Positions 1 through 64,000 of a stretch of DNA of 64,000 nucleotides are shown in pieces. Position numbers and translations under genes: made by a program. This stretch comes from Pedobacter sp. (GTDB lineage Bacteria > Desulfobacterota > Desulfuromonadia > Desulfuromonadales > Syntrophotaleaceae). Location of the stretch: contig JBFWJC010000002.1 of assembly GCA_050253415.1 (NCBI GenBank), forward strand, positions 672,725-736,724, read 5' to 3'. The notes under the pieces were generated by a model. The model was not told where the DNA came from. It ran no database searches and saw only the letters and a list, made by a program, of their open reading frames with translations. Every line of letters begins with the position of its first letter. Positions within the stretch are counted from its first letter, which is position 1.

Positions 1-105
1 CAGTGAATGGAAAATACAGACTTTTGACAATGTGGAGCGGTGCGGTCAGTCAATCCGCGAGGGTTGGGCCGCTTTGTCTGTCTTACTCACTAAAGGAGCA
101 GGGAT

Positions 106-360
106 ATGAACTGGATCATCTCGTTGATTATTGGCGGAATTGTTGGCTGGCTGGCAAGTATCCTGATGAAAATCAATTCCCAGATGGGTTTGGTCGCCAA
201 CGTGCTGGTGGGCGTGGGGGGCTCGATGCTGGGCTTCTGGATCGCCGGAGGTTTGGGTCTGTCGCCCACCGGCGGTATCCTGCGCTTCGTAGTCGCAATC
301 GCAGGTGCGGTCCTGCTGATCTTCATCCTGCGCAAGCTCGGTGTCTTTCGCAAGGCATAA
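106..360 (+). CDS. GlsB/YeaQ/YmgE family (transglycosylase-associated) small membrane protein
   Basis: 84 aa, three hydrophobic helices, IIGGIVGWLAS...NVLVGVGGS...AIAGAVLL pattern; AAGGAG RBS upstream. Confidence 0.9.
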   Translation: MNWIISLIIGGIVGWLASILMKINSQMGLVANVLVGVGGSMLGFWIAGGLGLSPTGGILRFVVAIAGAVLLIFILRKLGVFRKA

Positions 361-609
361 CACGGGTTCCATCAGAGATGGCCAGTGTCCAGCCTAATGT
401 GGACAGGCTGGTTCGCGACATGGAAAGCGCTTATTGCGCAGGCCGATGCGTTTATTGCGTCACTGCAGGCGGAATAAGTCATCGATCGGTTTCTTGACGG
501 AGACCGCCGGAAGGTTGTCGAATCCTTTTCGGTAGACTGAAATATAATGGTGCCCGTGAATGTCCCTGTGCGACGCGGCCGTAAGAAGTAATATTGAGAG
601 ACATCGCAA

Positions 610-1089
610 ATGACTATTTTTTTGTGGATTCTGGCCGGGCTGCTGGTGGCGTCAGGCCTTGCTGGCTTGCTGCTGCCGGCCCTGCCGGGGCCGCCGCTGA
701 TTTTCGCAGGGTTGCTGTGCGCCGCCTGGGCGGAGGATTTTGTTTATGTGGGGTGGCGTACTTTGACGCTGTTGGGCGGCTTGGCTCTGTTGGCCGTTGC
801 GGCAGACTTTGTTGCCGGAGCGTTTGGTGCAAAGCATTTCGGAGCTTCCTCCAAGGCCATGGTCGGTGCGGCCATAGGGGCGTTAATCGGCCTATTTTTA
901 GGGCCGCTGGGTCTGCTTCTTGGACCTTTTCTCGGTGCCATGGCGGGTGAATTGAGCGCGCGCGCCGATCTGCAAGCTGCCAGTCGCGCCGGAGTCGGAG
1001 CGGTCATCGGCCTGGCAGTGGGCACCGCTGCCAAAATGGCCCTGACTATCGCGATGATAGGTCTTTTTCTGGTCGTGCGCCTATTTTGA
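610..1089 (+). CDS. DUF456 family membrane protein
   Basis: 159 aa, hydrophobic; LPALPGPPL, GAKHFGAS and GPFLGA..GEL motifs typical of DUF456. Confidence 0.85.
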   Translation: MTIFLWILAGLLVASGLAGLLLPALPGPPLIFAGLLCAAWAEDFVYVGWRTLTLLGGLALLAVAADFVAGAFGAKHFGASSKAMVGAAIGALIGLFLGPLGLLLGPFLGAMAGELSARADLQAASRAGVGAVIGLAVGTAAKMALTIAMIGLFLVVRLF

Positions 1090-1253
1090 ATTAAGGTTAG
1101 ATGAGGGAACTATCCTGACACCGTGGGCGAAAGTCCGATTCTTTCGAGCCCCCTCTACGAGAAACCCCACCGAGTTCGTTCTACGGTTTTTTTAATGGGT
1201 AATTTTTTTTGGATGAAAGCTACGCTATCTGTTAAACTTGGCTCAATTCATGT

Positions 1254-1327
1254 GCGTCCGTAGCTCAACTGGATAGAGCACCAGACTTCGGATCTGGGGG
1301 TTGTAGGTTCGACTCCTACCGGGCGCG
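1254..1327 (+). tRNA. tRNA-Arg (anticodon TCG), CCA not encoded
   Basis: Acceptor stem GCGTCCG/CGGGCGC; D arm GCTC-AACTGGATA-GAGC; anticodon arm CCAGA-CTTCGGA-TCTGG; T arm GTAGG-TTCGACT-CCTAC. Confidence 0.96.
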
Positions 1328-1351
1328 TATTCCAAATAATTGTGATATTTG

Positions 1352-1385
1352 AAAAGCCCACCGGCGGTGCCGGGTGGGCTTTTTT
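1352..1385 (+). terminator. Intrinsic terminator after tRNA-Arg
   Basis: AAAAGCCCACC-GGCGGTGCCG-GGTGGGCTTTTTT hairpin followed by a T tract. Confidence 0.85.
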
Positions 1386-1570
1386 GTGTTTTTTGTCCCG
1401 TCCTGAAATAAGTTTACACCTAGGAGCCTTATTTCAGGCCGGGACATATGGATGGGTGATCTATGGAAAAGTGAGGCGATTGATCTTGCCCTCTTGACGT
1501 TCCGAGCCTTTTGCCTTTGTTAGGTGTCTTGGTCGTCGTCATATTTGTTACAATATGGATTATGGAAAAC

Positions 1571-2689
1571 ATGGGACTGAACAACAAGACCATTCCACGC
1601 GAGCAGCAGGATCGCGCCGAGGCAGCGCTCGCCTCCTTGTTTGTCGGCGATGCTCTGGCGATGCCGGTGCACTGGTTCTATAACCCCGACGATATCGAGC
1701 GTGCATTCCCTGGCGGCATCCGGCAGTTTGAAGCTGCTCCGGAATTTCATCCGTCGTCGATTATGTCGCTCCACTCGACCCGCCAAGGAGGTCGATCAGG
1801 TCGAGATCAACAACAAGATAGCGAGTCCCCGGAGATTGTCGGTCAGGTAATTCTAAAGGGGCGTCGGCACCTGTGGGGGCAGCCCAACCGGCACTACCAT
1901 CATGGCATGAAGGCCGGCGACAATACCCTCAACGCGCACTGCGCCCGGGTGTTAATGCGGTCCATCATCGCCAATAACGGTTGCTATAACCCAGATCGCT
2001 TTCTGGAAGCCTATATCGAGTTCATGACAGCAGACCCTCCACGTCACCGAGACACCTACGCCGAATCTTACCATCGGGGTTTCTTTGCCAACCTCATGGC
2101 AGGGAAGCCGCCACATCAATGCGGTGCCCGCACCCACGACACCCCGTCCATGGGTGGTCTGGTTACCATCGGTCCGCTGGCCATTCACGAATTTCTGCAG
2201 GGTTACGAGGTAGAGCGTGTCCAGGCGACCTGTCGAACGCATCTGTCTCTGACTCACCCCGATGAGGACCTCGGTAAGATATGCGATGGATATGTGGCGC
2301 TTATCGCTGGCCTGCTGATGCGAAAACCGGAGGACCCTCCCCAACCGTACCTTCTGACGGCGGCTCAAACTACGCTGGGCATCGATCTGAAAGCAATGGC
2401 GGCCAGTACCCGATCCGATCGCCAAGTGGTCGGAGGTACATATTCAACCGCCTGCTACATCCAGGACTCCTGGCCCAGCCTGCTTTACTTGGCCTTCAAG
2501 TACATGGACAACCCAAGAGCCGCCCTGCTGGCCAATACCAACCTGGGCGGTGAAAACGCGCACCGTGGAGCAGTGCTGGGGGGTGTTGTCAGCCTGGCTT
2601 GCGGGCAAACGGTCGATGAGTGGTTTAAGCAACTGTTGGATTACCGGACTATCAAGGCAGAAATAGGTGCGCTGCTGACCCTTGGATGA
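1571..2689 (+). CDS. ADP-ribosylglycohydrolase-fold protein (divergent)
   Basis: N-terminal FVGDALAMPVHW, C-terminal ANTNLGGENAHRGAVLG, LTH motif. Start uncertain (1562/1571; ORF open from 1511). Confidence 0.8.
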   Translation: MGLNNKTIPREQQDRAEAALASLFVGDALAMPVHWFYNPDDIERAFPGGIRQFEAAPEFHPSSIMSLHSTRQGGRSGRDQQQDSESPEIVGQVILKGRRHLWGQPNRHYHHGMKAGDNTLNAHCARVLMRSIIANNGCYNPDRFLEAYIEFMTADPPRHRDTYAESYHRGFFANLMAGKPPHQCGARTHDTPSMGGLVTIGPLAIHEFLQGYEVERVQATCRTHLSLTHPDEDLGKICDGYVALIAGLLMRKPEDPPQPYLLTAAQTTLGIDLKAMAASTRSDRQVVGGTYSTACYIQDSWPSLLYLAFKYMDNPRAALLANTNLGGENAHRGAVLGGVVSLACGQTVDEWFKQLLDYRTIKAEIGALLTLG

Positions 2690-2708
2690 TAAGTCCCAGA
2701 CAGACCCT

Positions 2709-3794
2709 CTATGGGATCTCTTTTTCGGCTCCGCAGTGCGAACAGTGCGGCAGCATGACGTGCCTTATCTTGTGGCAGGCCGGACATTCCTCAAAAAGGC
2801 TGCTGCCGCAAGAAGGGCACGAATAGACCTCTTCCTGATCGCCGCAATCGTTGGGCACAACGATTTTGTTGACGGTGCGGCGCGTCCAGAAAAGAAAACG
2901 GCGGGGGCCGGTGCGGATGGGGTATTCGCACACCGGGCACAGAAACCGCTCGTAGGCTTCCCGGTACTGCTTGACCAGCCACTGGGTTTTTGGGAAGGCG
3001 ATGGTGCGGATGAAATGAATCAACAGTCGCGCTACTACGATCAGCAGGCCACCGATGAGGATGTATTTAAAGTACTTGGACGGGAAGTACTCGTGAACCA
3101 CCAGGGTGACCTTGAGCAGGGTTGCCGCGCCAAAGGCCAGGTACATCGAAAAATAGATGCTGTGGCGCTTCTTGATAATAAGAAACGCGGCCGCCGCCAG
3201 AATCGGCAATAAGATCGCCAGTTGAAACAACGCCAGTTTCAGCCGATGCCTCTGGTGAAGGGCGTTGTACTCCGCCCTTGCCGGCTTGCGCTGTTTTTCA
3301 ATCTCTTGTTCTTGTTGATCCCGCTCCCGCACCAGCTCCTGCTTGCGTTCGAGCATGTCCGATACGGTCTGACTCAGTTCCTGGTATTTCCTCTGATTAT
3401 CCAAAAAGAGATTCAGGCTGCTGGTGAAGTTGGCCTGTTCCGTGTCGGAGAAGGCGATATTTTTTTGCATACCGAGTTTTTGCAGCTCGATAAGTTGGTT
3501 GATGGTCTGCTGGAGGTTGCGGGAACTGTCCCCAACGACACGTTGTTTTTCCTCCTGGTTGTCGATCTGGCGCGACAGATCGGCGATTTGATCCTCAAGA
3601 TCGCGGCGTTTATTGACGAGATCCTTGTCCAGGTGTTTTTGTTCGATATCGCTGTAGTTGGGGCCTGGAATGGACCGGATGTCATCGACAAAGAACCCAA
3701 GAGTCCAGAAAATGAGGACAGCAAGGATCACGGTGAAGAGTTTGATGGCAAAACGATGAATCCATGTTCCCTTTGATTTTGATTCGGTCTTCAT
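2709..3794 (-). CDS. Membrane protein with extracytoplasmic coiled coil and C-terminal double zinc ribbon
   Basis: N-terminal TM helix, ~140-aa heptad-rich segment, 3 TM helices, then CPVC/CPSC/CPAC/CSHC. Confidence 0.75.
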   Translation of the reverse strand: MKTESKSKGTWIHRFAIKLFTVILAVLIFWTLGFFVDDIRSIPGPNYSDIEQKHLDKDLVNKRRDLEDQIADLSRQIDNQEEKQRVVGDSSRNLQQTINQLIELQKLGMQKNIAFSDTEQANFTSSLNLFLDNQRKYQELSQTVSDMLERKQELVRERDQQEQEIEKQRKPARAEYNALHQRHRLKLALFQLAILLPILAAAAFLIIKKRHSIYFSMYLAFGAATLLKVTLVVHEYFPSKYFKYILIGGLLIVVARLLIHFIRTIAFPKTQWLVKQYREAYERFLCPVCEYPIRTGPRRFLFWTRRTVNKIVVPNDCGDQEEVYSCPSCGSSLFEECPACHKIRHVMLPHCSHCGAEKEIP

Positions 3795-3935
3795 TCTTTA
3801 CGCCCCCTTTGTGATTCAAATAACATTGCAGCTGGTTGTTGGCCGGTACAGCAGAGTCGATGCTGGGTTAAATCATGTGCAGTATGAACTATGAAAAAAT
3901 TAATCCGGTATCTCAGCTTAGCGTTGTGGATAGCA

Positions 3936-4565
3936 TTAACCATTGTAGAGATACAAAATCATCTTTCTTGCAGGACTTACAATGATTACGCCAATTCGGC
4001 CGTACGCATAGTAGCTACCAGGGCTGTTGATGATCCAATTCGCTTCTTCGGCTATCTCGGGTTTAATGTCGATACAAAAACCGTAAGCGCAGATGTAATC
4101 ATAGATGTTAAATGTTTTCGTTTTTTCGTTTGGCCCCCAGTGGTGCCCCGGTTTTATAGGAGTTTCTGACCAGTTGGAATAATCCCCTTGCCAACGTCTG
4201 TTGCGCTGATGTTGGTTTGGCGGCATGTTATGTAAGAACGCGATACCATGCTCTGTTATTTGCGAGGCTATTTCCTTCGATAGAGGATAGACCCTGATGC
4301 CGGCCTCGTTGCCACCCGGTCCAAACCCCCATGATTCTTCTTCCCGGTACGATATCGAATGTACACCCAGGGCATCCGGGATAAAACTAAGTAGAAAATT
4401 TCGTTCATAAATTTTGAAGGCTGCGAATGGGGCAGCCACAAGCAAAAGCATTACCAGCAAAAGCAGCAAAAAGTTGGATCGCGAGAGCTTTTTGTACGCA
4501 TAAATAAGCGCTGCAACGGTTGCTATGGGTGTCAGTAGAAAAGGTATGAGGAATATGTATATCAT
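3936..4565 (-). CDS. Hypothetical membrane-anchored protein
   Basis: 209-aa ORF in AT-rich segment with two N-terminal TM helices; no family recognised. Confidence 0.6.
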   Translation of the reverse strand: MIYIFLIPFLLTPIATVAALIYAYKKLSRSNFLLLLLVMLLLVAAPFAAFKIYERNFLLSFIPDALGVHSISYREEESWGFGPGGNEAGIRVYPLSKEIASQITEHGIAFLHNMPPNQHQRNRRWQGDYSNWSETPIKPGHHWGPNEKTKTFNIYDYICAYGFCIDIKPEIAEEANWIINSPGSYYAYGRIGVIIVSPARKMILYLYNG

Positions 4566-4778
4566 TTGTACTTCATGGCTGAGAGACTTTGCGGCACGAA
4601 GCTGCCGTAAAAAACCAGCTGAATCGAAGCGCCTGGCAGGAACCCCGCCTCTGTGAAAGATAAATATTTGTTCATTGGTAAGTTGAGAGAAATATTAATG
4701 CTTTTTCGGTCTTTTGGCAATGGGTGAGTAGCAGCGCATGGCCTTTTTTTCCATTGATGGTGCGCCTGTGAAAGGGAT

Positions 4779-5924
4779 TTAGGGGGCAACCCGCTTGCGC
4801 TCTTGGAACACGTAGTGGCACAGATGCCTGACCTTGTCTCCATGCATGCGGATCCTATCCTCGTCGAGATCCTGGGCCAGCCACTGGAGGATGATCCTGT
4901 CTTCGCCGTCGTGGATGTGGGGCATGAGTCCTGCGAAGAAGAACCCCATGTGCTCACATTCCTCCACCAGTGATGGCGCGTCGGGCGTTCCTGTCGGAAT
5001 AAATACGTACACCGCATTCATCGCCAGCCTTTGGCAGCAGCGGCGAGCGTCGTCGATGGCCGTGGCGACACCCCGGCCGATGGCATTCACGAGGATGAAG
5101 GCAACATTCAGGTCCGATCCCAGACGGAGTACGCTTAACTTTGGTGATGAGTCGGAGAATGTCCCGCCGGATCCCTGTGCGACGGTGCGTGGCAGGTCCA
5201 TCCAGCCGTAGATGTCGGTCGCGATGCCATGGTGCCAGGCCGGGAGGTAAATGGTACGGTGCGCCTTATTGATGGGGATATACTGGTTTACCGTGGAGCC
5301 TTTTTCCTGAACCGTTGAATCGGGTACGTTGGACTGCATGCCCGTGGCCGCGATGCCCATCATCAATCCGCACGGGAAGGCCCCGATCTCCTCCATGCCC
5401 TTCTGGGATGCTGTGTGTGTGGTCACCGAGCAGGCAAATACTCCCTCCGCGCCATGCGCTTTGGCGTATTCGAGCGCTGTCAGGCCCACTTGTTTGGACA
5501 ACCCGGCGCAGCGGTAAGCCAGGTCCATGAAGGCGAAGCCCATCTCGGGGACCTCAGGAGTATGGTACTTGAGTGCCAGATGGTAGAAGATGTTCCCCTT
5601 CGGCTCGGTGATTACGAAGAACACCAATTCTCCCGTGTTCAGCGATTGCTGGAAGGAGTCCACGTCATAGAGCAACCGTTCCTGGGTGTATCCGTAGCAT
5701 CTCACCGCCAACTGGCGGATGAGCGGGACGTCTTCCGCCGAGGCCAGGCGGATTATCGGTTCGCTCACGCGGATGCGGCGCTGTCGCTCGGTCCTCGGGT
5801 GTAGTACCTCTCGGGCCATGACTTTATTCTGCACAGGGCTCTCGTCATTGGCCTCCTGCAAACGATGCTCAGCAGCTTGCGGACGATGTTCGTTCGATTT
5901 TATCGGTAAGGTTTTGTTTTCCAA
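4779..5924 (-). CDS. GNAT-fold acetyltransferase-like protein (tandem GNAT domains)
   Basis: IRLASAEDV...EMGFAFMDLAYRCAGL acetyl-CoA-binding motif, CSVTTHTASQK, GFFFAGLMP; TTG start uncertain. Confidence 0.7.
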   Translation of the reverse strand: MENKTLPIKSNEHRPQAAEHRLQEANDESPVQNKVMAREVLHPRTERQRRIRVSEPIIRLASAEDVPLIRQLAVRCYGYTQERLLYDVDSFQQSLNTGELVFFVITEPKGNIFYHLALKYHTPEVPEMGFAFMDLAYRCAGLSKQVGLTALEYAKAHGAEGVFACSVTTHTASQKGMEEIGAFPCGLMMGIAATGMQSNVPDSTVQEKGSTVNQYIPINKAHRTIYLPAWHHGIATDIYGWMDLPRTVAQGSGGTFSDSSPKLSVLRLGSDLNVAFILVNAIGRGVATAIDDARRCCQRLAMNAVYVFIPTGTPDAPSLVEECEHMGFFFAGLMPHIHDGEDRIILQWLAQDLDEDRIRMHGDKVRHLCHYVFQERKRVAP

Positions 5925-6098
5925 GGTACGGATGTTTCCTCCCCGAAAGTTTAAATGATAATTGAAGGGCTACCACGGTCGATATCAGTCCAAGTATTAC
6001 CATAGATCGTGGTTGCAACGTGTGGATTCATGCCCCGGTTTGCTGACGAAGTGGTTTTTACTATTGTTTTTCATGGGACTCTGATCCCAGTGGCTTGC

Positions 6099-6938
6099 TC
6101 ACCCCAGTTCGAAACTGGTGATGCCGTAGATTTGTTCAAGCGGCAATACAGGTGGGGTGCCCCGGTAGATGCGGGCGGTTTCGAACACCATCTTCATGGC
6201 GTGACGTTCGACCAGTTGCTGTGCGGCCTGGTTGCAGACCGGGATGTCGAGAAACATCGGTTCGTCTTTCGCGAAGGAGGAGAGGGAACCGAACAGTTCT
6301 TCGGCGATGTCCGGAGTATCGGCAAACAGGGGGGCGATCTTGAAGCCCCGACGGCAGGGACGAATCACCCCATAACCATGCAGACGGCCGCCGGCCATAA
6401 CCGCCTGGCCATGGCTGCCGGGCTGGTTGATCCAGCTTTTCAGGAAGGCGGTGCGCGGCGCAGGGAAAAAACGACGGTCGTAGGAAACCAGTTCCGCGAA
6501 CGGCACATCCGCCAGAGCAACCAGATGCGACCCCGAGGCCCTGCCGATCCCCTCGTAGCGGGCGTTGCGGTGCGCGATTCGAAAACCGCTCAGGGCGTAT
6601 TTGTTCAACATGTCCACCACGCCGTCACCCCCGATGACCCGCTCTCCCATATGCTCCATCGCTGCATGCCATAGCGCCATGCCGATGCCTTCGTGACGCA
6701 GTTCGGGGCGCACGATGTAAAAGCCCATAAATCCGAAAGATTCATCGTAGGCAACCGCCGAGATGCACCCGGCCGCTTCGCCATTCACCTCCGCCATGAA
6801 GAAACCGCTGGGGTCGGCACAGTAAAAACTTTCCGCGTCATGCAGACCCGGATTCCATCCCTCCAATGCGGCCCAGTCTATGGCAAGGTCGACATCGGCA
6901 CGATTCATTCTGCGGACGGTAATGGTTGCTTTTTTCAT
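6099..6938 (-). CDS. GNAT family N-acetyltransferase (YitH-like two-domain)
   Basis: WAALEGWNPG, GFYIVRPELRHEGIG, KIAPLFAD, TSFELG terminus. Confidence 0.88.
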   Translation of the reverse strand: MKKATITVRRMNRADVDLAIDWAALEGWNPGLHDAESFYCADPSGFFMAEVNGEAAGCISAVAYDESFGFMGFYIVRPELRHEGIGMALWHAAMEHMGERVIGGDGVVDMLNKYALSGFRIAHRNARYEGIGRASGSHLVALADVPFAELVSYDRRFFPAPRTAFLKSWINQPGSHGQAVMAGGRLHGYGVIRPCRRGFKIAPLFADTPDIAEELFGSLSSFAKDEPMFLDIPVCNQAAQQLVERHAMKMVFETARIYRGTPPVLPLEQIYGITSFELG

Positions 6939-7104
6939 CGTGAACTCTCCTGTTGTTGTGTGTCTTATTCAAGGAGATTCATAAGCACGGAGTGAGCTGG
7001 AAGGGAACGAGGGGGCTTGCCCCATTCAACACGTCCCCACATGTACATAGGTTTACTGTATTCGGGTTTATCCTTATTGATGTCGTAGACCATGAGAATT
7101 GGTA

Positions 7105-7167
7105 TTGTCCGGGGACGTTGTTTATTAGTCAACTAGATAGTGTAATAGACAAATAAACAACGTCCCC
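7105..7167. repeat. ~63-bp imperfect palindrome, copy 1
   Basis: GGGGACGTTGTTTATT...AATAAACAACGTCCCC (16-bp perfect arms); near-identical copy at 8893-8954. Confidence 0.9.
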
Positions 7168-7197
7168 AAGGACCCCAAATGGGATAAAAACAGCCCT

Positions 7198-7809
7198 TTA
7201 TTTTAATGATTCAGATAGTTGTCTTGGCCCGTCCCCATCCACGACGGCTTCTCCTTTTGTCAGAGCTTTCTTGAAATCAGAATCCTCAACCAGAGCATTG
7301 ATGAATTCTCTGACAATAAACGGATAGTTATCGCGAGCTCGCGGGATGGCAATAGCCCCGACAAAATTGGATTCCCATTCATGGGTCGCGGTCAGGACCT
7401 TATCGTAGACGATTTCCCCCTTCTCCTTGATGACGAGATTGGCAGAGATATGTCCGCTGGCAGTTACGAACGCTGTGTCGATGTCATTTTCCATGAGTAC
7501 ACCGGAAATGATGCATGTTGCATCGTCGGCAAGCAACCCGGCCTTGTAAAGTTCTTCTTCAAGTGCAAACTTCAGGTACGATCCGAAAGAATCATTAACG
7601 GATGACTTGAGTGGGTTGCCGCGGACACTGATCAGGTTCAGGTTACTGCCTGAGACAGAAAAATCACCAAGGGCCACTTTTTTGTAATGACCCTTTTGCA
7701 GAGGCTCGTAATTATTGATAGACGCTTCATAGGGGGGAGTCCGCATTGTCATACATCCGGTCGCCAGCAAGGAAAACAACAGAGCCATAAAGAGCTTAAA
7801 AAGTTTCAC
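7198..7809 (-). CDS. Uncharacterised lipoprotein
   Basis: GTG start, signal peptide with lipobox LATG-C; 203 aa; AT-richer codon use. Confidence 0.75.
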   Translation of the reverse strand: MKLFKLFMALLFSLLATGCMTMRTPPYEASINNYEPLQKGHYKKVALGDFSVSGSNLNLISVRGNPLKSSVNDSFGSYLKFALEEELYKAGLLADDATCIISGVLMENDIDTAFVTASGHISANLVIKEKGEIVYDKVLTATHEWESNFVGAIAIPRARDNYPFIVREFINALVEDSDFKKALTKGEAVVDGDGPRQLSESLK

Positions 7810-7861
7810 AAGAGATCCTCAAGTGTATAGTTAATGATTAGCTACTGGATTACAAACCATC

Positions 7862-8833
7862 TTACAAATATAAGGCTGCAACCTCGATCGTATATTTATC
7901 GTTGGAATCATTACTTCCTTTTTGTAGCTTGCGCATAGTCTCCTTGATAAACTCCAGAGCTTCCGGTGTCCCTAAATCACCAATGGATTTCAACGCCATA
8001 TTTTTTTCCTGCCAAGGGGACGTTTGGTAAACCCCCTTGAGATAATCGAACTGCTCGATCGCGCCAATGGTGCCCAGGGAGGACAATGCCGCAATCCTAA
8101 CAACATCCTTCTCATGCTTAGTTAATTCGATCAGGTAAGGTATGGCGTGCTGGTTATTGCTGTATCCAAGTTTATAAACCTCAAGGTAACTCAACTCCGT
8201 AAAGTTATTTTTGATCCCATTCGCGATAGCATCAACATCAGCGTCGGAAATGTGGTAGTTCACAGTAAGCCGATTAATTTTGCTGGCAAATTCTTTAATG
8301 GCAAGGTCGATCGGGATGTTGTAACAGGGCTCGATAACTTCATTGAAACTCCAGACTGGAACTTTCCCGTTCTTGAAATAGGCGGTCACTCGGCTGATTC
8401 TCCCTTCCGCTACAACATCGGCGCTGATGGTCGTGAAGGTGAAGTAGGGCGAAAATCCGGAAGTCCGGTGGTTCCTGATCTGAAATTTATGCAGCTTTAC
8501 CATAACGCCTTCGCCAGTTTGACCGGCAAAGCTCACATTGGCCCCCCTCGCCTTAAGTTCTTTTGCAACATTTTTTTCAAGAAATGCTACCGGATCAATC
8601 GGTTGGCCCTCGTTTGCGAGAGTTGCCGGCAAAACGCCGACATGAAAATTCTGGTCGGCGGCCCGGCGTTCGTCAATGACATGGATTGATAGCTGATCGC
8701 TTTTGGCGTCAGTAAAACCTAAGGTAGAGGGGGTCGGCGTGGCCACTTTATAGTTAGCAGGTGCACAACCAATAGTCAGAGCAAGGGCGAAAATAATTCC
8801 TGCAAAAATAAGCGTTCGCAAGGTTCTGTACAT
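7862..8833 (-). CDS. Lipoprotein with YajG-like N-domain and C-terminal HEAT repeats
   Basis: Lipobox LTIG-C; VIDERR motif; C-terminal VRIAALSSLGTIG / ALKSIGDLGTPEA HEAT-like repeats; AAGGAGG RBS. Confidence 0.75.
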   Translation of the reverse strand: MYRTLRTLIFAGIIFALALTIGCAPANYKVATPTPSTLGFTDAKSDQLSIHVIDERRAADQNFHVGVLPATLANEGQPIDPVAFLEKNVAKELKARGANVSFAGQTGEGVMVKLHKFQIRNHRTSGFSPYFTFTTISADVVAEGRISRVTAYFKNGKVPVWSFNEVIEPCYNIPIDLAIKEFASKINRLTVNYHISDADVDAIANGIKNNFTELSYLEVYKLGYSNNQHAIPYLIELTKHEKDVVRIAALSSLGTIGAIEQFDYLKGVYQTSPWQEKNMALKSIGDLGTPEALEFIKETMRKLQKGSNDSNDKYTIEVAALYL

Positions 8834-8892
8834 TTAATCCTCCTTAAATGATGCATTGATCCCAGCAGGGATATTTAAAAAAAGATAAGGGG

Positions 8893-8954
8893 TTGTCTGG
8901 GGATGTTGTTTGTTAGTCAATAGATAGTGTAATGGACAAATAAATGACGTTCCT
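8893..8954. repeat. ~62-bp imperfect palindrome, copy 2 (degenerate)
   Basis: TTGTCTGGGGATGTTGTTTGTTAGTCAATAGATAGTGTAATGGACAAATAAATGACGTTCCT aligns with 7105-7167 in the same orientation. Confidence 0.88.
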
Positions 8955-8973
8955 GGGCACTTTCTCAACCCAG

Positions 8974-9016
8974 AACAAAGAAAAGCCGCCCACCGGACTA
9001 TCTCCGGTCAAGCGAC
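8974..9016 (-). terminator. Minus-strand intrinsic terminator-like hairpin
   Basis: Minus strand GTCGCTTGACCGGA-GATAG-TCCGGTGGGCGGC followed by TTTTCTTTGTT. Confidence 0.6.
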
Positions 9017-9230
9017 TCCAACCCATTAACCCTGAGCGACCCACCAACAGCATGTTCCCTCCAGCATTCAAAACAAACAGGGCTTTAATAAATACCCTCA
9101 AACATTAGTGTTTGTCAAACTTTCTAATGTGAAATATCCCCATGACCTATCGATAGAGCTACTGTCTTCAACGCCGTTCACTGAGAAACATCAGCCAATT
9201 AAATAGAACCTCGCCGATCTCGATACCTCG

Positions 9231-9258
9231 TTGCCCAAACCTTCCACGCTGCTAAACT
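9231..9258 (+). promoter_or_regulatory. Putative sigma70 promoter of the lat operon
   Basis: TTGCCC-N16-TAAACT with extended -10 TG(C), ~50 bp before the lat start. Confidence 0.45.
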
Positions 9259-9309
9259 AATAAGAAATCACACGGAGTCTGTAACGTCTTGTTGATATTG
9301 GAGGGAAAT

Positions 9310-10671
9310 GTGATCCAACCTCAAAACGTCAAGCAGGTTTTATCCCGCCATTTGCTGACCGAGGGTTTCGACATCATCCTTGATCTGGACCGTTCGCAGG
9401 GCAGTTGGTTCGTGGATGAGCGCACCGGCGAGCGTTATCTCGATTTTTTCTCCATGTACGCGTCGATGGCGGTGGGCTACAACCATCCGCGCTTGTTGCA
9501 GGTGCGTGACCAACTGGGACAACTGGCGGTTAACAAGCCTTCCAATTCCGATGTCTATACCACCGCCATGGCGGAATTCGTCGATACCTTTGAGCGTATC
9601 GCCATGCCGCCGGAGATGCCGCATGTGTTCTTTATCGAAGGCGGTGCGCTGGCGGTGGAGAACGCCCTGAAGACCGCTTTTGACTGGAAGGTGCGCAAAA
9701 ACCTGGCCGCGCAACCGGGCAACGATGCCGGCAGTCAGGTGATCCACTTCCGTCAGGCGTTTCACGGTCGCTCCGGTTATACCCTGTCGCTGACCAACAC
9801 CTTCGATCCGCGCAAGACGAGGTTTTTCCCGAAATTCGACTGGCCGCGCATTATCAATCCCAAGCTTACTTTTCCCCTCGATGCCGAGAATCTGGTGCAG
9901 GTCCGTATTCTTGAAAACGAGGCCCTCGGGTCCATCAACCAGGTCCTCGAGGAGCAGGGCGAGGATATTGCGGCGCTGATTATCGAACCGATCCAGGGGG
10001 AGGGGGGCGACAACCATTTCCGCGCGGAATTTCTGCAGGGGTTGCGGCAGCTGTGCGATCGGCATGACATCCTGCTGATCTTCGACGAGGTGCAGACCGG
10101 CGTGGGGCTGACCGGCAAGTTCTGGGCGTTTGAGCATTTCGGCGTGCAACCCGACCTGTTGGCGTTCGGCAAAAAGACCCAGGTGTGCGGTATGCTGGCG
10201 TCGCGGCGAATCGACGAGATCTGCTGCCACGTGTTTCAGGAGCGTAGCCGCATCAACTCGACTTTTGGCGGCAACCTGATCGACATGGTGCGCTGCACCC
10301 ATATCCTGCGCATCATCGAGGAAGAGCAGTTGGTGGACAATGCCCAAGTGCAGGGAGAGCTGCTGCTGTCCGGGCTGCAGAAGCTGGCCGCCGAGTTTCC
10401 GCACCTTGTCACCAACCCTCGAGGGCGGGGCTTGATGTGCGCGTTCGATGCGCCCGACAGCCATACGCGGGACCAGTTGGTGAAGGCGTTTTTCCAACGG
10501 AAGCTGCTGCTGGTCGGCTGCGGTTCGCGCAGTATCCGGTTTCGTCCGCATCTGATCGTGACGGCCGCCGAGATCGCGCAAGCCATGGATATTATCCGCG
10601 ATGTGATGCGCAAGGGGGATTACGTGCATCTGGAAATAACCAAGGATCCCTGTCTGGGGATTGGAACATGA
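9310..10671 (+). CDS. lat: L-lysine 6-transaminase (class III PLP aminotransferase)
   Basis: NKPSNSDVY, GALAVENALKTAFDWK, AFHGRSGYTLSLTNT, IFDEVQTG, FGKKTQVCG, SRINSTFGGN; GTG start after GGAGGG. Confidence 0.93.
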   Translation: MIQPQNVKQVLSRHLLTEGFDIILDLDRSQGSWFVDERTGERYLDFFSMYASMAVGYNHPRLLQVRDQLGQLAVNKPSNSDVYTTAMAEFVDTFERIAMPPEMPHVFFIEGGALAVENALKTAFDWKVRKNLAAQPGNDAGSQVIHFRQAFHGRSGYTLSLTNTFDPRKTRFFPKFDWPRIINPKLTFPLDAENLVQVRILENEALGSINQVLEEQGEDIAALIIEPIQGEGGDNHFRAEFLQGLRQLCDRHDILLIFDEVQTGVGLTGKFWAFEHFGVQPDLLAFGKKTQVCGMLASRRIDEICCHVFQERSRINSTFGGNLIDMVRCTHILRIIEEEQLVDNAQVQGELLLSGLQKLAAEFPHLVTNPRGRGLMCAFDAPDSHTRDQLVKAFFQRKLLLVGCGSRSIRFRPHLIVTAAEIAQAMDIIRDVMRKGDYVHLEITKDPCLGIGT

Positions 10672-12266
10672 TGGGCGATTACCGGACACTGCTGGCGGAG
10701 AAACTGCGCGCCCGCATCGCCGGGCGGGTGCTGGCCGATGGCGAAGGTCTGCGGCCTTACACCCGCGATCAGAGCATCTACCACATCGAACCGTTAGTGG
10801 CGGCGTTGCCCGAGCATTTGGATGACGTATTGGAATTGGTGCGTTTTGCCGCCGAAGAGGGTGTGCCGCTTACCGCCCGGGGCGGCGGGTCGGGTACGGC
10901 GGGCAGCGCGCTGGGGGAGGGGATCGTTATGGCCCTGTCGCACAATGCATTCTGGGGGCGGCTTGAAGGGTTTGACGCCGGCGGCGGGCAGGCCAGGGTC
11001 GATTGCGCGGCGGGGGTGCTGCATAACGATCTGCAGAACTATCTGAAGCAGCGGGGCTATTTCCTGCCGGCGGATGTGTCGAGTGCCGATATCAGCCGCA
11101 TCGGCGGCAATATCGCCACCAAGGCCAGCGGTCCCCATGCCCTCAAGTACGGCTCCATCGACCGCTTCCTGGAGCGGGTGGTATTCGTCAGCGACCGGGG
11201 CGAGCTGGTCGACACCGGCGATGCCTCGAGCATCCCGATGCGTATTATGCGGCAACTGGTCGATCTGCAAAGCCGCATCCGCAGCGATGCCGGGGCGGTG
11301 AAGATCCTGCGGCAGCGCCAGGGGCGCAAAATCGCGAGCGGCTATAACCTGTTCGCATTTTTGGAGCCGTTGTCGCCGGGACAGTTGATCGCTCAACTGC
11401 TGGCCGGCAGTGTGGGCAGTCTCGGTCTGCTGATCGGTGCCACCTTGCGGGGCGAGATTTATGAGCGTCAGCGAGCGGCGGTGCTGGGGTATTTTTCCAG
11501 CATGGTCGAAGCGGGGCGGGCGGTGAATGCGTTACGCAATCTGCCTGTGGCCGCCATCGAAATCATCAGCCGAAAAACCGTGGCGGTACTGCAGCAGCAT
11601 ACCGACGTGCCGGCCAACATGGCCATGAATGCCCATCTGCTGTTGGTGGAATTGAACGGCCCCGGCTGCATGGAACAGGTCGAACGGGTTAAGCATGTAT
11701 TGGAGGGCAACGGCTTTCGCATGAGCGCGCCATGCCAGGTGGCCCTTGACGAGCCCGGCATCGAACAGCTATGGGCGCTGCGCAAGCAGATCCTGTGGCT
11801 GATTCGCCATCCCGAGCCGCATCTGCGCGCCCTGTCGGTGGTTAACGATGTAGGGGTGCCGCCCGAGCATCTGGCCGAATTCATTCATGAAGTGCAGAAG
11901 GTATTTGACCGGCACCAGATGGTGGTCCTTATTTACGGGCACGCCGGCAGTGGCAACCTCCATCTGCGGCCTTTGTTCGATGTAACCTTGCCGGATCTGC
12001 CGGGGCGGATCCAAAAAGTGGCCGATGCTGTGTACGAGGTGGTGTTTCGCTATGGCGGCACTATTTCCGCAGAGCACGGCATGGGGCGTTTGCGGGCGCC
12101 TTACCTGCAGCGCGAATGGGGCCCGGCACTGTATGGTTATATGCGCGAGCTCAAGGATATCTTTGATCCGCGGGGGATGTTCAATCCCGGGGTGGTGTTC
12201 AGTGATCGTCCTATCACCGAACACCTGCGCGATGATCTGGCTGACAAGGGAGGTGCGGCATGGTAG
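10668..12266 (+). CDS. FAD-linked D-2-hydroxyacid dehydrogenase (GlcD/D-LDH/D-2-HG dehydrogenase family; no C-terminal Fe-S domain)
   Basis: RGGGSGTAG FAD loop, IGGNIATKASG, GYNL, HAGSGNLHLRP, AEHGMG, FDPRGMFNPG; ATGA overlap with lat stop. Confidence 0.88.
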   Translation: MMGDYRTLLAEKLRARIAGRVLADGEGLRPYTRDQSIYHIEPLVAALPEHLDDVLELVRFAAEEGVPLTARGGGSGTAGSALGEGIVMALSHNAFWGRLEGFDAGGGQARVDCAAGVLHNDLQNYLKQRGYFLPADVSSADISRIGGNIATKASGPHALKYGSIDRFLERVVFVSDRGELVDTGDASSIPMRIMRQLVDLQSRIRSDAGAVKILRQRQGRKIASGYNLFAFLEPLSPGQLIAQLLAGSVGSLGLLIGATLRGEIYERQRAAVLGYFSSMVEAGRAVNALRNLPVAAIEIISRKTVAVLQQHTDVPANMAMNAHLLLVELNGPGCMEQVERVKHVLEGNGFRMSAPCQVALDEPGIEQLWALRKQILWLIRHPEPHLRALSVVNDVGVPPEHLAEFIHEVQKVFDRHQMVVLIYGHAGSGNLHLRPLFDVTLPDLPGRIQKVADAVYEVVFRYGGTISAEHGMGRLRAPYLQREWGPALYGYMRELKDIFDPRGMFNPGVVFSDRPITEHLRDDLADKGGAAW

Positions 12267-13609
12267 AGGAACAGGGATTTTTCTGGCAGCGGCACGCAGC
12301 GGCGGAGCAATTGGTTCTGGATGCCCTCGACGACCTCACCCGCAAGAACACCGCCCTTGCGAAATTGCGCCAGCGCCTGGCCGAGCAGGCAAGCTGCCGT
12401 TTATTCGATTGGGTCGATCACCTGCAACTGCCCGATACGCCAGAGCTGCGGGAACGTCTGGACGCCCTGCTTTTCATCCGACAACCCTATGGGGGACATG
12501 CGGCTTATTATCATCCGGGGGCCTTGCTGCCGGCAATGGTTTTGGTTCCCAATGTCATGAACGTCCATGGTGCAGTGGCCCTGCGCGTCGATAGTATCGC
12601 GGATTTTTTGCAGGCCAATAATTTTGTCGCCGCTATCGAGGGCAGCCCTTTCAGTCCCCTGCGGCGTGCCATGTGCCATTGCGAGGCCGGGGTAGAGTTG
12701 TTGGTGGTGGAGAGGCGCGGCAACCTGGGGTTCGATCCCGCCACCCGGCCCGCACATTGGTTGCAGGACTATCTGGCGGCCCTGGAATTGTGGCAGACCC
12801 GGCCGCGACTGGGCGCCGACGAAGATCGGTTATGGTTGGAGACCTTCCGCCGCACCGAACAGTTGGTGGCGCGGTTGGGCATGGATCTGGCCGCGCATGT
12901 CGTGTGCCGGGGCGAGCGGCGTTATTGGGAGGCACGCAATGCCGCCGGTCGCTTGCAGAAAAGCCGCCAGGATGTGCTGGGTCTGGGCTGGGGCAACCAC
13001 GACCATCATACCTTTCGCAGTTCGCGACGGCACTTTGCCCGCTTGGTCAAGCTGTTCTCCCGCCTCGGGTTTGTGGCGCGGGAGCGATTCTATGCCGGTG
13101 AACAGGCTGGCTGGGGGGCACAGGTCATGGAGAATCGCATCGCCGGCTTGAGCCTGTTTCTCGATGTTGATCTGGCACCGGAGGAAGTGGAGACCGATTT
13201 TTCCCGCGAGGAGTTGCCGGAGCGGGAAACCCTCGGCACCGTGGGGTTGTGGTGCGCCTTGCACGGCGACTCGATCTTCGCCGGGGGGATGCACCATCTT
13301 GCAGCGCGCTGCGATTTCGAGCGCCTTGTCTCCGACCTGGCCCGGTTTGGTGTTAAGTTCATGGCACCTTTCAGCGATTTTCCCTGGCTCAAACAGGCTT
13401 TCAGCGTTGGCGAGCGGTGGCCGGTTGATGCGGGTCGGTTGGAGATGCTGGTTATGAAAAAGCTGCTGAGTCGTGAACAGGCGGATAAATTTCTGGCTGA
13501 GGGCGCTATCGGCAGTCATCTTGAAAATATCCAGCGCGATGAAGGCTATAAAGGCTTCAACAAAAACAACGTCAGCGCTATTATCCGCAAGACCGACCCG
13601 CGCCTGTGA
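12260..13609 (+). CDS. Two-domain VOC (HPPD/HglS-like) putative Fe(II) metalloenzyme
   Basis: NHDHHTFR ... GGMHHLAAR ... GVKFM ... LKQAFS ... HLENIQR..GYKGFNKNNVSAII parallels the HPPD DH / QHIAL / GV.F / LLQIFT / FEIIQR..GFG.GNF motifs; GGAGG RBS; overlaps upstream stop. Confidence 0.65.
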   Translation: MVEEQGFFWQRHAAAEQLVLDALDDLTRKNTALAKLRQRLAEQASCRLFDWVDHLQLPDTPELRERLDALLFIRQPYGGHAAYYHPGALLPAMVLVPNVMNVHGAVALRVDSIADFLQANNFVAAIEGSPFSPLRRAMCHCEAGVELLVVERRGNLGFDPATRPAHWLQDYLAALELWQTRPRLGADEDRLWLETFRRTEQLVARLGMDLAAHVVCRGERRYWEARNAAGRLQKSRQDVLGLGWGNHDHHTFRSSRRHFARLVKLFSRLGFVARERFYAGEQAGWGAQVMENRIAGLSLFLDVDLAPEEVETDFSREELPERETLGTVGLWCALHGDSIFAGGMHHLAARCDFERLVSDLARFGVKFMAPFSDFPWLKQAFSVGERWPVDAGRLEMLVMKKLLSREQADKFLAEGAIGSHLENIQRDEGYKGFNKNNVSAIIRKTDPRL

Positions 13610-13755
13610 CCGGGCGGGTGGGATGTTTTTCGGCAAGACCAAACCCGTGGGTTATGCTATGGTTTGGCTTGGTCAAGCCTTTGAATTTGTTGTTATTAAA
13701 ATCACAAGTGATCGTTATTGCAAAATTCTAAACCACATTCTCAAAGGCTTATTTA

Positions 13756-13843
13756 GCCGCAGATACACGCAGATGAACACCGATAAAAGCTTTCAGACCT
13801 TGCAAGCAAAAAAAGTTTGTATTTATCTGCGTCAATCTGCGGC
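13756..13843. repeat. Intergenic imperfect palindrome (CGCAGAT-type)
   Basis: GCCGCAGATACACGCAGATGAACAC ... GTATTTATCTGCGTCAATCTGCGGC. Confidence 0.75.
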
Positions 13844-13937
13844 CAAGTGAAGGTTTTTATTGCAGGATCTAAGTGCAATCCAGGTATCCTGATTAATAAC
13901 TTCTACCCCACCCCTAACCAAAGATAATCGTCCCGCC

Positions 13938-14726
13938 ATGCAAGAAATCATCAAAATCGCTGAAGATGCGGCCCGCCAAGCCGGGGCCTATATTATCGAA
14001 GCCATGTCCGGTTTGCGCCAGGTTGATTACAAGGGGCGCGTTGACATGGTGACCAACGTTGATCGCGGCTCGGAAGCCATCATCCTCGAGTGCATCCGAC
14101 GGACTTACCCTGAACATGCTATTCTGGCCGAGGAAACCGGCGACAATCAGCTGAGCAGCGATTGGCGCTGGGTGATCGATCCTATCGACGGCACCACCAA
14201 CTTCGTACACGGCTACCCGTTCTTTTGTGTGTCCATTGCTGTGCAGTTCCGGCAGCAGACGGTCGCTGCGGTGGTGTTTGATCCGATGCATGATGAAATG
14301 TTTTCCGCTTTGCTCGGCCAGGGCGCGTTTCTCAACGGCGCGCCTTTGCGGGTTTCCCAGACCACGGAACTGTCCAAATCGTTGCTGGCGACAGGTTTTC
14401 CCTACGATCTGGGTGACCGCTGGCATCGCTCCATGGATTATTTCAAACTGTTTTATTATCAGACCCACGGGGTGCGGCGCGATGGCGCGGCGGCGCTGGA
14501 TCTGTGTTACGTTGCGGCGGGCCGTTTTGATGGTTTTTGGGAATACGACCTGAAACCCTGGGATGTGGCTGCCGGTCTGTTGCTGGTGACCGAAGCCGGC
14601 GGCAAAGTCACCGATTTTAAGGGCAACCCCAGTGCTCTTGGCGATGGCCAGTTGGTGGCCAGCAACGGTGGCCTGCACGATCGCATGCTCGAAGTGCTTG
14701 GCTCTTTACCTGCTGTGCAGGTTTGA
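13938..14726 (+). CDS. suhB: Inositol monophosphatase family protein
   Basis: WVIDPIDGTTNFVHG, GAAALDLCYVAAGRFDGFWE, WDVAAG. Confidence 0.92.
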   Translation: MQEIIKIAEDAARQAGAYIIEAMSGLRQVDYKGRVDMVTNVDRGSEAIILECIRRTYPEHAILAEETGDNQLSSDWRWVIDPIDGTTNFVHGYPFFCVSIAVQFRQQTVAAVVFDPMHDEMFSALLGQGAFLNGAPLRVSQTTELSKSLLATGFPYDLGDRWHRSMDYFKLFYYQTHGVRRDGAAALDLCYVAAGRFDGFWEYDLKPWDVAAGLLLVTEAGGKVTDFKGNPSALGDGQLVASNGGLHDRMLEVLGSLPAVQV

Positions 14727-14750
14727 ATTTAGAAACTTATCGGAGGATTT

Positions 14751-15557
14751 ATGACCAGCCCGCAAATGATTTACCTGCTTTCCGATGCGACCGGCGAGAC
14801 TGCTGAGAAGATCGTGAACGCGGTTTTGACCCAGTTCCGGGATAAGCCGGTACGTATGCGGCGCATCAGCAACGTGCGTAACGAGACTACCGTGAAGCAA
14901 GGCCTCGAAGAGATCATGAAGAACCCGGGGATGGTGGTCTATACCATCGTCAACCGGGATCTTGCGCAATATATTCAGAACGAATGCGAGGAGAGGGGAC
15001 TGATGGCCTTTGACCTGGTGACGCCGCTGCTTTCCCAGTTCTCCAAATTTTTCGGGCGCTTGCCTGGGCAAACTCCGGGATTGTTACACGAGATGGATGA
15101 GGAATACTTTCGTCGCATCGAAGCTGTGGAGTTTACCGTCAAGCATGACGACGGCCAGGAAGTGCGTCACCTGACGCATGCGGATATTGTGCTGGTCGGG
15201 GTTTCCCGTACAAGCAAGACCCCCCTGTCCACTTACCTGGCCCATCTTGGCTGGAAGGTCGCCAACGTGCCGCTGGTGCTTGGGATCGATCCCCCCAAGG
15301 AACTGTTTCAGGTCGATCCCAGGCGGGTTGCGGCGCTGTATATCGATCCGCAGCGTCTGGTGGAGTTACGTTCGGCACGGCTCAAAAATCTCGGTCAGGA
15401 CCCGCGAGGAGCCTACGCCGGGATCGAAGAGATCGAGGAAGAACTGCGCTATGCCAAGGTGCTTTATCGTCGCAATGGTTGGACGACGATCAATGTTTCG
15501 GGCAAGGCGGTAGAGGAAACGGCCCATGAGGTGCTGGTCAAATTGAAAATGAAATGA
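14751..15557 (+). CDS. ppsR: PEP synthase/PPDK regulatory protein (kinase/pyrophosphorylase, DUF299)
   Basis: [47 protein letters not shown]. Confidence 0.92.
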
Positions 15558-15586
15558 GGTGGTTTGTCCGCGACAAACCACCTCAT
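15554..15586. terminator. Perfect 15-bp hairpin between convergent genes
   Basis: ATGAGGTGGTTTGTC-CGC-GACAAACCACCTCAT; no U tract. Confidence 0.6.
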
Positions 15587-15597
15587 CGTCATGCCTC

Positions 15598-16665
15598 TCA
15601 GTGAGTTTTGGATAGCTGGTCCTCGGCTGTTATGAGCGCGTCGGCCTCTTTTTTTAACCGGTCGGCCAAGGTTCCAACCGCCAGGGCGAAAGATGTCGAT
15701 CGGTTCCAGCGCATCAACGTGCGGAAGTTGCCGGTAACCAGAAACGCCTGTCCATCGGGACCGTCGGGCAGGATCAGCGAGGCGTTCAGGTCATCCGCTC
15801 CGCCGGATACCGGTATTCCCAACTCGCGCCAGTCCCGCAAGGTTTTTTTGATTTTTGAATCGGCCAGGGACCGGTCGAAGCCTTCGGGGAGCACGACCAG
15901 CCAGCCCCATTTCTGATCTTTTGTCCATCCTGCACGGGCCAGGTAGCTGGCGGCCGAGGCCACCGCGTCTTCCACATCCGTCCAGATATTGCGATGTCCG
16001 TCACCGTTGAAATCGACGGCATAGTCACGGTAGGTGGTCGGGATGAACTGAAAGTGACCCATGGCTCCGGCCCAGGACCCGCGCAGATCTTCACTGCGCA
16101 TCTGTTCCTGGTCCAGGATCGTCAGGGCGGCCAGCAACTGTTTGCGGAAAAATGCCTGACGCTCCCCCTGATAGGCCTGGGTAGCCAGCGCGCCGATGAC
16201 CGCATGGCGGCGGCCGCCTTTGCCGAAATCGCTCTCGATGGCCCACAGGGCGACCAGGTATTCAGGCTGTACGCCATAGGTTTCCGATACCTTTTGCAGC
16301 AGTACCCGGTGTTGGGCTATCTGCCGTAAACCTTCATGAAGACGCTGGTCCGAGGCGAGTCGTCGCACATATTCGAGCTTGGTCAGGGAGAATTCGGCTT
16401 GCTTTTGGCGGGGCGTAACGACGGCCGGTATCGGCTGCAGTCCATCAAGGGCTTCTTGTAAAACCTCCGGGCGTATCCCCTGTGCCAGGGCTTCCTGTCG
16501 CAGTTCCTCCAGCCAAATTTCAAAATTCTGTTGTTCTGTGTTTTGCACTTTTTCAACGATGGGCGGTAACACCTGCTCCACTTTGCGGGGAGTTGGAGCA
16601 CACGCCGTTATCAGGAGTAAAAGTGCGCTGGCCGTTAGTGCTGCGGAATAATGTAACTTGATCAT
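15598..16665 (-). CDS. Lytic murein transglycosylase (MltB/SLT_2 family) lipoprotein
   Basis: Lipobox ITA-C; ALWAIESDFG catalytic Glu; GSWAGAMGHFQFIP; DFNGDG EF-hand; WNRSTSFALAV. Confidence 0.9.
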   Translation of the reverse strand: MIKLHYSAALTASALLLLITACAPTPRKVEQVLPPIVEKVQNTEQQNFEIWLEELRQEALAQGIRPEVLQEALDGLQPIPAVVTPRQKQAEFSLTKLEYVRRLASDQRLHEGLRQIAQHRVLLQKVSETYGVQPEYLVALWAIESDFGKGGRRHAVIGALATQAYQGERQAFFRKQLLAALTILDQEQMRSEDLRGSWAGAMGHFQFIPTTYRDYAVDFNGDGHRNIWTDVEDAVASAASYLARAGWTKDQKWGWLVVLPEGFDRSLADSKIKKTLRDWRELGIPVSGGADDLNASLILPDGPDGQAFLVTGNFRTLMRWNRSTSFALAVGTLADRLKKEADALITAEDQLSKTH

Positions 16666-16866
16666 GGCATCCTCTTAGACACACCTTGTCGAATGTAAGT
16701 CTCCTGCGCGGACTTTAAAATATTTCCCCTTTGGGTTCTACATAAATCGTCGGCAGGGGGTGGCAGCGCCTCCTTACGCGCGGATATCTGGTAAAATTTC
16801 ATAAAACACCGATCATGGTGGGGCGTCTTGAACTTTTAACCGTACGGCTGTAACGGGGAGGCACCG

Positions 16867-19275
16867 ATGACAGAGTTCACGCATATCATGTGGTTTGAGG
16901 ATATCGGTCTTTACGATTTGCCACTGGTGGGGGGGAAAAATGCCTCGCTGGGCGAGATGATCGGCAATCTGTCCGATCTGGGCATCAGGGTGCCCGGAGG
17001 GTTTGCCGTAACGGCCGAGGCGTATCGGTACTTTTTGCGTGAAACGGGGTTGGAAAAGCAAATCACAAACCTGTTGACCGATCTCGACACGGACAACATG
17101 GACAGTCTGGCGACGATCGGGCACCAGGTACGCCGGGCCATCCGCCATGCTGAATTGCCCGATGGTCTGGAACAGGCCATCCGTACCGCCTATGCCCAGA
17201 TGGAGCAGCAATATGGTACGGATTGCGATGTGGCGGTGCGTTCCAGTGCCACCGCAGAGGATCTGCCCGACGCTTCGTTTGCCGGTCAACAGGAAACCTA
17301 TCTCAATATTCGCGGCGCCGACGAACTGCTCAGCGCCTGCCGCAACTGTTTTGCCTCTCTGTTCACCAACCGGGCGCTGTCCTACCGGGTCCATCATGGA
17401 TTCGATCACATGGCCGTGGCGCTGTCCATCGGGGTGCAGAAGATGGTGCGTTCGGATCTGGCCAGCGCCGGAGTCATGTTCACCATCTCGACGGAGACCG
17501 GTTTTCGCGATGTGGTGTTGATCAACGGCGCATGGGGACTGGGTGAAAACGTGGTGCGTGGTGCGGTCAATCCCGATGAATTTTTTGTTTTCAAGCCGAC
17601 CCTCAAGCAGGGCTATCGCCCGATCATCAGCAAGCATGTCGGCAGCAAAAAGAAGAAAATTATTTACAGCATCAATAACGGTCCGCAACCGACCCGCGAG
17701 ATCACGGTACCGATTGAGGATCGCGAACGTCTTTGCCTGGACGACGACGAGGTGCTGGCCCTGGCGCGCATGGCGTGCGTGATCGAAGACCATTACAAGC
17801 GGCCTATGGACATCGAATGGGCCAAGGACGGTGAAACAGGCGAGCTGTTTATCGTACAGGCCCGACCGGAAACCGTGCAATCTTCCCTGCAGGGCAACGT
17901 ACTCGAGGAATACCATCTGCGGCAGCGCGGTGACGTCATCACCCAGGGGCGCGCGGTTGGCAGCAAGATCGGCGTCGGCAAGGCCATTGTCATCAAGGAC
18001 GCCTCCGAAATCGCACGGTTTCAGGCCGGTGCCGTGCTGGTGACCGATATGACCGACCCCGACTGGGAACCGGTCATGAAAAAAGCCGCGGCCATCGTCA
18101 CAAACCGTGGCGGTCGTACCTGCCATGCGGCTATTGTCAGCCGTGAACTCGGTATCCCCTGCGTTATCGGTACCGCCGATGGCACGACGACCATTGCCGA
18201 CGGCGATGCGGTGACCGTATGCTGTGCCGAGGGGGAAACCGGCTTCGTTTATCGGGGTGAGCTGGCTTTTGAAATTAAGAAAACCGACCTCGAAGAGCTT
18301 AAACGGCCGCGCACAAAAATCATGATGAATATCGGTAATCCCGAACAAGCCTTCGGATTGCGGCGCATACCGAACGACGGTGTCGGTTTGGCGCGTCTCG
18401 AATTCATTATCAATACCGTCATCCAGGCCCATCCTATAGCCCTGTTGCATCCGGACCGGATTGCGGATGCGGATGAGCGCGAAAAGATCGCGCAACTGAT
18501 TACCGGGTATCCCGATGGCGGCGAATATTTCGTGGATAAGCTCGCCCAGGGTGTGGCCACGTTGGCGGCGGCGTTTTATCCCAACGACGTGATTGTGCGC
18601 ATGAGCGATTTCAAGAGTAACGAATACGCCAACCTGCTTGGCGGACGGGCTTTCGAGCCGGAAGAATCGAACCCCATGATTGGTTTTCGCGGGGCCTCGC
18701 GCTATTATGACGATCGCTATCGCGAGGGCTTTATGCTGGAGTGCCGAGCCATGAAGCGGGTACGCGAGGAAATGGGGCTCACCAACGTCAAACTGATGAT
18801 TCCCTTCTGTCGTACCGTTGAAGAAGGGCGGCGGGTGGTCGAGGTCATGGCCGGGGCAGGACTGGAAAGGGGCAAGGATGGTCTCGAGCTGTATGTGATG
18901 TGCGAAATTCCGTCCAACGTGGTGCTGGCCGAAGAGTTCGCCGAGGTGTTCGACGGTTTTTCCATCGGTTCCAACGACCTGACCCAGCTGTTGTTGGGGC
19001 TGGATCGCGACTCCGAGATCGTCGCCCATCTCTACGATGAGCGCAACGAGGCAGTCACGCGCATGATCGCCGACGTCATCCGGCGAGTCAAGGCGGTAGG
19101 GTGTAAAATCGGTATCTGCGGACAGGCACCGAGCGATTATCCGGAGTTCGCCGCGTTTCTGGTCGAGTGCGGCATTGACAGTATCTCGCTCAATCCGGAT
19201 ACGGTGCTGGCCACCACCTTGAGTATTCTGGAACTGGAAGCGAAGTTGAATAAGCATCGCGAGGCTGGAGGTTAA
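16867..19275 (+). CDS. ppsA: Phosphoenolpyruvate synthase
   Basis: VGGKNASLGEM, AVRSSATAEDLPDASFAGQQETYLN, GGRTCHAAIVSRE phospho-His, FSIGSNDLTQ. Confidence 0.97.
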   Translation: MTEFTHIMWFEDIGLYDLPLVGGKNASLGEMIGNLSDLGIRVPGGFAVTAEAYRYFLRETGLEKQITNLLTDLDTDNMDSLATIGHQVRRAIRHAELPDGLEQAIRTAYAQMEQQYGTDCDVAVRSSATAEDLPDASFAGQQETYLNIRGADELLSACRNCFASLFTNRALSYRVHHGFDHMAVALSIGVQKMVRSDLASAGVMFTISTETGFRDVVLINGAWGLGENVVRGAVNPDEFFVFKPTLKQGYRPIISKHVGSKKKKIIYSINNGPQPTREITVPIEDRERLCLDDDEVLALARMACVIEDHYKRPMDIEWAKDGETGELFIVQARPETVQSSLQGNVLEEYHLRQRGDVITQGRAVGSKIGVGKAIVIKDASEIARFQAGAVLVTDMTDPDWEPVMKKAAAIVTNRGGRTCHAAIVSRELGIPCVIGTADGTTTIADGDAVTVCCAEGETGFVYRGELAFEIKKTDLEELKRPRTKIMMNIGNPEQAFGLRRIPNDGVGLARLEFIINTVIQAHPIALLHPDRIADADEREKIAQLITGYPDGGEYFVDKLAQGVATLAAAFYPNDVIVRMSDFKSNEYANLLGGRAFEPEESNPMIGFRGASRYYDDRYREGFMLECRAMKRVREEMGLTNVKLMIPFCRTVEEGRRVVEVMAGAGLERGKDGLELYVMCEIPSNVVLAEEFAEVFDGFSIGSNDLTQLLLGLDRDSEIVAHLYDERNEAVTRMIADVIRRVKAVGCKIGICGQAPSDYPEFAAFLVECGIDSISLNPDTVLATTLSILELEAKLNKHREAGG

Positions 19276-19294
19276 ATAGGAAAATCCAAATCGT

Positions 19295-19441
19295 TCTCAC
19301 GCCCGTTCGCTGTACTCACTAAAGCCGCAAAGACGCAAAGGAGAAATGCGGAGAAATCATAAAAACGATTATAAAGGTGGGGGATTTTAGATTTTCTTTG
19401 AGGCTTTGCGTCTTGAGAGACTGAAAGGAGCGGGCGTGAGA
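19295..19441. repeat. ~147-bp structured intergenic repeat, family A copy 1
   Basis: TCTCACGCCCGTTC...AAGACGCAAAG...CTTTGCGTCTT...GAGCGGGCGTGAGA; homologous to 41273-41410. Confidence 0.85.
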
Positions 19442-19522
19442 TAGTTTTTGTGTTTTTCGATTTTTATGAGCCAGGGGTATAAACAAGGCATTTCATTTTT
19501 TTGATGTAAGGGAGTCTATTTC

Positions 19523-20110
19523 GTGAATTTAGCTTTGCCCGATAGCGGGACTTTGAGCCTTCTGTTATTACCGCTACTGGTGTTCTTTGCCCGCATTATC
19601 GACGTAAGTATCGGTACCCTGAGGATTATCTTCGTGTCCCGGTCCCTCAAGGGCTGGGCGGCGTTGCTGGGCTTTTTCGAGTCGCTGATCTGGGTGGTGG
19701 CCATTAGTCAGGTGATGCAGAACCTGACCAATGTTTTGACCTACATAGCCTTTGCCCTTGGATTTGCCACCGGCAATTATGTCGGCGTATTGCTTGAGGA
19801 ACGTATCGCTTTTGGCAGCCTGATTGTGCGCATTATCACCCGCAAGGATGCCTCCGAGCTGACCGAACATCTCTGGAAAGCCGGTTACGGGGTGACCAAC
19901 CTGCATGCGCATGGCGAAACCGGGCCGGTGCAACTGATCTTTACGGTGTGCCGTCGGCGCGACGTTCAGGATGTGTTGCGACTGGTGAAACGCTTTAATC
20001 CCCGCGCCTTCTACACTATCGAGGATGTTCGGTACGTGCAGGACAATATCCCCCCCTCCCTGCGCCGCCGGGGAATCATGTCGCGTATGGCACTGCGCAA
20101 TCGGAAATGA
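19523..20110 (+). CDS. DUF2179/DUF5698 (UPF0316, YebE-like) membrane protein
   Basis: ARIIDVSIGTLRII, GFFESLIW, GFATGNYVG, GYGVT, NPRAFYTIEDVR. Confidence 0.88.
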   Translation: MNLALPDSGTLSLLLLPLLVFFARIIDVSIGTLRIIFVSRSLKGWAALLGFFESLIWVVAISQVMQNLTNVLTYIAFALGFATGNYVGVLLEERIAFGSLIVRIITRKDASELTEHLWKAGYGVTNLHAHGETGPVQLIFTVCRRRDVQDVLRLVKRFNPRAFYTIEDVRYVQDNIPPSLRRRGIMSRMALRNRK

Positions 20111-20118
20111 GGAAAGCT

Positions 20119-20171
20119 AGCTGTAAGCTGTAAGGTGTAAGCCAAGGACAAAGGACAAAGGACAAAGGACA
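20119..20171 (+). repeat. Heptanucleotide tandem repeats
   Basis: (AGCTGTA)2-AGGTGTA followed by (AAGGACA)4. Confidence 0.85.
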
Positions 20172-20184
20172 GGCTAGTCACCAG

Positions 20185-20700
20185 TCACGGTTTTGCCCAC
20201 ATGCCTCGTCTGTTGCATCGCGCCTCTGCCTCCAGCTGTAAAAATTCCTTTTTCAGAGAAAAGTCAAAGCGCCGATAGACCACGGCGTAGCCTTGTTGGA
20301 GCAGGATCCTATTAAGCATGTGTCCATCGGGGAGGGTAACGTAGGCGAGCAATCGGCCGTAGGTATCATGTGTGGGATGCTCGGTGGTGAGGGTGACGGT
20401 CTGTCCGTAACTCTGTTCAATGACCAAATCCCGGGCCATGGCGTGGATGTTGCGCAGGGTGGAGGGGGTGGCGCCCTGCCGTGTGAAGTAGCGGTCGCGG
20501 GGCGACGTTTTTCTTTCGGGGACGTCGATGCCGAGCAGTCGCACCTTGCCGATACCTGCAACCTCGATGGTGTCGCCGTCATGGACCCATGTGACCTTGC
20601 CGCGCTGATCTGGGGCGGCCGTGGCAAGTACGGCTGAGAACAGCAGACATAGAAAGTTGACGAGGATGATGGCCGTTTGTCTGCGGGCCCCCCTTGTCAA
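20185..20700 (-). CDS. Thermonuclease (SNase) family secreted protein
   Basis: VHDGDTI, VRLLGIDVPE, DTYGRLLAYV, EAEARCNRRGMW; signal peptide. Confidence 0.9.
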   Translation of the reverse strand: MTRGARRQTAIILVNFLCLLFSAVLATAAPDQRGKVTWVHDGDTIEVAGIGKVRLLGIDVPERKTSPRDRYFTRQGATPSTLRNIHAMARDLVIEQSYGQTVTLTTEHPTHDTYGRLLAYVTLPDGHMLNRILLQQGYAVVYRRFDFSLKKEFLQLEAEARCNRRGMWAKP

Positions 20701-21125
20701 CGGCTACGACCCCACAAGGCGCGGGCAAAGATCCCGGTGACGGCGCCCCACACCAGATTGTAGAAAACCACAAAAACCGGCGTGAGGGTTCCGAGGCCAA
20801 GGCCCATAATCCCGAAAGATGTCTGGCTGGGGTAAGTGTAAAACAGCTGCCAGGCACTGGGCAGCAAACTGACCCATAGCCCTTTGCGCATCCACCGGGT
20901 GCGCGTGCGGGGGGTGCTGACGGTTATACTGTAAACCAGGCCCCAGAGGCCTCCGAAGATCAGACGCGGATAGATCCAGTCCGCGGTCCATTCGGGTACC
21001 AGGTTGACACCGCACCATTGGGGCAGGCCGGCTGCTGCAGCCATCCAGGCAACGTCGCTGCTTGCAAACGCGCCGAGCAGTCCGGCGCAGAAGCAGATAC
21101 ATAACAGACTTCGGTAGTTGTTCAT
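20697..21125 (-). CDS. Hypothetical membrane protein
   Basis: 142 aa, four TM helices, YPRLIFGGLWG, GLGLGTLTP. Confidence 0.7.
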   Translation of the reverse strand: MNNYRSLLCICFCAGLLGAFASSDVAWMAAAAGLPQWCGVNLVPEWTADWIYPRLIFGGLWGLVYSITVSTPRTRTRWMRKGLWVSLLPSAWQLFYTYPSQTSFGIMGLGLGTLTPVFVVFYNLVWGAVTGIFARALWGRSR

Positions 21126-21210
21126 CGCGCCCTCGTCAAAGACAAAAAATTACAGGGGAAAAGTCCGGTTAAGGTTGCTGTTAAGGGCATCTCCCCACTG
21201 AGGACGAGAT

Positions 21211-22032
21211 TTATAGATTTAGTGGTTCCAGTGTCTCGTTGAGGCTTCCGGTACGATAGCCTTCCAGGTCAAGGGATACGTAAATAAATCCCGCGGCCTT
21301 AGAGCCTTCAATAACAGCGCGGCGGGTGGGTTCCTCCACCAGCTTCGGAAACAGGTCGGGGGTAATCTCAATACGTACGGTTTGGCCGTGGTGACGTGCG
21401 CGCGCCCCGTTGAAGCCCAAAGATCGCAGCACCGCTTCGCATCGTTCGACCTGCTCGAGTTGTTTTGTGTCGATGGCCGTGTCGTAAGGTATTCGCGATG
21501 CCAGGCAGGCAAACGCCGGGCGATCCCAGGTTGGCAGACCGCGTTGCCGACTGAGGTCTCGAATGTCGTGCTTGGTCAGGCCGGCTTCAGCCAGGGGAGA
21601 ACGTACTCCCAACTCAAGGGCTGCTCGGTGGCCGGGACGATAATCGGAGTCGTCATCGCGGTTGGTTCCGTCCAGCAGCGTGCTGAATCCTTGATCGCGC
21701 GCCGTTGCCAGACACAAGCCGAAAAGAGCTTTTTTGCAGTGATAACAACGCAGCGCATCGTTACGGACGACTTCCGGCAGGGACAGCAGGTCGCATTGGA
21801 TGAGAATATGGCGGGCGCCGAGTTGCCGGGCGAGGGTTCGACTGTCCTGCAGCTCCCACTCGGGAAAGAAAGGCGAGGCGGCAGTGATGGCCAGTACCTT
21901 GTCAGTGCCGAGGGCGTCGAGGGCAGCGCGCAACAGCAGGGTAGAGTCCACTCCGCCGGAAAAGGCCACGGTGGCCCGGTCGAAACGTCTCAGAAGTTGC
22001 AGAAGCGTTTTATATTTGTCTTCACAGCTCAT
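21211..22032 (-). CDS. larE: ATP-dependent sulfur transferase LarE (PP-loop)
   Basis: AFSGGVDSTLL, RCYHCK, DGTNRDDDSDYRPG, PAFACLASRIP, DLEGYRTGSLN. Confidence 0.92.
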   Translation of the reverse strand: MSCEDKYKTLLQLLRRFDRATVAFSGGVDSTLLLRAALDALGTDKVLAITAASPFFPEWELQDSRTLARQLGARHILIQCDLLSLPEVVRNDALRCYHCKKALFGLCLATARDQGFSTLLDGTNRDDDSDYRPGHRAALELGVRSPLAEAGLTKHDIRDLSRQRGLPTWDRPAFACLASRIPYDTAIDTKQLEQVERCEAVLRSLGFNGARARHHGQTVRIEITPDLFPKLVEEPTRRAVIEGSKAAGFIYVSLDLEGYRTGSLNETLEPLNL

Positions 22033-22060
22033 GGTATGCCGGGTAGATCGGATCGCAGGG

Positions 22061-22981
22061 TCAGTCGAATACCCCGACAGACAGGTAGCGTTCACCTGTG
22101 TCGCACAAAATGGTCACCACGTTTTTACCGGGACCGAGGCGTTCTGCCAGTTGCAGAGCGGCAAAGACATTGGCACCGGCGGAGATGCCGACGAACAATC
22201 CTTCCTCTCGGGCCAGACGGCGGGTGGTGCTGTAGGCTTCCTCGTCGCTGACGGTCATGATTTCCTGGTAGACCGAGGTGTCGAGGACATCGGGGATGAA
22301 GCCGGCACCGATTCCCTGGATTTTATGCAGACCGGGCGAACCTCCGGACAGAATCGGCGAGGCTGCCGGTTCCACTGCGGCGATGTGCACCTGGGGATTA
22401 TGGTTGCGCAGGGCATGGCCGACACCGGTGATGGTGCCACCGGTGCCGACGCCGGCGACAAATGCATCGACCGGGGCATCGAGGGCGGCAATGATTTCCG
22501 GTCCGGTGGTCTGTTCATGGACCAGGGGGTTGGCCGGGTTGCTGAACTGCATGGGGATGTAATACCCGTGTTTGGCGGACATTTCCTCCGCCAGGGCAAC
22601 GGCGCCGCGCATCCCGTGAGAGCCCGGCGTAAGAACCAGCTCTGCACCGTAGGCGGTCAGAAGACGCTGGCGTTCGATGCTCATGGTTTCAGGCATGGTT
22701 AAAACCAGCTTGTAGCCCTTTACCGCGCACACCAGTGCCAGGCCGATGCCGGTGTTGCCGCTGGTTGGTTCAACCAGTGTGGCGCCTGGTTTGAGCAAAC
22801 CACGTTTTTCAGCATCCTCGACCATTGCCAGGGCAATACGGTCTTTGACGCTGCCTCCGGGGTTGGAAGCTTCCATTTTACCCCATACGGCAGCACTGTT
22901 CGAACCGGTCAGGCGGGTGATGCGTACCAGGGGGGTGTTGTGAATTTGTCCAAGGGGGTTCTGGCTGATAACGGCCGGCAT
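22061..22981 (-). CDS. cysK: Cysteine synthase A
   Basis: NPGGSVKDRIA PLP lysine, EPTSGNTGIGLA, GVGTGGT, HKIQGIGAGF. Confidence 0.95.
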   Translation of the reverse strand: MPAVISQNPLGQIHNTPLVRITRLTGSNSAAVWGKMEASNPGGSVKDRIALAMVEDAEKRGLLKPGATLVEPTSGNTGIGLALVCAVKGYKLVLTMPETMSIERQRLLTAYGAELVLTPGSHGMRGAVALAEEMSAKHGYYIPMQFSNPANPLVHEQTTGPEIIAALDAPVDAFVAGVGTGGTITGVGHALRNHNPQVHIAAVEPAASPILSGGSPGLHKIQGIGAGFIPDVLDTSVYQEIMTVSDEEAYSTTRRLAREEGLFVGISAGANVFAALQLAERLGPGKNVVTILCDTGERYLSVGVFD

Positions 22982-23213
22982 GGTATCCTCCGGGGATCCA
23001 AGGTGGTCATAGATATGGATTGACTGTGCAGTCGGTGCCCGGAACCGTTTTTATTTTCGGACAGGCGGAGGACCGCTTCTAATAGGCTCAAGTCACTAGC
23101 ATATCAGCCATTTGAGTCGATTAAAAGGTTTCTTTTTTGTTTGAATATCAGAAGGGGGTGGCTTGCATCGCCGCACGGCAATGGTTTACTTAGAACAGTG
23201 CATAGGAGGGGCG

Positions 23214-23624
23214 ATGACTCTGCAAGGTGATCTTATATTGCGACCCAAGACTCTTGCCTGGATAGAGCAGGCCGGAGGGGAAGTGGTTTTGCCGGTGGTC
23301 TGGTTTGGCTGCGTGCATGGTTTTCCGGCGCGGTTGGTTGTCGGGCTGCGGGATGAACCGGGTCTTGTTGGGGGCGAGGACCGGGTACGTCGTTTTTGCC
23401 TGTGCTGGATGCGGGACAGGTCGGCGATGGGCCCGTCTGAGGAAAAGGCTACATATGGAGAGATTGTGCGTCTTGGCTGCCACGATGGCCAGATTGCCGA
23501 TGCCTATGGTACTTTGATTTTGAGTGGACGATTGGAAAAATTGACCATCGGTCAGTGTACTTTTTCTGCTGGGCAGGTAGATTTTGCCCGGTTTCTAGGG
23601 AGTTCAAGCCGGGCGGATGCCTGA
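23214..23624 (+). CDS. Hypothetical protein
   Basis: AGGAGG RBS before ATG 23214; 136 aa; no family recognised. Confidence 0.45.
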   Translation: MTLQGDLILRPKTLAWIEQAGGEVVLPVVWFGCVHGFPARLVVGLRDEPGLVGGEDRVRRFCLCWMRDRSAMGPSEEKATYGEIVRLGCHDGQIADAYGTLILSGRLEKLTIGQCTFSAGQVDFARFLGSSSRADA

Positions 23625-23644
23625 ACTCCACCCGGCTGAATGGC

Positions 23645-23923
23645 TTATATGATCCTATTAAACAGGTAGCCCACCACCAAAATTCCCGGACCTGCAACAC
23701 CGATAAATAGGGCGGTAACACGCATCGTGAAGGCAAGTACGGTGCCGAGTTTCACCCCCTTGCCCACGATGCCGACCATGAAGTTTTCTGGAATAAAGCC
23801 GTGAATGGCCACCCCGACAAGAATTTCCAGAACCACAAGTTTTAACACCCTGCCAACGATATTCTGCACCGCATCGACGCTGAATTGGTAGTGTTTCTTC
23901 CCGGTCATGCTGGTATCAGGCAT
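23645..23923 (-). CDS. Small hydrophobic hypothetical protein (possible permease fragment)
   Basis: 92 aa; GVAIHGFIPENF...GKG..LGTVLAFTM...GILVVGYLFN resembles pieces of ArsP/DUF318 permeases. Confidence 0.4.
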   Translation of the reverse strand: MPDTSMTGKKHYQFSVDAVQNIVGRVLKLVVLEILVGVAIHGFIPENFMVGIVGKGVKLGTVLAFTMRVTALFIGVAGPGILVVGYLFNRII

Positions 23924-24036
23924 AGCTATTTACTGTGTCTGTATGTCCCGCCCAAATCCTCGACGCAATTTTCAAGTTTCATACGACCGATGGACTAACC
24001 GGTTTTAATCGGGGAATTTATTGTGGGGTGGCGTCG

Positions 24037-25119
24037 TTACTTCAGAACATCCACCGTTTCTATGCGGCATGCTGTGCGGCCTTTGAAATACTTGCGCTGG
24101 AAATAGAAGGACAGGTTCACAAGGCTGATGAGTACCGGTACTTCGACCAACGGGCCGATGACAGCGGCAAAGGCTTCGCCGGAATTGATACCGAATACCG
24201 AGATGGCGACAGCAATGGCCAGTTCAAAGTTGTTGCTGGCGGCGGTAAAGGACAGGGTGGCACTACGCTCGTAATCCGCTCCGGCTTTCCAGCTCATGAA
24301 GAAAGACACGACAAACATGATGACAAAATAGATCAGCAGCGGAATCGCGATGCGTACCACATCCAGCGGCAATCGGACGATGTAATCCCCCTTGAGGGCG
24401 AACATCACCACAATGGTGAACAGCAGGAAGATCAACGTCAGCGGGCTGATCTTCGGGACGAAAACATTCTCGTACCAGCTTTTGCCCTTGAGTCGGATGA
24501 GGCCGATGCGCGTCAGGATCCCTGCGGCAAACGGAATGCCCAGGTAAATGAGCACGCTCTGGGCAATCTGGCCCATGGTAAAACTGACCGTAGCTCCGGC
24601 CAGTCCGAACCAGGATGGCATCACGGTGATAAACACATAGGCATACAGAGAAAAGAACAGCACCTGGAACACCGAGTTGAATGCCACCAGGCCGGCCGCA
24701 TATTCACGGTCGCCGCAGGCCAGGTCGTTCCAGACGATGACCATGGCGATGCAGCGGGCCAGGCCGATAAGGATCAATCCGACCATGTAGGCCGGCAGGT
24801 CGTGCAGCAGAATGATGGCCAGAAAGAACATCAACAGCGGGCCGACCACCCAGTTCTGCACCAGGGACAGCAACAGAATTCTTTTGTCGCTGAACACGCG
24901 GGGCATCTCTTCGTAGCGCACCTTGGCCAACGGTGGGTACATCATCAAAATCAGTCCGATAGCGATGGGGATGTTGGTGGTGCCGACCTGGGAACTGAAG
25001 ATCAGTTGCTTGACCTGCGGCAGGAAGAAACCCGCGGCGATCCCTGCAACCATCGCCGCGAAAATCCAGAGTGTCAGGTAGCGATCAAGGAATGAGAGTT
25101 TTTTCTGGGTGGGGGGCAT
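24037..25119 (-). CDS. acr3: ACR3 family arsenite efflux transporter
   Basis: [55 protein letters not shown]. Confidence 0.96.
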
Positions 25120-25201
25120 CGCACGGATCTCCTTTTTCAGGTTGCTGTAGGGTCAGACGGGACACACTCGAGCGTGTGCCTGTGTCCGATACACTTATGA
25201 C

Positions 25202-25217
25202 ATCCGAAATAGCGGAT
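25202..25217. promoter_or_regulatory. Putative ArsR operator upstream of acr3
   Basis: ATCCG-N6-CGGAT inverted repeat; same motif at 25592-25607. Confidence 0.7.
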
Positions 25218-25236
25218 GCATTGGGTGTAAAAAAAA

Positions 25237-25578
25237 TCAGCCGCAAACTTTCTGTTGCAGGCCGGGCTTTGCAAGGCGTGCCTGATCGCTCTGGCATTGT
25301 TTGATGGTCGGCAGGTGTTTGCCCAGTACGGTCATGACCTGCAACGCCAAAGACCATTGTTCGCTGGCCAAAGAGTAATGCACCCAGATGCCGTCGCGGC
25401 GGTCTTCCACCAGACCGGCATTTTTCAGGATGCTCAGATGCCGCGAAGCGGTCGACTGCGGTAACTGCAGAATTTCCATGATGCGGCAAACGCATACCTC
25501 CCCCCCGAGGAGCAGATTCAGGATGCGCAGGCGGGTATCGTGAGCCAGAGCTTTAAATAGAGCGGTAGTTGGGTTCAT
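25237..25578 (-). CDS. arsR: ArsR/SmtB family As(III)-responsive repressor
   Basis: FKALAHDTRLRILNLL, EVCVCRI (CxC metalloid site), QSTASRHLSILKNAGLV, WVHYSL. Confidence 0.9.
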   Translation of the reverse strand: MNPTTALFKALAHDTRLRILNLLLGGEVCVCRIMEILQLPQSTASRHLSILKNAGLVEDRRDGIWVHYSLASEQWSLALQVMTVLGKHLPTIKQCQSDQARLAKPGLQQKVCG

Positions 25579-25585
25579 GTCAATT

Positions 25586-25614
25586 AAGCTAATCCGGTTT
25601 TTCGGATATGTCAA
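25586..25614 (-). promoter_or_regulatory. arsR sigma70 promoter with internal operator
   Basis: Minus strand TTGACA-N17-TAGCTT; ATCCG-N6-CGGAT fills the spacer; ATG lies 7 nt after the -10. Confidence 0.75.
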
Positions 25615-25741
25615 GCGGGAATTTCCTGAACCCACCAGACCCTCCGGATAAACGGGCCCCTTGGGCCGCTGGTCCCATGACAGAACCTTCATCTGGTGTA
25701 GAATGTTTTAGAGAAGGCATGCAATTCACAGGAGGAACGGT

Positions 25742-26221
25742 ATGGAAAAACAGGCCTTTCAGGATTTGATACCCGATAATTTTTGCTATGGCTGCGGTCC
25801 CGGCAACTCCCAGGGGCTGCGGCTCAAAAGTTACTGGGAAGGCGAATTGTCGGTAGCAACCTTTAGTCCGCAACCGTTTCACGCCGCCGGTCCCAGGCAC
25901 GTTCTGAACGGAGGCATCATCGCTACCATCATCGATTGTCACTGCATCTGCACCGCCATTGCCGATGCCTATCGTCGCCAGCAGCGGGCCATCGGTTCCG
26001 AGCCTGGGATCTGGTATGCGACGGCCTCCCTGCATATCGACTATCTGCGACCGGCTCCTATCCGCCAGGCGGTAACCATGCACGCGCGCATTCTTGATGC
26101 GGGGCCGAAAAAAACCCGACTCAGCTGCGTTTTGTCGGACGGCTCGGAGGAGTACGCCAAGGCCGAGGTGCTGGCGGTACGGGTTTCCGATGCCTGGCGG
26201 CAAGGAGACGCCAGGATGTAA
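25742..26221 (+). CDS. PaaI family hot-dog thioesterase
   Basis: CYGCGPGNSQGL, LNGGIIATIIDCH, TASLHIDYLRPAP; AGGAGG RBS. Confidence 0.85.
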   Translation: MEKQAFQDLIPDNFCYGCGPGNSQGLRLKSYWEGELSVATFSPQPFHAAGPRHVLNGGIIATIIDCHCICTAIADAYRRQQRAIGSEPGIWYATASLHIDYLRPAPIRQAVTMHARILDAGPKKTRLSCVLSDGSEEYAKAEVLAVRVSDAWRQGDARM

Positions 26222-26319
26222 CTATTTTGGACGTAAAGGTTTTTTTTTCGCGGCTGCGCGTGAAAAGAAGGGCGATTTTTTCCCTTAGCGAAGTGGCGAA
26301 ACCAAGGAAGGAGCGATCC

Positions 26320-27495
26320 ATGTCCGAAAAAATCGTCCTTCTCAGCGCGGTACGTACTGCAATTGGCAGGTTTGGCGGTACCCTGAGAGAAATCCCGGCT
26401 CCCCGGCTCGGCGCCGCGGTGATCGAACAGGCCGTGGCACGGTCCGGCCTTCTCAGCAGCCAGGTGGACGAGGTCATTATGGGTAACGTGCTGTCCGCGG
26501 GGCTGGGACAGAATCCGGCCAGGCAAGCGGCCATGGTTGCCGGTATCCCGGTGGCGGTTGGAGCGGTTACCGTGAACATGGTCTGCGGTTCCGGGCTCAA
26601 GGCGGTTCTGCTGGCGGCTCAGGCGATAAAGGCCGGCGATGCCAGTGTGATCGTGGCTGGCGGGATGGAGAATATGAGCGCGGCTCCGCATCTGCTGGAT
26701 GGAATGCGCTGGGGGCTCAGAGCCGGGGATGCGCAGTTGGTCGATTCCTTGCTGCACGATGGTTTGCTCGACGCTTTTCATAAAATCCGCATGGGGCAGA
26801 CCGGGGAGCGCATTGCCCGCAAATATGGTCTGACCCGGCAGGAGGCGGATGCTTTCAGCCTGAGAAGCCAGCAACTCGCGGCCAAGGCGCAACGAGAAGG
26901 GGCCTTCGATCGGGAGATTGTGCCGGTGTCGGTGGCCGGCGTGGATTTTGCCACGGACGAATGCGTGAGGGAGGATATGACTCTGGCACGGTTGGCGAAG
27001 CTGGCGCCCGCTTTTGCCGAAAACGGCGTGCTGACGGCCGGCAACAGCTCCCAGATCAGCGATGGCGCCGCAGCGCTGGTTGTGGCATCAGCGGGCCGAA
27101 GCGCGGAACTGAATCTGCTTCCGCTGGCCGAAATCGTCCATTATGCGGAGGCCGGAACCGCACCGGACGATGTGATGGAAGCACCGATCCCCGCAGTCAG
27201 GAAACTGCTGGCTGAAACCGGTCTCAGCATGGCCGATATCGATCTGGTGGAGCACAATGAGGCGTTTTCCGTCGCCTCGTTGGCGGTGGCGGGAGAACTG
27301 GGAATCGAAATGCAAAAATTCAACGTGCGCGGTGGGGCTGTGGCCTTGGGACACCCCATCGGGGCCAGCGGCGCCAGGATAGTGGTCACCTTGCTGCATG
27401 CCCTGCAGGCGCAGGGGCTGAAAAGAGGTCTGGCAACTCTGTGTATGGGTGGCGGTAACGGCCTGGCGATACTTATCGAGCGAACCGGAGGGTAA
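26320..27495 (+). CDS. Acetyl-CoA C-acetyltransferase (canonical thiolase)
   Basis: NMVCGSG, NEAF, GHPIGASG, LCMGGG catalytic motifs all intact. Confidence 0.95.
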   Translation: MSEKIVLLSAVRTAIGRFGGTLREIPAPRLGAAVIEQAVARSGLLSSQVDEVIMGNVLSAGLGQNPARQAAMVAGIPVAVGAVTVNMVCGSGLKAVLLAAQAIKAGDASVIVAGGMENMSAAPHLLDGMRWGLRAGDAQLVDSLLHDGLLDAFHKIRMGQTGERIARKYGLTRQEADAFSLRSQQLAAKAQREGAFDREIVPVSVAGVDFATDECVREDMTLARLAKLAPAFAENGVLTAGNSSQISDGAAALVVASAGRSAELNLLPLAEIVHYAEAGTAPDDVMEAPIPAVRKLLAETGLSMADIDLVEHNEAFSVASLAVAGELGIEMQKFNVRGGAVALGHPIGASGARIVVTLLHALQAQGLKRGLATLCMGGGNGLAILIERTGG

Positions 27496-27497
27496 AC

Positions 27498-28346
27498 ATG
27501 ACGATCAGAAACATCACGGTCATCGGGGCCGGTACCATGGGTACCGGTATTGCCCGGGCCGCTGCCACCAGCGGCTTTGCCGTGGCTCTGGTGGACCGCA
27601 GCGAAGCCAAAGCCACCAGCGGCTTGAATCGGATCCGCAGCGGTCTGGAAAAACAGGTTGCGAAGAACATCATGGATGGCGCAGAAAAAGATGCTGTGCT
27701 CGCCCGGATCGGGATCTGCTGCAGCCTGGATGACTGCCGGGAGACGGATCTGGTGATTGAAGCGGTGGCCGAAAAAGAAGGGGTTAAAAAAGAAATATTC
27801 CAGGCCCTGGATGCACTTTGTCCCAAGCATACCATCTTCGCCAGCAATACTTCCTCCATCTCTATCACGCGTCTTGCCGGAGCCACCGGTCGCCCGGACC
27901 GTTTTGTCGGCATGCATTTCATGAATCCGGCCCACGTCATGAAGCTGGTAGAGGTGGTTACCGGGCTGCTCACCTCGGCGGAAACCGTCAGCGCCATCCG
28001 TACGGTGGCTGAGACGATGCACAAGACCGCGTTGGTGGTGGCCGATTCGCCCGGTTTTGTCGTCAATCGAGTATTGATGCCGATGATCAACGAGGCTATC
28101 GCCTGCCTGCAGGAAGACATAGCCTCCCGCGATGACATCGATGCGGTCATGAAGCTCGGCGCCCATCACCCCATGGGGCCTCTGGAACTGGCGGATTTCA
28201 TCGGACTCGATGTCTGCTTGGAAATCCTCAAGGTCCTGCATGCCGAACTGGGCGAAAAATACCGGCCCGGAACCCTGCTGCGCAACATGGTTGCCGCCGG
28301 CAAGCTGGGCCGCAAAAGCGGCACAGGCTTTTATGATTACGATTGA
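27498..28346 (+). CDS. hbd: 3-hydroxybutyryl-CoA dehydrogenase
   Basis: GAGTMG, SNTSSISI, GMHFMNP, PGFVVNR, HPMGPLELADFIGLD. Confidence 0.93.
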   Translation: MTIRNITVIGAGTMGTGIARAAATSGFAVALVDRSEAKATSGLNRIRSGLEKQVAKNIMDGAEKDAVLARIGICCSLDDCRETDLVIEAVAEKEGVKKEIFQALDALCPKHTIFASNTSSISITRLAGATGRPDRFVGMHFMNPAHVMKLVEVVTGLLTSAETVSAIRTVAETMHKTALVVADSPGFVVNRVLMPMINEAIACLQEDIASRDDIDAVMKLGAHHPMGPLELADFIGLDVCLEILKVLHAELGEKYRPGTLLRNMVAAGKLGRKSGTGFYDYD

Positions 28347-28405
28347 GAGGCGGATAAATCGGAATCGTAAGCTGCTCCCGATGAATGGATAAAACAGTGG
28401 GAACA

Positions 28406-29440
28406 ATGTCCAGACGGTTGTTTCTCTGGCTGACGGCGGCCGCCGTGTTTCTACTGACCTTTCGGAGTTCCGTGGCCGGCGACCTGCTGTTTTTTCGACC
28501 CTCGCGCCGGGAGAAACCCCGGGTTCCGGAGGATCGGTTTGTTTCGGAGGGAAAGGCTCTGGTGGGGGTGGCCGGCGGCAGCGAGCCGTTTGAGGATCGT
28601 ATCCGCCGGGCTGTCGATCTTATCGGCGGTTTCGAACGGCTGAACATCCGCGGCAGGACCGTGCTGGTCAAGCCGAATGTGGTCTCCGGAAATCCCAGTC
28701 CGACCACCACCAGCCCTGAGGTCGTGGCGGCGGTGGTGCGTCTGCTGTACGCCCAGGGAGCTCGTCAGGTGGTGGTGGGTGACATGTCGGCTCTGTTATC
28801 CCGGGCCACGCTGGAAAATATGCAACGTTGCGGTATCAGACAGGCGGCGGAACAAGCCGGCGCCAAGGTGGTGGCCTTCGAGGATTTCGACTGGGTCGAG
28901 GTGCCGTTGCCCGATGGCCGTTACCTGAAAAAAGCCTTGGTCTCCGAATGGCTTTATCGGGTAGATATTATCGTCAACCTGCCGGTGGTCAAGACTCACC
29001 GTTCCGCATCCTATACCATCTGCCTGAAGAACTTTATCGGATGTACCCATTTTCGTCAGCGCCCTTATCTGGTCGACCGCCGTCATTGGGAGGAACTGGT
29101 GGCCGAATTCAACCTGGCCTGTCGCCCGGACCTGAATATTGTCGATGCCACCACGACCATGATCGAAGGCGGACCCTGGGAGGGAACCTCCGCTCCCACC
29201 GGGCTTATCATCGCCAGCGGGGATCGGGTGGCTGCCGACATTGTCGGGCTTGGCCTGATCCGTTCCTTCGGCCGCTGGCAGCCGGTAACCGAAAAGGGGG
29301 TCTGGGAGCAGCGGCAGGTTCAACATGCCCTGATCCTTGGCCTGGGACGGGGCAGGGATGGAATCACGCTGCGCAGCACGGACGGAGATGCGAAATTTCA
29401 GGAACTGATGTCCGCCGTGCGGAGGGAAACCGGACTTTGA
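28406..29440 (+). CDS. DUF362 domain protein with twin-arginine signal
   Basis: MSRRLFL Tat-like motif plus hydrophobic core; VLVKPN, TTSPEVV, NLPVVKTH, LKNFIG, IVDA..MIEGGP. Confidence 0.82.
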   Translation: MSRRLFLWLTAAAVFLLTFRSSVAGDLLFFRPSRREKPRVPEDRFVSEGKALVGVAGGSEPFEDRIRRAVDLIGGFERLNIRGRTVLVKPNVVSGNPSPTTTSPEVVAAVVRLLYAQGARQVVVGDMSALLSRATLENMQRCGIRQAAEQAGAKVVAFEDFDWVEVPLPDGRYLKKALVSEWLYRVDIIVNLPVVKTHRSASYTICLKNFIGCTHFRQRPYLVDRRHWEELVAEFNLACRPDLNIVDATTTMIEGGPWEGTSAPTGLIIASGDRVAADIVGLGLIRSFGRWQPVTEKGVWEQRQVQHALILGLGRGRDGITLRSTDGDAKFQELMSAVRRETGL

Positions 29441-29482
29441 CGGTACTTTCAAGACCTCCCGCGCCTACCGGGTAATGCCCTT

Positions 29483-29530
29483 TTGACAGGGCAACAAAGC
29501 TCTTTATACTTGTAAATACAGCAGTATTTA
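29483..29530 (+). promoter_or_regulatory. sigma70 promoter plus palindromic operator for the acyl-CoA dehydrogenase operon
   Basis: TTGACA-N16-TATACT, then TAAATAC-AGCA-GTATTTA over the predicted start site. Confidence 0.65.
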
Positions 29531-29625
29531 ATTAATTGACAACGCCGGGATAATCAGTGCGGGGATGCCCCGTCAGTTCCTCCTCTTTGTGGATGCTTAC
29601 ATCGGACGTGATTGGAGGTTATGCC

Positions 29626-30771
29626 GTGGAATTCGGGTTGACGGACGAGCAGACGGCTTTGCAGCGCAAGGCCAGGGAATTTGCCGAAAAAGAGCTCTTG
29701 CCGGGGGTTGAACGACGTGACCGGGAGGGGGAGTTCCCCGGCGATGCCCTAAAAAAGCTGGGACAGCTGGGATTGATGGGGCTGGTTTTTCCATCGGAAT
29801 ACGGCGGCTGCGGCCGGGACTTTTTGAGCTATACCCTCGTCGTGGAGGAATTGGCACGTGTCGATGCCAGTGTGGCCATCACTCTGCTGGCCCATACCCT
29901 GTGCGCATCCCATATCCTGACTTTCGGCACGGAGCAACAGAAACGGCAATTTGTCACGCCCCTGGCCCGGGGAGAAGTAATCGGTGCCTGGGCTCTGACC
30001 GAACCTGAGGGGGGCAGTGACGCTGCGGCGCTCAAAACCCGAGCCGTTAAAGTGGCCGACGGGTGGCGACTGAGCGGCAACAAATATTTCATCACCAACG
30101 GCTCCCGCGCCGACATCATGGTGGTGATGGCTTCCTCCGATCCCTCGCAGGGCGCCAGGGCCATTTCCGCGTATGTCGTCGAGGGCAACCCCGCCGGGCT
30201 CAGGCGGGGCAATAACCTTCTCAAGCTTGGCTTTCAGTCCAGCGACACGACGGCCCTTCTCTTCAAGGAGGTATCGGTGCCGGGTGACCGGCGCCTGGGC
30301 GAAGACGGCCAGGGTTTCGCCCAGGCCATGACGGTGCTCGATGCCGGTCGCATCGGTCTGGCGGCGATGGCAGTGGGGATCGCTCGCGGTTGTCTTGAAC
30401 AGAGTCTGCGTTACGCCAAAAAACGTCAGGCGTTTGGCAAGCCGATCGCCGATTTCCAGGCCATTCAGGGCATGCTGGCCGATATGGCTACCGAGATCGA
30501 CGCGGCCCGCCTGCTGTTGCGGCGCGCGGCAGAACTCAAGGAAGCTGGGCGGCCGTACACCCGGGAGGCGGGCATGGCCAAGCTGTTTGCCTCGGAAACG
30601 GTCATGCGCGCGGGGATCAAGGCGGTACAGATTCACGGGGGACATGGCTATACCCGAGCCCATCCGGTGGAACGGTTCTTTCGGGAAGCCAAACTTTGTG
30701 AAATCGGCGAGGGGACATCGGAGATCCAGCGCATGGTCATCGCGCGGGAGTTGTTGAAAAAAGCAGAGTGA
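29626..30771 (+). CDS. Acyl-CoA dehydrogenase (short/branched chain type)
   Basis: [56 protein letters not shown] start after GGAGG. Confidence 0.94.
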
Positions 30772-30838
30772 GGGGGCAAGGTCAGTTCCAGAGTCCAAAG
30801 TCCAAGGGACCAGAGACGACATAAAGGAGGGTAGCCAA

Positions 30839-32131
30839 ATGCGGCCAGTTTATATGATCTCGGGGGGGATTACCCGCTTTGCCAAAGCCCATCCGGAGAA
30901 GGATTTCCGGGTGATGGTGAAAGAGGCCTTCGATTATGCCATGGCGGATGTTCCCGCCCTGACCAGGGCGGATATCGACGGCAGTGTCTGTTCCTATTTT
31001 TCCGATCACTTCACTCGCCAGCTCAAGGCCGGGGCCATGGTGCAGGATTATCTCGGCTTGTGCCCCAAGCCGTCCCGCCGTATCGAGGGCGGTGGCGCCA
31101 CCGGCGGTCTGTGTCTGCAAAGTGCCTGGGAGGCGATAGCCTCGGGACGCATGGAGGTCTGCCTGGCCATGGGTTTCGAAACCATGAGCCGGGTCAATAC
31201 CTGGAAAGGCAACGAGTTCATCGCCCTGGCCTCGGACACCAATTTCGATTTTCCGGTGGGCGGGTTTTATACCGGCTATTACGCCATGATGGTGCGGCGC
31301 CATATGCACGAATTCGGCACCACCGTCGAGCAGATGGCCAAAGTGGCGGTGAAGAACCACATCAACGCCCTGCATAATCCTTACGCCCAGAGCCCGGCGC
31401 GGCTGACAGTGGAACAGGTGCGTTCCTCGCCCATGGTCGCCAGCCCCCTGACCATTCTCGATTGCTGCCAGATGTCCGATGGTGCGGCGGTGGCGCTGCT
31501 GGCTTCCGAAGCGCAGGTGGAGAAACTGGGCGTGCCGGCGGTACGCATCAGCGGGGTGGGTTGCGGTACCGACGCCATGCGCATGGCCGATCGCCCGCAT
31601 GGCAAAGTGCCCCTGCTGCCCCACGAGAATGCCGAGGACTACCTTGGTCTCAAATATCCCGGCGTCCATTCCTTTCGCGGCGGCCGTAACGCAGCCGCGC
31701 TGGCTTACCGCATGGCCGGCATCACCGACCCCGGCCGGCAGCTCGATTTTGTGGAGCTGCACGACGCCTATACCTCCTCGGAAATCCAGACCTACGAGGA
31801 TCTGGGGTTATGCCGTTACGGGGAAGGCGGCAGCTACGTCGACGCCGGAGCGCCGTTTTTGCCGGACATCGACTACGGGCTGGAGTTTCCCGGCGATCAC
31901 CGCTGGCCGCGCCTGCCGGTCAATCCCTCCGGCGGTCTGCTGGCCTGCGGCCACCCGGTAGGGGCCACCGGTCTGATGCAGGCGGTGCTGGCATTCTGGC
32001 AGCTGCAGGGCAGCATCGCCAAACACCTGGGGGACGCTACCCTGCAACTGCCCGAACCGAAACGGGGGCTGATCCACAGCCATGCGGGGACCGGAACCTA
32101 TATTACGGTATCGATTCTGGAGAGGGTGTGA
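30839..32131 (+). CDS. Thiolase-fold protein (SCP-x/archaeal type) lacking catalytic cysteines
   Basis: IEGGGATGG in place of xExACASG; ELHDAY; NPSGGLLACGHPVGATG; C-terminal IHSHAGTG. Confidence 0.85.
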   Translation: MRPVYMISGGITRFAKAHPEKDFRVMVKEAFDYAMADVPALTRADIDGSVCSYFSDHFTRQLKAGAMVQDYLGLCPKPSRRIEGGGATGGLCLQSAWEAIASGRMEVCLAMGFETMSRVNTWKGNEFIALASDTNFDFPVGGFYTGYYAMMVRRHMHEFGTTVEQMAKVAVKNHINALHNPYAQSPARLTVEQVRSSPMVASPLTILDCCQMSDGAAVALLASEAQVEKLGVPAVRISGVGCGTDAMRMADRPHGKVPLLPHENAEDYLGLKYPGVHSFRGGRNAAALAYRMAGITDPGRQLDFVELHDAYTSSEIQTYEDLGLCRYGEGGSYVDAGAPFLPDIDYGLEFPGDHRWPRLPVNPSGGLLACGHPVGATGLMQAVLAFWQLQGSIAKHLGDATLQLPEPKRGLIHSHAGTGTYITVSILERV

Positions 32132-32133
32132 GC

Positions 32134-32613
32134 ATGAATAAAAACGCCAAATTAGCCGAAAACGAAGAGGGGACCGTACTGTTCAACGTCGATCCGATCA
32201 TCATCAAGAATCACTACGAGATCGACTATCTGCATTCCTACGCCCAGGACTCGCCGTTTTTTGCGGGGCTGGCCAATAAAAAGCTCCTCGGCAGCCATTG
32301 CAACGCCTGCAAGGTGACCTACGCCACCCCGCGCAGCCACTGCATGGAGTGCGGCGCGGAAACCGAATGGGTCGAATTGCCGCAACAGGGGAGGGTGCAT
32401 ACCTTCACCACCTGTTACTTCGGTGGCGAGGCGTTTCTCAAGGAGACCCCCTTCACCCTGATCCTGGTGGAGTTCGATGGGGTCGATAGCCTGTTTTTGT
32501 CACGATTGATCGGGGTGGAACCGGAAGAGGCGGCCATCGGCATGCCAGTGAAGGCGCGATTTGTGCGCAACAGCAAATTCAAGGCAACGGATGTGTATTT
32601 CGTACCGGGGTAG
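32134..32613 (+). CDS. DUF35 Zn-ribbon/OB-fold protein
   Basis: CNAC...PRSHCMECG zinc ribbon, GRVHTFT, IGMPVKARF; directly follows the thiolase-fold gene. Confidence 0.9.
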   Translation: MNKNAKLAENEEGTVLFNVDPIIIKNHYEIDYLHSYAQDSPFFAGLANKKLLGSHCNACKVTYATPRSHCMECGAETEWVELPQQGRVHTFTTCYFGGEAFLKETPFTLILVEFDGVDSLFLSRLIGVEPEEAAIGMPVKARFVRNSKFKATDVYFVPG

Positions 32614-32621
32614 GGTCGCCC

Positions 32622-32625
<4 letters not shown>
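32610..32625. repeat. REP-like half element/hairpin at convergent junction
   Basis: GTAGGGTCGCCCCTAC; GGGTCGCCCCTAC matches the REP at 37668-37680. Confidence 0.55.
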
Positions 32626-34574
<1,949 letters not shown>

Positions 34575-34753
34575 ATCCGTTGCTCCTGCGGTTTCATGAG
34601 GGCGCGGTGCCCATTATGAACAGTTTAACCGCAAAGGAGCCCGCGTCCACAGGTCGGCGCCCGGGCCCACCTTGAAAAAACGACGACACCCCTCGCCGCG
34701 AATCCTCATGGACTGATATAATTATTGAATAACGCCATTGAGGAGAATAAGCC

Positions 34754-36115
34754 ATGTCAGATGTCAAAGCTAAAATCGATACATTGGTTGCCAACGCCCG
34801 ATCCGCTGCCGACGAGTTTAAAACCTTTACCCAGGAACAGGTCGATCGGATCATGGCTGCCATGGAAAAAGCCGGCACGGCCAACGAACGCCATCTGGCG
34901 GAGCTGGCCGTCGAGGAAACCGGCATGGGCAAGGTTGAGGACAAGGTGACTAAAAATCACATCGGCTGTCATCTGGTTTATGAATATCTGAAAGATAAGC
35001 CATCTGTCGGCATTATCAGCGAAAAAGACGATATCATAGAAATCGCCGAACCTTTTGGCATCATAGCGGCAGTGACGCCGACCACCAATCCGACCTCTAC
35101 CACCGAGTTCAAATCCCTCATTGCCCTCAAAGGGCGCAATGTCATCATCTTCGGTTTCCATCCCCGGGCTCAGCGATGCAGCACCGCTGCCGCCACCATC
35201 ATGCGCGATGCCGCGGTGGCCGCCGGGGCACCGAAGAATTGTATCCAGTGGATTGAAGAACCCTCTATCGAGGCGACCAACCTGCTGCTTACCCATCCGG
35301 ATATTAATATGGTTATCGCCACCGGCGGCGGTGCCTTGGTCAAGGCCGCCTACAGCTCGGGCCATCCGGCGTTGGGGGTTGGTCCCGGCAACGTTCCGGT
35401 ATATGTTGAGAAAACCGCCAACTTGAGCATGGCGGTCAATAATATTTTCGCCTCCAAAACTTTTGATTATGGAACCCTGTGTTCCGCCGATCAGAGCGTG
35501 GTGTTTGATGATAAGAAAATCGCCGACCAGGCCCTGAAGCTGTTCGCCGAACGCGGGGCGTACATCTGCAACGAGGAGGAAAAAGCCAAGCTGGCCAAGG
35601 TCATGTTTGATCCGGAAAAAGGCGTACCGTCCATGAAGATCGTCGGCCAATCACCGCAGAAGATAGCGAAGCTTGCCGGTTTCGAGGTGCCCGACGATGT
35701 CAGGATGCTGATGGTGCCCCTGGACGTGGATACTATCGGGCCGGAGGACATGCTGTCCCATGAAAAACTCTCTCCGGTCATCGGTTTTATGGTCGCCAAG
35801 GACAAGGACGAGGCCATTGCTACTTGTGTGAAACAGTTGGAATTCGGCGGCGCAGGCCACACCGCCACGTGCTTTTCCCATGATGAAAAGGTCCTCAAGG
35901 AGTTCTCCCTGGCGGTGCCGGCCAACCGGGTGATACTGAACTCCCCGTCCGCTCACGGCTCGGTTGGGTTGCTGTACAATGAGCTGGTTCCCTCCATGAC
36001 CTTGGGATGTGGCGCCGCCGGCGGTAACGTCACCACCGATAACATCAATTACCGGAACCTGCTCAATATCAAACGGGCCGCACTCCGCATCAGACCGGAA
36101 AAGGAGGATGAATAA
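34754..36115 (+). CDS. Acylating (CoA-dependent) aldehyde dehydrogenase, stand-alone AdhE N-domain type
   Basis: ETGMGKVEDKVTKN, PTTNPTST, ATGG..LVKAAYSSG.PALGVGPGN, GTLCSADQ, EKLSPV, PSMTLGCG. Confidence 0.92.
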   Translation: MSDVKAKIDTLVANARSAADEFKTFTQEQVDRIMAAMEKAGTANERHLAELAVEETGMGKVEDKVTKNHIGCHLVYEYLKDKPSVGIISEKDDIIEIAEPFGIIAAVTPTTNPTSTTEFKSLIALKGRNVIIFGFHPRAQRCSTAAATIMRDAAVAAGAPKNCIQWIEEPSIEATNLLLTHPDINMVIATGGGALVKAAYSSGHPALGVGPGNVPVYVEKTANLSMAVNNIFASKTFDYGTLCSADQSVVFDDKKIADQALKLFAERGAYICNEEEKAKLAKVMFDPEKGVPSMKIVGQSPQKIAKLAGFEVPDDVRMLMVPLDVDTIGPEDMLSHEKLSPVIGFMVAKDKDEAIATCVKQLEFGGAGHTATCFSHDEKVLKEFSLAVPANRVILNSPSAHGSVGLLYNELVPSMTLGCGAAGGNVTTDNINYRNLLNIKRAALRIRPEKEDE

Positions 36116-36169
36116 TCAGCCGGGTCGATCGCGCCGCGGAAGCAAGGGCTGTTTCCGGATGTGCACGAA

Positions 36170-37618
36170 CTAAATAACCAGAATCTCCATGAATTCATGC
36201 AGCGGCGTGGCTTCCAGCCGGAACCGGTCCGTGCACAGATCGAGAATGGCCTGTGCGCGGCCGGGCGGGAAGCGGGTGGCGAGATTGTTGCTGAATTTTT
36301 CCACCAGCAGGGGCACGCCCTCTGCGCGCCGGCGGCGGTGACCGAGAGGATATTCCACTTCGAGCTTGTCCGTGTGGCTGCCATCCGTGAAGAAGATTTG
36401 CACCGCATTGGCGATGGAGCGTTTTGCCGGATCGAGATAGTCCCTGCTGTATCCTTTGTCTTCCTCCACCAGCATTCTTTCCCGCAGATGATCGATTCGT
36501 GGATCGGAGGCCGCTTCGTCCTGGTAGTGATCGGCGGTAAGTGTGCCGTGGATGAGAGCCACCGCCGTCATGTACTGCAGACAGTGGTCGCGGTCGGCCG
36601 GATTATGCAGCGGCCCGGTCTTGCTGATGATGCGCACCGCCGGTTCCTGGGTATGGATGACGATGCGGTCGATGTCGGCCAGTCGGTGTTTGATCCGCGG
36701 ATGCAGCATCAGGGCCGCTTCCACCGCGGTCTGGCCATGAAACTCGGCTGGGAACGCAATCTTGAACAAAATGTTTTCCATTACGTAGCTGCCGTAGGGG
36801 CGCTGGAACCGGAAAGGTCGCCCATCGAACAGCACATCGTAAAATCCCCAGGTTCTGGCGGTCAGAGCGCCTGGGTAGCCGATTTCCCCTTTCAGGGTCA
36901 GCAATGCCAGACGCACCGCTCGGCTGGTGGCATCGCCGGCGGCCCAGGATTTGCGTGGGCCGGTGTTGGGGGCGTGGCGATAGGTGCGCAGGCTCTGTCC
37001 GTCGACCCAGGCTTGGGAGACAGCGTCGGCCACCTGTTGCCGATTGCCGCCCAGCAGTGCCGTGACCACTGCCGCAGAGGCCACCTTGACCAGCACCACG
37101 TGATCGAGTCCCACCCGGTTGAAAGCATTCTCCAAGGCCAGGCAGCCCTGGATTTCGTGGGCTTTGATCATGGCTTCCAGCACCTTTTTCATGGTAAGCA
37201 CCGGTTTGCCTGCCGCCAGGTTGCGACGACTTATGAAATCGGCAATTGCCAGGATGCCGCCGAGGTTATCGGAGGGGTGTCCCCATTCAGCGGCCAACCA
37301 GGTGTCATTGAAATCCAGCCAGCGAATCATGGCGCCGATGTCGAAGGCCGCTTTGATCGGATCGAGCACATAACGGGTGCCGGGCACCCGACATCCGTCG
37401 GGCACCACTGTGCCGGGAACTTCCGGGCCCAGCAGTCTGGCGCACTCGGGGTAACGTAGCGCCAGCAGGCCGCAGCCGAGGGCATCCATCAGGCACAACC
37501 GGGCCGTCTCCCAAGCCTCCTCGCTGTGAATCCGGTATTCGAGCACGTAATCGGCAATGTCGACCAGTTCCCGGTCCGGCTGCGGGCGGATATTTTCCTC
37601 GGCGGTGTGATCGGTCAT
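36170..37618 (-). CDS. prpD: 2-methylcitrate dehydratase
   Basis: [51 protein letters not shown]. Confidence 0.96.
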
Positions 37619-37655
37619 GATTGATCAATTCCTTCCCGGAATGCGCGCGGGATCC

Positions 37656-37767
37656 GGGCGACCGCAAGGGTCGCCCCTGCAATGTTCCAGGGATTTTGCC
37701 TCAAGGTAGGGGCAACCAGGGCCCCGGATCCCCGACCTGAATCAACCGCTACCCTTGCGGTTGCCCT
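37656..37767. repeat. Inverted REP pair (GTAG family); second copy interrupted
   Basis: GGGCGACCGCAAGGGTCGCCCCTGC (37656-37680) and GTAGGGGCAACC[insert]CTTGCGGTTGCCCT (37706-37767). Confidence 0.7.
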
Positions 37768-37779
37768 GCCTTGCGGTTT

Positions 37780-38901
37780 TCAATCCCGTTCATCGATAGG
37801 TACGAAAGGTCGCGGTGCCGGGCCGACGTAATCTGCCGTGGGGCGAATCAGTTTGTTGGCGGCGCGTTGTTCCATGATGTGGGCCGACCAGCCGCAGATG
37901 CGGGCGAACACGAACAACGGGGTGAACATCTCCGCCGGAATGCCGCAAATGTGGTAGGCGGAGGCGCTGTAGAAATCGACATTGGGATACAAATCCTTCT
38001 CCCGTTTCATCACTTGGGCGATGCGTTGCGAAACCTCGAACAAAACCTGGCGGCCCGCATCCTCGGCCAATTTTTCTGCCCAACCCTTGATGATGTCGGA
38101 GCGAGGATCAGCACCCCGGTACACCCGGTGGCCAAAACCCATGATCTTCTCTTTGCGTTGCAGCATTTTCAGGATCGCCTGTTCCGCCTCGTCGGCGGCG
38201 TCGAAACCGGCGATGAGGTAGTAGGCCGCTTCGTTGGCGCCCCCGTGAAGTGGGCCTCGCAGAGTACCGATAGCCGCAGTGACCGCCGAATAAAAATCGG
38301 TCAGTGTCGAAGCTGTTACCCGGGCCGAGAAGGTGGAGGCGTTGAACTCGTGTTCGGCGTACAGGATCAGTGACACGTCCACCACCTTGCGGTGCATCTC
38401 CTCAGGAGCGCGACCGTGCAGCAGGTTCAGGAAATGGCCGGCATGACTCTCCTCCTTGGTGACCGTGTCGATGCGTCGTCCATCCTTCTGGTAGTGGTAC
38501 CAGTAGGCCAGCATGGCCGGAAAAGTGGCTACCAGGCGGTCCGCTACTTGCGACTGGGAATGATCCTCCGATTCCGGTTCCATGGTGCCCAATGCGCTGC
38601 AGCCGGTACGCAGTACGTCCATGGGGTGGGCACTGCCGGGGAGTTGCTCCAGAACCTTGCGCAGAGCTTCGGGCAGCCTGCGCAGTCCGATCAACTTGTG
38701 CCGGTAGGTTTCCAGTTTCCGGCTGTTGGGGAGATGCCCCTTCAACAGCAGATAGGCAACCTCTTCGAAGCTTGCCTGTTTCGCCAGGTCGGTGATGGCG
38801 TAGCCGCGATAAGTAAGACCAAGGCCTTTTTTACCCACCGTGCTGAGGGTCGTATCACCGGCGATGACGCCGGCCAGTCCGGGACTCTTATGTGTAGTCA
38901 T
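37780..38901 (-). CDS. prpC: 2-methylcitrate synthase
   Basis: [41 protein letters not shown]; lies between prpB and prpD. Confidence 0.94.
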
Positions 38902-39788
38902 GGTTCTTTCTCCTTGTCGAACAGCCGCTCCAGTTTTTCCTCCCAGGCATGATAATCCAGCAATCGGTATAATTCCTCCCGGGACTGCATGAGATCCACC
39001 ACTGCGGCCTGGGTCCCCGCTTCACGGATGGTCCGATAGACTTTTAGGGCCGCAGCACTCATGGCGCGGAAGGCGGACAGGGGATACAGGGCCAGAGCAA
39101 CGCCGGCTTCCGCCAGTTCCTCAGTGCTGAAAAACGGGGTTTTGCCGAATTCGGTAAGGTTGGCCAGCACCGGCACCCCGACCGTATCGGCGAAGCGCCG
39201 ATAGTGGGCCAGATCGGGCAGGGCCTCGGGAAAAATCATGTCCGCGCCGGCATCCCGGCAGCGACAGGCGCGGTCGATAGCCGCTTCGAGTCCCTCTACG
39301 GCAAAGGCATCGATGCGGGCCATGATGACGAAGGTCGATTCGATGCGGGCATCCACCGCTGCTTTGATCCGATCTTCCATTTCCTGCACTGATACAATGG
39401 CCTTGCCCGGACGGTGTCCGCAGCGTTTGGCCGCCACCTGGTCCTCGATGTGCATGCCGGCGACTCCGGCGCGAATCATTTCAGTTACCGTGCGGCCGAT
39501 CATGAAAGTCGTGCCCCAGCCGGTATCGGCATCTACCAACAGTGGCACATCGACGGCGGCAATGATGCGACGTGCATCTTCAAGCACTTCGGTGAGGGTG
39601 GTCATGCCCAGGTCGGGCAGGCCATGGGAAGCGTTGGCCACCCCGGCACCGGACAGGTACAATGCGCGGAATCCCGCCTCTCTGGCCAAAATGGCCGTGT
39701 AGGCGTTAATGGTGCCCGCGACCTGCAGCGGTCGTTCTGTTTCGATAGCGGCGCGCAGACGTCCGCCCGGCGTGAGTTGCTTGGGCAT
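38898..39788 (-). CDS. prpB: Methylisocitrate lyase
   Basis: [41 protein letters not shown]. Confidence 0.96.
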
Positions 39789-39883
39789 GTGATGTCCTTT
39801 CGACCTACTACAACGTTAACGCAGAAGGGCGGGCCGTCAAGGTTTGAGGGGGGAAACGGAAGGTCGGGCGGGGTGGGATTCGC

Positions 39884-39918
39884 AAAAAAAATCCCCTCCG
39901 CAAAGGGAGGGGATTTTT
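39884..39918 (-). terminator. Intrinsic terminator after dapL
   Basis: Minus strand AAAAATCCCCTCC-CTTTGC-GGAGGGGATTTTTTTT. Confidence 0.85.
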
Positions 39919-39975
39919 GCAATGCGACCTGCTCAGGCTTTATTCAGGCAAGGCTTTTGACCTGCCGGCAACAGA

Positions 39976-41208
39976 TCAGGCGAGATTCTTTTTGATGCGC
40001 TCGATGGCCTCGATGACGTTGGCGCGATCGCCGAAAGCCGAAAGGCGATAATAGCCTTCGCCGCTGGGGCCAAAGCCGCTACCCGGGGTGCCGACGACGT
40101 GGCATTCCGACAGGAGCTTGTCGAAGAAGTCCCAGCTGGTCAGGCCGGCGGGGGTTTTCAGCCAGATGTAAGGGGCGTTGACGCCGCCATACACGGTCAG
40201 GCCGGCGGCCTGCAGGCCTTCGCGGATGAGGCGGGCATTTTCCATATAATAGTCGATGGTTTCCTTGACCTGCGCCCAGCCTTCGTCGGAATAAACCGCA
40301 GCGGCGGCTTTTTGCACCGGGTAGGAGACGCCGTTGAACTTGGTCGACTGGCGGCGGTTCCACAATTTGTTAAGGGATACTTTTTCGCCACCGGCGGTAG
40401 AAGCCAGAAGTTCCTCGGGTACTACCGTCAGGGCGCAGCGCACGCCGGTGAAACCAGCGGTCTTGGAGAAACTGCGGAACTCGATGGCGCAGCGTTTGGC
40501 ACCTTCGATTTCGTAGATGGAGTGGGGGATGCCCGGCTCGGTGATGAAGGCCTCGTAGGCAGCGTCAAAGAAAATGACGGTGTCGTTGGCGAGAGCGTAG
40601 TCGACCCATTTTTGCAGATCGTTGCGGGTGGCAACGGTTCCCGTGGGGTTGTTGGGATAGCACAGGTAGACGATGTCGACCTTTTCCTGCGGGATAGCCG
40701 GACTGAAACCGTTTTCTTCAGTGCACGCCAGGTAGGTCAGGCCTTCGTAATAACCCTTGTCATTGGCTTCGCCGGTGCGTCCAATCATGACGTTGGTGTC
40801 GTTATACACCGGATAGACGGGATCGCAGATGGCGACCTTGTTATCCAGGGCGAAGATGTCGAGGATGTTGGCGCAGTCGCATTTGCTGCCGTCGGAGATG
40901 AAGATCTCGGAGGTTTTCAGCTCGACGCCGAGGGGCTTGTAGGATTTTTCGATCAAAGTTTCAATGAGGAACTCATAGCCCTGTTCGGGGCCGTAACCCA
41001 TGAACTTGTCCTTGTTTGCCAGGTCGTCCACGGCGTCATGAAAGGCCTTGAGAATCGCAGGTGCCAGCGGCTGAGTAACGTCGCCAATGCCGAGTCGGAT
41101 GATTCTAGCCTCGGGGTTGGCCTGGCTGAAAGCCTTGACCCGGCGCCCGATTTCGGGGAACAGGTAGCCGGCCTTGAGCTTCAGATAATTGTCGTTAAGT
41201 TTTGCCAC
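39976..41208 (-). CDS. dapL: LL-diaminopimelate aminotransferase
   Basis: [48 protein letters not shown]. Confidence 0.96.
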
Positions 41209-41272
41209 GTATCATTCTCCTTGTCGTTCTGCAAAAAGTTAGCTTGTATATTGGATACAAAACAAATTCATT

Positions 41273-41410
41273 TCTCGCGCCCGTTCGCTATGCTCACTAA
41301 AGCCACAAGGATCACAAAGGCAGGCAGAACCGATTTAAAAAATCGATTTGATAACCGGTTATTCTTCTTTGTGACTTCGTGTCGTAAGCGACTTCAAGGA
41401 GCGGGTGCGA
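41273..41410. repeat. Structured intergenic repeat, family A copy 2
   Basis: TCTCGCGCCCGTTCGCTATGCTCACTAAAGCC...AAGGAGCGGGTGCGA; aligns with 19295-19441. Confidence 0.85.
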
Positions 41411-41417
41411 CGTATAA

Positions 41418-42221
41418 TCACTTCAACCCAAGGATATCCTGCATGTCGTACAGGCCGGGATTTTTATCTGCCAGCCAGGCGGCGGCACGCACTGCTCCGC
41501 GTGCGAACATGTCGCGACTCATGGCCCGATGGGTGATTTCGATGCGTTCGCCCATGCCGATGAAATAGACGGTGTGTTCGCCGACGATGTCGCCGCCGCG
41601 CACGGTCTGCATGCCGATTTCCTCATGGGTGCGGGCGCCGCACATCCCTTCACGGTGATAGACGGCGCTTTTCTGGTAATCGCGGCCCAGTGCGTCGGCC
41701 ACGATCTCTCCCATGCGCACGGCCGTGCCGCTGGGCGAATCCTTCTTTTTATTGTGGTGAAGCTCGACGATCTCGACATCGAACCCGTCGCCAAGGATGT
41801 TCGCCGCTTCTTTGAGGAGTTTGAAGCAAGCATTGACGCCAACGCTCATGTTGGGCGCCAGCACCACAGGGGTGGTCTTGGCGAGTTCGTCGACCCGGCT
41901 GCGTTGTTCCGGGGTGAAGCCGGTCGAACCGATCACCAGGCGCTTGCCGAGGCGGGCACAGGCTTCGAGATTGCGCAGGGAGACTTCCGGAAAGGTGAAG
42001 TCGATCAACACGTCGGTCCCGGCGAGCACCTCATCGAGGTCGCTGCTGATAAGCACGTTCAGGGGACCGCAGCCGGCGGTCAGACCGGCATCCTGTCCAA
42101 GCATGGGGCTTTCCGCATGCTCCAGAGCTCCGGTCAGTTGCAGACCCTCGGTTTCCTTGATCGCGGTGATAAGGCGTCCGCCCATACGTCCGGCTGCACC
42201 GTTAACTGCTACTTTGATCAT
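41418..42221 (-). CDS. dapB: 4-hydroxy-tetrahydrodipicolinate reductase
   Basis: GAAGRMG, IGSTG, ELHHNKKKDSPSGTA, RGGDIVGEH. Confidence 0.97.
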   Translation of the reverse strand: MIKVAVNGAAGRMGGRLITAIKETEGLQLTGALEHAESPMLGQDAGLTAGCGPLNVLISSDLDEVLAGTDVLIDFTFPEVSLRNLEACARLGKRLVIGSTGFTPEQRSRVDELAKTTPVVLAPNMSVGVNACFKLLKEAANILGDGFDVEIVELHHNKKKDSPSGTAVRMGEIVADALGRDYQKSAVYHREGMCGARTHEEIGMQTVRGGDIVGEHTVYFIGMGERIEITHRAMSRDMFARGAVRAAAWLADKNPGLYDMQDILGLK

Positions 42222-42246
42222 GGTTTCTCCCTTAAATGACGGTTGT

Positions 42247-43128
42247 TCAGGCTTGGATCAAACCGAACTGAACCAGTACCTTTTTCAGTTTCGCCAGGTT
42301 GTCGGGCAGCAGTTCAACCAGCGGCAGCCGCAGGTGGTCGCCGCACAGACCCATCAGGGCAGCTGCGACTTTCACCGGCACCGGGTTGGTTTCGATAAAC
42401 ATGGCCTGATGCAGATTGAGCAGATGAAGGTGCATCCTGCGAGCATCATCGTAGCGGTTTTCATTGATCGCGGTGACCATGGCTTTTACTTCGGCCGGCA
42501 GAATGTTGGCTGTCACCGAGATCACGCCTTTGCCGCCGCAGGCCATCATGGGCAGGGTTAAAAAATCGTCGCCGGAGATGACGTTGATTTGATCCCCCGC
42601 TTCGGCGATGATCTGGCTGGCCAGAGTCAGGTCGCCGGAGGCTTCCTTGATGCCGACCACGTTGGGATGGCTGGCGAGTCGGATGGTGGTCGCTGCGGCC
42701 ATGTTCATGCCGGTACGGCTGGGGACGTTATACAATACCTGGGGGATAGCGACGTTGTCGGCAATCGCCTTGAAGTGTCGGTAGACCCCTTCCTGAGTAG
42801 GCTTGTTGTAATAGGGGGTTATGAGAAGTACCCCGTCGGCACCCATTTTTTTGGCATTCTGGCTTAATTCAATTGCTTCGTTGGTAGCGTTGGAACCGGT
42901 GCCGGCAAGTACCGGGACCCGCTTGTTGACATGCTCGATGCAGGTCTGGATCACCCGGTTGTGTTCGGCGTGATTGAGGGTGGCGGATTCACCGGTGGTG
43001 CCGCAGGGAACGATAACGTCGGTACCGTTTTCTATCTGAAAATCAATAAGCTTTCTAAAGGTCTCTTCATCGAAGCGTCCTTCGCGGTCGAAGGGCGTGA
43101 TGATAGCTACCATGGATCCTGTAAACAT
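42247..43128 (-). CDS. dapA: 4-hydroxy-tetrahydrodipicolinate synthase
   Basis: GTTGES, TPYYNKP, LYNVPSRTG, GIKEASG, ETNPVPVK; GGAGG RBS. Confidence 0.97.
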   Translation of the reverse strand: MFTGSMVAIITPFDREGRFDEETFRKLIDFQIENGTDVIVPCGTTGESATLNHAEHNRVIQTCIEHVNKRVPVLAGTGSNATNEAIELSQNAKKMGADGVLLITPYYNKPTQEGVYRHFKAIADNVAIPQVLYNVPSRTGMNMAAATTIRLASHPNVVGIKEASGDLTLASQIIAEAGDQINVISGDDFLTLPMMACGGKGVISVTANILPAEVKAMVTAINENRYDDARRMHLHLLNLHQAMFIETNPVPVKVAAALMGLCGDHLRLPLVELLPDNLAKLKKVLVQFGLIQA

Positions 43129-43199
43129 TGGGAGTCCTCCCTTAACAATGGAAGCATTTGCGTACCGAGACGCCATGGTCTCGGTGTCGCCGTCGGCTA

Positions 43200-44453
43200 T
43201 TACAGCCCTTCCGGGATGGTTTCGCCTTTAATCAGGTCGTCGTAGGTTTCGCGCTGGCGGACCACCATGACCTGGGCGCCCTTGACCATGACTTCGGGAA
43301 CCCGGCGACGGCTGTTGTAATTGGAGCTCATGGTGAAACCGTAGGCTCCGGCCGAGGCTACGGCCAGCAGATCGCCCTGCGAGAAGGCCGGGATATCACG
43401 GTCCTGGGCAAGAAAGTCACCCGATTCGCAGATGGGTCCGACCACGTCGGCCAAAATGGTGCCGGATATCGAACGATCAACCGCCTGAATCCCCTGGTAG
43501 GAACCATACAGTGCCGGGCGGGTGAGATCGTTCATGGCCGCATCGACAATGACAAAGTTCTTGGCTTCGCCTTCCTTCACGTACAGGACTTCGGCTACCA
43601 GCATGCCGGCGTTGCCGACCATGACGCGGCCCGGTTCAAAAATCAGGGTAACGCCGAGGCCTTTGGTTCCCTCGATGATCACTTTGGCATAATCGGCCGG
43701 GCTGGGGGGCTCTTCCTGGTCGTAGGTGATGCCGAGGCCGCCTCCCAGGTCCAGATACTTGATGGCAAACCCTTCCTGTTGCAGGGTTTCAACCACTTCA
43801 CGGATCTTGGCGATGGCGTCGACAAACGGTGACAGTTTGGTTAACTGGCTGCCGATGTGGCAGTCGACACCGATAACTTCCAGGTTCGGCAGGCTGGCGG
43901 CGTGGCGATAGTCCTCCAGGGCCTGGGAAATATTAATGCCGAACTTGGCTTTTTTCATACCGGTGGAGATATAGGGATGCGTCTGCGGGTCGACGTCCGG
44001 GTTGACACGGATGGCGATACCGGCTTTTTTGCCGAGACTGCCGGCCACGGCGTTAATCGTCTCGAGTTCCTGAGGGGATTCGACATTGAACATCAGGATG
44101 CCGGCCTGCAAAGCTTCCGCAATTTCCGTTTCGGTTTTGCCAACTCCGGAATAGACGATTTTGGTCGGATCGCAGCCGACTTTACGGGCGCGGTACAGCT
44201 CGCCGCCGGATACGATATCGAACCCGGCGTTGTGGTTCACGAATGTTTTCAGCACTGCCAGGTTGCTGTTGGCTTTGATGGAATAGCAGATCAGGTGGGG
44301 TACGCTGGCAAACGCGGACGAGAACGCTTCCAGGTGGCGGCTCAAGGTGGCATGGGAATAGACATAGAAGGGCGTGCCTACCTGGGCCGCGATTTCCTTG
44401 ATGGCGACATCTTCGCAATAAAGATCGTTGTCACGGTATTGAAAGTGATTCAT
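43200..44453 (-). CDS. lysA: Diaminopimelate decarboxylase
   Basis: YSIKANSN, HIGSQ, DLGGG, EPGR, GPICESGD, SSNYNSR. Confidence 0.97.
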   Translation of the reverse strand: MNHFQYRDNDLYCEDVAIKEIAAQVGTPFYVYSHATLSRHLEAFSSAFASVPHLICYSIKANSNLAVLKTFVNHNAGFDIVSGGELYRARKVGCDPTKIVYSGVGKTETEIAEALQAGILMFNVESPQELETINAVAGSLGKKAGIAIRVNPDVDPQTHPYISTGMKKAKFGINISQALEDYRHAASLPNLEVIGVDCHIGSQLTKLSPFVDAIAKIREVVETLQQEGFAIKYLDLGGGLGITYDQEEPPSPADYAKVIIEGTKGLGVTLIFEPGRVMVGNAGMLVAEVLYVKEGEAKNFVIVDAAMNDLTRPALYGSYQGIQAVDRSISGTILADVVGPICESGDFLAQDRDIPAFSQGDLLAVASAGAYGFTMSSNYNSRRRVPEVMVKGAQVMVVRQRETYDDLIKGETIPEGL

Positions 44454-44546
44454 ATCAAAAATGCTCCTGAGAAAAATGGGCCAGTTTTATAAGTGGAACG
44501 AACAGGTTACGCAAAGGCAAAACCGTAACATAGCTGTTCGTTGATG

Positions 44547-45335
44547 TCAAAATGAGGCTTGGTTGCCGGCCCACGGAGTTGCAATCACCGCTTTGGACAG
44601 CCGGCTTTCAACCTCGTGCTGTTGGTGGCGAACCACCGCGCGTACTGCGTAAAGATAGGTACTTCCGCTTTTGAAAGCGCGGTCTTCAAAGCGGGCTTCC
44701 GTCAACGGCCTGGGATTCAGCGGTGCGATGGCAAAGGGGCGTCCGGGGCGGCGGCGGTAGACATTGTAGCCAAGCAGTTCCATGTCGGCTGCCAGGGCTT
44801 GCGGAGCTTGCCAAGTCAGAGTCAAAACGCCATCGCTGGTCTCGGCCTGGACGGTTTCCGGCGCCGGGGGGATAACGCTCAGCACCTGTCTCTGCGTAAC
44901 CGGTGTGCCATCCTGTCCCCAACGGTTGTAGGGGATAATACGGTATTGGTAGCCGCGGCCTTCCTCAAGGTCGGGGTCGACCAGGAAAATACGGCCATCC
45001 ATGCGTTGTACGTCGCGCAGGTACTCGAGTTCGACCTGACGCAGCAGGATGGAGGTGTCGCGACAGTCGGGGCAGTCTTCGGCAGGATCGAAATCCATGC
45101 GCATGACCTTGAACCCGGCCAGGTCGGTAAGCTCGGTGCCATCCTGATTAAGCTGTGGCATCATCCAGGACAAAAGCATCTGCGTGCCCTGTTGCCGCAA
45201 CACCAGCTCCTCCGGCGCCGCGGGCAACGGTTGGCGCTGCGGGCGTACCGGTCCCTTGTTTCCGCAACCGGCACACAGGCCAAGGACGAGCAGTAATACA
45301 AGCAATAGATAGCCTTGAGGGCGGCTCCGTATCAT
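44547..45335 (-). CDS. Lipoprotein with LptM/YifL-like N-terminus and fibronectin type III domains
   Basis: Lipobox AG-C GNKGP; LSW, YQYRI, LTWQAP, GYNVYR, YAVRAV FnIII motifs; CPDC. Confidence 0.75.
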   Translation of the reverse strand: MIRSRPQGYLLLVLLLVLGLCAGCGNKGPVRPQRQPLPAAPEELVLRQQGTQMLLSWMMPQLNQDGTELTDLAGFKVMRMDFDPAEDCPDCRDTSILLRQVELEYLRDVQRMDGRIFLVDPDLEEGRGYQYRIIPYNRWGQDGTPVTQRQVLSVIPPAPETVQAETSDGVLTLTWQAPQALAADMELLGYNVYRRRPGRPFAIAPLNPRPLTEARFEDRAFKSGSTYLYAVRAVVRHQQHEVESRLSKAVIATPWAGNQASF

Positions 45336-45337
45336 GA

Positions 45338-46723
45338 TTACATCCTCTGCAGGCGTTCCTGGCGGGCACGGGCGATCTCGCGGGCCACCGCCTCACGGGC
45401 GGTGCCGCCAGTGGCGCGGCGGGAATCGACCGAAGCTTCCAGGGTAATGAAGTCGTAGATGTCGGATTCGATGACCGGCGAGAAGGTTTTAAACTCTTCC
45501 AGAGTCAATGCCTCGATCTGTTTGTCATGTTCGATGCAGTACCGGACCGTCTTGCCGACGATTTCGTGGGCATCCCGAAACGGAATGCCTTTGCGCACAA
45601 CGTAGTCGGCCACGTCCGTGGCCGTGGAGAAACCGCGCGCCGCGGCTTCGCGCATATTGTCGGCACGGATGCTCATCTGGGCGATCATGTCGGCAAAAAT
45701 CTTGAGGCTACCCTTGACCGTATCGATGGTGTCGAACAGAGGCTCCTTGTCTTCCTGCATGTCCTTGTTGTAGGCCAGAGGCAACGCCTTCATGACCGTC
45801 AGCAGGCTCATCAGGTTACCGTACACGCGACCGGTTTTTCCGCGTACCAGTTCCGGCACGTCAGGGTTCTTTTTCTGCGGCATGATGGAACTGCCGGTGC
45901 AGAATGCATCGGACAGGTCGATAAAGTGAAAGTCGGCGCTCGACCAAAGGATCAGCTCTTCGGACAGGCGCGACAGGTGCATCATGACAATGCTCGCCGC
46001 ACCGCAGAATTCCAGGGCAAAATCACGATCCGAAACCGAATCGAGGCTGTTGCGGGTCACCCCGTCAAAGCCAAGCTGCTCGGCGACAAATTCCCGGTCG
46101 ATGGAAAAAGTGGTGCCGGCCAGAGCGCCTGCGCCCAGAGGCAGCAGATTGATGCGCTTGTACAGATCAGCCATGCGCCAGGAATCGCGGCGGAACATTT
46201 CGTAATAGGCCAGCATGTGGTGCGAAAAGAGGATCGGCTGGGCGGTCTGCAGGTGGGTGTACCCGGGCATGATGACGCCCAGATTCCGCTCCGCCTGCTC
46301 GAGCAGCGATTCCTGCACCTGCTCGAGGAACGAGCGCACTTCCTTGACCTCATCCCGCAGATAGAGGCGTATGTCGAGGGCGACCTGGTCGTTGCGCGAG
46401 CGGGCCGTGTGCAGCTTGCCGCCGACCGCTCCGATGCGCTCGATGAGGCGGGCCTCGATGTTCATGTGGATATCTTCCAGGGCAACGGAAAATTCGAACT
46501 GGCCGTTTTCGATATCGGTCAGGATGCTTTCCAGGCCGGAGGTAATGGTCTGGGCCTCGGCCTCGGTGATGATGCCCTGGCGGGCCAACATGCGGGCGTG
46601 GGCCATGGAACCCTGGATATCGTAGCGGTACAGGCGCTGATCGAAATCGATGGAGGCGGTAAAGGCCTCGACAAATGCATCGGTGGGTTGGGTAAAACGT
46701 CCAGCCCAGGGTTTTTTACTCAT
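45338..46723 (-). CDS. argH: Argininosuccinate lyase
   Basis: [37 protein letters not shown]. Confidence 0.97.
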
Positions 46724-46816
46724 GGTTGATTCGCTCCGTTGATGGCAAACAGGGACGTCGCTAAAAGTGCGCCCCTTGGATAGATACAGGATAAATTAAC
46801 TCACAGCTTACAGCTT

Positions 46817-46847
46817 CTGCCTGGGCGGCATATTGCCGCCCAGGCAG
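46817..46847. terminator. 14-bp perfect hairpin between argG and argH
   Basis: CTGCCTGGGCGGCA-TAT-TGCCGCCCAGGCAG; adjacent inverted AGCTGTA heptamers at 46798-46816. Confidence 0.55.
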
Positions 46848-46857
46848 GGGGTGTTGT

Positions 46858-48078
46858 TTAACCGCGCTTTTTCTGCATGGCGCTGCGGATGCGCAGGCGC
46901 AGGGCGTTGAGGCGGATGAAGCCTTCGGCATCGGCCTGATTGTAGACCTCGTCGGCCTCGAAAGTGGCCACTTCGGGATCGAACAGGCTGTTGGTGTCGG
47001 ATTTGCGGCCAACCACGCGGCAATGCCCTTTGTAAAGTTTGACGCGGGCAACCCCGTTGACGGTCTTCTGGGTTTCATCGATGAGAGTCTGCAGCGCTTC
47101 ACGCTCGGGTGCGAACCAGAAACCGTTGTAAACCATGGTGGCGTAGCGGGGGATCAGCGAATCGCGCAGGTTGAGTACTTCGCGGTCCATGGTGATCTGC
47201 TCGACGCCGCGATGAGCCTCCTCGAGAATGGTGCCGCCCGGGGTCTCATACACGCCGCGGCTCTTCATGCCGACGAAGCGGTTTTCCATGATGTCGGCGC
47301 GGCCGATGCCGTGCTTACCGCCCAGGGCGTTGAGATGGGCGAGCAACTGCGCGGGGGAGAGGGCTTCGCCGTTGATGGCAACCGGGTCGCCTGCGCGGAA
47401 CTCGATCTCGACATATTCAGGCTGATCGGGAGCCTGTTCGGGGGCGACGGACAGCAGGTACATTTCTTCCGGCGGTTCGGCCCAGGGGTTTTCCAGGATG
47501 CCGCCCTCGAAGGAGATGTGCAGCAGGTTGCGGTCGCTGCTCCAGGGGCGTTTTTTGGTCACAGGTACCGGAATGCCGTGCTTGGTGGCGTAAGCGATGA
47601 GCGCTTCCCGGCTGTTAAGATCCCACTCACGCCAAGGGGCGATGACTTTGATCTCCGGATTGAAGTGATAGTAGGACAATTCGAAGCGTACCTGGTCGTT
47701 GCCTTTGCCGGTGGCGCCATGACTGACGGCGTCGGCTTCTTCGGCCAGGGCGATTTCCATCTGCTTTTTGGAGATCAGCGGACGGGCGATGGACGTACCG
47801 AGGAAATAACGACCTTCATAGATGGCGTTGGCGCGGAACATGGGGAATACGAAGTCGCGCACGAATTCTTCGCGCAGGTCTTCCACGTAGCATTTGCTGG
47901 CGCCGGTCTGGCGGGCTTTTTCGGGAATGCCGTCAAGTTCCTGTCCCTGACCGAGGTCGGCGGCGAAAGCGATGACTTCGCAACCGTATTCTTCGATGAG
48001 CCAACGCACAATAATGGAGGTGTCGAGGCCACCTGAGTAAGCCAGAACCGCCTTTTTGATAGACCCTTTTTTAGACAT
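46858..48078 (-). CDS. argG: Argininosuccinate synthase
   Basis: [39 protein letters not shown]. Confidence 0.97.
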
Positions 48079-48178
48079 ATGAAGTACTCCTTCTAGGATT
48101 ATAGTAGTTCTTTTCGAAGAAAAACGTGAATGTTATAGGTGCGTCACGCAAGTCTCTTCTCGAAGAAAAATCTGAATA

Positions 48179-48991
48179 TTAAATGTGAATCACGCACGTA
48201 TCGGCAATTTTATCGTGCAGACCCTGTTTGCGCTCATCGAAGACCACCATCAGATAGCCGACCCCCAAAGTGATGCCGGAGACGAACTTGCCGATGATCT
48301 CCCTTAAGGCAGCACGGCCGTAAGTCATGACGCTGCCGTCGCTGCGCACCACCTTCAGACGCATCAGCATTTTGCCGGGGGTCTGCCCGCAGGAACCGGT
48401 AAACACGACATAATAGGCGATGCTGACCGCACTGCTGAACAGAGCCAGCATGAGCACCGAAGCAAGCGATTCCGCGTCCATGTCGGGTGATAGCAGACCG
48501 GCCGTGGCTTCAAGAACAATGGCCAGAACGATCTGCATGATCCACACGATGATGGAATCGATAACAAGTGCCGCAGCGCGAATCCAGAATCCGGCATAGG
48601 CAGCGGCAACATGGTTTGTCGCGGTCTGCAATGCTCCGCCGCAGCGCTGGCAATAACTGGCCGCATGCTGGATGTTGCCGCAGAACGGACAGACAACCTG
48701 GCCTTCAAGGGCCGATTCTTCCCCGTGTTCCTGTCGCGATTGCCACTTGGCGTAATCGATACCGCAGGCGATGCAGTAGCTGCCGGCCGGTTGCAGACGG
48801 CCGCAGGCCGGACAGGTGATCTCGGCCGCGGAGGTCAGTGCGTCCGTTTCGCCCGGCCGGGGGGACTCCGCTTTTTGTTGCAGGGCGAAAGAGGACTTGC
48901 AACGCGGGCAGGTGGCTTCGGTGGCATCGTCAGGGATGCTACCGGGCGGCACTTCAGCACTGAATCCGCAGTGTGGACAAATAATGGTCAT
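48179..48991 (-). CDS. RDD family membrane protein with multiple N-terminal zinc ribbons
   Basis: CPHC/CPRC, CPAC/CIAC, CPFC/CQRC; YAGFWIRAAALVID, GQTPGK, KQGLHDKIADT. Confidence 0.88.
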   Translation of the reverse strand: MTIICPHCGFSAEVPPGSIPDDATEATCPRCKSSFALQQKAESPRPGETDALTSAAEITCPACGRLQPAGSYCIACGIDYAKWQSRQEHGEESALEGQVVCPFCGNIQHAASYCQRCGGALQTATNHVAAAYAGFWIRAAALVIDSIIVWIMQIVLAIVLEATAGLLSPDMDAESLASVLMLALFSSAVSIAYYVVFTGSCGQTPGKMLMRLKVVRSDGSVMTYGRAALREIIGKFVSGITLGVGYLMVVFDERKQGLHDKIADTCVIHI

Positions 48992-49009
48992 GCTTTTTCC
49001 TTGGTGCGA

Positions 49010-49918
49010 TCAGGCCATCAGTGTCGCCATGATGGCTTTTTGGATGTGCAGGCGATTCTCGGCTTCGTCAAACACCACGGAGTGGGTGCTTTCGATGGCT
49101 TCATCGGTGATCTCTTCACCACGATGCGCCGGCAGACAGTGCAACAGGATGCAAGCGGGGTCGGCTACACTGAGGACCTCATCGTTGATCTGGAATGTGG
49201 CGAAGGCGGTGGCGCGTTTGGCCTGTTCTTCCTCCTGCCCCATGCTGGCCCATACGTCGGTATTCAAGACATCGGCACCGCGAGCGGCTTCTATCGGATC
49301 ATTGAGGTAGGTTACGCGGGCGCCCAGTTTTTTTGCCCGCTCCATCACCATGGAATTCGGCTCATAGCCCTTGGGGGTTGCCACGCGCAACTCAAAACCA
49401 AAGATGGCAGCGGCATTGATCCAGCTGTTGGCCATGTTGTTGCCGTCGCCGATCCAGCAGTAGGTCAGCTCGCGATAGTTCTTTTTATGCTCGATGACCG
49501 TCATGAGGTCCGCCATGACCTGGCAGGGGTGATACATATCGGTCAGACCGTTGATAATGGGAATGGTCGACCATTTGGCGAGTTCCTCGACACCTTCCTG
49601 TGAGAAGGTTCGGATCATGATGCCGTCAACGTAGCGGGACATGACGCGACCGGTATCCTTGATCGGTTCGCCGCGCCCCATCTGGGTTGTGCCGGACGAA
49701 AGAAACAGGGCATGTCCGCCCAGTTGATACATGCCGACCTCGAAGGAAATCCGGGTACGGGTGGAGCTTTTTTCGAACACCATCCCAAGGGTTTTGCCTT
49801 TAAGCAGGCGGTGTTTTTCACCGTTTTTCTGCTTGGCTTTCAATTCCTTGGCAAGGTTGAATATCTTTTCCAGTTCTTCAAGGCTCCAGTCGGTAAGGCA
49901 GAGAAAGTCCTTTTTCAC
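49010..49918 (-). CDS. argF: Ornithine carbamoyltransferase
   Basis: FEKSSTRTR, HPCQ, DVWASMG, HCLPAHRG, EAENRLH. Confidence 0.97.
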   Translation of the reverse strand: MKKDFLCLTDWSLEELEKIFNLAKELKAKQKNGEKHRLLKGKTLGMVFEKSSTRTRISFEVGMYQLGGHALFLSSGTTQMGRGEPIKDTGRVMSRYVDGIMIRTFSQEGVEELAKWSTIPIINGLTDMYHPCQVMADLMTVIEHKKNYRELTYCWIGDGNNMANSWINAAAIFGFELRVATPKGYEPNSMVMERAKKLGARVTYLNDPIEAARGADVLNTDVWASMGQEEEQAKRATAFATFQINDEVLSVADPACILLHCLPAHRGEEITDEAIESTHSVVFDEAENRLHIQKAIMATLMA

Positions 49919-49973
49919 GATCAGTCCTCCTGAAAATAAGGGGGGCGGATGTTTATCCGCCGCGCCTTAGAAG

Positions 49974-51163
49974 TCAAATGTTTTGCAGAATACCGTCCAG
50001 AATGGCCAGCGCCTCGTCGATCTCTTCGGGCGTGACGATTAAAGGTGGCAAAAAGCGCAGCACTGTGTTGGCTGTGCAGTTGATCAATAAACCGCGCTCA
50101 AGCGCCTGGGAGACAATGTCTGCACCAGGGATGGTCAGTTCCATGCCAAGAATCAGCCCCTGTCCGCGCACCTCCGTTATAAACGGATAACGATCCTTGA
50201 GTTCTTCAAGGCGGCTGCGCAGATAATTGCCCATGGCCACGCAATTGTCGAGGACTCCGTCTTCGATAAGGGTGCGCATGGCCGCCAGGGCGGCCGTGGC
50301 CATCAGCGGATTACCGCCGAAGGTCGAACCATGCGAGCCGGGTCCGAAGCTTTCAGCAATTTTTTCCGTTGCGATCATGGCGCCGATAGGCGGGCCGCCG
50401 GCCAGGGCTTTGGCCAAGGTCATGATGTCCGGAGCCACACCGTCCTGCTGGTAGGCGAACAGCGAGCCGGTGCGGCCGCAGCCGACCTGCACTTCGTCGA
50501 ATACCAGCAGCAGGTTGTTTTCATCGCAAATCTGACGTACCGCGGCCAGGTAGCCCGGCGGTGCTACCCGCACGCCACCTTCGCCCTGCACCGGTTCCAG
50601 CATCACGGCACAGATTCTGGGAGTAATGGCCTGGCGCAGAGCCTCGGCATCGCCGAAAGGTACGTAGTGGAAGCCGGGCAGCATCGGATTGAACCCTGCT
50701 TTGACCTTGTCCTGGCCGGTGGCGCTGATGGTGCCGATGGTACGCCCGTGGAAGGAAGCCAGGGCCGTGATAACCTCAAAGCGGTCGGAACCGTACTGCT
50801 CCGCACTGTGCTTACGCACCAGCTTCATGGCCGCTTCGTTGGCTTCCGCACCGCTGTTGCAGAAGAATACCCGGTCGCCGAAGGAATGTTCGCACAGCAG
50901 TTCCGCCAGCTCGATCTGGCTGGGGATGTGAAAAAAGTTGGAACAGTGGATCAACTGTGCGGCCTGCTGCTGCAGGGCCGCCACGACCTTGGGATGACAG
51001 TGGCCGAGGTTGTTGACCGCCACACCGGCCAGAAAGTCGAGATAGCTTTTGCCGTCCACATCCCACAACCGGCAGCCTTCGCCACGAGCGGCGACCAGCG
51101 GGAAACGGCCATAGGTTTTGGCCACATGCGCTTCGCCCCGGGCAATCCATTGTTTTGATGTCA

Positions 51164-51164
<1 letters not shown>
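49974..51164 (-). CDS. argD: Acetylornithine aminotransferase
   Basis: NSGAEANE, SFHGRT, EPVQGEGG, DEVQVG, TLAKALAGG, HGSTFGGNP. Confidence 0.96.
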
Positions 51165-52140
<976 letters not shown>

Positions 52141-52172
52141 AATCTTGATCTTTGCCCTCTGGAACACCACGC

Positions 52173-53510
52173 CTACAAAATATACCGCGATAAATCCTCG
52201 TCGCGGGCTATGTCGGATAACTGTCGTCGCACATATTCCACATCGATCTCTACACTCTGATCACGCTGCTCGGGAGCATCGAAGGAGAGTTCTTCGAGCA
52301 GCTTTTCCATGATGGTATGCAATCTTCGCGCGCCGATGTTCTCCGTCTGGCTGTTGACCTGGGTTGCGATGCGTGCCAGTTCACGGATGGCCTCGTCGGC
52401 AAATTGCAGGTGGATGCCTTCGGTCGCCATAAGGGCTTCGTACTGGCGGATGAGGGCATTTTTCGGCTCGGTCAGAATACGGAAAAACTCCTCTTCGCCG
52501 AGGCTGGTCAGTTCCACGCGGATGGGGAATCGGCCCTGCAACTCGGGGATCAGATCCGACGGTTTCGCCACATGAAAGGCACCGGCGGCGACGAACAGGA
52601 TGTGGTCTGTCTTGACCGGGCCGTACTTGGTGCTGACGGTACTCCCTTCGACGATGGGAAGGATGTCGCGCTGCACCCCCTCGCGGGAAACGTCAGGACC
52701 CTGTCGGCCATTCTGTCCGGCGATCTTGTCGATTTCATCGATGAAAATGATACCGCTTTGCTCGACCCGTTCTCGGGCCAGGGTGTTGACCTTTTCCATG
52801 TCGACCAGGCGTTCAGCTTCCTGTTCAATAAGTATTTCGCGCGCTTCGCTGACCTTGATCTGCCGGCGCTTGGTTTTTTTGGGGAACAGGTTGCCGAACA
52901 TCTCCTTGAAATTGATGCCCATCTCTTCGGTGCCCTGAGGGGTGAAGACTTCCATCATGGGCATCTGTGCCGCCTGCACTTCCAATTCCACTTTGCGTTC
53001 GTCAAGGGCGCCTTTTCGCAGCAGTTTGCGCAATTTATCGCGGGTGCCGCCATCGCCGGCTTCTTCGCCGGATATGTCCAGGTCCCGGGACTGGGCCCCG
53101 GGCAGCAGCAGGTCGAGCAGGCGTTCCTCGGCCAGATCTTCGGCTTTGACCCGGACTTTCAGCGCTTCCTCTTCGCGTACCATGATGACCGCCAGGTCGA
53201 GAAGATCGCGTACCATGCTCTCCACGTCACGACCGACATAGCCGACCTCGGTGAACTTGCTGGCTTCCACCTTGATGAAAGGCGCTTGTGCAAGCTTGGC
53301 CAGGCGGCGGGCGATTTCCGTTTTGCCGACCCCCGTGGGACCGATCATGATGATATTTTTCGGTGCTATTTCATCACGCAATTCGTCCGGAACCTGTTGG
53401 CGTCGCCAGCGGTTGCGTAGTGCCACGGCCACGGCCCGCTTGGCCTGTTTCTGGCCGATAATGTAGCGGTCCAGTTCCGAAACGATTTCACGGGGGGTGA
53501 AGTTGGTCAC
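52173..53510 (-). CDS. hslU: ATP-dependent protease ATPase subunit
   Basis: [48 protein letters not shown]. Confidence 0.98.
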
Positions 53511-54040
53511 GGTAAAGTCTCCGACGAAATGCGGTCGTTGGTGTAAATACAGATCTCTCCGGCGATGCGTAATGCCTCGGCCGCAATTTTATCCGCTGGC
53601 AGGTCGGCATGCCGGGTGAGGGCGCGGGCCGCGGCCAGAGCAAAGGGACCACCCGAGCCGATGGCGGCAACACCATCATCCGGTTCGATGACATCGCCGG
53701 TTCCCGACAATACCAGGGTGGTGTTGATGTCGGCCACGATAAGCAGCGCCTCGAGTTTACGCAGGATCTGGTCGGTGCGCCAGTCCTTGGCCAGGGCCAC
53801 GGCTGCTTTGGGCAGGTTGCCGTGAAATTCCTGTACCTTGGACTCGAACTTTTCAAACAGCGTGAAGGCATCGGCGGTGGATCCGGCGAAGCCCGCCAGC
53901 ATACGTCCATCATACATGCGCCGGACTTTTCGGGCGCCATGTTTCATGACCGTATTGCCCATGGTTACCTGGCCGTCTCCGGCCATGGTTACCTGGCCCT
54001 CGTGACGTACGCAAACAATGGTTGTGCCGCGAATATCCAT
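53507..54040 (-). CDS. hslV: ATP-dependent protease peptidase subunit
   Basis: GTTIV catalytic Thr, [26 protein letters not shown]. Confidence 0.98.
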
Positions 54041-54276
54041 GAGATTATCTTCTGTATGGGTAAAATTTAAAAAATAGACGCCATTTTAACACAGGCTGAC
54101 AGGCAAAAAAAGAAAAATGGCAGATTTCCCTATGTATTGCAAGGCCGGTTTTCGGGGGATATTTGTGATCTGAGGGCTTATTGCAGATGGGTCAACCGGT
54201 GGCAATGGGTAGCTTGTTTTGCATTAAAGGTTTGCTCAGCAATTTTGCCTGGACAGTTGAAGGCGGTTTATATCTG

Positions 54277-54350
54277 TCTTACGCCAAGCCGCGATAAACG
54301 CAAAGAAAGGCAAAAGCCGCCCCGGCTGGACTCCGTGTCGCTGCGTGAGA
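54277..54350. repeat. Short degenerate relative of repeat family A
   Basis: TCTTACGCCAAGCCGCGATAAACGCAAAG...GTCGCTGCGTGAGA. Confidence 0.5.
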
Positions 54351-54445
54351 GGGAGTGTTGCGGGTTGAGGTCGTCTAAACAAAACTGCCGACGAACGTTT
54401 TAGCGCTCGTCGGCAGGATGTCGTTGGAACTGTGTAGCCGCTTGT

Positions 54446-54790
54446 CTACTTAAGCGGTGGAGTGAAGATGGCCAACAGATCGACTGGTTCATCTCCGATA
54501 TTCTTGAGGCTGTGTTGTACGCCTGACGGTGCCACCACGCAGCAACCGGCGCCGAAGTGGTGCTCCACGCCGTTGATGGTGCAGATGGCTTCGCCGCCGA
54601 GGATGTAGAAGGTTTCGGTCTGCCCTTCATGGGTATGGGGCAGGATTTCTCCGCCGGCTTCGATGCGACCGCGGTGCAGCGACAGCGCCGGATTGTTTTC
54701 CGCGGTCACCACATCGCGCAAGAAGAAGCGGTCATGCTTGGGGTGCGGATATTCTTCCTGCTCGGCGGTACGTAAGACGATGCCTTTCAT
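54446..54790 (-). CDS. Cupin domain protein
   Basis: PHTHEGQTETFYILGG ... PSGVQHSLKN cupin metal motifs. Confidence 0.88.
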   Translation of the reverse strand: MKGIVLRTAEQEEYPHPKHDRFFLRDVVTAENNPALSLHRGRIEAGGEILPHTHEGQTETFYILGGEAICTINGVEHHFGAGCCVVAPSGVQHSLKNIGDEPVDLLAIFTPPLK

Positions 54791-54813
54791 GGTTGCTCCC
54801 GTTCAGAGGGCCG

Positions 54814-57462
54814 TCAGGCCGCGTTAAGGGCTTGGGTGATCAACTGCGGCACGCTGGCCAGGGCTTCGCCGAGTTGTTCGGGGTTGCTGCCGCCGGCCTG
54901 GGCCAGGTCGGGTCGGCCACCACCGCCACCGCCAACCATGGCGGCCAGTTGTTTGACCAGCGCACCGGCTTGCAGGCGTTTTGTGAGGTCCTTGGTCACG
55001 GCTACCAGCAGGCCGGCCTTTCCATCGTGTGCGCTGCCCAGTACCAGGACTCCCGAGCTGAGCCGGTCGCGGACCTGGTCGGCCAGTTCGCGCAGGGCCT
55101 TGCCGTCGAGGTTGTCGACCCGGCCGCAGACCACGTTGATTCCATCGATATCGACCGCTTGCTGCAGCAGGTCACCCGCCTGGTCGGCGTTGAGTTTGCC
55201 TTGCAGCGATTCCAATTCGCGCTCCAGTTCCTTCTGACGCTCCAGCAATTTGCGCAGGCGCCCTTCCAGTTGGGGCCGGTCGGTTTTGACCAATGCCGCC
55301 AGATGGTCGAGGGTGCGTTCCTGATCGCGGATCACGTCGAGGGCTTTGGCCCCGGTCACCGCTTCGATCCGGCGGACACCTGCGGCGATGCCGGTTTCCT
55401 GCAGGATTTTGAACAGGCCTATGTCGCCGGAGGCGTGGGCGTGGGTGCCGCCGCACAGTTCCATGCTGATATCGCCGACTCTGACCACGCGGACCTTGTC
55501 GCCGTATTTTTCGCCGAACAGAGCCGTGGCCCCGGCGGTGACGGCTTCGTCATGGGCCATTTCGCGGGTGTCGACACCCGCGTTTTCGCGGATGCGGCGA
55601 TTAACCAAGGTCTCGACCTGCTCCAGCTCTTCGGCGGTCATTGCGGAAAAATGGACGAAGTCGAAGCGCAGCCGCTCAGGCGTCACCAGCGAGCCGGCCT
55701 GCTTGACATGCTCGCCGAGCACTTCGACGAGGGCTGCCTGCAGCAGATGGGTGGCGGTGTGGTTGAGGGCCGTTGCCTGCCGACGTTCCCGGTCGACGCT
55801 CAAGGTCGCAGTGTCGCCGGTACGCAGGGTGCCGGACAGGATTTCGCCCACGTGTACGAACAGTTCCGGCAGCGGCTTGCGGGTGTCGCTGACGGTGACC
55901 TGGGCGTCGGCAGTGGCGATGGTACCCCGGTCGCCGGTCTGACCGCCTGATTCGCCGTAAAGAGGGGTGACCGAAGTGATGATTTCGACACAGGCGCCTT
56001 GCGGGGCGCTGGCTACCGGCTGCCCATCGAGCAGGATGGCGAGCACTTCGCCCTGGCCGGTGAGTTCGTCATAGCCGGTAAAGCGGGTACGCATGCCATC
56101 CTCAACCAGCTGCCGGTAGATGCCGGCGATGGCTTCTTCGCCCGAGCCCTTCCAGTGCTCACGGGCTTTCTGGCGCTGCTCTTCCATGCAGGCCTCAAAG
56201 CCGGCTTCATCGATGGTGACGTTTTCGCCCCGCAGGATGTCAGCAGTGAGGTCGAGGGGGAAGCCGAAGGTGTCGTAAAGCTTGAAAGCCACATCCCCGG
56301 CAAGCACGCTGGCACCAGCGGCTTTGAGGGCGGCGACTTCTTCATTGAGAATGCGCAGGCCGTTGTCCAGGGTCTGGATGAAGCGCTCTTCCTCGATCTT
56401 CACGATCTTGGCCACATAGTCGGTACGCTGCGCCGGTTCGGGGTAGGCCTCGGCCATCGATTGCAACACGAAGGAAGCGGTGCGGTAAAGCACCGGATCG
56501 GCAAAACCGAGCATTTTCGCATGCCGGGCAGCGCGGCGCATGATGCGGCGCAGCACGTAACCGCGTCCCTCGTTGCTGGGCAGCACGCCATCGGCGATCA
56601 AAAAGGCGGTGGCACGGCTGTGGTCGGCGATGACCCGCATGGACATGTCGTGGGCCGCGTCGTCGCCGTAGCGTTTGCCCGACAGTTCTTCAACGTATGC
56701 GATGATGCCTCGTAGCAGGTCGCAGTCGTAGTTGCTTTGTACCCCCTGCATGACGGCGGTGATGCGCTCCAGGCCCATGCCGGTGTCGATGGATGGTTTG
56801 GGCAGGGGATTCATGGTGCCGTCTGCGTCGCGGTTGAACTGCATGAATACCAGGTTCCACAGTTCCAGATAGCGGTCGCAGTCGCACTTGCCGATGCCGC
56901 AGTTGTCGCCGCAGGTCATCGATTCGCCCTGGTCGATGAGGATTTCCGAACAGGGGCCGCAGGGACCTGTGTCGCCCATGGACCAGAAGTTGTCCTTTTC
57001 CCCCATGCGGATCAGGCGCTCTTCAGGAATGCCTTGCTGGTTGCGCCAGATGTCGTACGCCTCGTCGTCCTCGCGAAACACCGTGACCCACAGTTTGTCC
57101 TTGGGCAGGCCCATTTCGCCGGTCAAAAATTCCCAGGCATGGGCGATGGCATCCTGCTTGAAATAGTCGCCGAAGGAGAAGTTGCCGAGCATTTCGAAAA
57201 ACGTGTGATGGCGGGCCGTCTGGCCGACGTTTTCCAGGTCGTTGTGCTTGCCCCCGGCACGAACGCACTTCTGGGCCGAGGCGGCGCGCACGTAGTCGCG
57301 TTTTTCATGGCCGAGAAACACATCCTTGAACTGGTTCATGCCCGCATTGATGAACAGCAGGGTCGGGTCGTTGTGCGGGATCAACGCCGAGGAAGGGACC
57401 ACCGTGTGGCCGCGCTCCTGGAAAAACTGCAAAAAACGGGTGCGGATATCGTTGCCGGTCAT
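54814..57462 (-). CDS. alaS: Alanine--tRNA ligase
   Basis: [59 protein letters not shown]. Confidence 0.98.
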
Positions 57463-57473
57463 GAGCTTGGTAA

Positions 57474-57935
57474 CTACCTCTCTTCGCTGAAATATTGAAA
57501 CAGAGCCGACGGGGCAAAGCCGCGCCGCCCGAGGTAATTGAATACCCGGCGCCGGGTGCGGTCATCGGCTGTTTGAAAATCAAAGTCGGGAAAACGTCGC
57601 TGGCACAAGGTGCGCAGCACTTGGGTCTGGCTAAACTCCTCTTCCACCGCGGCAATAGCCCTGTGGGCAACAGCTTCGCCAATACGCTGTTGTTTTAAAT
57701 CGGCCAGCAAAGCCGGTCCGACGGCGCGACCCGCGGACAAAAGCTGCCGCGCGCGTAACCGGGCATAGCGCTCATCATCCACGTAACCGTAACTGCGACA
57801 GCGCTCTACGGCCTGGTCAATCTGCTCATTGTTGAAGCCTTTGCGTTGCAGGCGTTGGCGCAGGATACCTTCGGAGAGTTCCCGTCGGGACAACATCCTG
57901 ATCGCGCAATTCCAGGCGTCAGGACTGATTGCCAT
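57474..57935 (-). CDS. recX: Regulatory protein RecX
   Basis: [25 protein letters not shown]; downstream of recA. Confidence 0.85.
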
Positions 57936-59082
57936 GGCTCTGGAGGATGTCTTCGTCTTGTCCCGCCTGGTCTTTATCCTTGTCAAAATCATCCCAGCTG
58001 AGGTCGGAGGCCGAGGAGATGCCGGATGCCTTGAGTTTGAAGTCGTCCGGGTTGGAACTCTGCCGCACGGCTTCTTCAAAGGTAATCAGTTCCTTGCGGT
58101 ACAGCCCCATCAGGGACTGGTCGAAGGTCTGCATGCCATAGGCAACAAAGCCTTGCTGGATCGTATCGCGCAACAGTTTGGTTTTTTCCTTGTCATCGAT
58201 CAGGTCGCGGGTGCGGGCGGTGGAGATCATGACTTCCACCGCCGGTACGCGGCCCTTGCCATCGGCACGCGGGACCAGACGCTGGGAAATGACCGCCTTG
58301 AGGATACCCGACAGCTGGGAGCGGATTTGACGGTGCTGATGGGGCGGAAACACCGAGACGATGCGGTTGATCGATTCCGGTGCATCGATGGTATGGAGCG
58401 TCGCCAATACCAGGTGGCCGGTTTCGGCGGCATGCAAGGCGGTTTCAACCGTTTCCACGTCGCGCATCTCGCCAACCAGGATGACGTCCGGATCCTGACG
58501 CAGGGCATGCTTGAGCGCTGCCGAAAAGCTGTCGGTGTCGCTGCCGACTTCGCGCTGGTTGACGATGCACTTTTTATCTCGATGCAAAAACTCGATGGGG
58601 TCTTCGACGGTGATAATGTGTTCGGTGCGCCGGGTGTTGATAAAGTCGATCATGGCCGCCAGTGTGGTCGACTTTCCCGAACCGGTGGCCCCGGTTACCA
58701 GCACCAGACCGCGCGATTCCATGGAGATCTTTTTGATGACCTCCGGCAGATACAGATCGTCAAGAGCCGGACAGGTGAACGGGATGACGCGGAACACCAT
58801 GCTGATGCTGCCGCGCTGGGAGAAGATGTTGACGCGAAATCTCCCCAGTCCGGCGACCCCGTAAGCCATGTCGACTTCGTGATGTTTTTCGAAGTGCTCC
58901 TGCCGGTGATTGTTCATGATGCCGTAGGCCATCTTGTGGACGCCTTCGGCATCGAGGCGCTCGGCCTTCGGCAGCGGCCGCAGGGCGCCATCGATACGGT
59001 AGATGGGCGGCAGCCCGGACTTGATATGAATATCCGAGGCGTTGGCTTTAAGGGCGACGGCCAGAATATTGTTCAAATCCAT
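57919..59082 (-). CDS. pilT: Type IV pilus retraction ATPase (PilT/PilU family paralogue)
   Basis: ASDIHI, GATGSGKSTT, EDPIEF, LRQDPDVILVGEMRD, ETGHLV, GMQTFDQSL. Confidence 0.9.
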   Translation of the reverse strand: MDLNNILAVALKANASDIHIKSGLPPIYRIDGALRPLPKAERLDAEGVHKMAYGIMNNHRQEHFEKHHEVDMAYGVAGLGRFRVNIFSQRGSISMVFRVIPFTCPALDDLYLPEVIKKISMESRGLVLVTGATGSGKSTTLAAMIDFINTRRTEHIITVEDPIEFLHRDKKCIVNQREVGSDTDSFSAALKHALRQDPDVILVGEMRDVETVETALHAAETGHLVLATLHTIDAPESINRIVSVFPPHQHRQIRSQLSGILKAVISQRLVPRADGKGRVPAVEVMISTARTRDLIDDKEKTKLLRDTIQQGFVAYGMQTFDQSLMGLYRKELITFEEAVRQSSNPDDFKLKASGISSASDLSWDDFDKDKDQAGQDEDILQSHGNQS

Positions 59083-59086
59083 ATCG

Positions 59087-60109
59087 CTATACCTCTTCGG
59101 CGGCCGCGGCAGCCGGATTCAGGCCGAAATGTTCCAGCAGACGATCTTCGATGGCCTGGCAGGTTTCCGGATGTTCGCGCAGGAACTGCTTGGCGTTTTC
59201 ACGGCCCTGACCGATGCGTTCGCCGGAAAAGGAGTACCAGGCGCCGCTCTTCTCAACGATTTCGGCTTCGGCACCGAGATCGAGAACATCTCCTTCACGG
59301 GAAATGCCCTGGCCGTACATGATGTCGAACTCCGCTTCCTTGAAAGGGGGTGCGACCTTGTTCTTGACTACTTTGACACGGGTGCGGCTGCCGATAACGT
59401 CCTGCCCCTGCTTAAGGGTGGCAATTTTGCGAATGTCCATGCGCACCGAGGAGTAGAATTTGAGGGCGTTGCCGCCGGTGGTGGTTTCGGGGTTGCCGAA
59501 CATGACGCCGATTTTCATGCGGATCTGGTTGATGAAGATCACGCAGCAGTTGGATTTGCTGATGGTGCCGGTCAGCTTACGCAGGGCCTGGGACATCAGG
59601 CGCGCCTGCAGGCCGACGTGGGCATCGCCCATCTCGCCTTCGATCTCGGCGCGCGGTACCAGCGCGGCTACGGAGTCGACAACCAGTACGTCGATGGCGC
59701 CGCTGCGAACCAGCACCTCGGTGATCTCAAGGGCCTGTTCACCGGTATCCGGCTGGGAAACCAGCAGGTCGTCGGTACGGACGCCGAGTTTGCGGGCATA
59801 GTGGATGTCAAGAGCGTGCTCGGCATCGACGAACGCGGCGATACCACCTTTTTTCTGTGCCTCGGCAACGATATGTAGGGCCAGGGTGGTTTTGCCTGAG
59901 GATTCCGGGCCGTAGATTTCAATGACGCGACCGCGCGGGATGCCGCCTACCCCAAGGGCGATGTCCAAACTCAGGGCTCCGGTAGGGATGGTGGCGATAT
60001 CCGGCACGACGGCGTTTTCGCCAAGACGCATGATGCTGCCTTTGCCGAACTGTTTTTCGATCTGACCCATGGCCAGGTCGATGGCGCGTTCACGATTGTC
60101 GGTGCTCAT
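59087..60109 (-). CDS. recA: Recombinase A
   Basis: [46 protein letters not shown]. Confidence 0.99.
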
Positions 60110-60148
60110 AATCCGGATATCCTCCAGGGAAATGTGTGGGCAATGTTT

Positions 60149-60727
60149 TCATGGATGCCAACCGGTGGTTCCGGTAAGCATCGTTTCGTTGCGTGGCAGG
60201 TGTCTGGCACCCTGCGATGTCAACTGGCTTTCATACAGCACCAGTCGGAATATATTGAGCCGGCCGCACTGTCTGTGCATGAATGGGGCCAGTCTTTGGT
60301 CGATGTGCGGAACCGGTTGCCGGCACCGCCCCAGAGTCAGATGGGGTTTAAAGGGTTTGTCATCCCAGGGCACCTGCAATTTTAATAACATATTGGCCAC
60401 TGCCGCTTGTAAATCCAACAGTGGTTGCCCGCCTTCCAGGCCCAGCCAGACAACCCTGGGGCGTTTCATGGATGGAAAGGCCCCAAGCCCGCCGATCATT
60501 ACATCGACGGGAGCAAAAATATCTCCTATCGATAGCATAGACCTACCGATTTTTTCAAGCGATTCTTCGGAGATATCGCCCAGGAAAGCCAATGTGAGGT
60601 GCATGGTTTGCGGTTGCACCCAGCGTATGGACGGCAGAACGGCGGCCAGTTCTCGCTGCAGGAGCACGATTTTGTCGTACACGGGCCCTTCCAAAGGGGC
60701 GGCGATAAAGGCTCGAACCGTCTTCAT
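60149..60727 (-). CDS. thpR: RNA 2',3'-cyclic phosphodiesterase (2H family)
   Basis: RAFIA, HLTLAFLG, PRVVWLG, PHLTLGR. Confidence 0.93.
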   Translation of the reverse strand: MKTVRAFIAAPLEGPVYDKIVLLQRELAAVLPSIRWVQPQTMHLTLAFLGDISEESLEKIGRSMLSIGDIFAPVDVMIGGLGAFPSMKRPRVVWLGLEGGQPLLDLQAAVANMLLKLQVPWDDKPFKPHLTLGRCRQPVPHIDQRLAPFMHRQCGRLNIFRLVLYESQLTSQGARHLPRNETMLTGTTGWHP

Positions 60728-60739
60728 GTCGGCGATCTC

Positions 60740-61978
60740 CTAGTCGCAATTGCTCAGGTAACGACGCAGCCATTCGAGAGCCATGCAGGCAGAAATGCGC
60801 CGGATCTGCTCGCGCTCACCGGTAAAACGGTAGCCCTGTACCCGTTCTTCGTCCGGTGCGCTCAGGGCCAGAAATACCGTGCCGACCGGTTTGTCCGGGG
60901 TGCCGCCGTCCGGTCCGGCAATGCCGGTGACAGCCAGGCCCAGATGGGTGCCGGCGGCCCGCCGGATGCCCTGCGCCATGGCCTGTGCGCAGGCCTTGCT
61001 GACAGCGCCTTCGGTGTCCAGGATGTCTTCGGGGACCTGCAGCCAGTCCCGCTTGGCAGCGTTGGCATAGGTTACGGCGCCTCTGTCCAGAAACCGCGAC
61101 GCGCCGGGAATATCGGTCAACATCTGCGCAACCATGCCGCCGGTGCACGATTCTGCCAGAGACAGCGTGAGTCCGGCGTCGGTCAGCAGGCGTGCGACAT
61201 TACCGGCCAGGGTTTCCTGGCCGATGGCAAACACAAACGGTTGCAGTTGCCTGCGGGCATGCAGTTCCGCCCGGTTAAGCAGTTCATCAGCGTTGTCGCC
61301 GCTGGCGCGCAGTTTGACATGCACAAACGGGTACTCGACGCCGAAAGCCAGATGTACGCCCTGTGGCAGGGGCGACTGCGCGAACCGCTCCTCGACTTTC
61401 GGCTCGGACAGGCCGAAAATCTTGAGGATACGTTCCTGTAATGGTGCATTGCCGCCGCTGCGTTCGTGCAGGCGCGGCAGTACCTGCTCTTCGAGCATGG
61501 CAACCATTTCCCGGGGTACGCCAGGCAAGAAGTACATATCGCACTGGCCGTGGCGTAGATGAAAGCCGGGCGCTGTGCCGAGACGATTGGGAAGGATTAT
61601 GGCCTTTTGCGGCAGCAGGGCCTGTTTTTCGTTGCGAGGATGCATCTCTTTATCTCTCTCAGCGAAAAAACGGCGGATCTGCGCAAGAGCTTCGTCGTTG
61701 AGGACCAGTCTTCGCCCGAAAGTGCGCGCCGCCACCCGCGCGGTAAGATCGTCGTCGGTGGGGCCGAGGCCGCCAGTACTGATAATGACCTCGCGTTTGG
61801 CGGACATATCGCTCAAAGCGGTTTCGATGTCAGCCTCGTCGTCACCGATGGCCCGCGACTCCTTGATGGCATAGCCCTGGGCGCCGAGAAGCAAGGCGAT
61901 GCGGGCGGTATTGGTGTCGGACATTTCCCCGTTGATCAATTCATCGCCGGTGGTCAGGACCGCAATATTGAGACTCAT
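60740..61978 (-). CDS. cinA: CinA (MoCF-like pyrophosphatase + NMN deamidase)
   Basis: GDELING...DTN, GGLGPTDDDLT, LPGVPREM, AESCTGG, GAVS, TGIAGP. Confidence 0.95.
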   Translation of the reverse strand: MSLNIAVLTTGDELINGEMSDTNTARIALLLGAQGYAIKESRAIGDDEADIETALSDMSAKREVIISTGGLGPTDDDLTARVAARTFGRRLVLNDEALAQIRRFFAERDKEMHPRNEKQALLPQKAIILPNRLGTAPGFHLRHGQCDMYFLPGVPREMVAMLEEQVLPRLHERSGGNAPLQERILKIFGLSEPKVEERFAQSPLPQGVHLAFGVEYPFVHVKLRASGDNADELLNRAELHARRQLQPFVFAIGQETLAGNVARLLTDAGLTLSLAESCTGGMVAQMLTDIPGASRFLDRGAVTYANAAKRDWLQVPEDILDTEGAVSKACAQAMAQGIRRAAGTHLGLAVTGIAGPDGGTPDKPVGTVFLALSAPDEERVQGYRFTGEREQIRRISACMALEWLRRYLSNCD

Positions 61979-62053
61979 GTTTGTTTCTCCTGAAGCGGGA
62001 GGCTTGTAACCTGGAACATGTCGGGCTTATGCGTATAATCCTTAGCCTGTTAT

Positions 62054-62506
62054 CTATCCCAACCAGTAAAGCGTCAGGCGTAAAGCGATGGCGCCGTAAA
62101 AGCCTGCGACGACATCATCCAGCACCACTCCGAAGCCGTTTTTTAAATGGCGATCGAGCTGGCGTGCCGGTGGCAGTTTGAAAATATCGAACAGACGGAA
62201 AAAGATAAAGCCGAGCAAGGCCGACTTCCAGGAAAAAGGCAGCAGGGCCACGGTAACGAGGTAGCCAACCAACTCATCGATGACGATACGTCCGTCATCC
62301 GCCTGGCCGTAGATCATCCCCGCTCCATCGCAAATCCAGAAGGACAAAAACAACAGGGCCGTCCATGTGGCCAGGTACAGCTCTGCGGGCAGGGAGGCCA
62401 TCAGGTAGAAAACCGGGATGCCGGCCAGGGTTCCGAAGGTGCCGGGGGCTACCGGGGCATAGCCGAGTCCGGCATTGCTGGAAATAAAGAGGATAAAACG
62501 GCGCAT
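62054..62506 (-). CDS. pgpA: Phosphatidylglycerophosphatase A
   Basis: APGTFGT, IVIDELVG, FRLFDIFK, GVVLDDVVAG. Confidence 0.93.
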   Translation of the reverse strand: MRRFILFISSNAGLGYAPVAPGTFGTLAGIPVFYLMASLPAELYLATWTALLFLSFWICDGAGMIYGQADDGRIVIDELVGYLVTVALLPFSWKSALLGFIFFRLFDIFKLPPARQLDRHLKNGFGVVLDDVVAGFYGAIALRLTLYWLG

Positions 62507-62510
62507 GAAC

Positions 62511-63695
62511 TCAATCCTTCTCGCGGAAAACGTCGCTGGCGGCCTGCTGTGCCAGACGATAAATTTCGGGCAGCGGCAGGCCGCTGCTGTTTGCCAGATT
62601 TCGACAGCTTTCAAATTCGGGGGCCAGCCGCAACAGGTGCTGTCCCTCATAAAATAGTTTGATCTGTACTTCGCCCAAGGGCATCTGCAGGTTTTTGACC
62701 TGTCGGCGCAGTTTGAAACGATTGCTATCCTGGGAGCGAACGCCGCTGGCGGTGCTGTCACGCAAAATACGGCGAGCCAGGGCGACAGCCTTGTCCGGCG
62801 GAGCAAGCACTGTAAGGTGTACGCCGGGACGGTTTTTTTTCATCTGCAGGGGGGCGAAGGTCACATCAAGGGCTCCCTCATCCATCAGTCGATCCATCAG
62901 GGCGCCAAGCCACTCCGGGTTGGCATCGTCCAGGTGGCACTCCAGGCAGGTGACGCGGTCCGTTTCTCCTTCCCAGACATCATCCACGGTGCCCAGCAGG
63001 CCGCGCAGCAGGTTGGGCCGATCGTTCAGGTCCCGGTCGCCGGCGCCGTAGCCTATATGCTGCAGGGTCATGGCCGGCAGGCTGCCGAATTCAGCAATTT
63101 CGGCGGCAATGGCGGCGCCGGTCGGGGTGACCAGTTCCACCTCGGTCGGGTCGCCAACGGTGGGTAAGCCCCGCAATATTTCCAAAGTGGCCGGCGCCGG
63201 CAGCGGAAAACTGCCGTGAGCACAGCGCACTGTGCCGCGGGTCAGGGGCAGGGGGGCACAGATGATGCGGTCGGGGGCCAGAAGGTCGAGTCCGATGGCG
63301 GCGCCGACAATGTCGACGATGGAGTCGATGGCGCCGACCTCGTGAAAATGTACCTGGTCCAGCGCGCGGCCATGGATTTTCGCTTCGGCTTCACCGATGC
63401 GTCGAAAGATTCGGCGCGCCAGATCGGCAACTGCTGGCTTCAAGGCGCTTTCGGCCAGCATTCCGTCGATGTCCCGCCAAGTGCGATGGTGATGCTGCTC
63501 TGCGTGTTCAACAATAATCTTGCTTGCGGCTATGTGTTGGCGTTGGGTGCGTTGCTGCTGCAGGCGGTAGCCTGCTACCGGTAACTTGGATAGTTCGTTC
63601 TGGATGGTTTCCAGCGGAACGCCCAGATCGACCAGCAAACCGAGGAACATATCGCCGGAAATGCCTGCAAAGGTATCCAGAAACAAAAGGGTCAT
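62511..63695 (-). CDS. larC: Nickel pincer cofactor biosynthesis protein LarC
   Basis: [51 protein letters not shown]. Confidence 0.95.
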
Positions 63696-64000
63696 GGCTG
63701 CTCCTGTCGGTTGATGCGGGATGCGGCGCAGGCTGCGCCGAAACCATTGTCGATATTGACCACCGTCACACCGCTGGCGCAGGAGTTGAGCATGCCTAGC
63801 AGCGCTGCCACGCCGCCGAAACTGGCGCCGTAACCGATTGAGGTCGGCACGGCGATAACCGGTGCCGCAACCAGACCACCGATCACCGAGGGCAGCGCGC
63901 CTTCCATGCCGGCCACGGCAATCACCACCGATGCTCGCCGTAATTGGTCGAGGTGCGCAAGCAGGCGGTGTAGCCCCGCTACGCCGACATCGACCAATTC
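63692..64000 (-). CDS. larB: Nickel pincer cofactor biosynthesis protein LarB (C-terminal part; runs off window)
   Basis: [48 protein letters not shown]. Confidence 0.93.

Follow-up and report, generated by a model that had tools for sequence, protein, structure and literature searches.

We propose that the 449-amino-acid protein encoded at positions 12260..13609 (+ strand) of the window, the 64,000-nucleotide stretch of DNA analyzed here, is an Fe(II)- and O2-dependent synthase that forms D-2-hydroxyglutarate from 2-oxoadipate and that is not recognizable as such by sequence, a reading that we hold with about as much doubt as confidence. It draws on the fold, the conservation pattern, the operon and the families of the neighboring genes, and from these we infer which metal is bound, that O2 is needed, what the substrate and product are and in which order the steps follow. 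A role in the conversion of 2-oxoadipate to 2-hydroxyglutarate, in bacteria without the enzyme known for it, is suggested because the gene sits in an operon for lysine breakdown.

The open reading frame begins with an ATG, and a GGAGG ribosome-binding site read directly from the sequence lies 5 nt upstream of it (12250..12254, +). The first gene of the operon (9289..10671, +) encodes an L-lysine 6-transaminase (LAT) that was identified by Pfam Aminotran_3 and as a LAT_fam equivalog by NCBIfam TIGR03251 (766.9 bits, cut-off 520.8). The gene that follows (10668..12266, +) encodes an FAD-linked oxidase of the D-2-hydroxyacid dehydrogenase type (GlcD, D-LDH, D-2HGDH or the N-terminal part of YdiJ; Pfam FAD_binding_4 and FAD-oxidase_C). 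Its start is probably the ATG at 10668, the longest open reading frame beginning with a GTG at 10437. The best NCBIfam matches of this FAD enzyme are the YdiJ D-2-hydroxyglutarate dehydrogenase (209.5 bits, under the cut-off) and GlcD, and its best solved relatives, glycolate oxidase, D-lactate dehydrogenase and D-2-hydroxyglutarate dehydrogenase, are similarly distant. The TGA stop codon of the LAT gene (10669-10671) overlaps the ATG of the FAD enzyme gene in an ATGA, and the target gene starts with an ATG that overlaps the TAG stop of the latter (12264-12266). The target gene is thus translationally coupled to both. A terminator-like hairpin followed by a T-run, found by a consensus scan at 13601..13630 (+), would mark the end of the operon.

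Sequence searches returned 6178 hits. The family comprises 934 representative clusters at 50% identity, and the species-genome collection contains 489 stretches that match it. Among the matches listed, nearly all relatives carry the source label 'hypothetical protein' and the nearest named relative is from Syntrophotalea carbinolica; the record titles of many carriers name Desulfuromonadales, Nitrospirota or Desulfobulbaceae. Our literature search found nothing on Pcar_2440 and its neighbors, nothing linking Pelobacter carbinolicus to lysine 6-aminotransferase and nothing on anaerobic lysine degradation by way of 2-oxoadipate and 2-hydroxyglutarate; judged by titles and abstracts, none of the papers that it found on hydroxyglutarate synthase deals with this family.

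An earlier note on this DNA described the protein as unannotated and as carrying motifs in the order found in 4-hydroxyphenylpyruvate dioxygenase (HPPD). Every string that it quoted was found in the translation and in the order claimed: the VOC-like motifs VDHLQL, VALRVDS and LLVVERRG start at residues 52, 106 and 147 of the N-terminal half, and DHHTFR, GTVGLWCALHG, GGMHHLAAR, LARFGVKFM, WLKQAFS and HLENIQRDEGYKGFNKNNVSAII at 248, 326, 342, 360, 376 and 420 of the C-terminal half. The lack of annotation was also borne out. No Pfam-A or NCBIfam model matched the target at E≤0.01, TIGR01263 (HPPD) among them, and no model of either collection recognized any of 88 family members. PF07063 matched neither the target at E≤10 nor any of the 88 members at E≤1, and the sole weak Pfam match of the target was to the Glyoxalase model PF00903 (E 0.19).

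A search of the PDB with the target protein or with a 43-sequence profile as query returned only matches at chance level (E about 0.7), and a search of the ESM Atlas found only the family's own unnamed clusters. When the C-terminal part was searched against named Atlas clusters, no usable match came up. When the family profile was aligned to four HPPDs with hhalign, no significant alignment was obtained (probability 1-14%, P 0.002-0.05); these same low-scoring alignments are collinear, with H346 opposite the His of G-V-Q-H-I-A and E422-x-x-Q-R opposite E-x-I-Q-R. Against E. coli YdcJ alone, or against a long-type DUF1338 profile of seven sequences from E. coli and plasmid records, the probability was below 3%; the comparison was made with the long type, PF07063 having given no seeds for a short-type profile in 201 + 61 genomes of two phyla. 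Taken from the sequence alone, the HPPD-like order of motifs would thus count as no more than chance. It is more than chance once the predicted structure and the conservation of the family are considered.

An AlphaFold2 (AF2) model of residues 165-449 was built from an alignment of 95 sequences and had a pLDDT of 95.6 and a pTM of 0.93. It superseded a first full-length model from 43 sequences (pLDDT 81.5), in which residues 420-449, including E422, were below a pLDDT of 50 and for which Foldseek matched hydroxymandelate synthase (HMS) and HPPD with TM-scores of only 0.18-0.24. The 165-449 segment (12752..13606, +) is predicted to combine a helical linker (about 75 residues) with a catalytic-type VOC barrel, which is made of two beta-alpha-beta-beta-beta modules and followed by a C-terminal helix. 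The first module includes strands 247-253, 272-278, 286-292 and 297-303 with helix 256-268, and the second strands 346-350, 372-387 and 416-426 with helix 353-361 and a helical insert at 391-414. The paired VOC fold that the earlier note had claimed was found in the predicted structure of both halves of the protein, and the fold-match lists of the models consist almost entirely of VOC proteins.

The structural comparison with HPPD, HMS and HglS that the earlier note had proposed placed the closest neighbors of the 165-449 model among DUF1338/HglS proteins. VIA-align gave Z 16.5 with 217 aligned residues for 3iuz, Z 16.3-16.5 with 205-210 aligned residues (rmsd 3.0-3.3) for rice HglS 6w1k, and Z 15.9 with 193 of 254 residues aligned for 3lho. 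Scores were lower for HMS (Z 12.6-13.5), HPPD (Z up to 12.4) and P. putida HglS 6w1g/6w1h together with 2rjb (Z 12.3-12.4), and lower again for small single-domain VOC proteins (Z about 8-9). Foldseek ranked HMS 3zgj first (E 8.1e-7). Going by the models, the family appears nearer in fold to DUF1338/HglS than to HPPD. The suggestion of a separate, uncharacterized 2-oxoacid dioxygenase/decarboxylase family 'between HPPD and DUF1338' is supported by fold and ligand conservation, with its position in fold refined toward the DUF1338/HglS side.

In the model, His249 (codon 13004..13006, +; D-H-H-T-F-R) lies on the first strand (247-253), His346 (13295..13297, +; G-M-H-H-L-A) on the fifth (346-350) and Glu422, within Glu422-Asn-Ile-Gln425-Arg426 (13523..13537, +), on the last (416-426). 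These candidate ligands correspond to the His-His-Glu triad that was said to be retained, and they are kept among homologs. In 88 diverse family members, down to about 30% identity, H249 was found in 81, H346 in 78 and E422 in 78; all three occur together in 76/88 and at least one is missing in 12/88. Where two His residues are adjacent, H249 and H346 are the likely ligands, and not H250 or H345, because they align to the D-H and G-V-Q-H motifs of HPPD. Conserved Arg residues near the candidate site include R253 (codon 13016..13018, +; 80/88), R256 and R274; R426, of the E-x-x-Q-R motif, is present in 85/88, and many polar residues of the C-terminal half are very strongly conserved across phyla. 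Four further His residues are conserved as well, H250 (76/88), H335 (84/88), H345 (77/88) and H420 (75/88). To our knowledge these have no counterpart in HglS or HPPD; another kind of metal site, or another chemistry, could lie behind them.

The N-terminal unit (residues 1-164; 12260..12751, +), two helices and a VOC barrel, also appears DUF1338-like in its modelled fold. Residues 7-162 of the full-length model were aligned to 3iuz with Z 12.3 (152 residues, rmsd 2.9), to 3lho with Z 11.9-12.0 and to 6w1k with Z 10.5-11.2. An internal alignment of the two units, of a probability of only 4%, puts A107 opposite H346 and L148 opposite E422, and the His residues of the N-terminal unit are less conserved (H54 61/88, H85 64/88). 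Neither the second His nor the Glu is present in this unit, which is probably non-catalytic; we rejected it as the catalytic domain on account of its weaker conservation and because the internal alignment shows Ala and Leu where the second His and the Glu would stand. The protein as a whole resembles two DUF1338-like units in tandem, the first of them degenerate.

Neighborhoods were compared in 80 listed loci, 22 labelled Desulfobacterota or Nitrospirota and 58 others, mostly Chlamydiota. In the former group the FAD enzyme is encoded directly upstream of the target in 18/22 loci; LAT is present in 13/22, and an aldehyde dehydrogenase is encoded upstream of LAT in 8/22. The two of these aldehyde dehydrogenases that were scanned scored 760 and 774 bits (cut-off 730) as equivalogs of L-piperideine-6-carboxylate dehydrogenase. 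None of the 58 other loci has LAT near the target gene, and a different, long FAD/Fe-S enzyme of the YdiJ type is encoded nearby in 15 of them. Epimerase and PfkB-kinase genes lie upstream in chlamydial loci; they were identified by Pfam matches only and look like heptose/LPS genes, and we rejected them as functional partners.

Within the genome from which the window comes (100% complete), a six-frame search with PF07063 (HGLS) gave no match. The same model gave none in 201 genomes of the window's phylum, in three other genomes carrying the family or in 61 genomes of another phylum, and TIGR01263 produced, over 301 genomes of the window's phylum, only small glyoxalase-domain matches and 0 above its cut-off. 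The window's own genome has no piperideine-6-carboxylate dehydrogenase above the cut-off (best 385.6 bits, cut-off 730), and no 2-aminoadipate transaminase was identified in it; judged by its gene content, the lysine pathway appears incomplete there. It does encode a cytochrome bd oxidase and therefore meets some O2.

We suggest that the target protein is a mononuclear Fe(II), O2-dependent intramolecular 2-oxoacid decarboxylase-hydroxylase, the reaction class of HglS, HMS and HPPD, and that its most likely reaction would be 2-oxoadipate + O2 -> D-2-hydroxyglutarate + CO2. In the C-terminal barrel, His249, His346 and Glu422 would serve as iron ligands, the metal would be chelated by the carboxylate and keto oxygens of the 2-oxoacid, and the distal carboxylate of the substrate would be held by Arg253, possibly also by Arg256 or Arg274, and the degenerate N-terminal unit would be structural, as is the N-domain of HPPD. 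In the proposed pathway LAT would convert L-lysine to piperideine-6-carboxylate/aminoadipate semialdehyde, the aldehyde dehydrogenase present in the operon of related genomes would yield 2-aminoadipate, and a transaminase would yield 2-oxoadipate. The target enzyme would then form 2-hydroxyglutarate, which the FAD enzyme encoded just upstream would oxidize to 2-oxoglutarate.

Against the preferred reading stand the absence of a significant sequence relationship of the target to HglS or HPPD, the incomplete lysine pathway of the window's own genome, the 58 loci with no LAT nearby and the extra conserved His residues. An enzyme of the same Fe(II)/O2 decarboxylating hydroxylase class could act on another 2-oxoacid and form, with the FAD dehydrogenase, a general one-carbon-shortening module, 2-oxoacid(n) -> 2-hydroxyacid(n-1) -> 2-oxoacid(n-1). 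The FAD enzyme and the target are the most conserved pair of the neighborhoods (18/22 loci, LAT 13/22), the FAD enzyme is not assignable to one substrate, and LAT is lacking nearby in 58/80 listed loci, where the substrate may differ; a bona fide LAT above the cut-off was found in 0/5 genomes tested from such loci. We consider this rather unlikely, as further context, where present, is specifically that of the lysine to 2-aminoadipate route (LAT and piperideine-6-carboxylate dehydrogenase equivalogs) and the conserved R253, R256 and R274 fit a dicarboxylate such as 2-oxoadipate. A second rival concerns oxygen. Carriers among the Desulfuromonadales, Nitrospirota and Desulfobulbaceae are mostly strict anaerobes, and such hosts argue against an O2-dependent catabolic step. 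An O2-independent VOC metalloenzyme, an isomerase, epimerase, lyase or hydrolase acting on piperideine-6-carboxylate, aminoadipate semialdehyde or a 2-hydroxyacid derived from lysine, would suit them; the superfamily includes such enzymes, the fold lists contain methylmalonyl-CoA epimerases and glyoxalases (Z about 9), and the extra conserved His residues depart from the HglS/HPPD pattern. This too seems an unlikely explanation, since O2-dependent decarboxylating hydroxylases are the closest folds by a clear margin (Z 12-16.5), the 2-His-1-Glu positions and E-x-x-Q-R are those of that class, the neighboring D-2-hydroxyacid dehydrogenase fits a 2-hydroxyacid product, and the window's own genome has cytochrome bd.

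A bolder possibility, which we mention as speculation, is that the family forms, next to HPPD/HMS and DUF1338, a third lineage of intramolecular 2-oxoacid decarboxylase-hydroxylases, derived by tandem duplication of a DUF1338-like unit and working without free O2, or with only trace O2, in strictly anaerobic Desulfobacterota and Nitrospirota. In that case H250, H335, H345 and H420 could be signs of an altered metal site, of a second one or of a different oxidant, and such a lineage would allow 2-oxoadipate from lysine to be turned into 2-oxoglutarate under anaerobic or micro-oxic conditions. That the protein is non-catalytic, whether a VOC-fold protein for binding or regulation or a pseudoenzyme, is highly improbable: at least one candidate ligand is missing in the 12 members noted above and the N-terminal unit is already degenerate, but the polar residues of the C-terminal half are conserved across phyla and the gene lies translationally coupled inside a catabolic operon.

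Under our preferred reading as a hydroxyglutarate synthase, a family of thousands for which no model exists would be given a definite function that can be tested, and the gap between 2-oxoadipate and 2-oxoglutarate in lysine catabolism would be closed in lineages where PF07063 was not found. It would also raise the question of how an O2-requiring step works in organisms regarded as strict anaerobes. Enzymes that form or remove D-2-hydroxyglutarate have practical interest in biosensing and in metabolic engineering. Architecturally, the family would connect DUF1338 with HPPD/HMS through an additional branch of tandem-domain proteins.

Among known systems, small VOC enzymes such as glyoxalase I and methylmalonyl-CoA epimerase have the same paired beta-alpha-beta-beta-beta barrel, but they are much smaller, differ in their sets of ligands and, by fold score, stand clearly further from the target than the decarboxylating hydroxylases do. 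HPPD and HMS share with the target two VOC barrels, the C-terminal one with His/His/Glu and followed by a C-terminal helix, and the motif order D-H; G-x-x-H-[IL]-A; [YW]-L-x-Q-x-F-[TS]; E-x-I-Q-R...G-F... They differ in that the target has the helical linker and the insert 391-414, and in that its context is lysine catabolism whereas theirs is tyrosine catabolism. INEP, which the earlier note named as an aromatic-substrate motif and correctly said to be absent from the target, is invariant as P-I-N-E-P in the four bona fide HPPDs that were fetched; Arg-rich positions may replace the aromatic pocket of HPPD.

The best fold match for both halves is HglS/DUF1338 (PF07063; 6w1g/6w1h from P. putida, rice FLO7 6w1k, 3iuz, 3lho and 2rjb), which likewise has helices ahead of the VOC barrel. 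In contrast to these proteins, the target consists of two tandem DUF1338-like units, the first degenerate, is not matched by PF07063, has the extra conserved H250, H335, H345 and H420, and is carried mostly by anaerobic lineages and environmental chlamydiae. The metal site of HglS is formed by H70, H226 and E294, and His249, His346 and Glu422, as candidate counterparts, are at the corresponding strands, an equivalence by strand position and not by superposition; E294-I-E-Q-R of HglS has the same E-x-x-Q-R motif as E422-x-x-Q-R of the target and E-I/F-I-Q-R of HPPD. Likewise by position and not by superposition, H70-G-A-I-R74 of HglS would correspond to H249 and, four residues on, R253. In the HglS study, R74 is described as binding the distal carboxylate of 2-oxoadipate (PMC7286885), the ligand present in rice 6w1k. 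The pathway outlined there for P. putida and plants resembles the context of the target, with enzymes leading from lysine to 2-aminoadipate and a D-2-hydroxyacid dehydrogenase (PMC7286885).

The gene at 12260–13609 on the forward strand is an intact open reading frame of 449 codons that starts with ATG and, as read from the sequence, is preceded by GGAGG 5 nt upstream. An earlier note had described its product as unannotated, and no Pfam-A or NCBIfam model matched the protein at E ≤ 0.01; its sole Pfam match at E ≤ 10 was Glyoxalase (PF00903, E 0.19). Searching the PDB by sequence and by profile gave a best E of about 0.7. The motifs that the note had likened to 4-hydroxyphenylpyruvate dioxygenase (HPPD) were all found in the translation in the order described, and the INEP motif is absent, as it had claimed.

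The protein is a member of a family and no orphan. Of 8000 candidates scored in a word-indexed protein search, 6178 reached E ≤ 0.001. The top 120 of these 6178 matches are 56–92% identical to it and carry no precomputed Pfam domain; nearly all are titled "hypothetical protein", and three bear the JGI label "4-hydroxyphenylpyruvate dioxygenase-like putative hemolysin". Among the matches listed, Pcar_2440 of Syntrophotalea carbinolica DSM 2380, at 87% identity, is the closest relative with a name. When cluster representatives were searched exhaustively with a profile, 934 matched at E ≤ 0.001, 269 of them at E ≤ 1e-30, and a relative was encoded in 489 of 502 pattern-matched stretches from a one-genome-per-species collection. 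Eighty of the 489 were kept, with titles from Desulfuromonadales, Geobacteraceae, Desulfobulbaceae, Nitrospirota, many environmental Chlamydiota, KSB1, Verrucomicrobia and a Cytophagia MAG. The gene is rare in the phylum of the window, with two carriers among 201 sampled genomes, its own being one of the two. Its patchy occurrence in Desulfobacterota, Nitrospirota, Chlamydiota and KSB1 may point to horizontal transfer. When the 88 members of a diverse alignment (30–87% identity to the protein) were scanned against Pfam at E ≤ 1, no family appeared in more than four of them.

A first AlphaFold2 model of the full-length protein, built from 43 sequences, had a pLDDT of 81.5 and a pTM of 0.84, with residues 420–449 below pLDDT 50. 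Foldseek placed hydroxymandelate synthase (HMS) and HPPD first for this model (E about 1e-5; poor global TM of 0.18–0.24), while VIA-align, in a second look and in an independent wide search, placed DUF1338 structures first, all on residues 7–162 (3iuz, Z 12.3; 3lho, 11.9–12.0; 6w1k, 10.5–11.2). Since these matches were all N-terminal and the C-terminal end was poorly modelled, residues 165–449 were modelled separately from a 95-sequence alignment (pLDDT 95.6, pTM 0.93). In full-length numbering, four helices (166–239) precede a strand (247–253), a helix (256–268), three strands (272–278, 286–292, 297–303), helices (307–342), a strand (346–350), a helix (353–361), strands (372–387), two inserted helices (391–414), a long last strand (416–426) and a C-terminal helix (435–444). 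This region is thus predicted to be a complete paired beta-alpha-beta-beta-beta barrel, in line with the paired VOC fold that the earlier note expected.

In a VIA-align search of 48,161 representative chains, the C-terminal model matched DUF1338 protein 3iuz (Z 16.5, 217 aligned, rmsd 4.1), rice hydroxyglutarate synthase (HglS) with 2-oxoadipate, 6w1k (16.3, 210, 3.3), DUF1338 protein 3lho (15.9, 193 of 254, 2.9), HMS 2r5v (12.6, 167, 2.9), YdcJ 2rjb (11.8, 201, 3.7) and HPPD 8xtv (9.5, 182, 3.9). Foldseek ranked HMS 3zgj first (E 8.1e-7), and VIA-align re-scoring of the Foldseek list gave 13.5 for 3zgj, 12.4 for human HPPD 3isq, 12.3 for Pseudomonas putida HglS (6w1g/6w1h) and 12.2 for P. fluorescens HPPD; small VOC enzymes scored about 9. 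By these rankings, both halves are DUF1338-like units, each of helices followed by a barrel, and the predicted fold of the C-terminal unit falls well inside the group of intramolecular 2-oxoacid decarboxylating hydroxylases.

The proposed metal ligands His249, His346 and Glu422 are carried in the model by the first, fifth and last barrel strands, the places that hold the ligands in HPPD-type sites of VOC enzymes. Among the 88 alignment members, H249 is conserved in 81, H346 in 78 and E422 in 78, and the complete triad in 76, which bears out the conservation anticipated for it; R253 (80), R256 (87), H335 (84), H345 (77), H420 (75) and R426 (85) are similarly conserved. The 12 members that lack at least one ligand are the most divergent ones (29–38% identical to the protein). 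Members of this subgroup (e.g. P0215, P0225, P0233 and P0244) often lack the C-terminal motif too, and could represent a branch that has degenerated or taken on another function, or else an artefact of alignment or gene calling.

The motifs around the triad are D248-H249, G-M-H-H346-L-A and E422-N-I-Q-R...G-F. Four HPPDs (TIGR01263 scores of 391–431 bits, cut-off 277) invariantly show D-H, G-x-Q-H-x-A and E-x-I-Q-R...G-F-G-x-G-N-F, and P. putida HglS, with residues counted along the alignment, shows E-R-H70-G-A-I-R74, N-H226-L-T-P-R and F-G-E294-I-E-Q-R-G. We take H70, H226 and E294 to be the three metal ligands of HglS. Position and motif support the equivalence of the triad to the HPPD and HglS sites. 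Because the equivalences come from position and motif, and every hhalign profile-profile alignment of the family against HPPD and DUF1338 profiles was statistically insignificant, we infer rather than observe that the three side chains would meet at one site.

The N-terminal unit (residues 1–164) shows weaker conservation, with H54 kept in 61 of the 88 members and H85 in 64. Aligned with each other, the two halves run collinear across the whole unit, but weakly so (probability 4%, P 0.011); the alignment pairs A107 with H346, L148 with E422, E151 with Q425 and R152 with R426. We read this half as a probable degenerate, non-catalytic copy, by analogy with the N-domain of HPPD.

Two genes lie 5' of the gene on the same strand. 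The first (9289–10671) encodes L-lysine 6-transaminase (LAT; TIGR03251 equivalog, 766.9 bits, cut-off 520.8), and the second (10668–12266, from a probable start) an FAD-linked oxidase with YdiJ-type D-2-hydroxyglutarate dehydrogenase and GlcD as best family matches, and glycolate oxidase, D-lactate dehydrogenase and D-2-hydroxyglutarate dehydrogenase as best solved relatives. The LAT stop overlaps the ATG of the FAD gene (ATGA), whose TAG overlaps the ATG of the 449-residue protein (ATGGTAG); a consensus scan found a terminator-like hairpin 3' of the latter. GC content is slightly above that of the window (0.574) in all three genes (0.581, 0.620 and 0.603). Upstream, 7862–8833 on the reverse strand encodes a 323-residue protein with HEAT/PBS-lyase repeats (HEAT_2, E 5.5e-9), a GC content of 0.465 and an N-terminus that reads as lipoprotein-like. 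By Pfam, the genes downstream encode an inositol monophosphatase family protein (13938–14726, +), a Kinase-PPPase (kinase/pyrophosphorylase family; 14751–15557, +), an SLT_2 lytic transglycosylase (15598–16665, −) and a PPDK_N/PEP-utilizers protein (16867–19275, +); the second and fourth presumably resemble PEP synthase regulatory protein and PEP synthase. These genes seem unrelated to the family.

The 80 related loci were split by record title into 22 Desulfobacterota-type or Nitrospirota loci (L001–L018, L021, L022, L024 and L068) and 58 others. Among the 22, a short FAD enzyme lies directly upstream of the homologue in 18 (the upstream sequence extends to 1.6 kb or more in 19), LAT is present in 13, and an aldehyde dehydrogenase precedes LAT in eight; two of these eight were scanned, and both are equivalogs of L-piperideine-6-carboxylate dehydrogenase, at 760.3 and 774.3 bits against a cut-off of 730. 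The other 58, mostly Chlamydiota, have neither LAT nor the short FAD enzyme adjacent, and the genes most often upstream of the homologue encode an NAD-epimerase and a PfkB kinase; 15 include a long FAD/Fe-S/CCG enzyme whose best match is YdiJ (596 bits, under the cut-off). Wider neighbours in six LAT-free loci included no pathway-related gene. In five chlamydial or verrucomicrobial loci (L025, L032, L035, L065, L079), AstB, succinylarginine dihydrolase (Pfam E 3.3e-197 in L079), lies downstream of the homologue and the long YdiJ-like enzyme, followed in L025, L032 and L035 by an aldehyde dehydrogenase; these could be amino-acid catabolic islands. PF07063 (HGLS) had no match in the window's own genome (100% complete), in 201 genomes of the phylum or in three other carrier genomes, with E. 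coli ydcJ detected every time as a control.

The simplest reading, to which we give roughly even chances, is an enzyme of the hydroxyglutarate synthase type that acts on 2-oxoadipate. LAT would convert L-lysine to piperideine-6-carboxylate, which would pass through 2-aminoadipate to 2-oxoadipate; the enzyme would turn 2-oxoadipate and O2 into D-2-hydroxyglutarate with release of CO2, and the FAD enzyme would oxidize this to 2-oxoglutarate. Against this reading, no protein of the own genome passes the piperideine-6-carboxylate dehydrogenase cut-off (best 385.6 bits), its best aldehyde dehydrogenase is 38% identical to the operon aldehyde dehydrogenase, no 2-aminoadipate transaminase was identified, and a bona fide LAT was found in none of five carrier genomes outside the LAT-containing clade. 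The same chemistry on another 2-oxoacid is a possible, though rather unlikely, alternative.

Also against the preferred reading, most carriers are strict anaerobes, though the own genome encodes cytochrome bd; four extra histidines (H250, H335, H345 and H420) are conserved that have no known counterpart in HglS or HPPD, the triad geometry is a putative one, and a link to HglS or HPPD is absent at the level of sequence. O2-independent VOC chemistry appears improbable to us, with the fold neighbours on the side of the hydroxylases. A non-catalytic role seems very improbable.

Literature searches found no paper on the family. What is already known is the fold and likely chemistry; what is new is a family missed by sequence methods, its tandem-unit architecture and its place in lysine operons of anaerobes. 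In P. putida HglS, R74, which according to PMC7286885 binds the distal carboxylate, lies four residues past H70, as R253 lies four residues past H249 here. The proposed lysine route likewise mirrors the route of P. putida and plants as outlined in PMC7286885.
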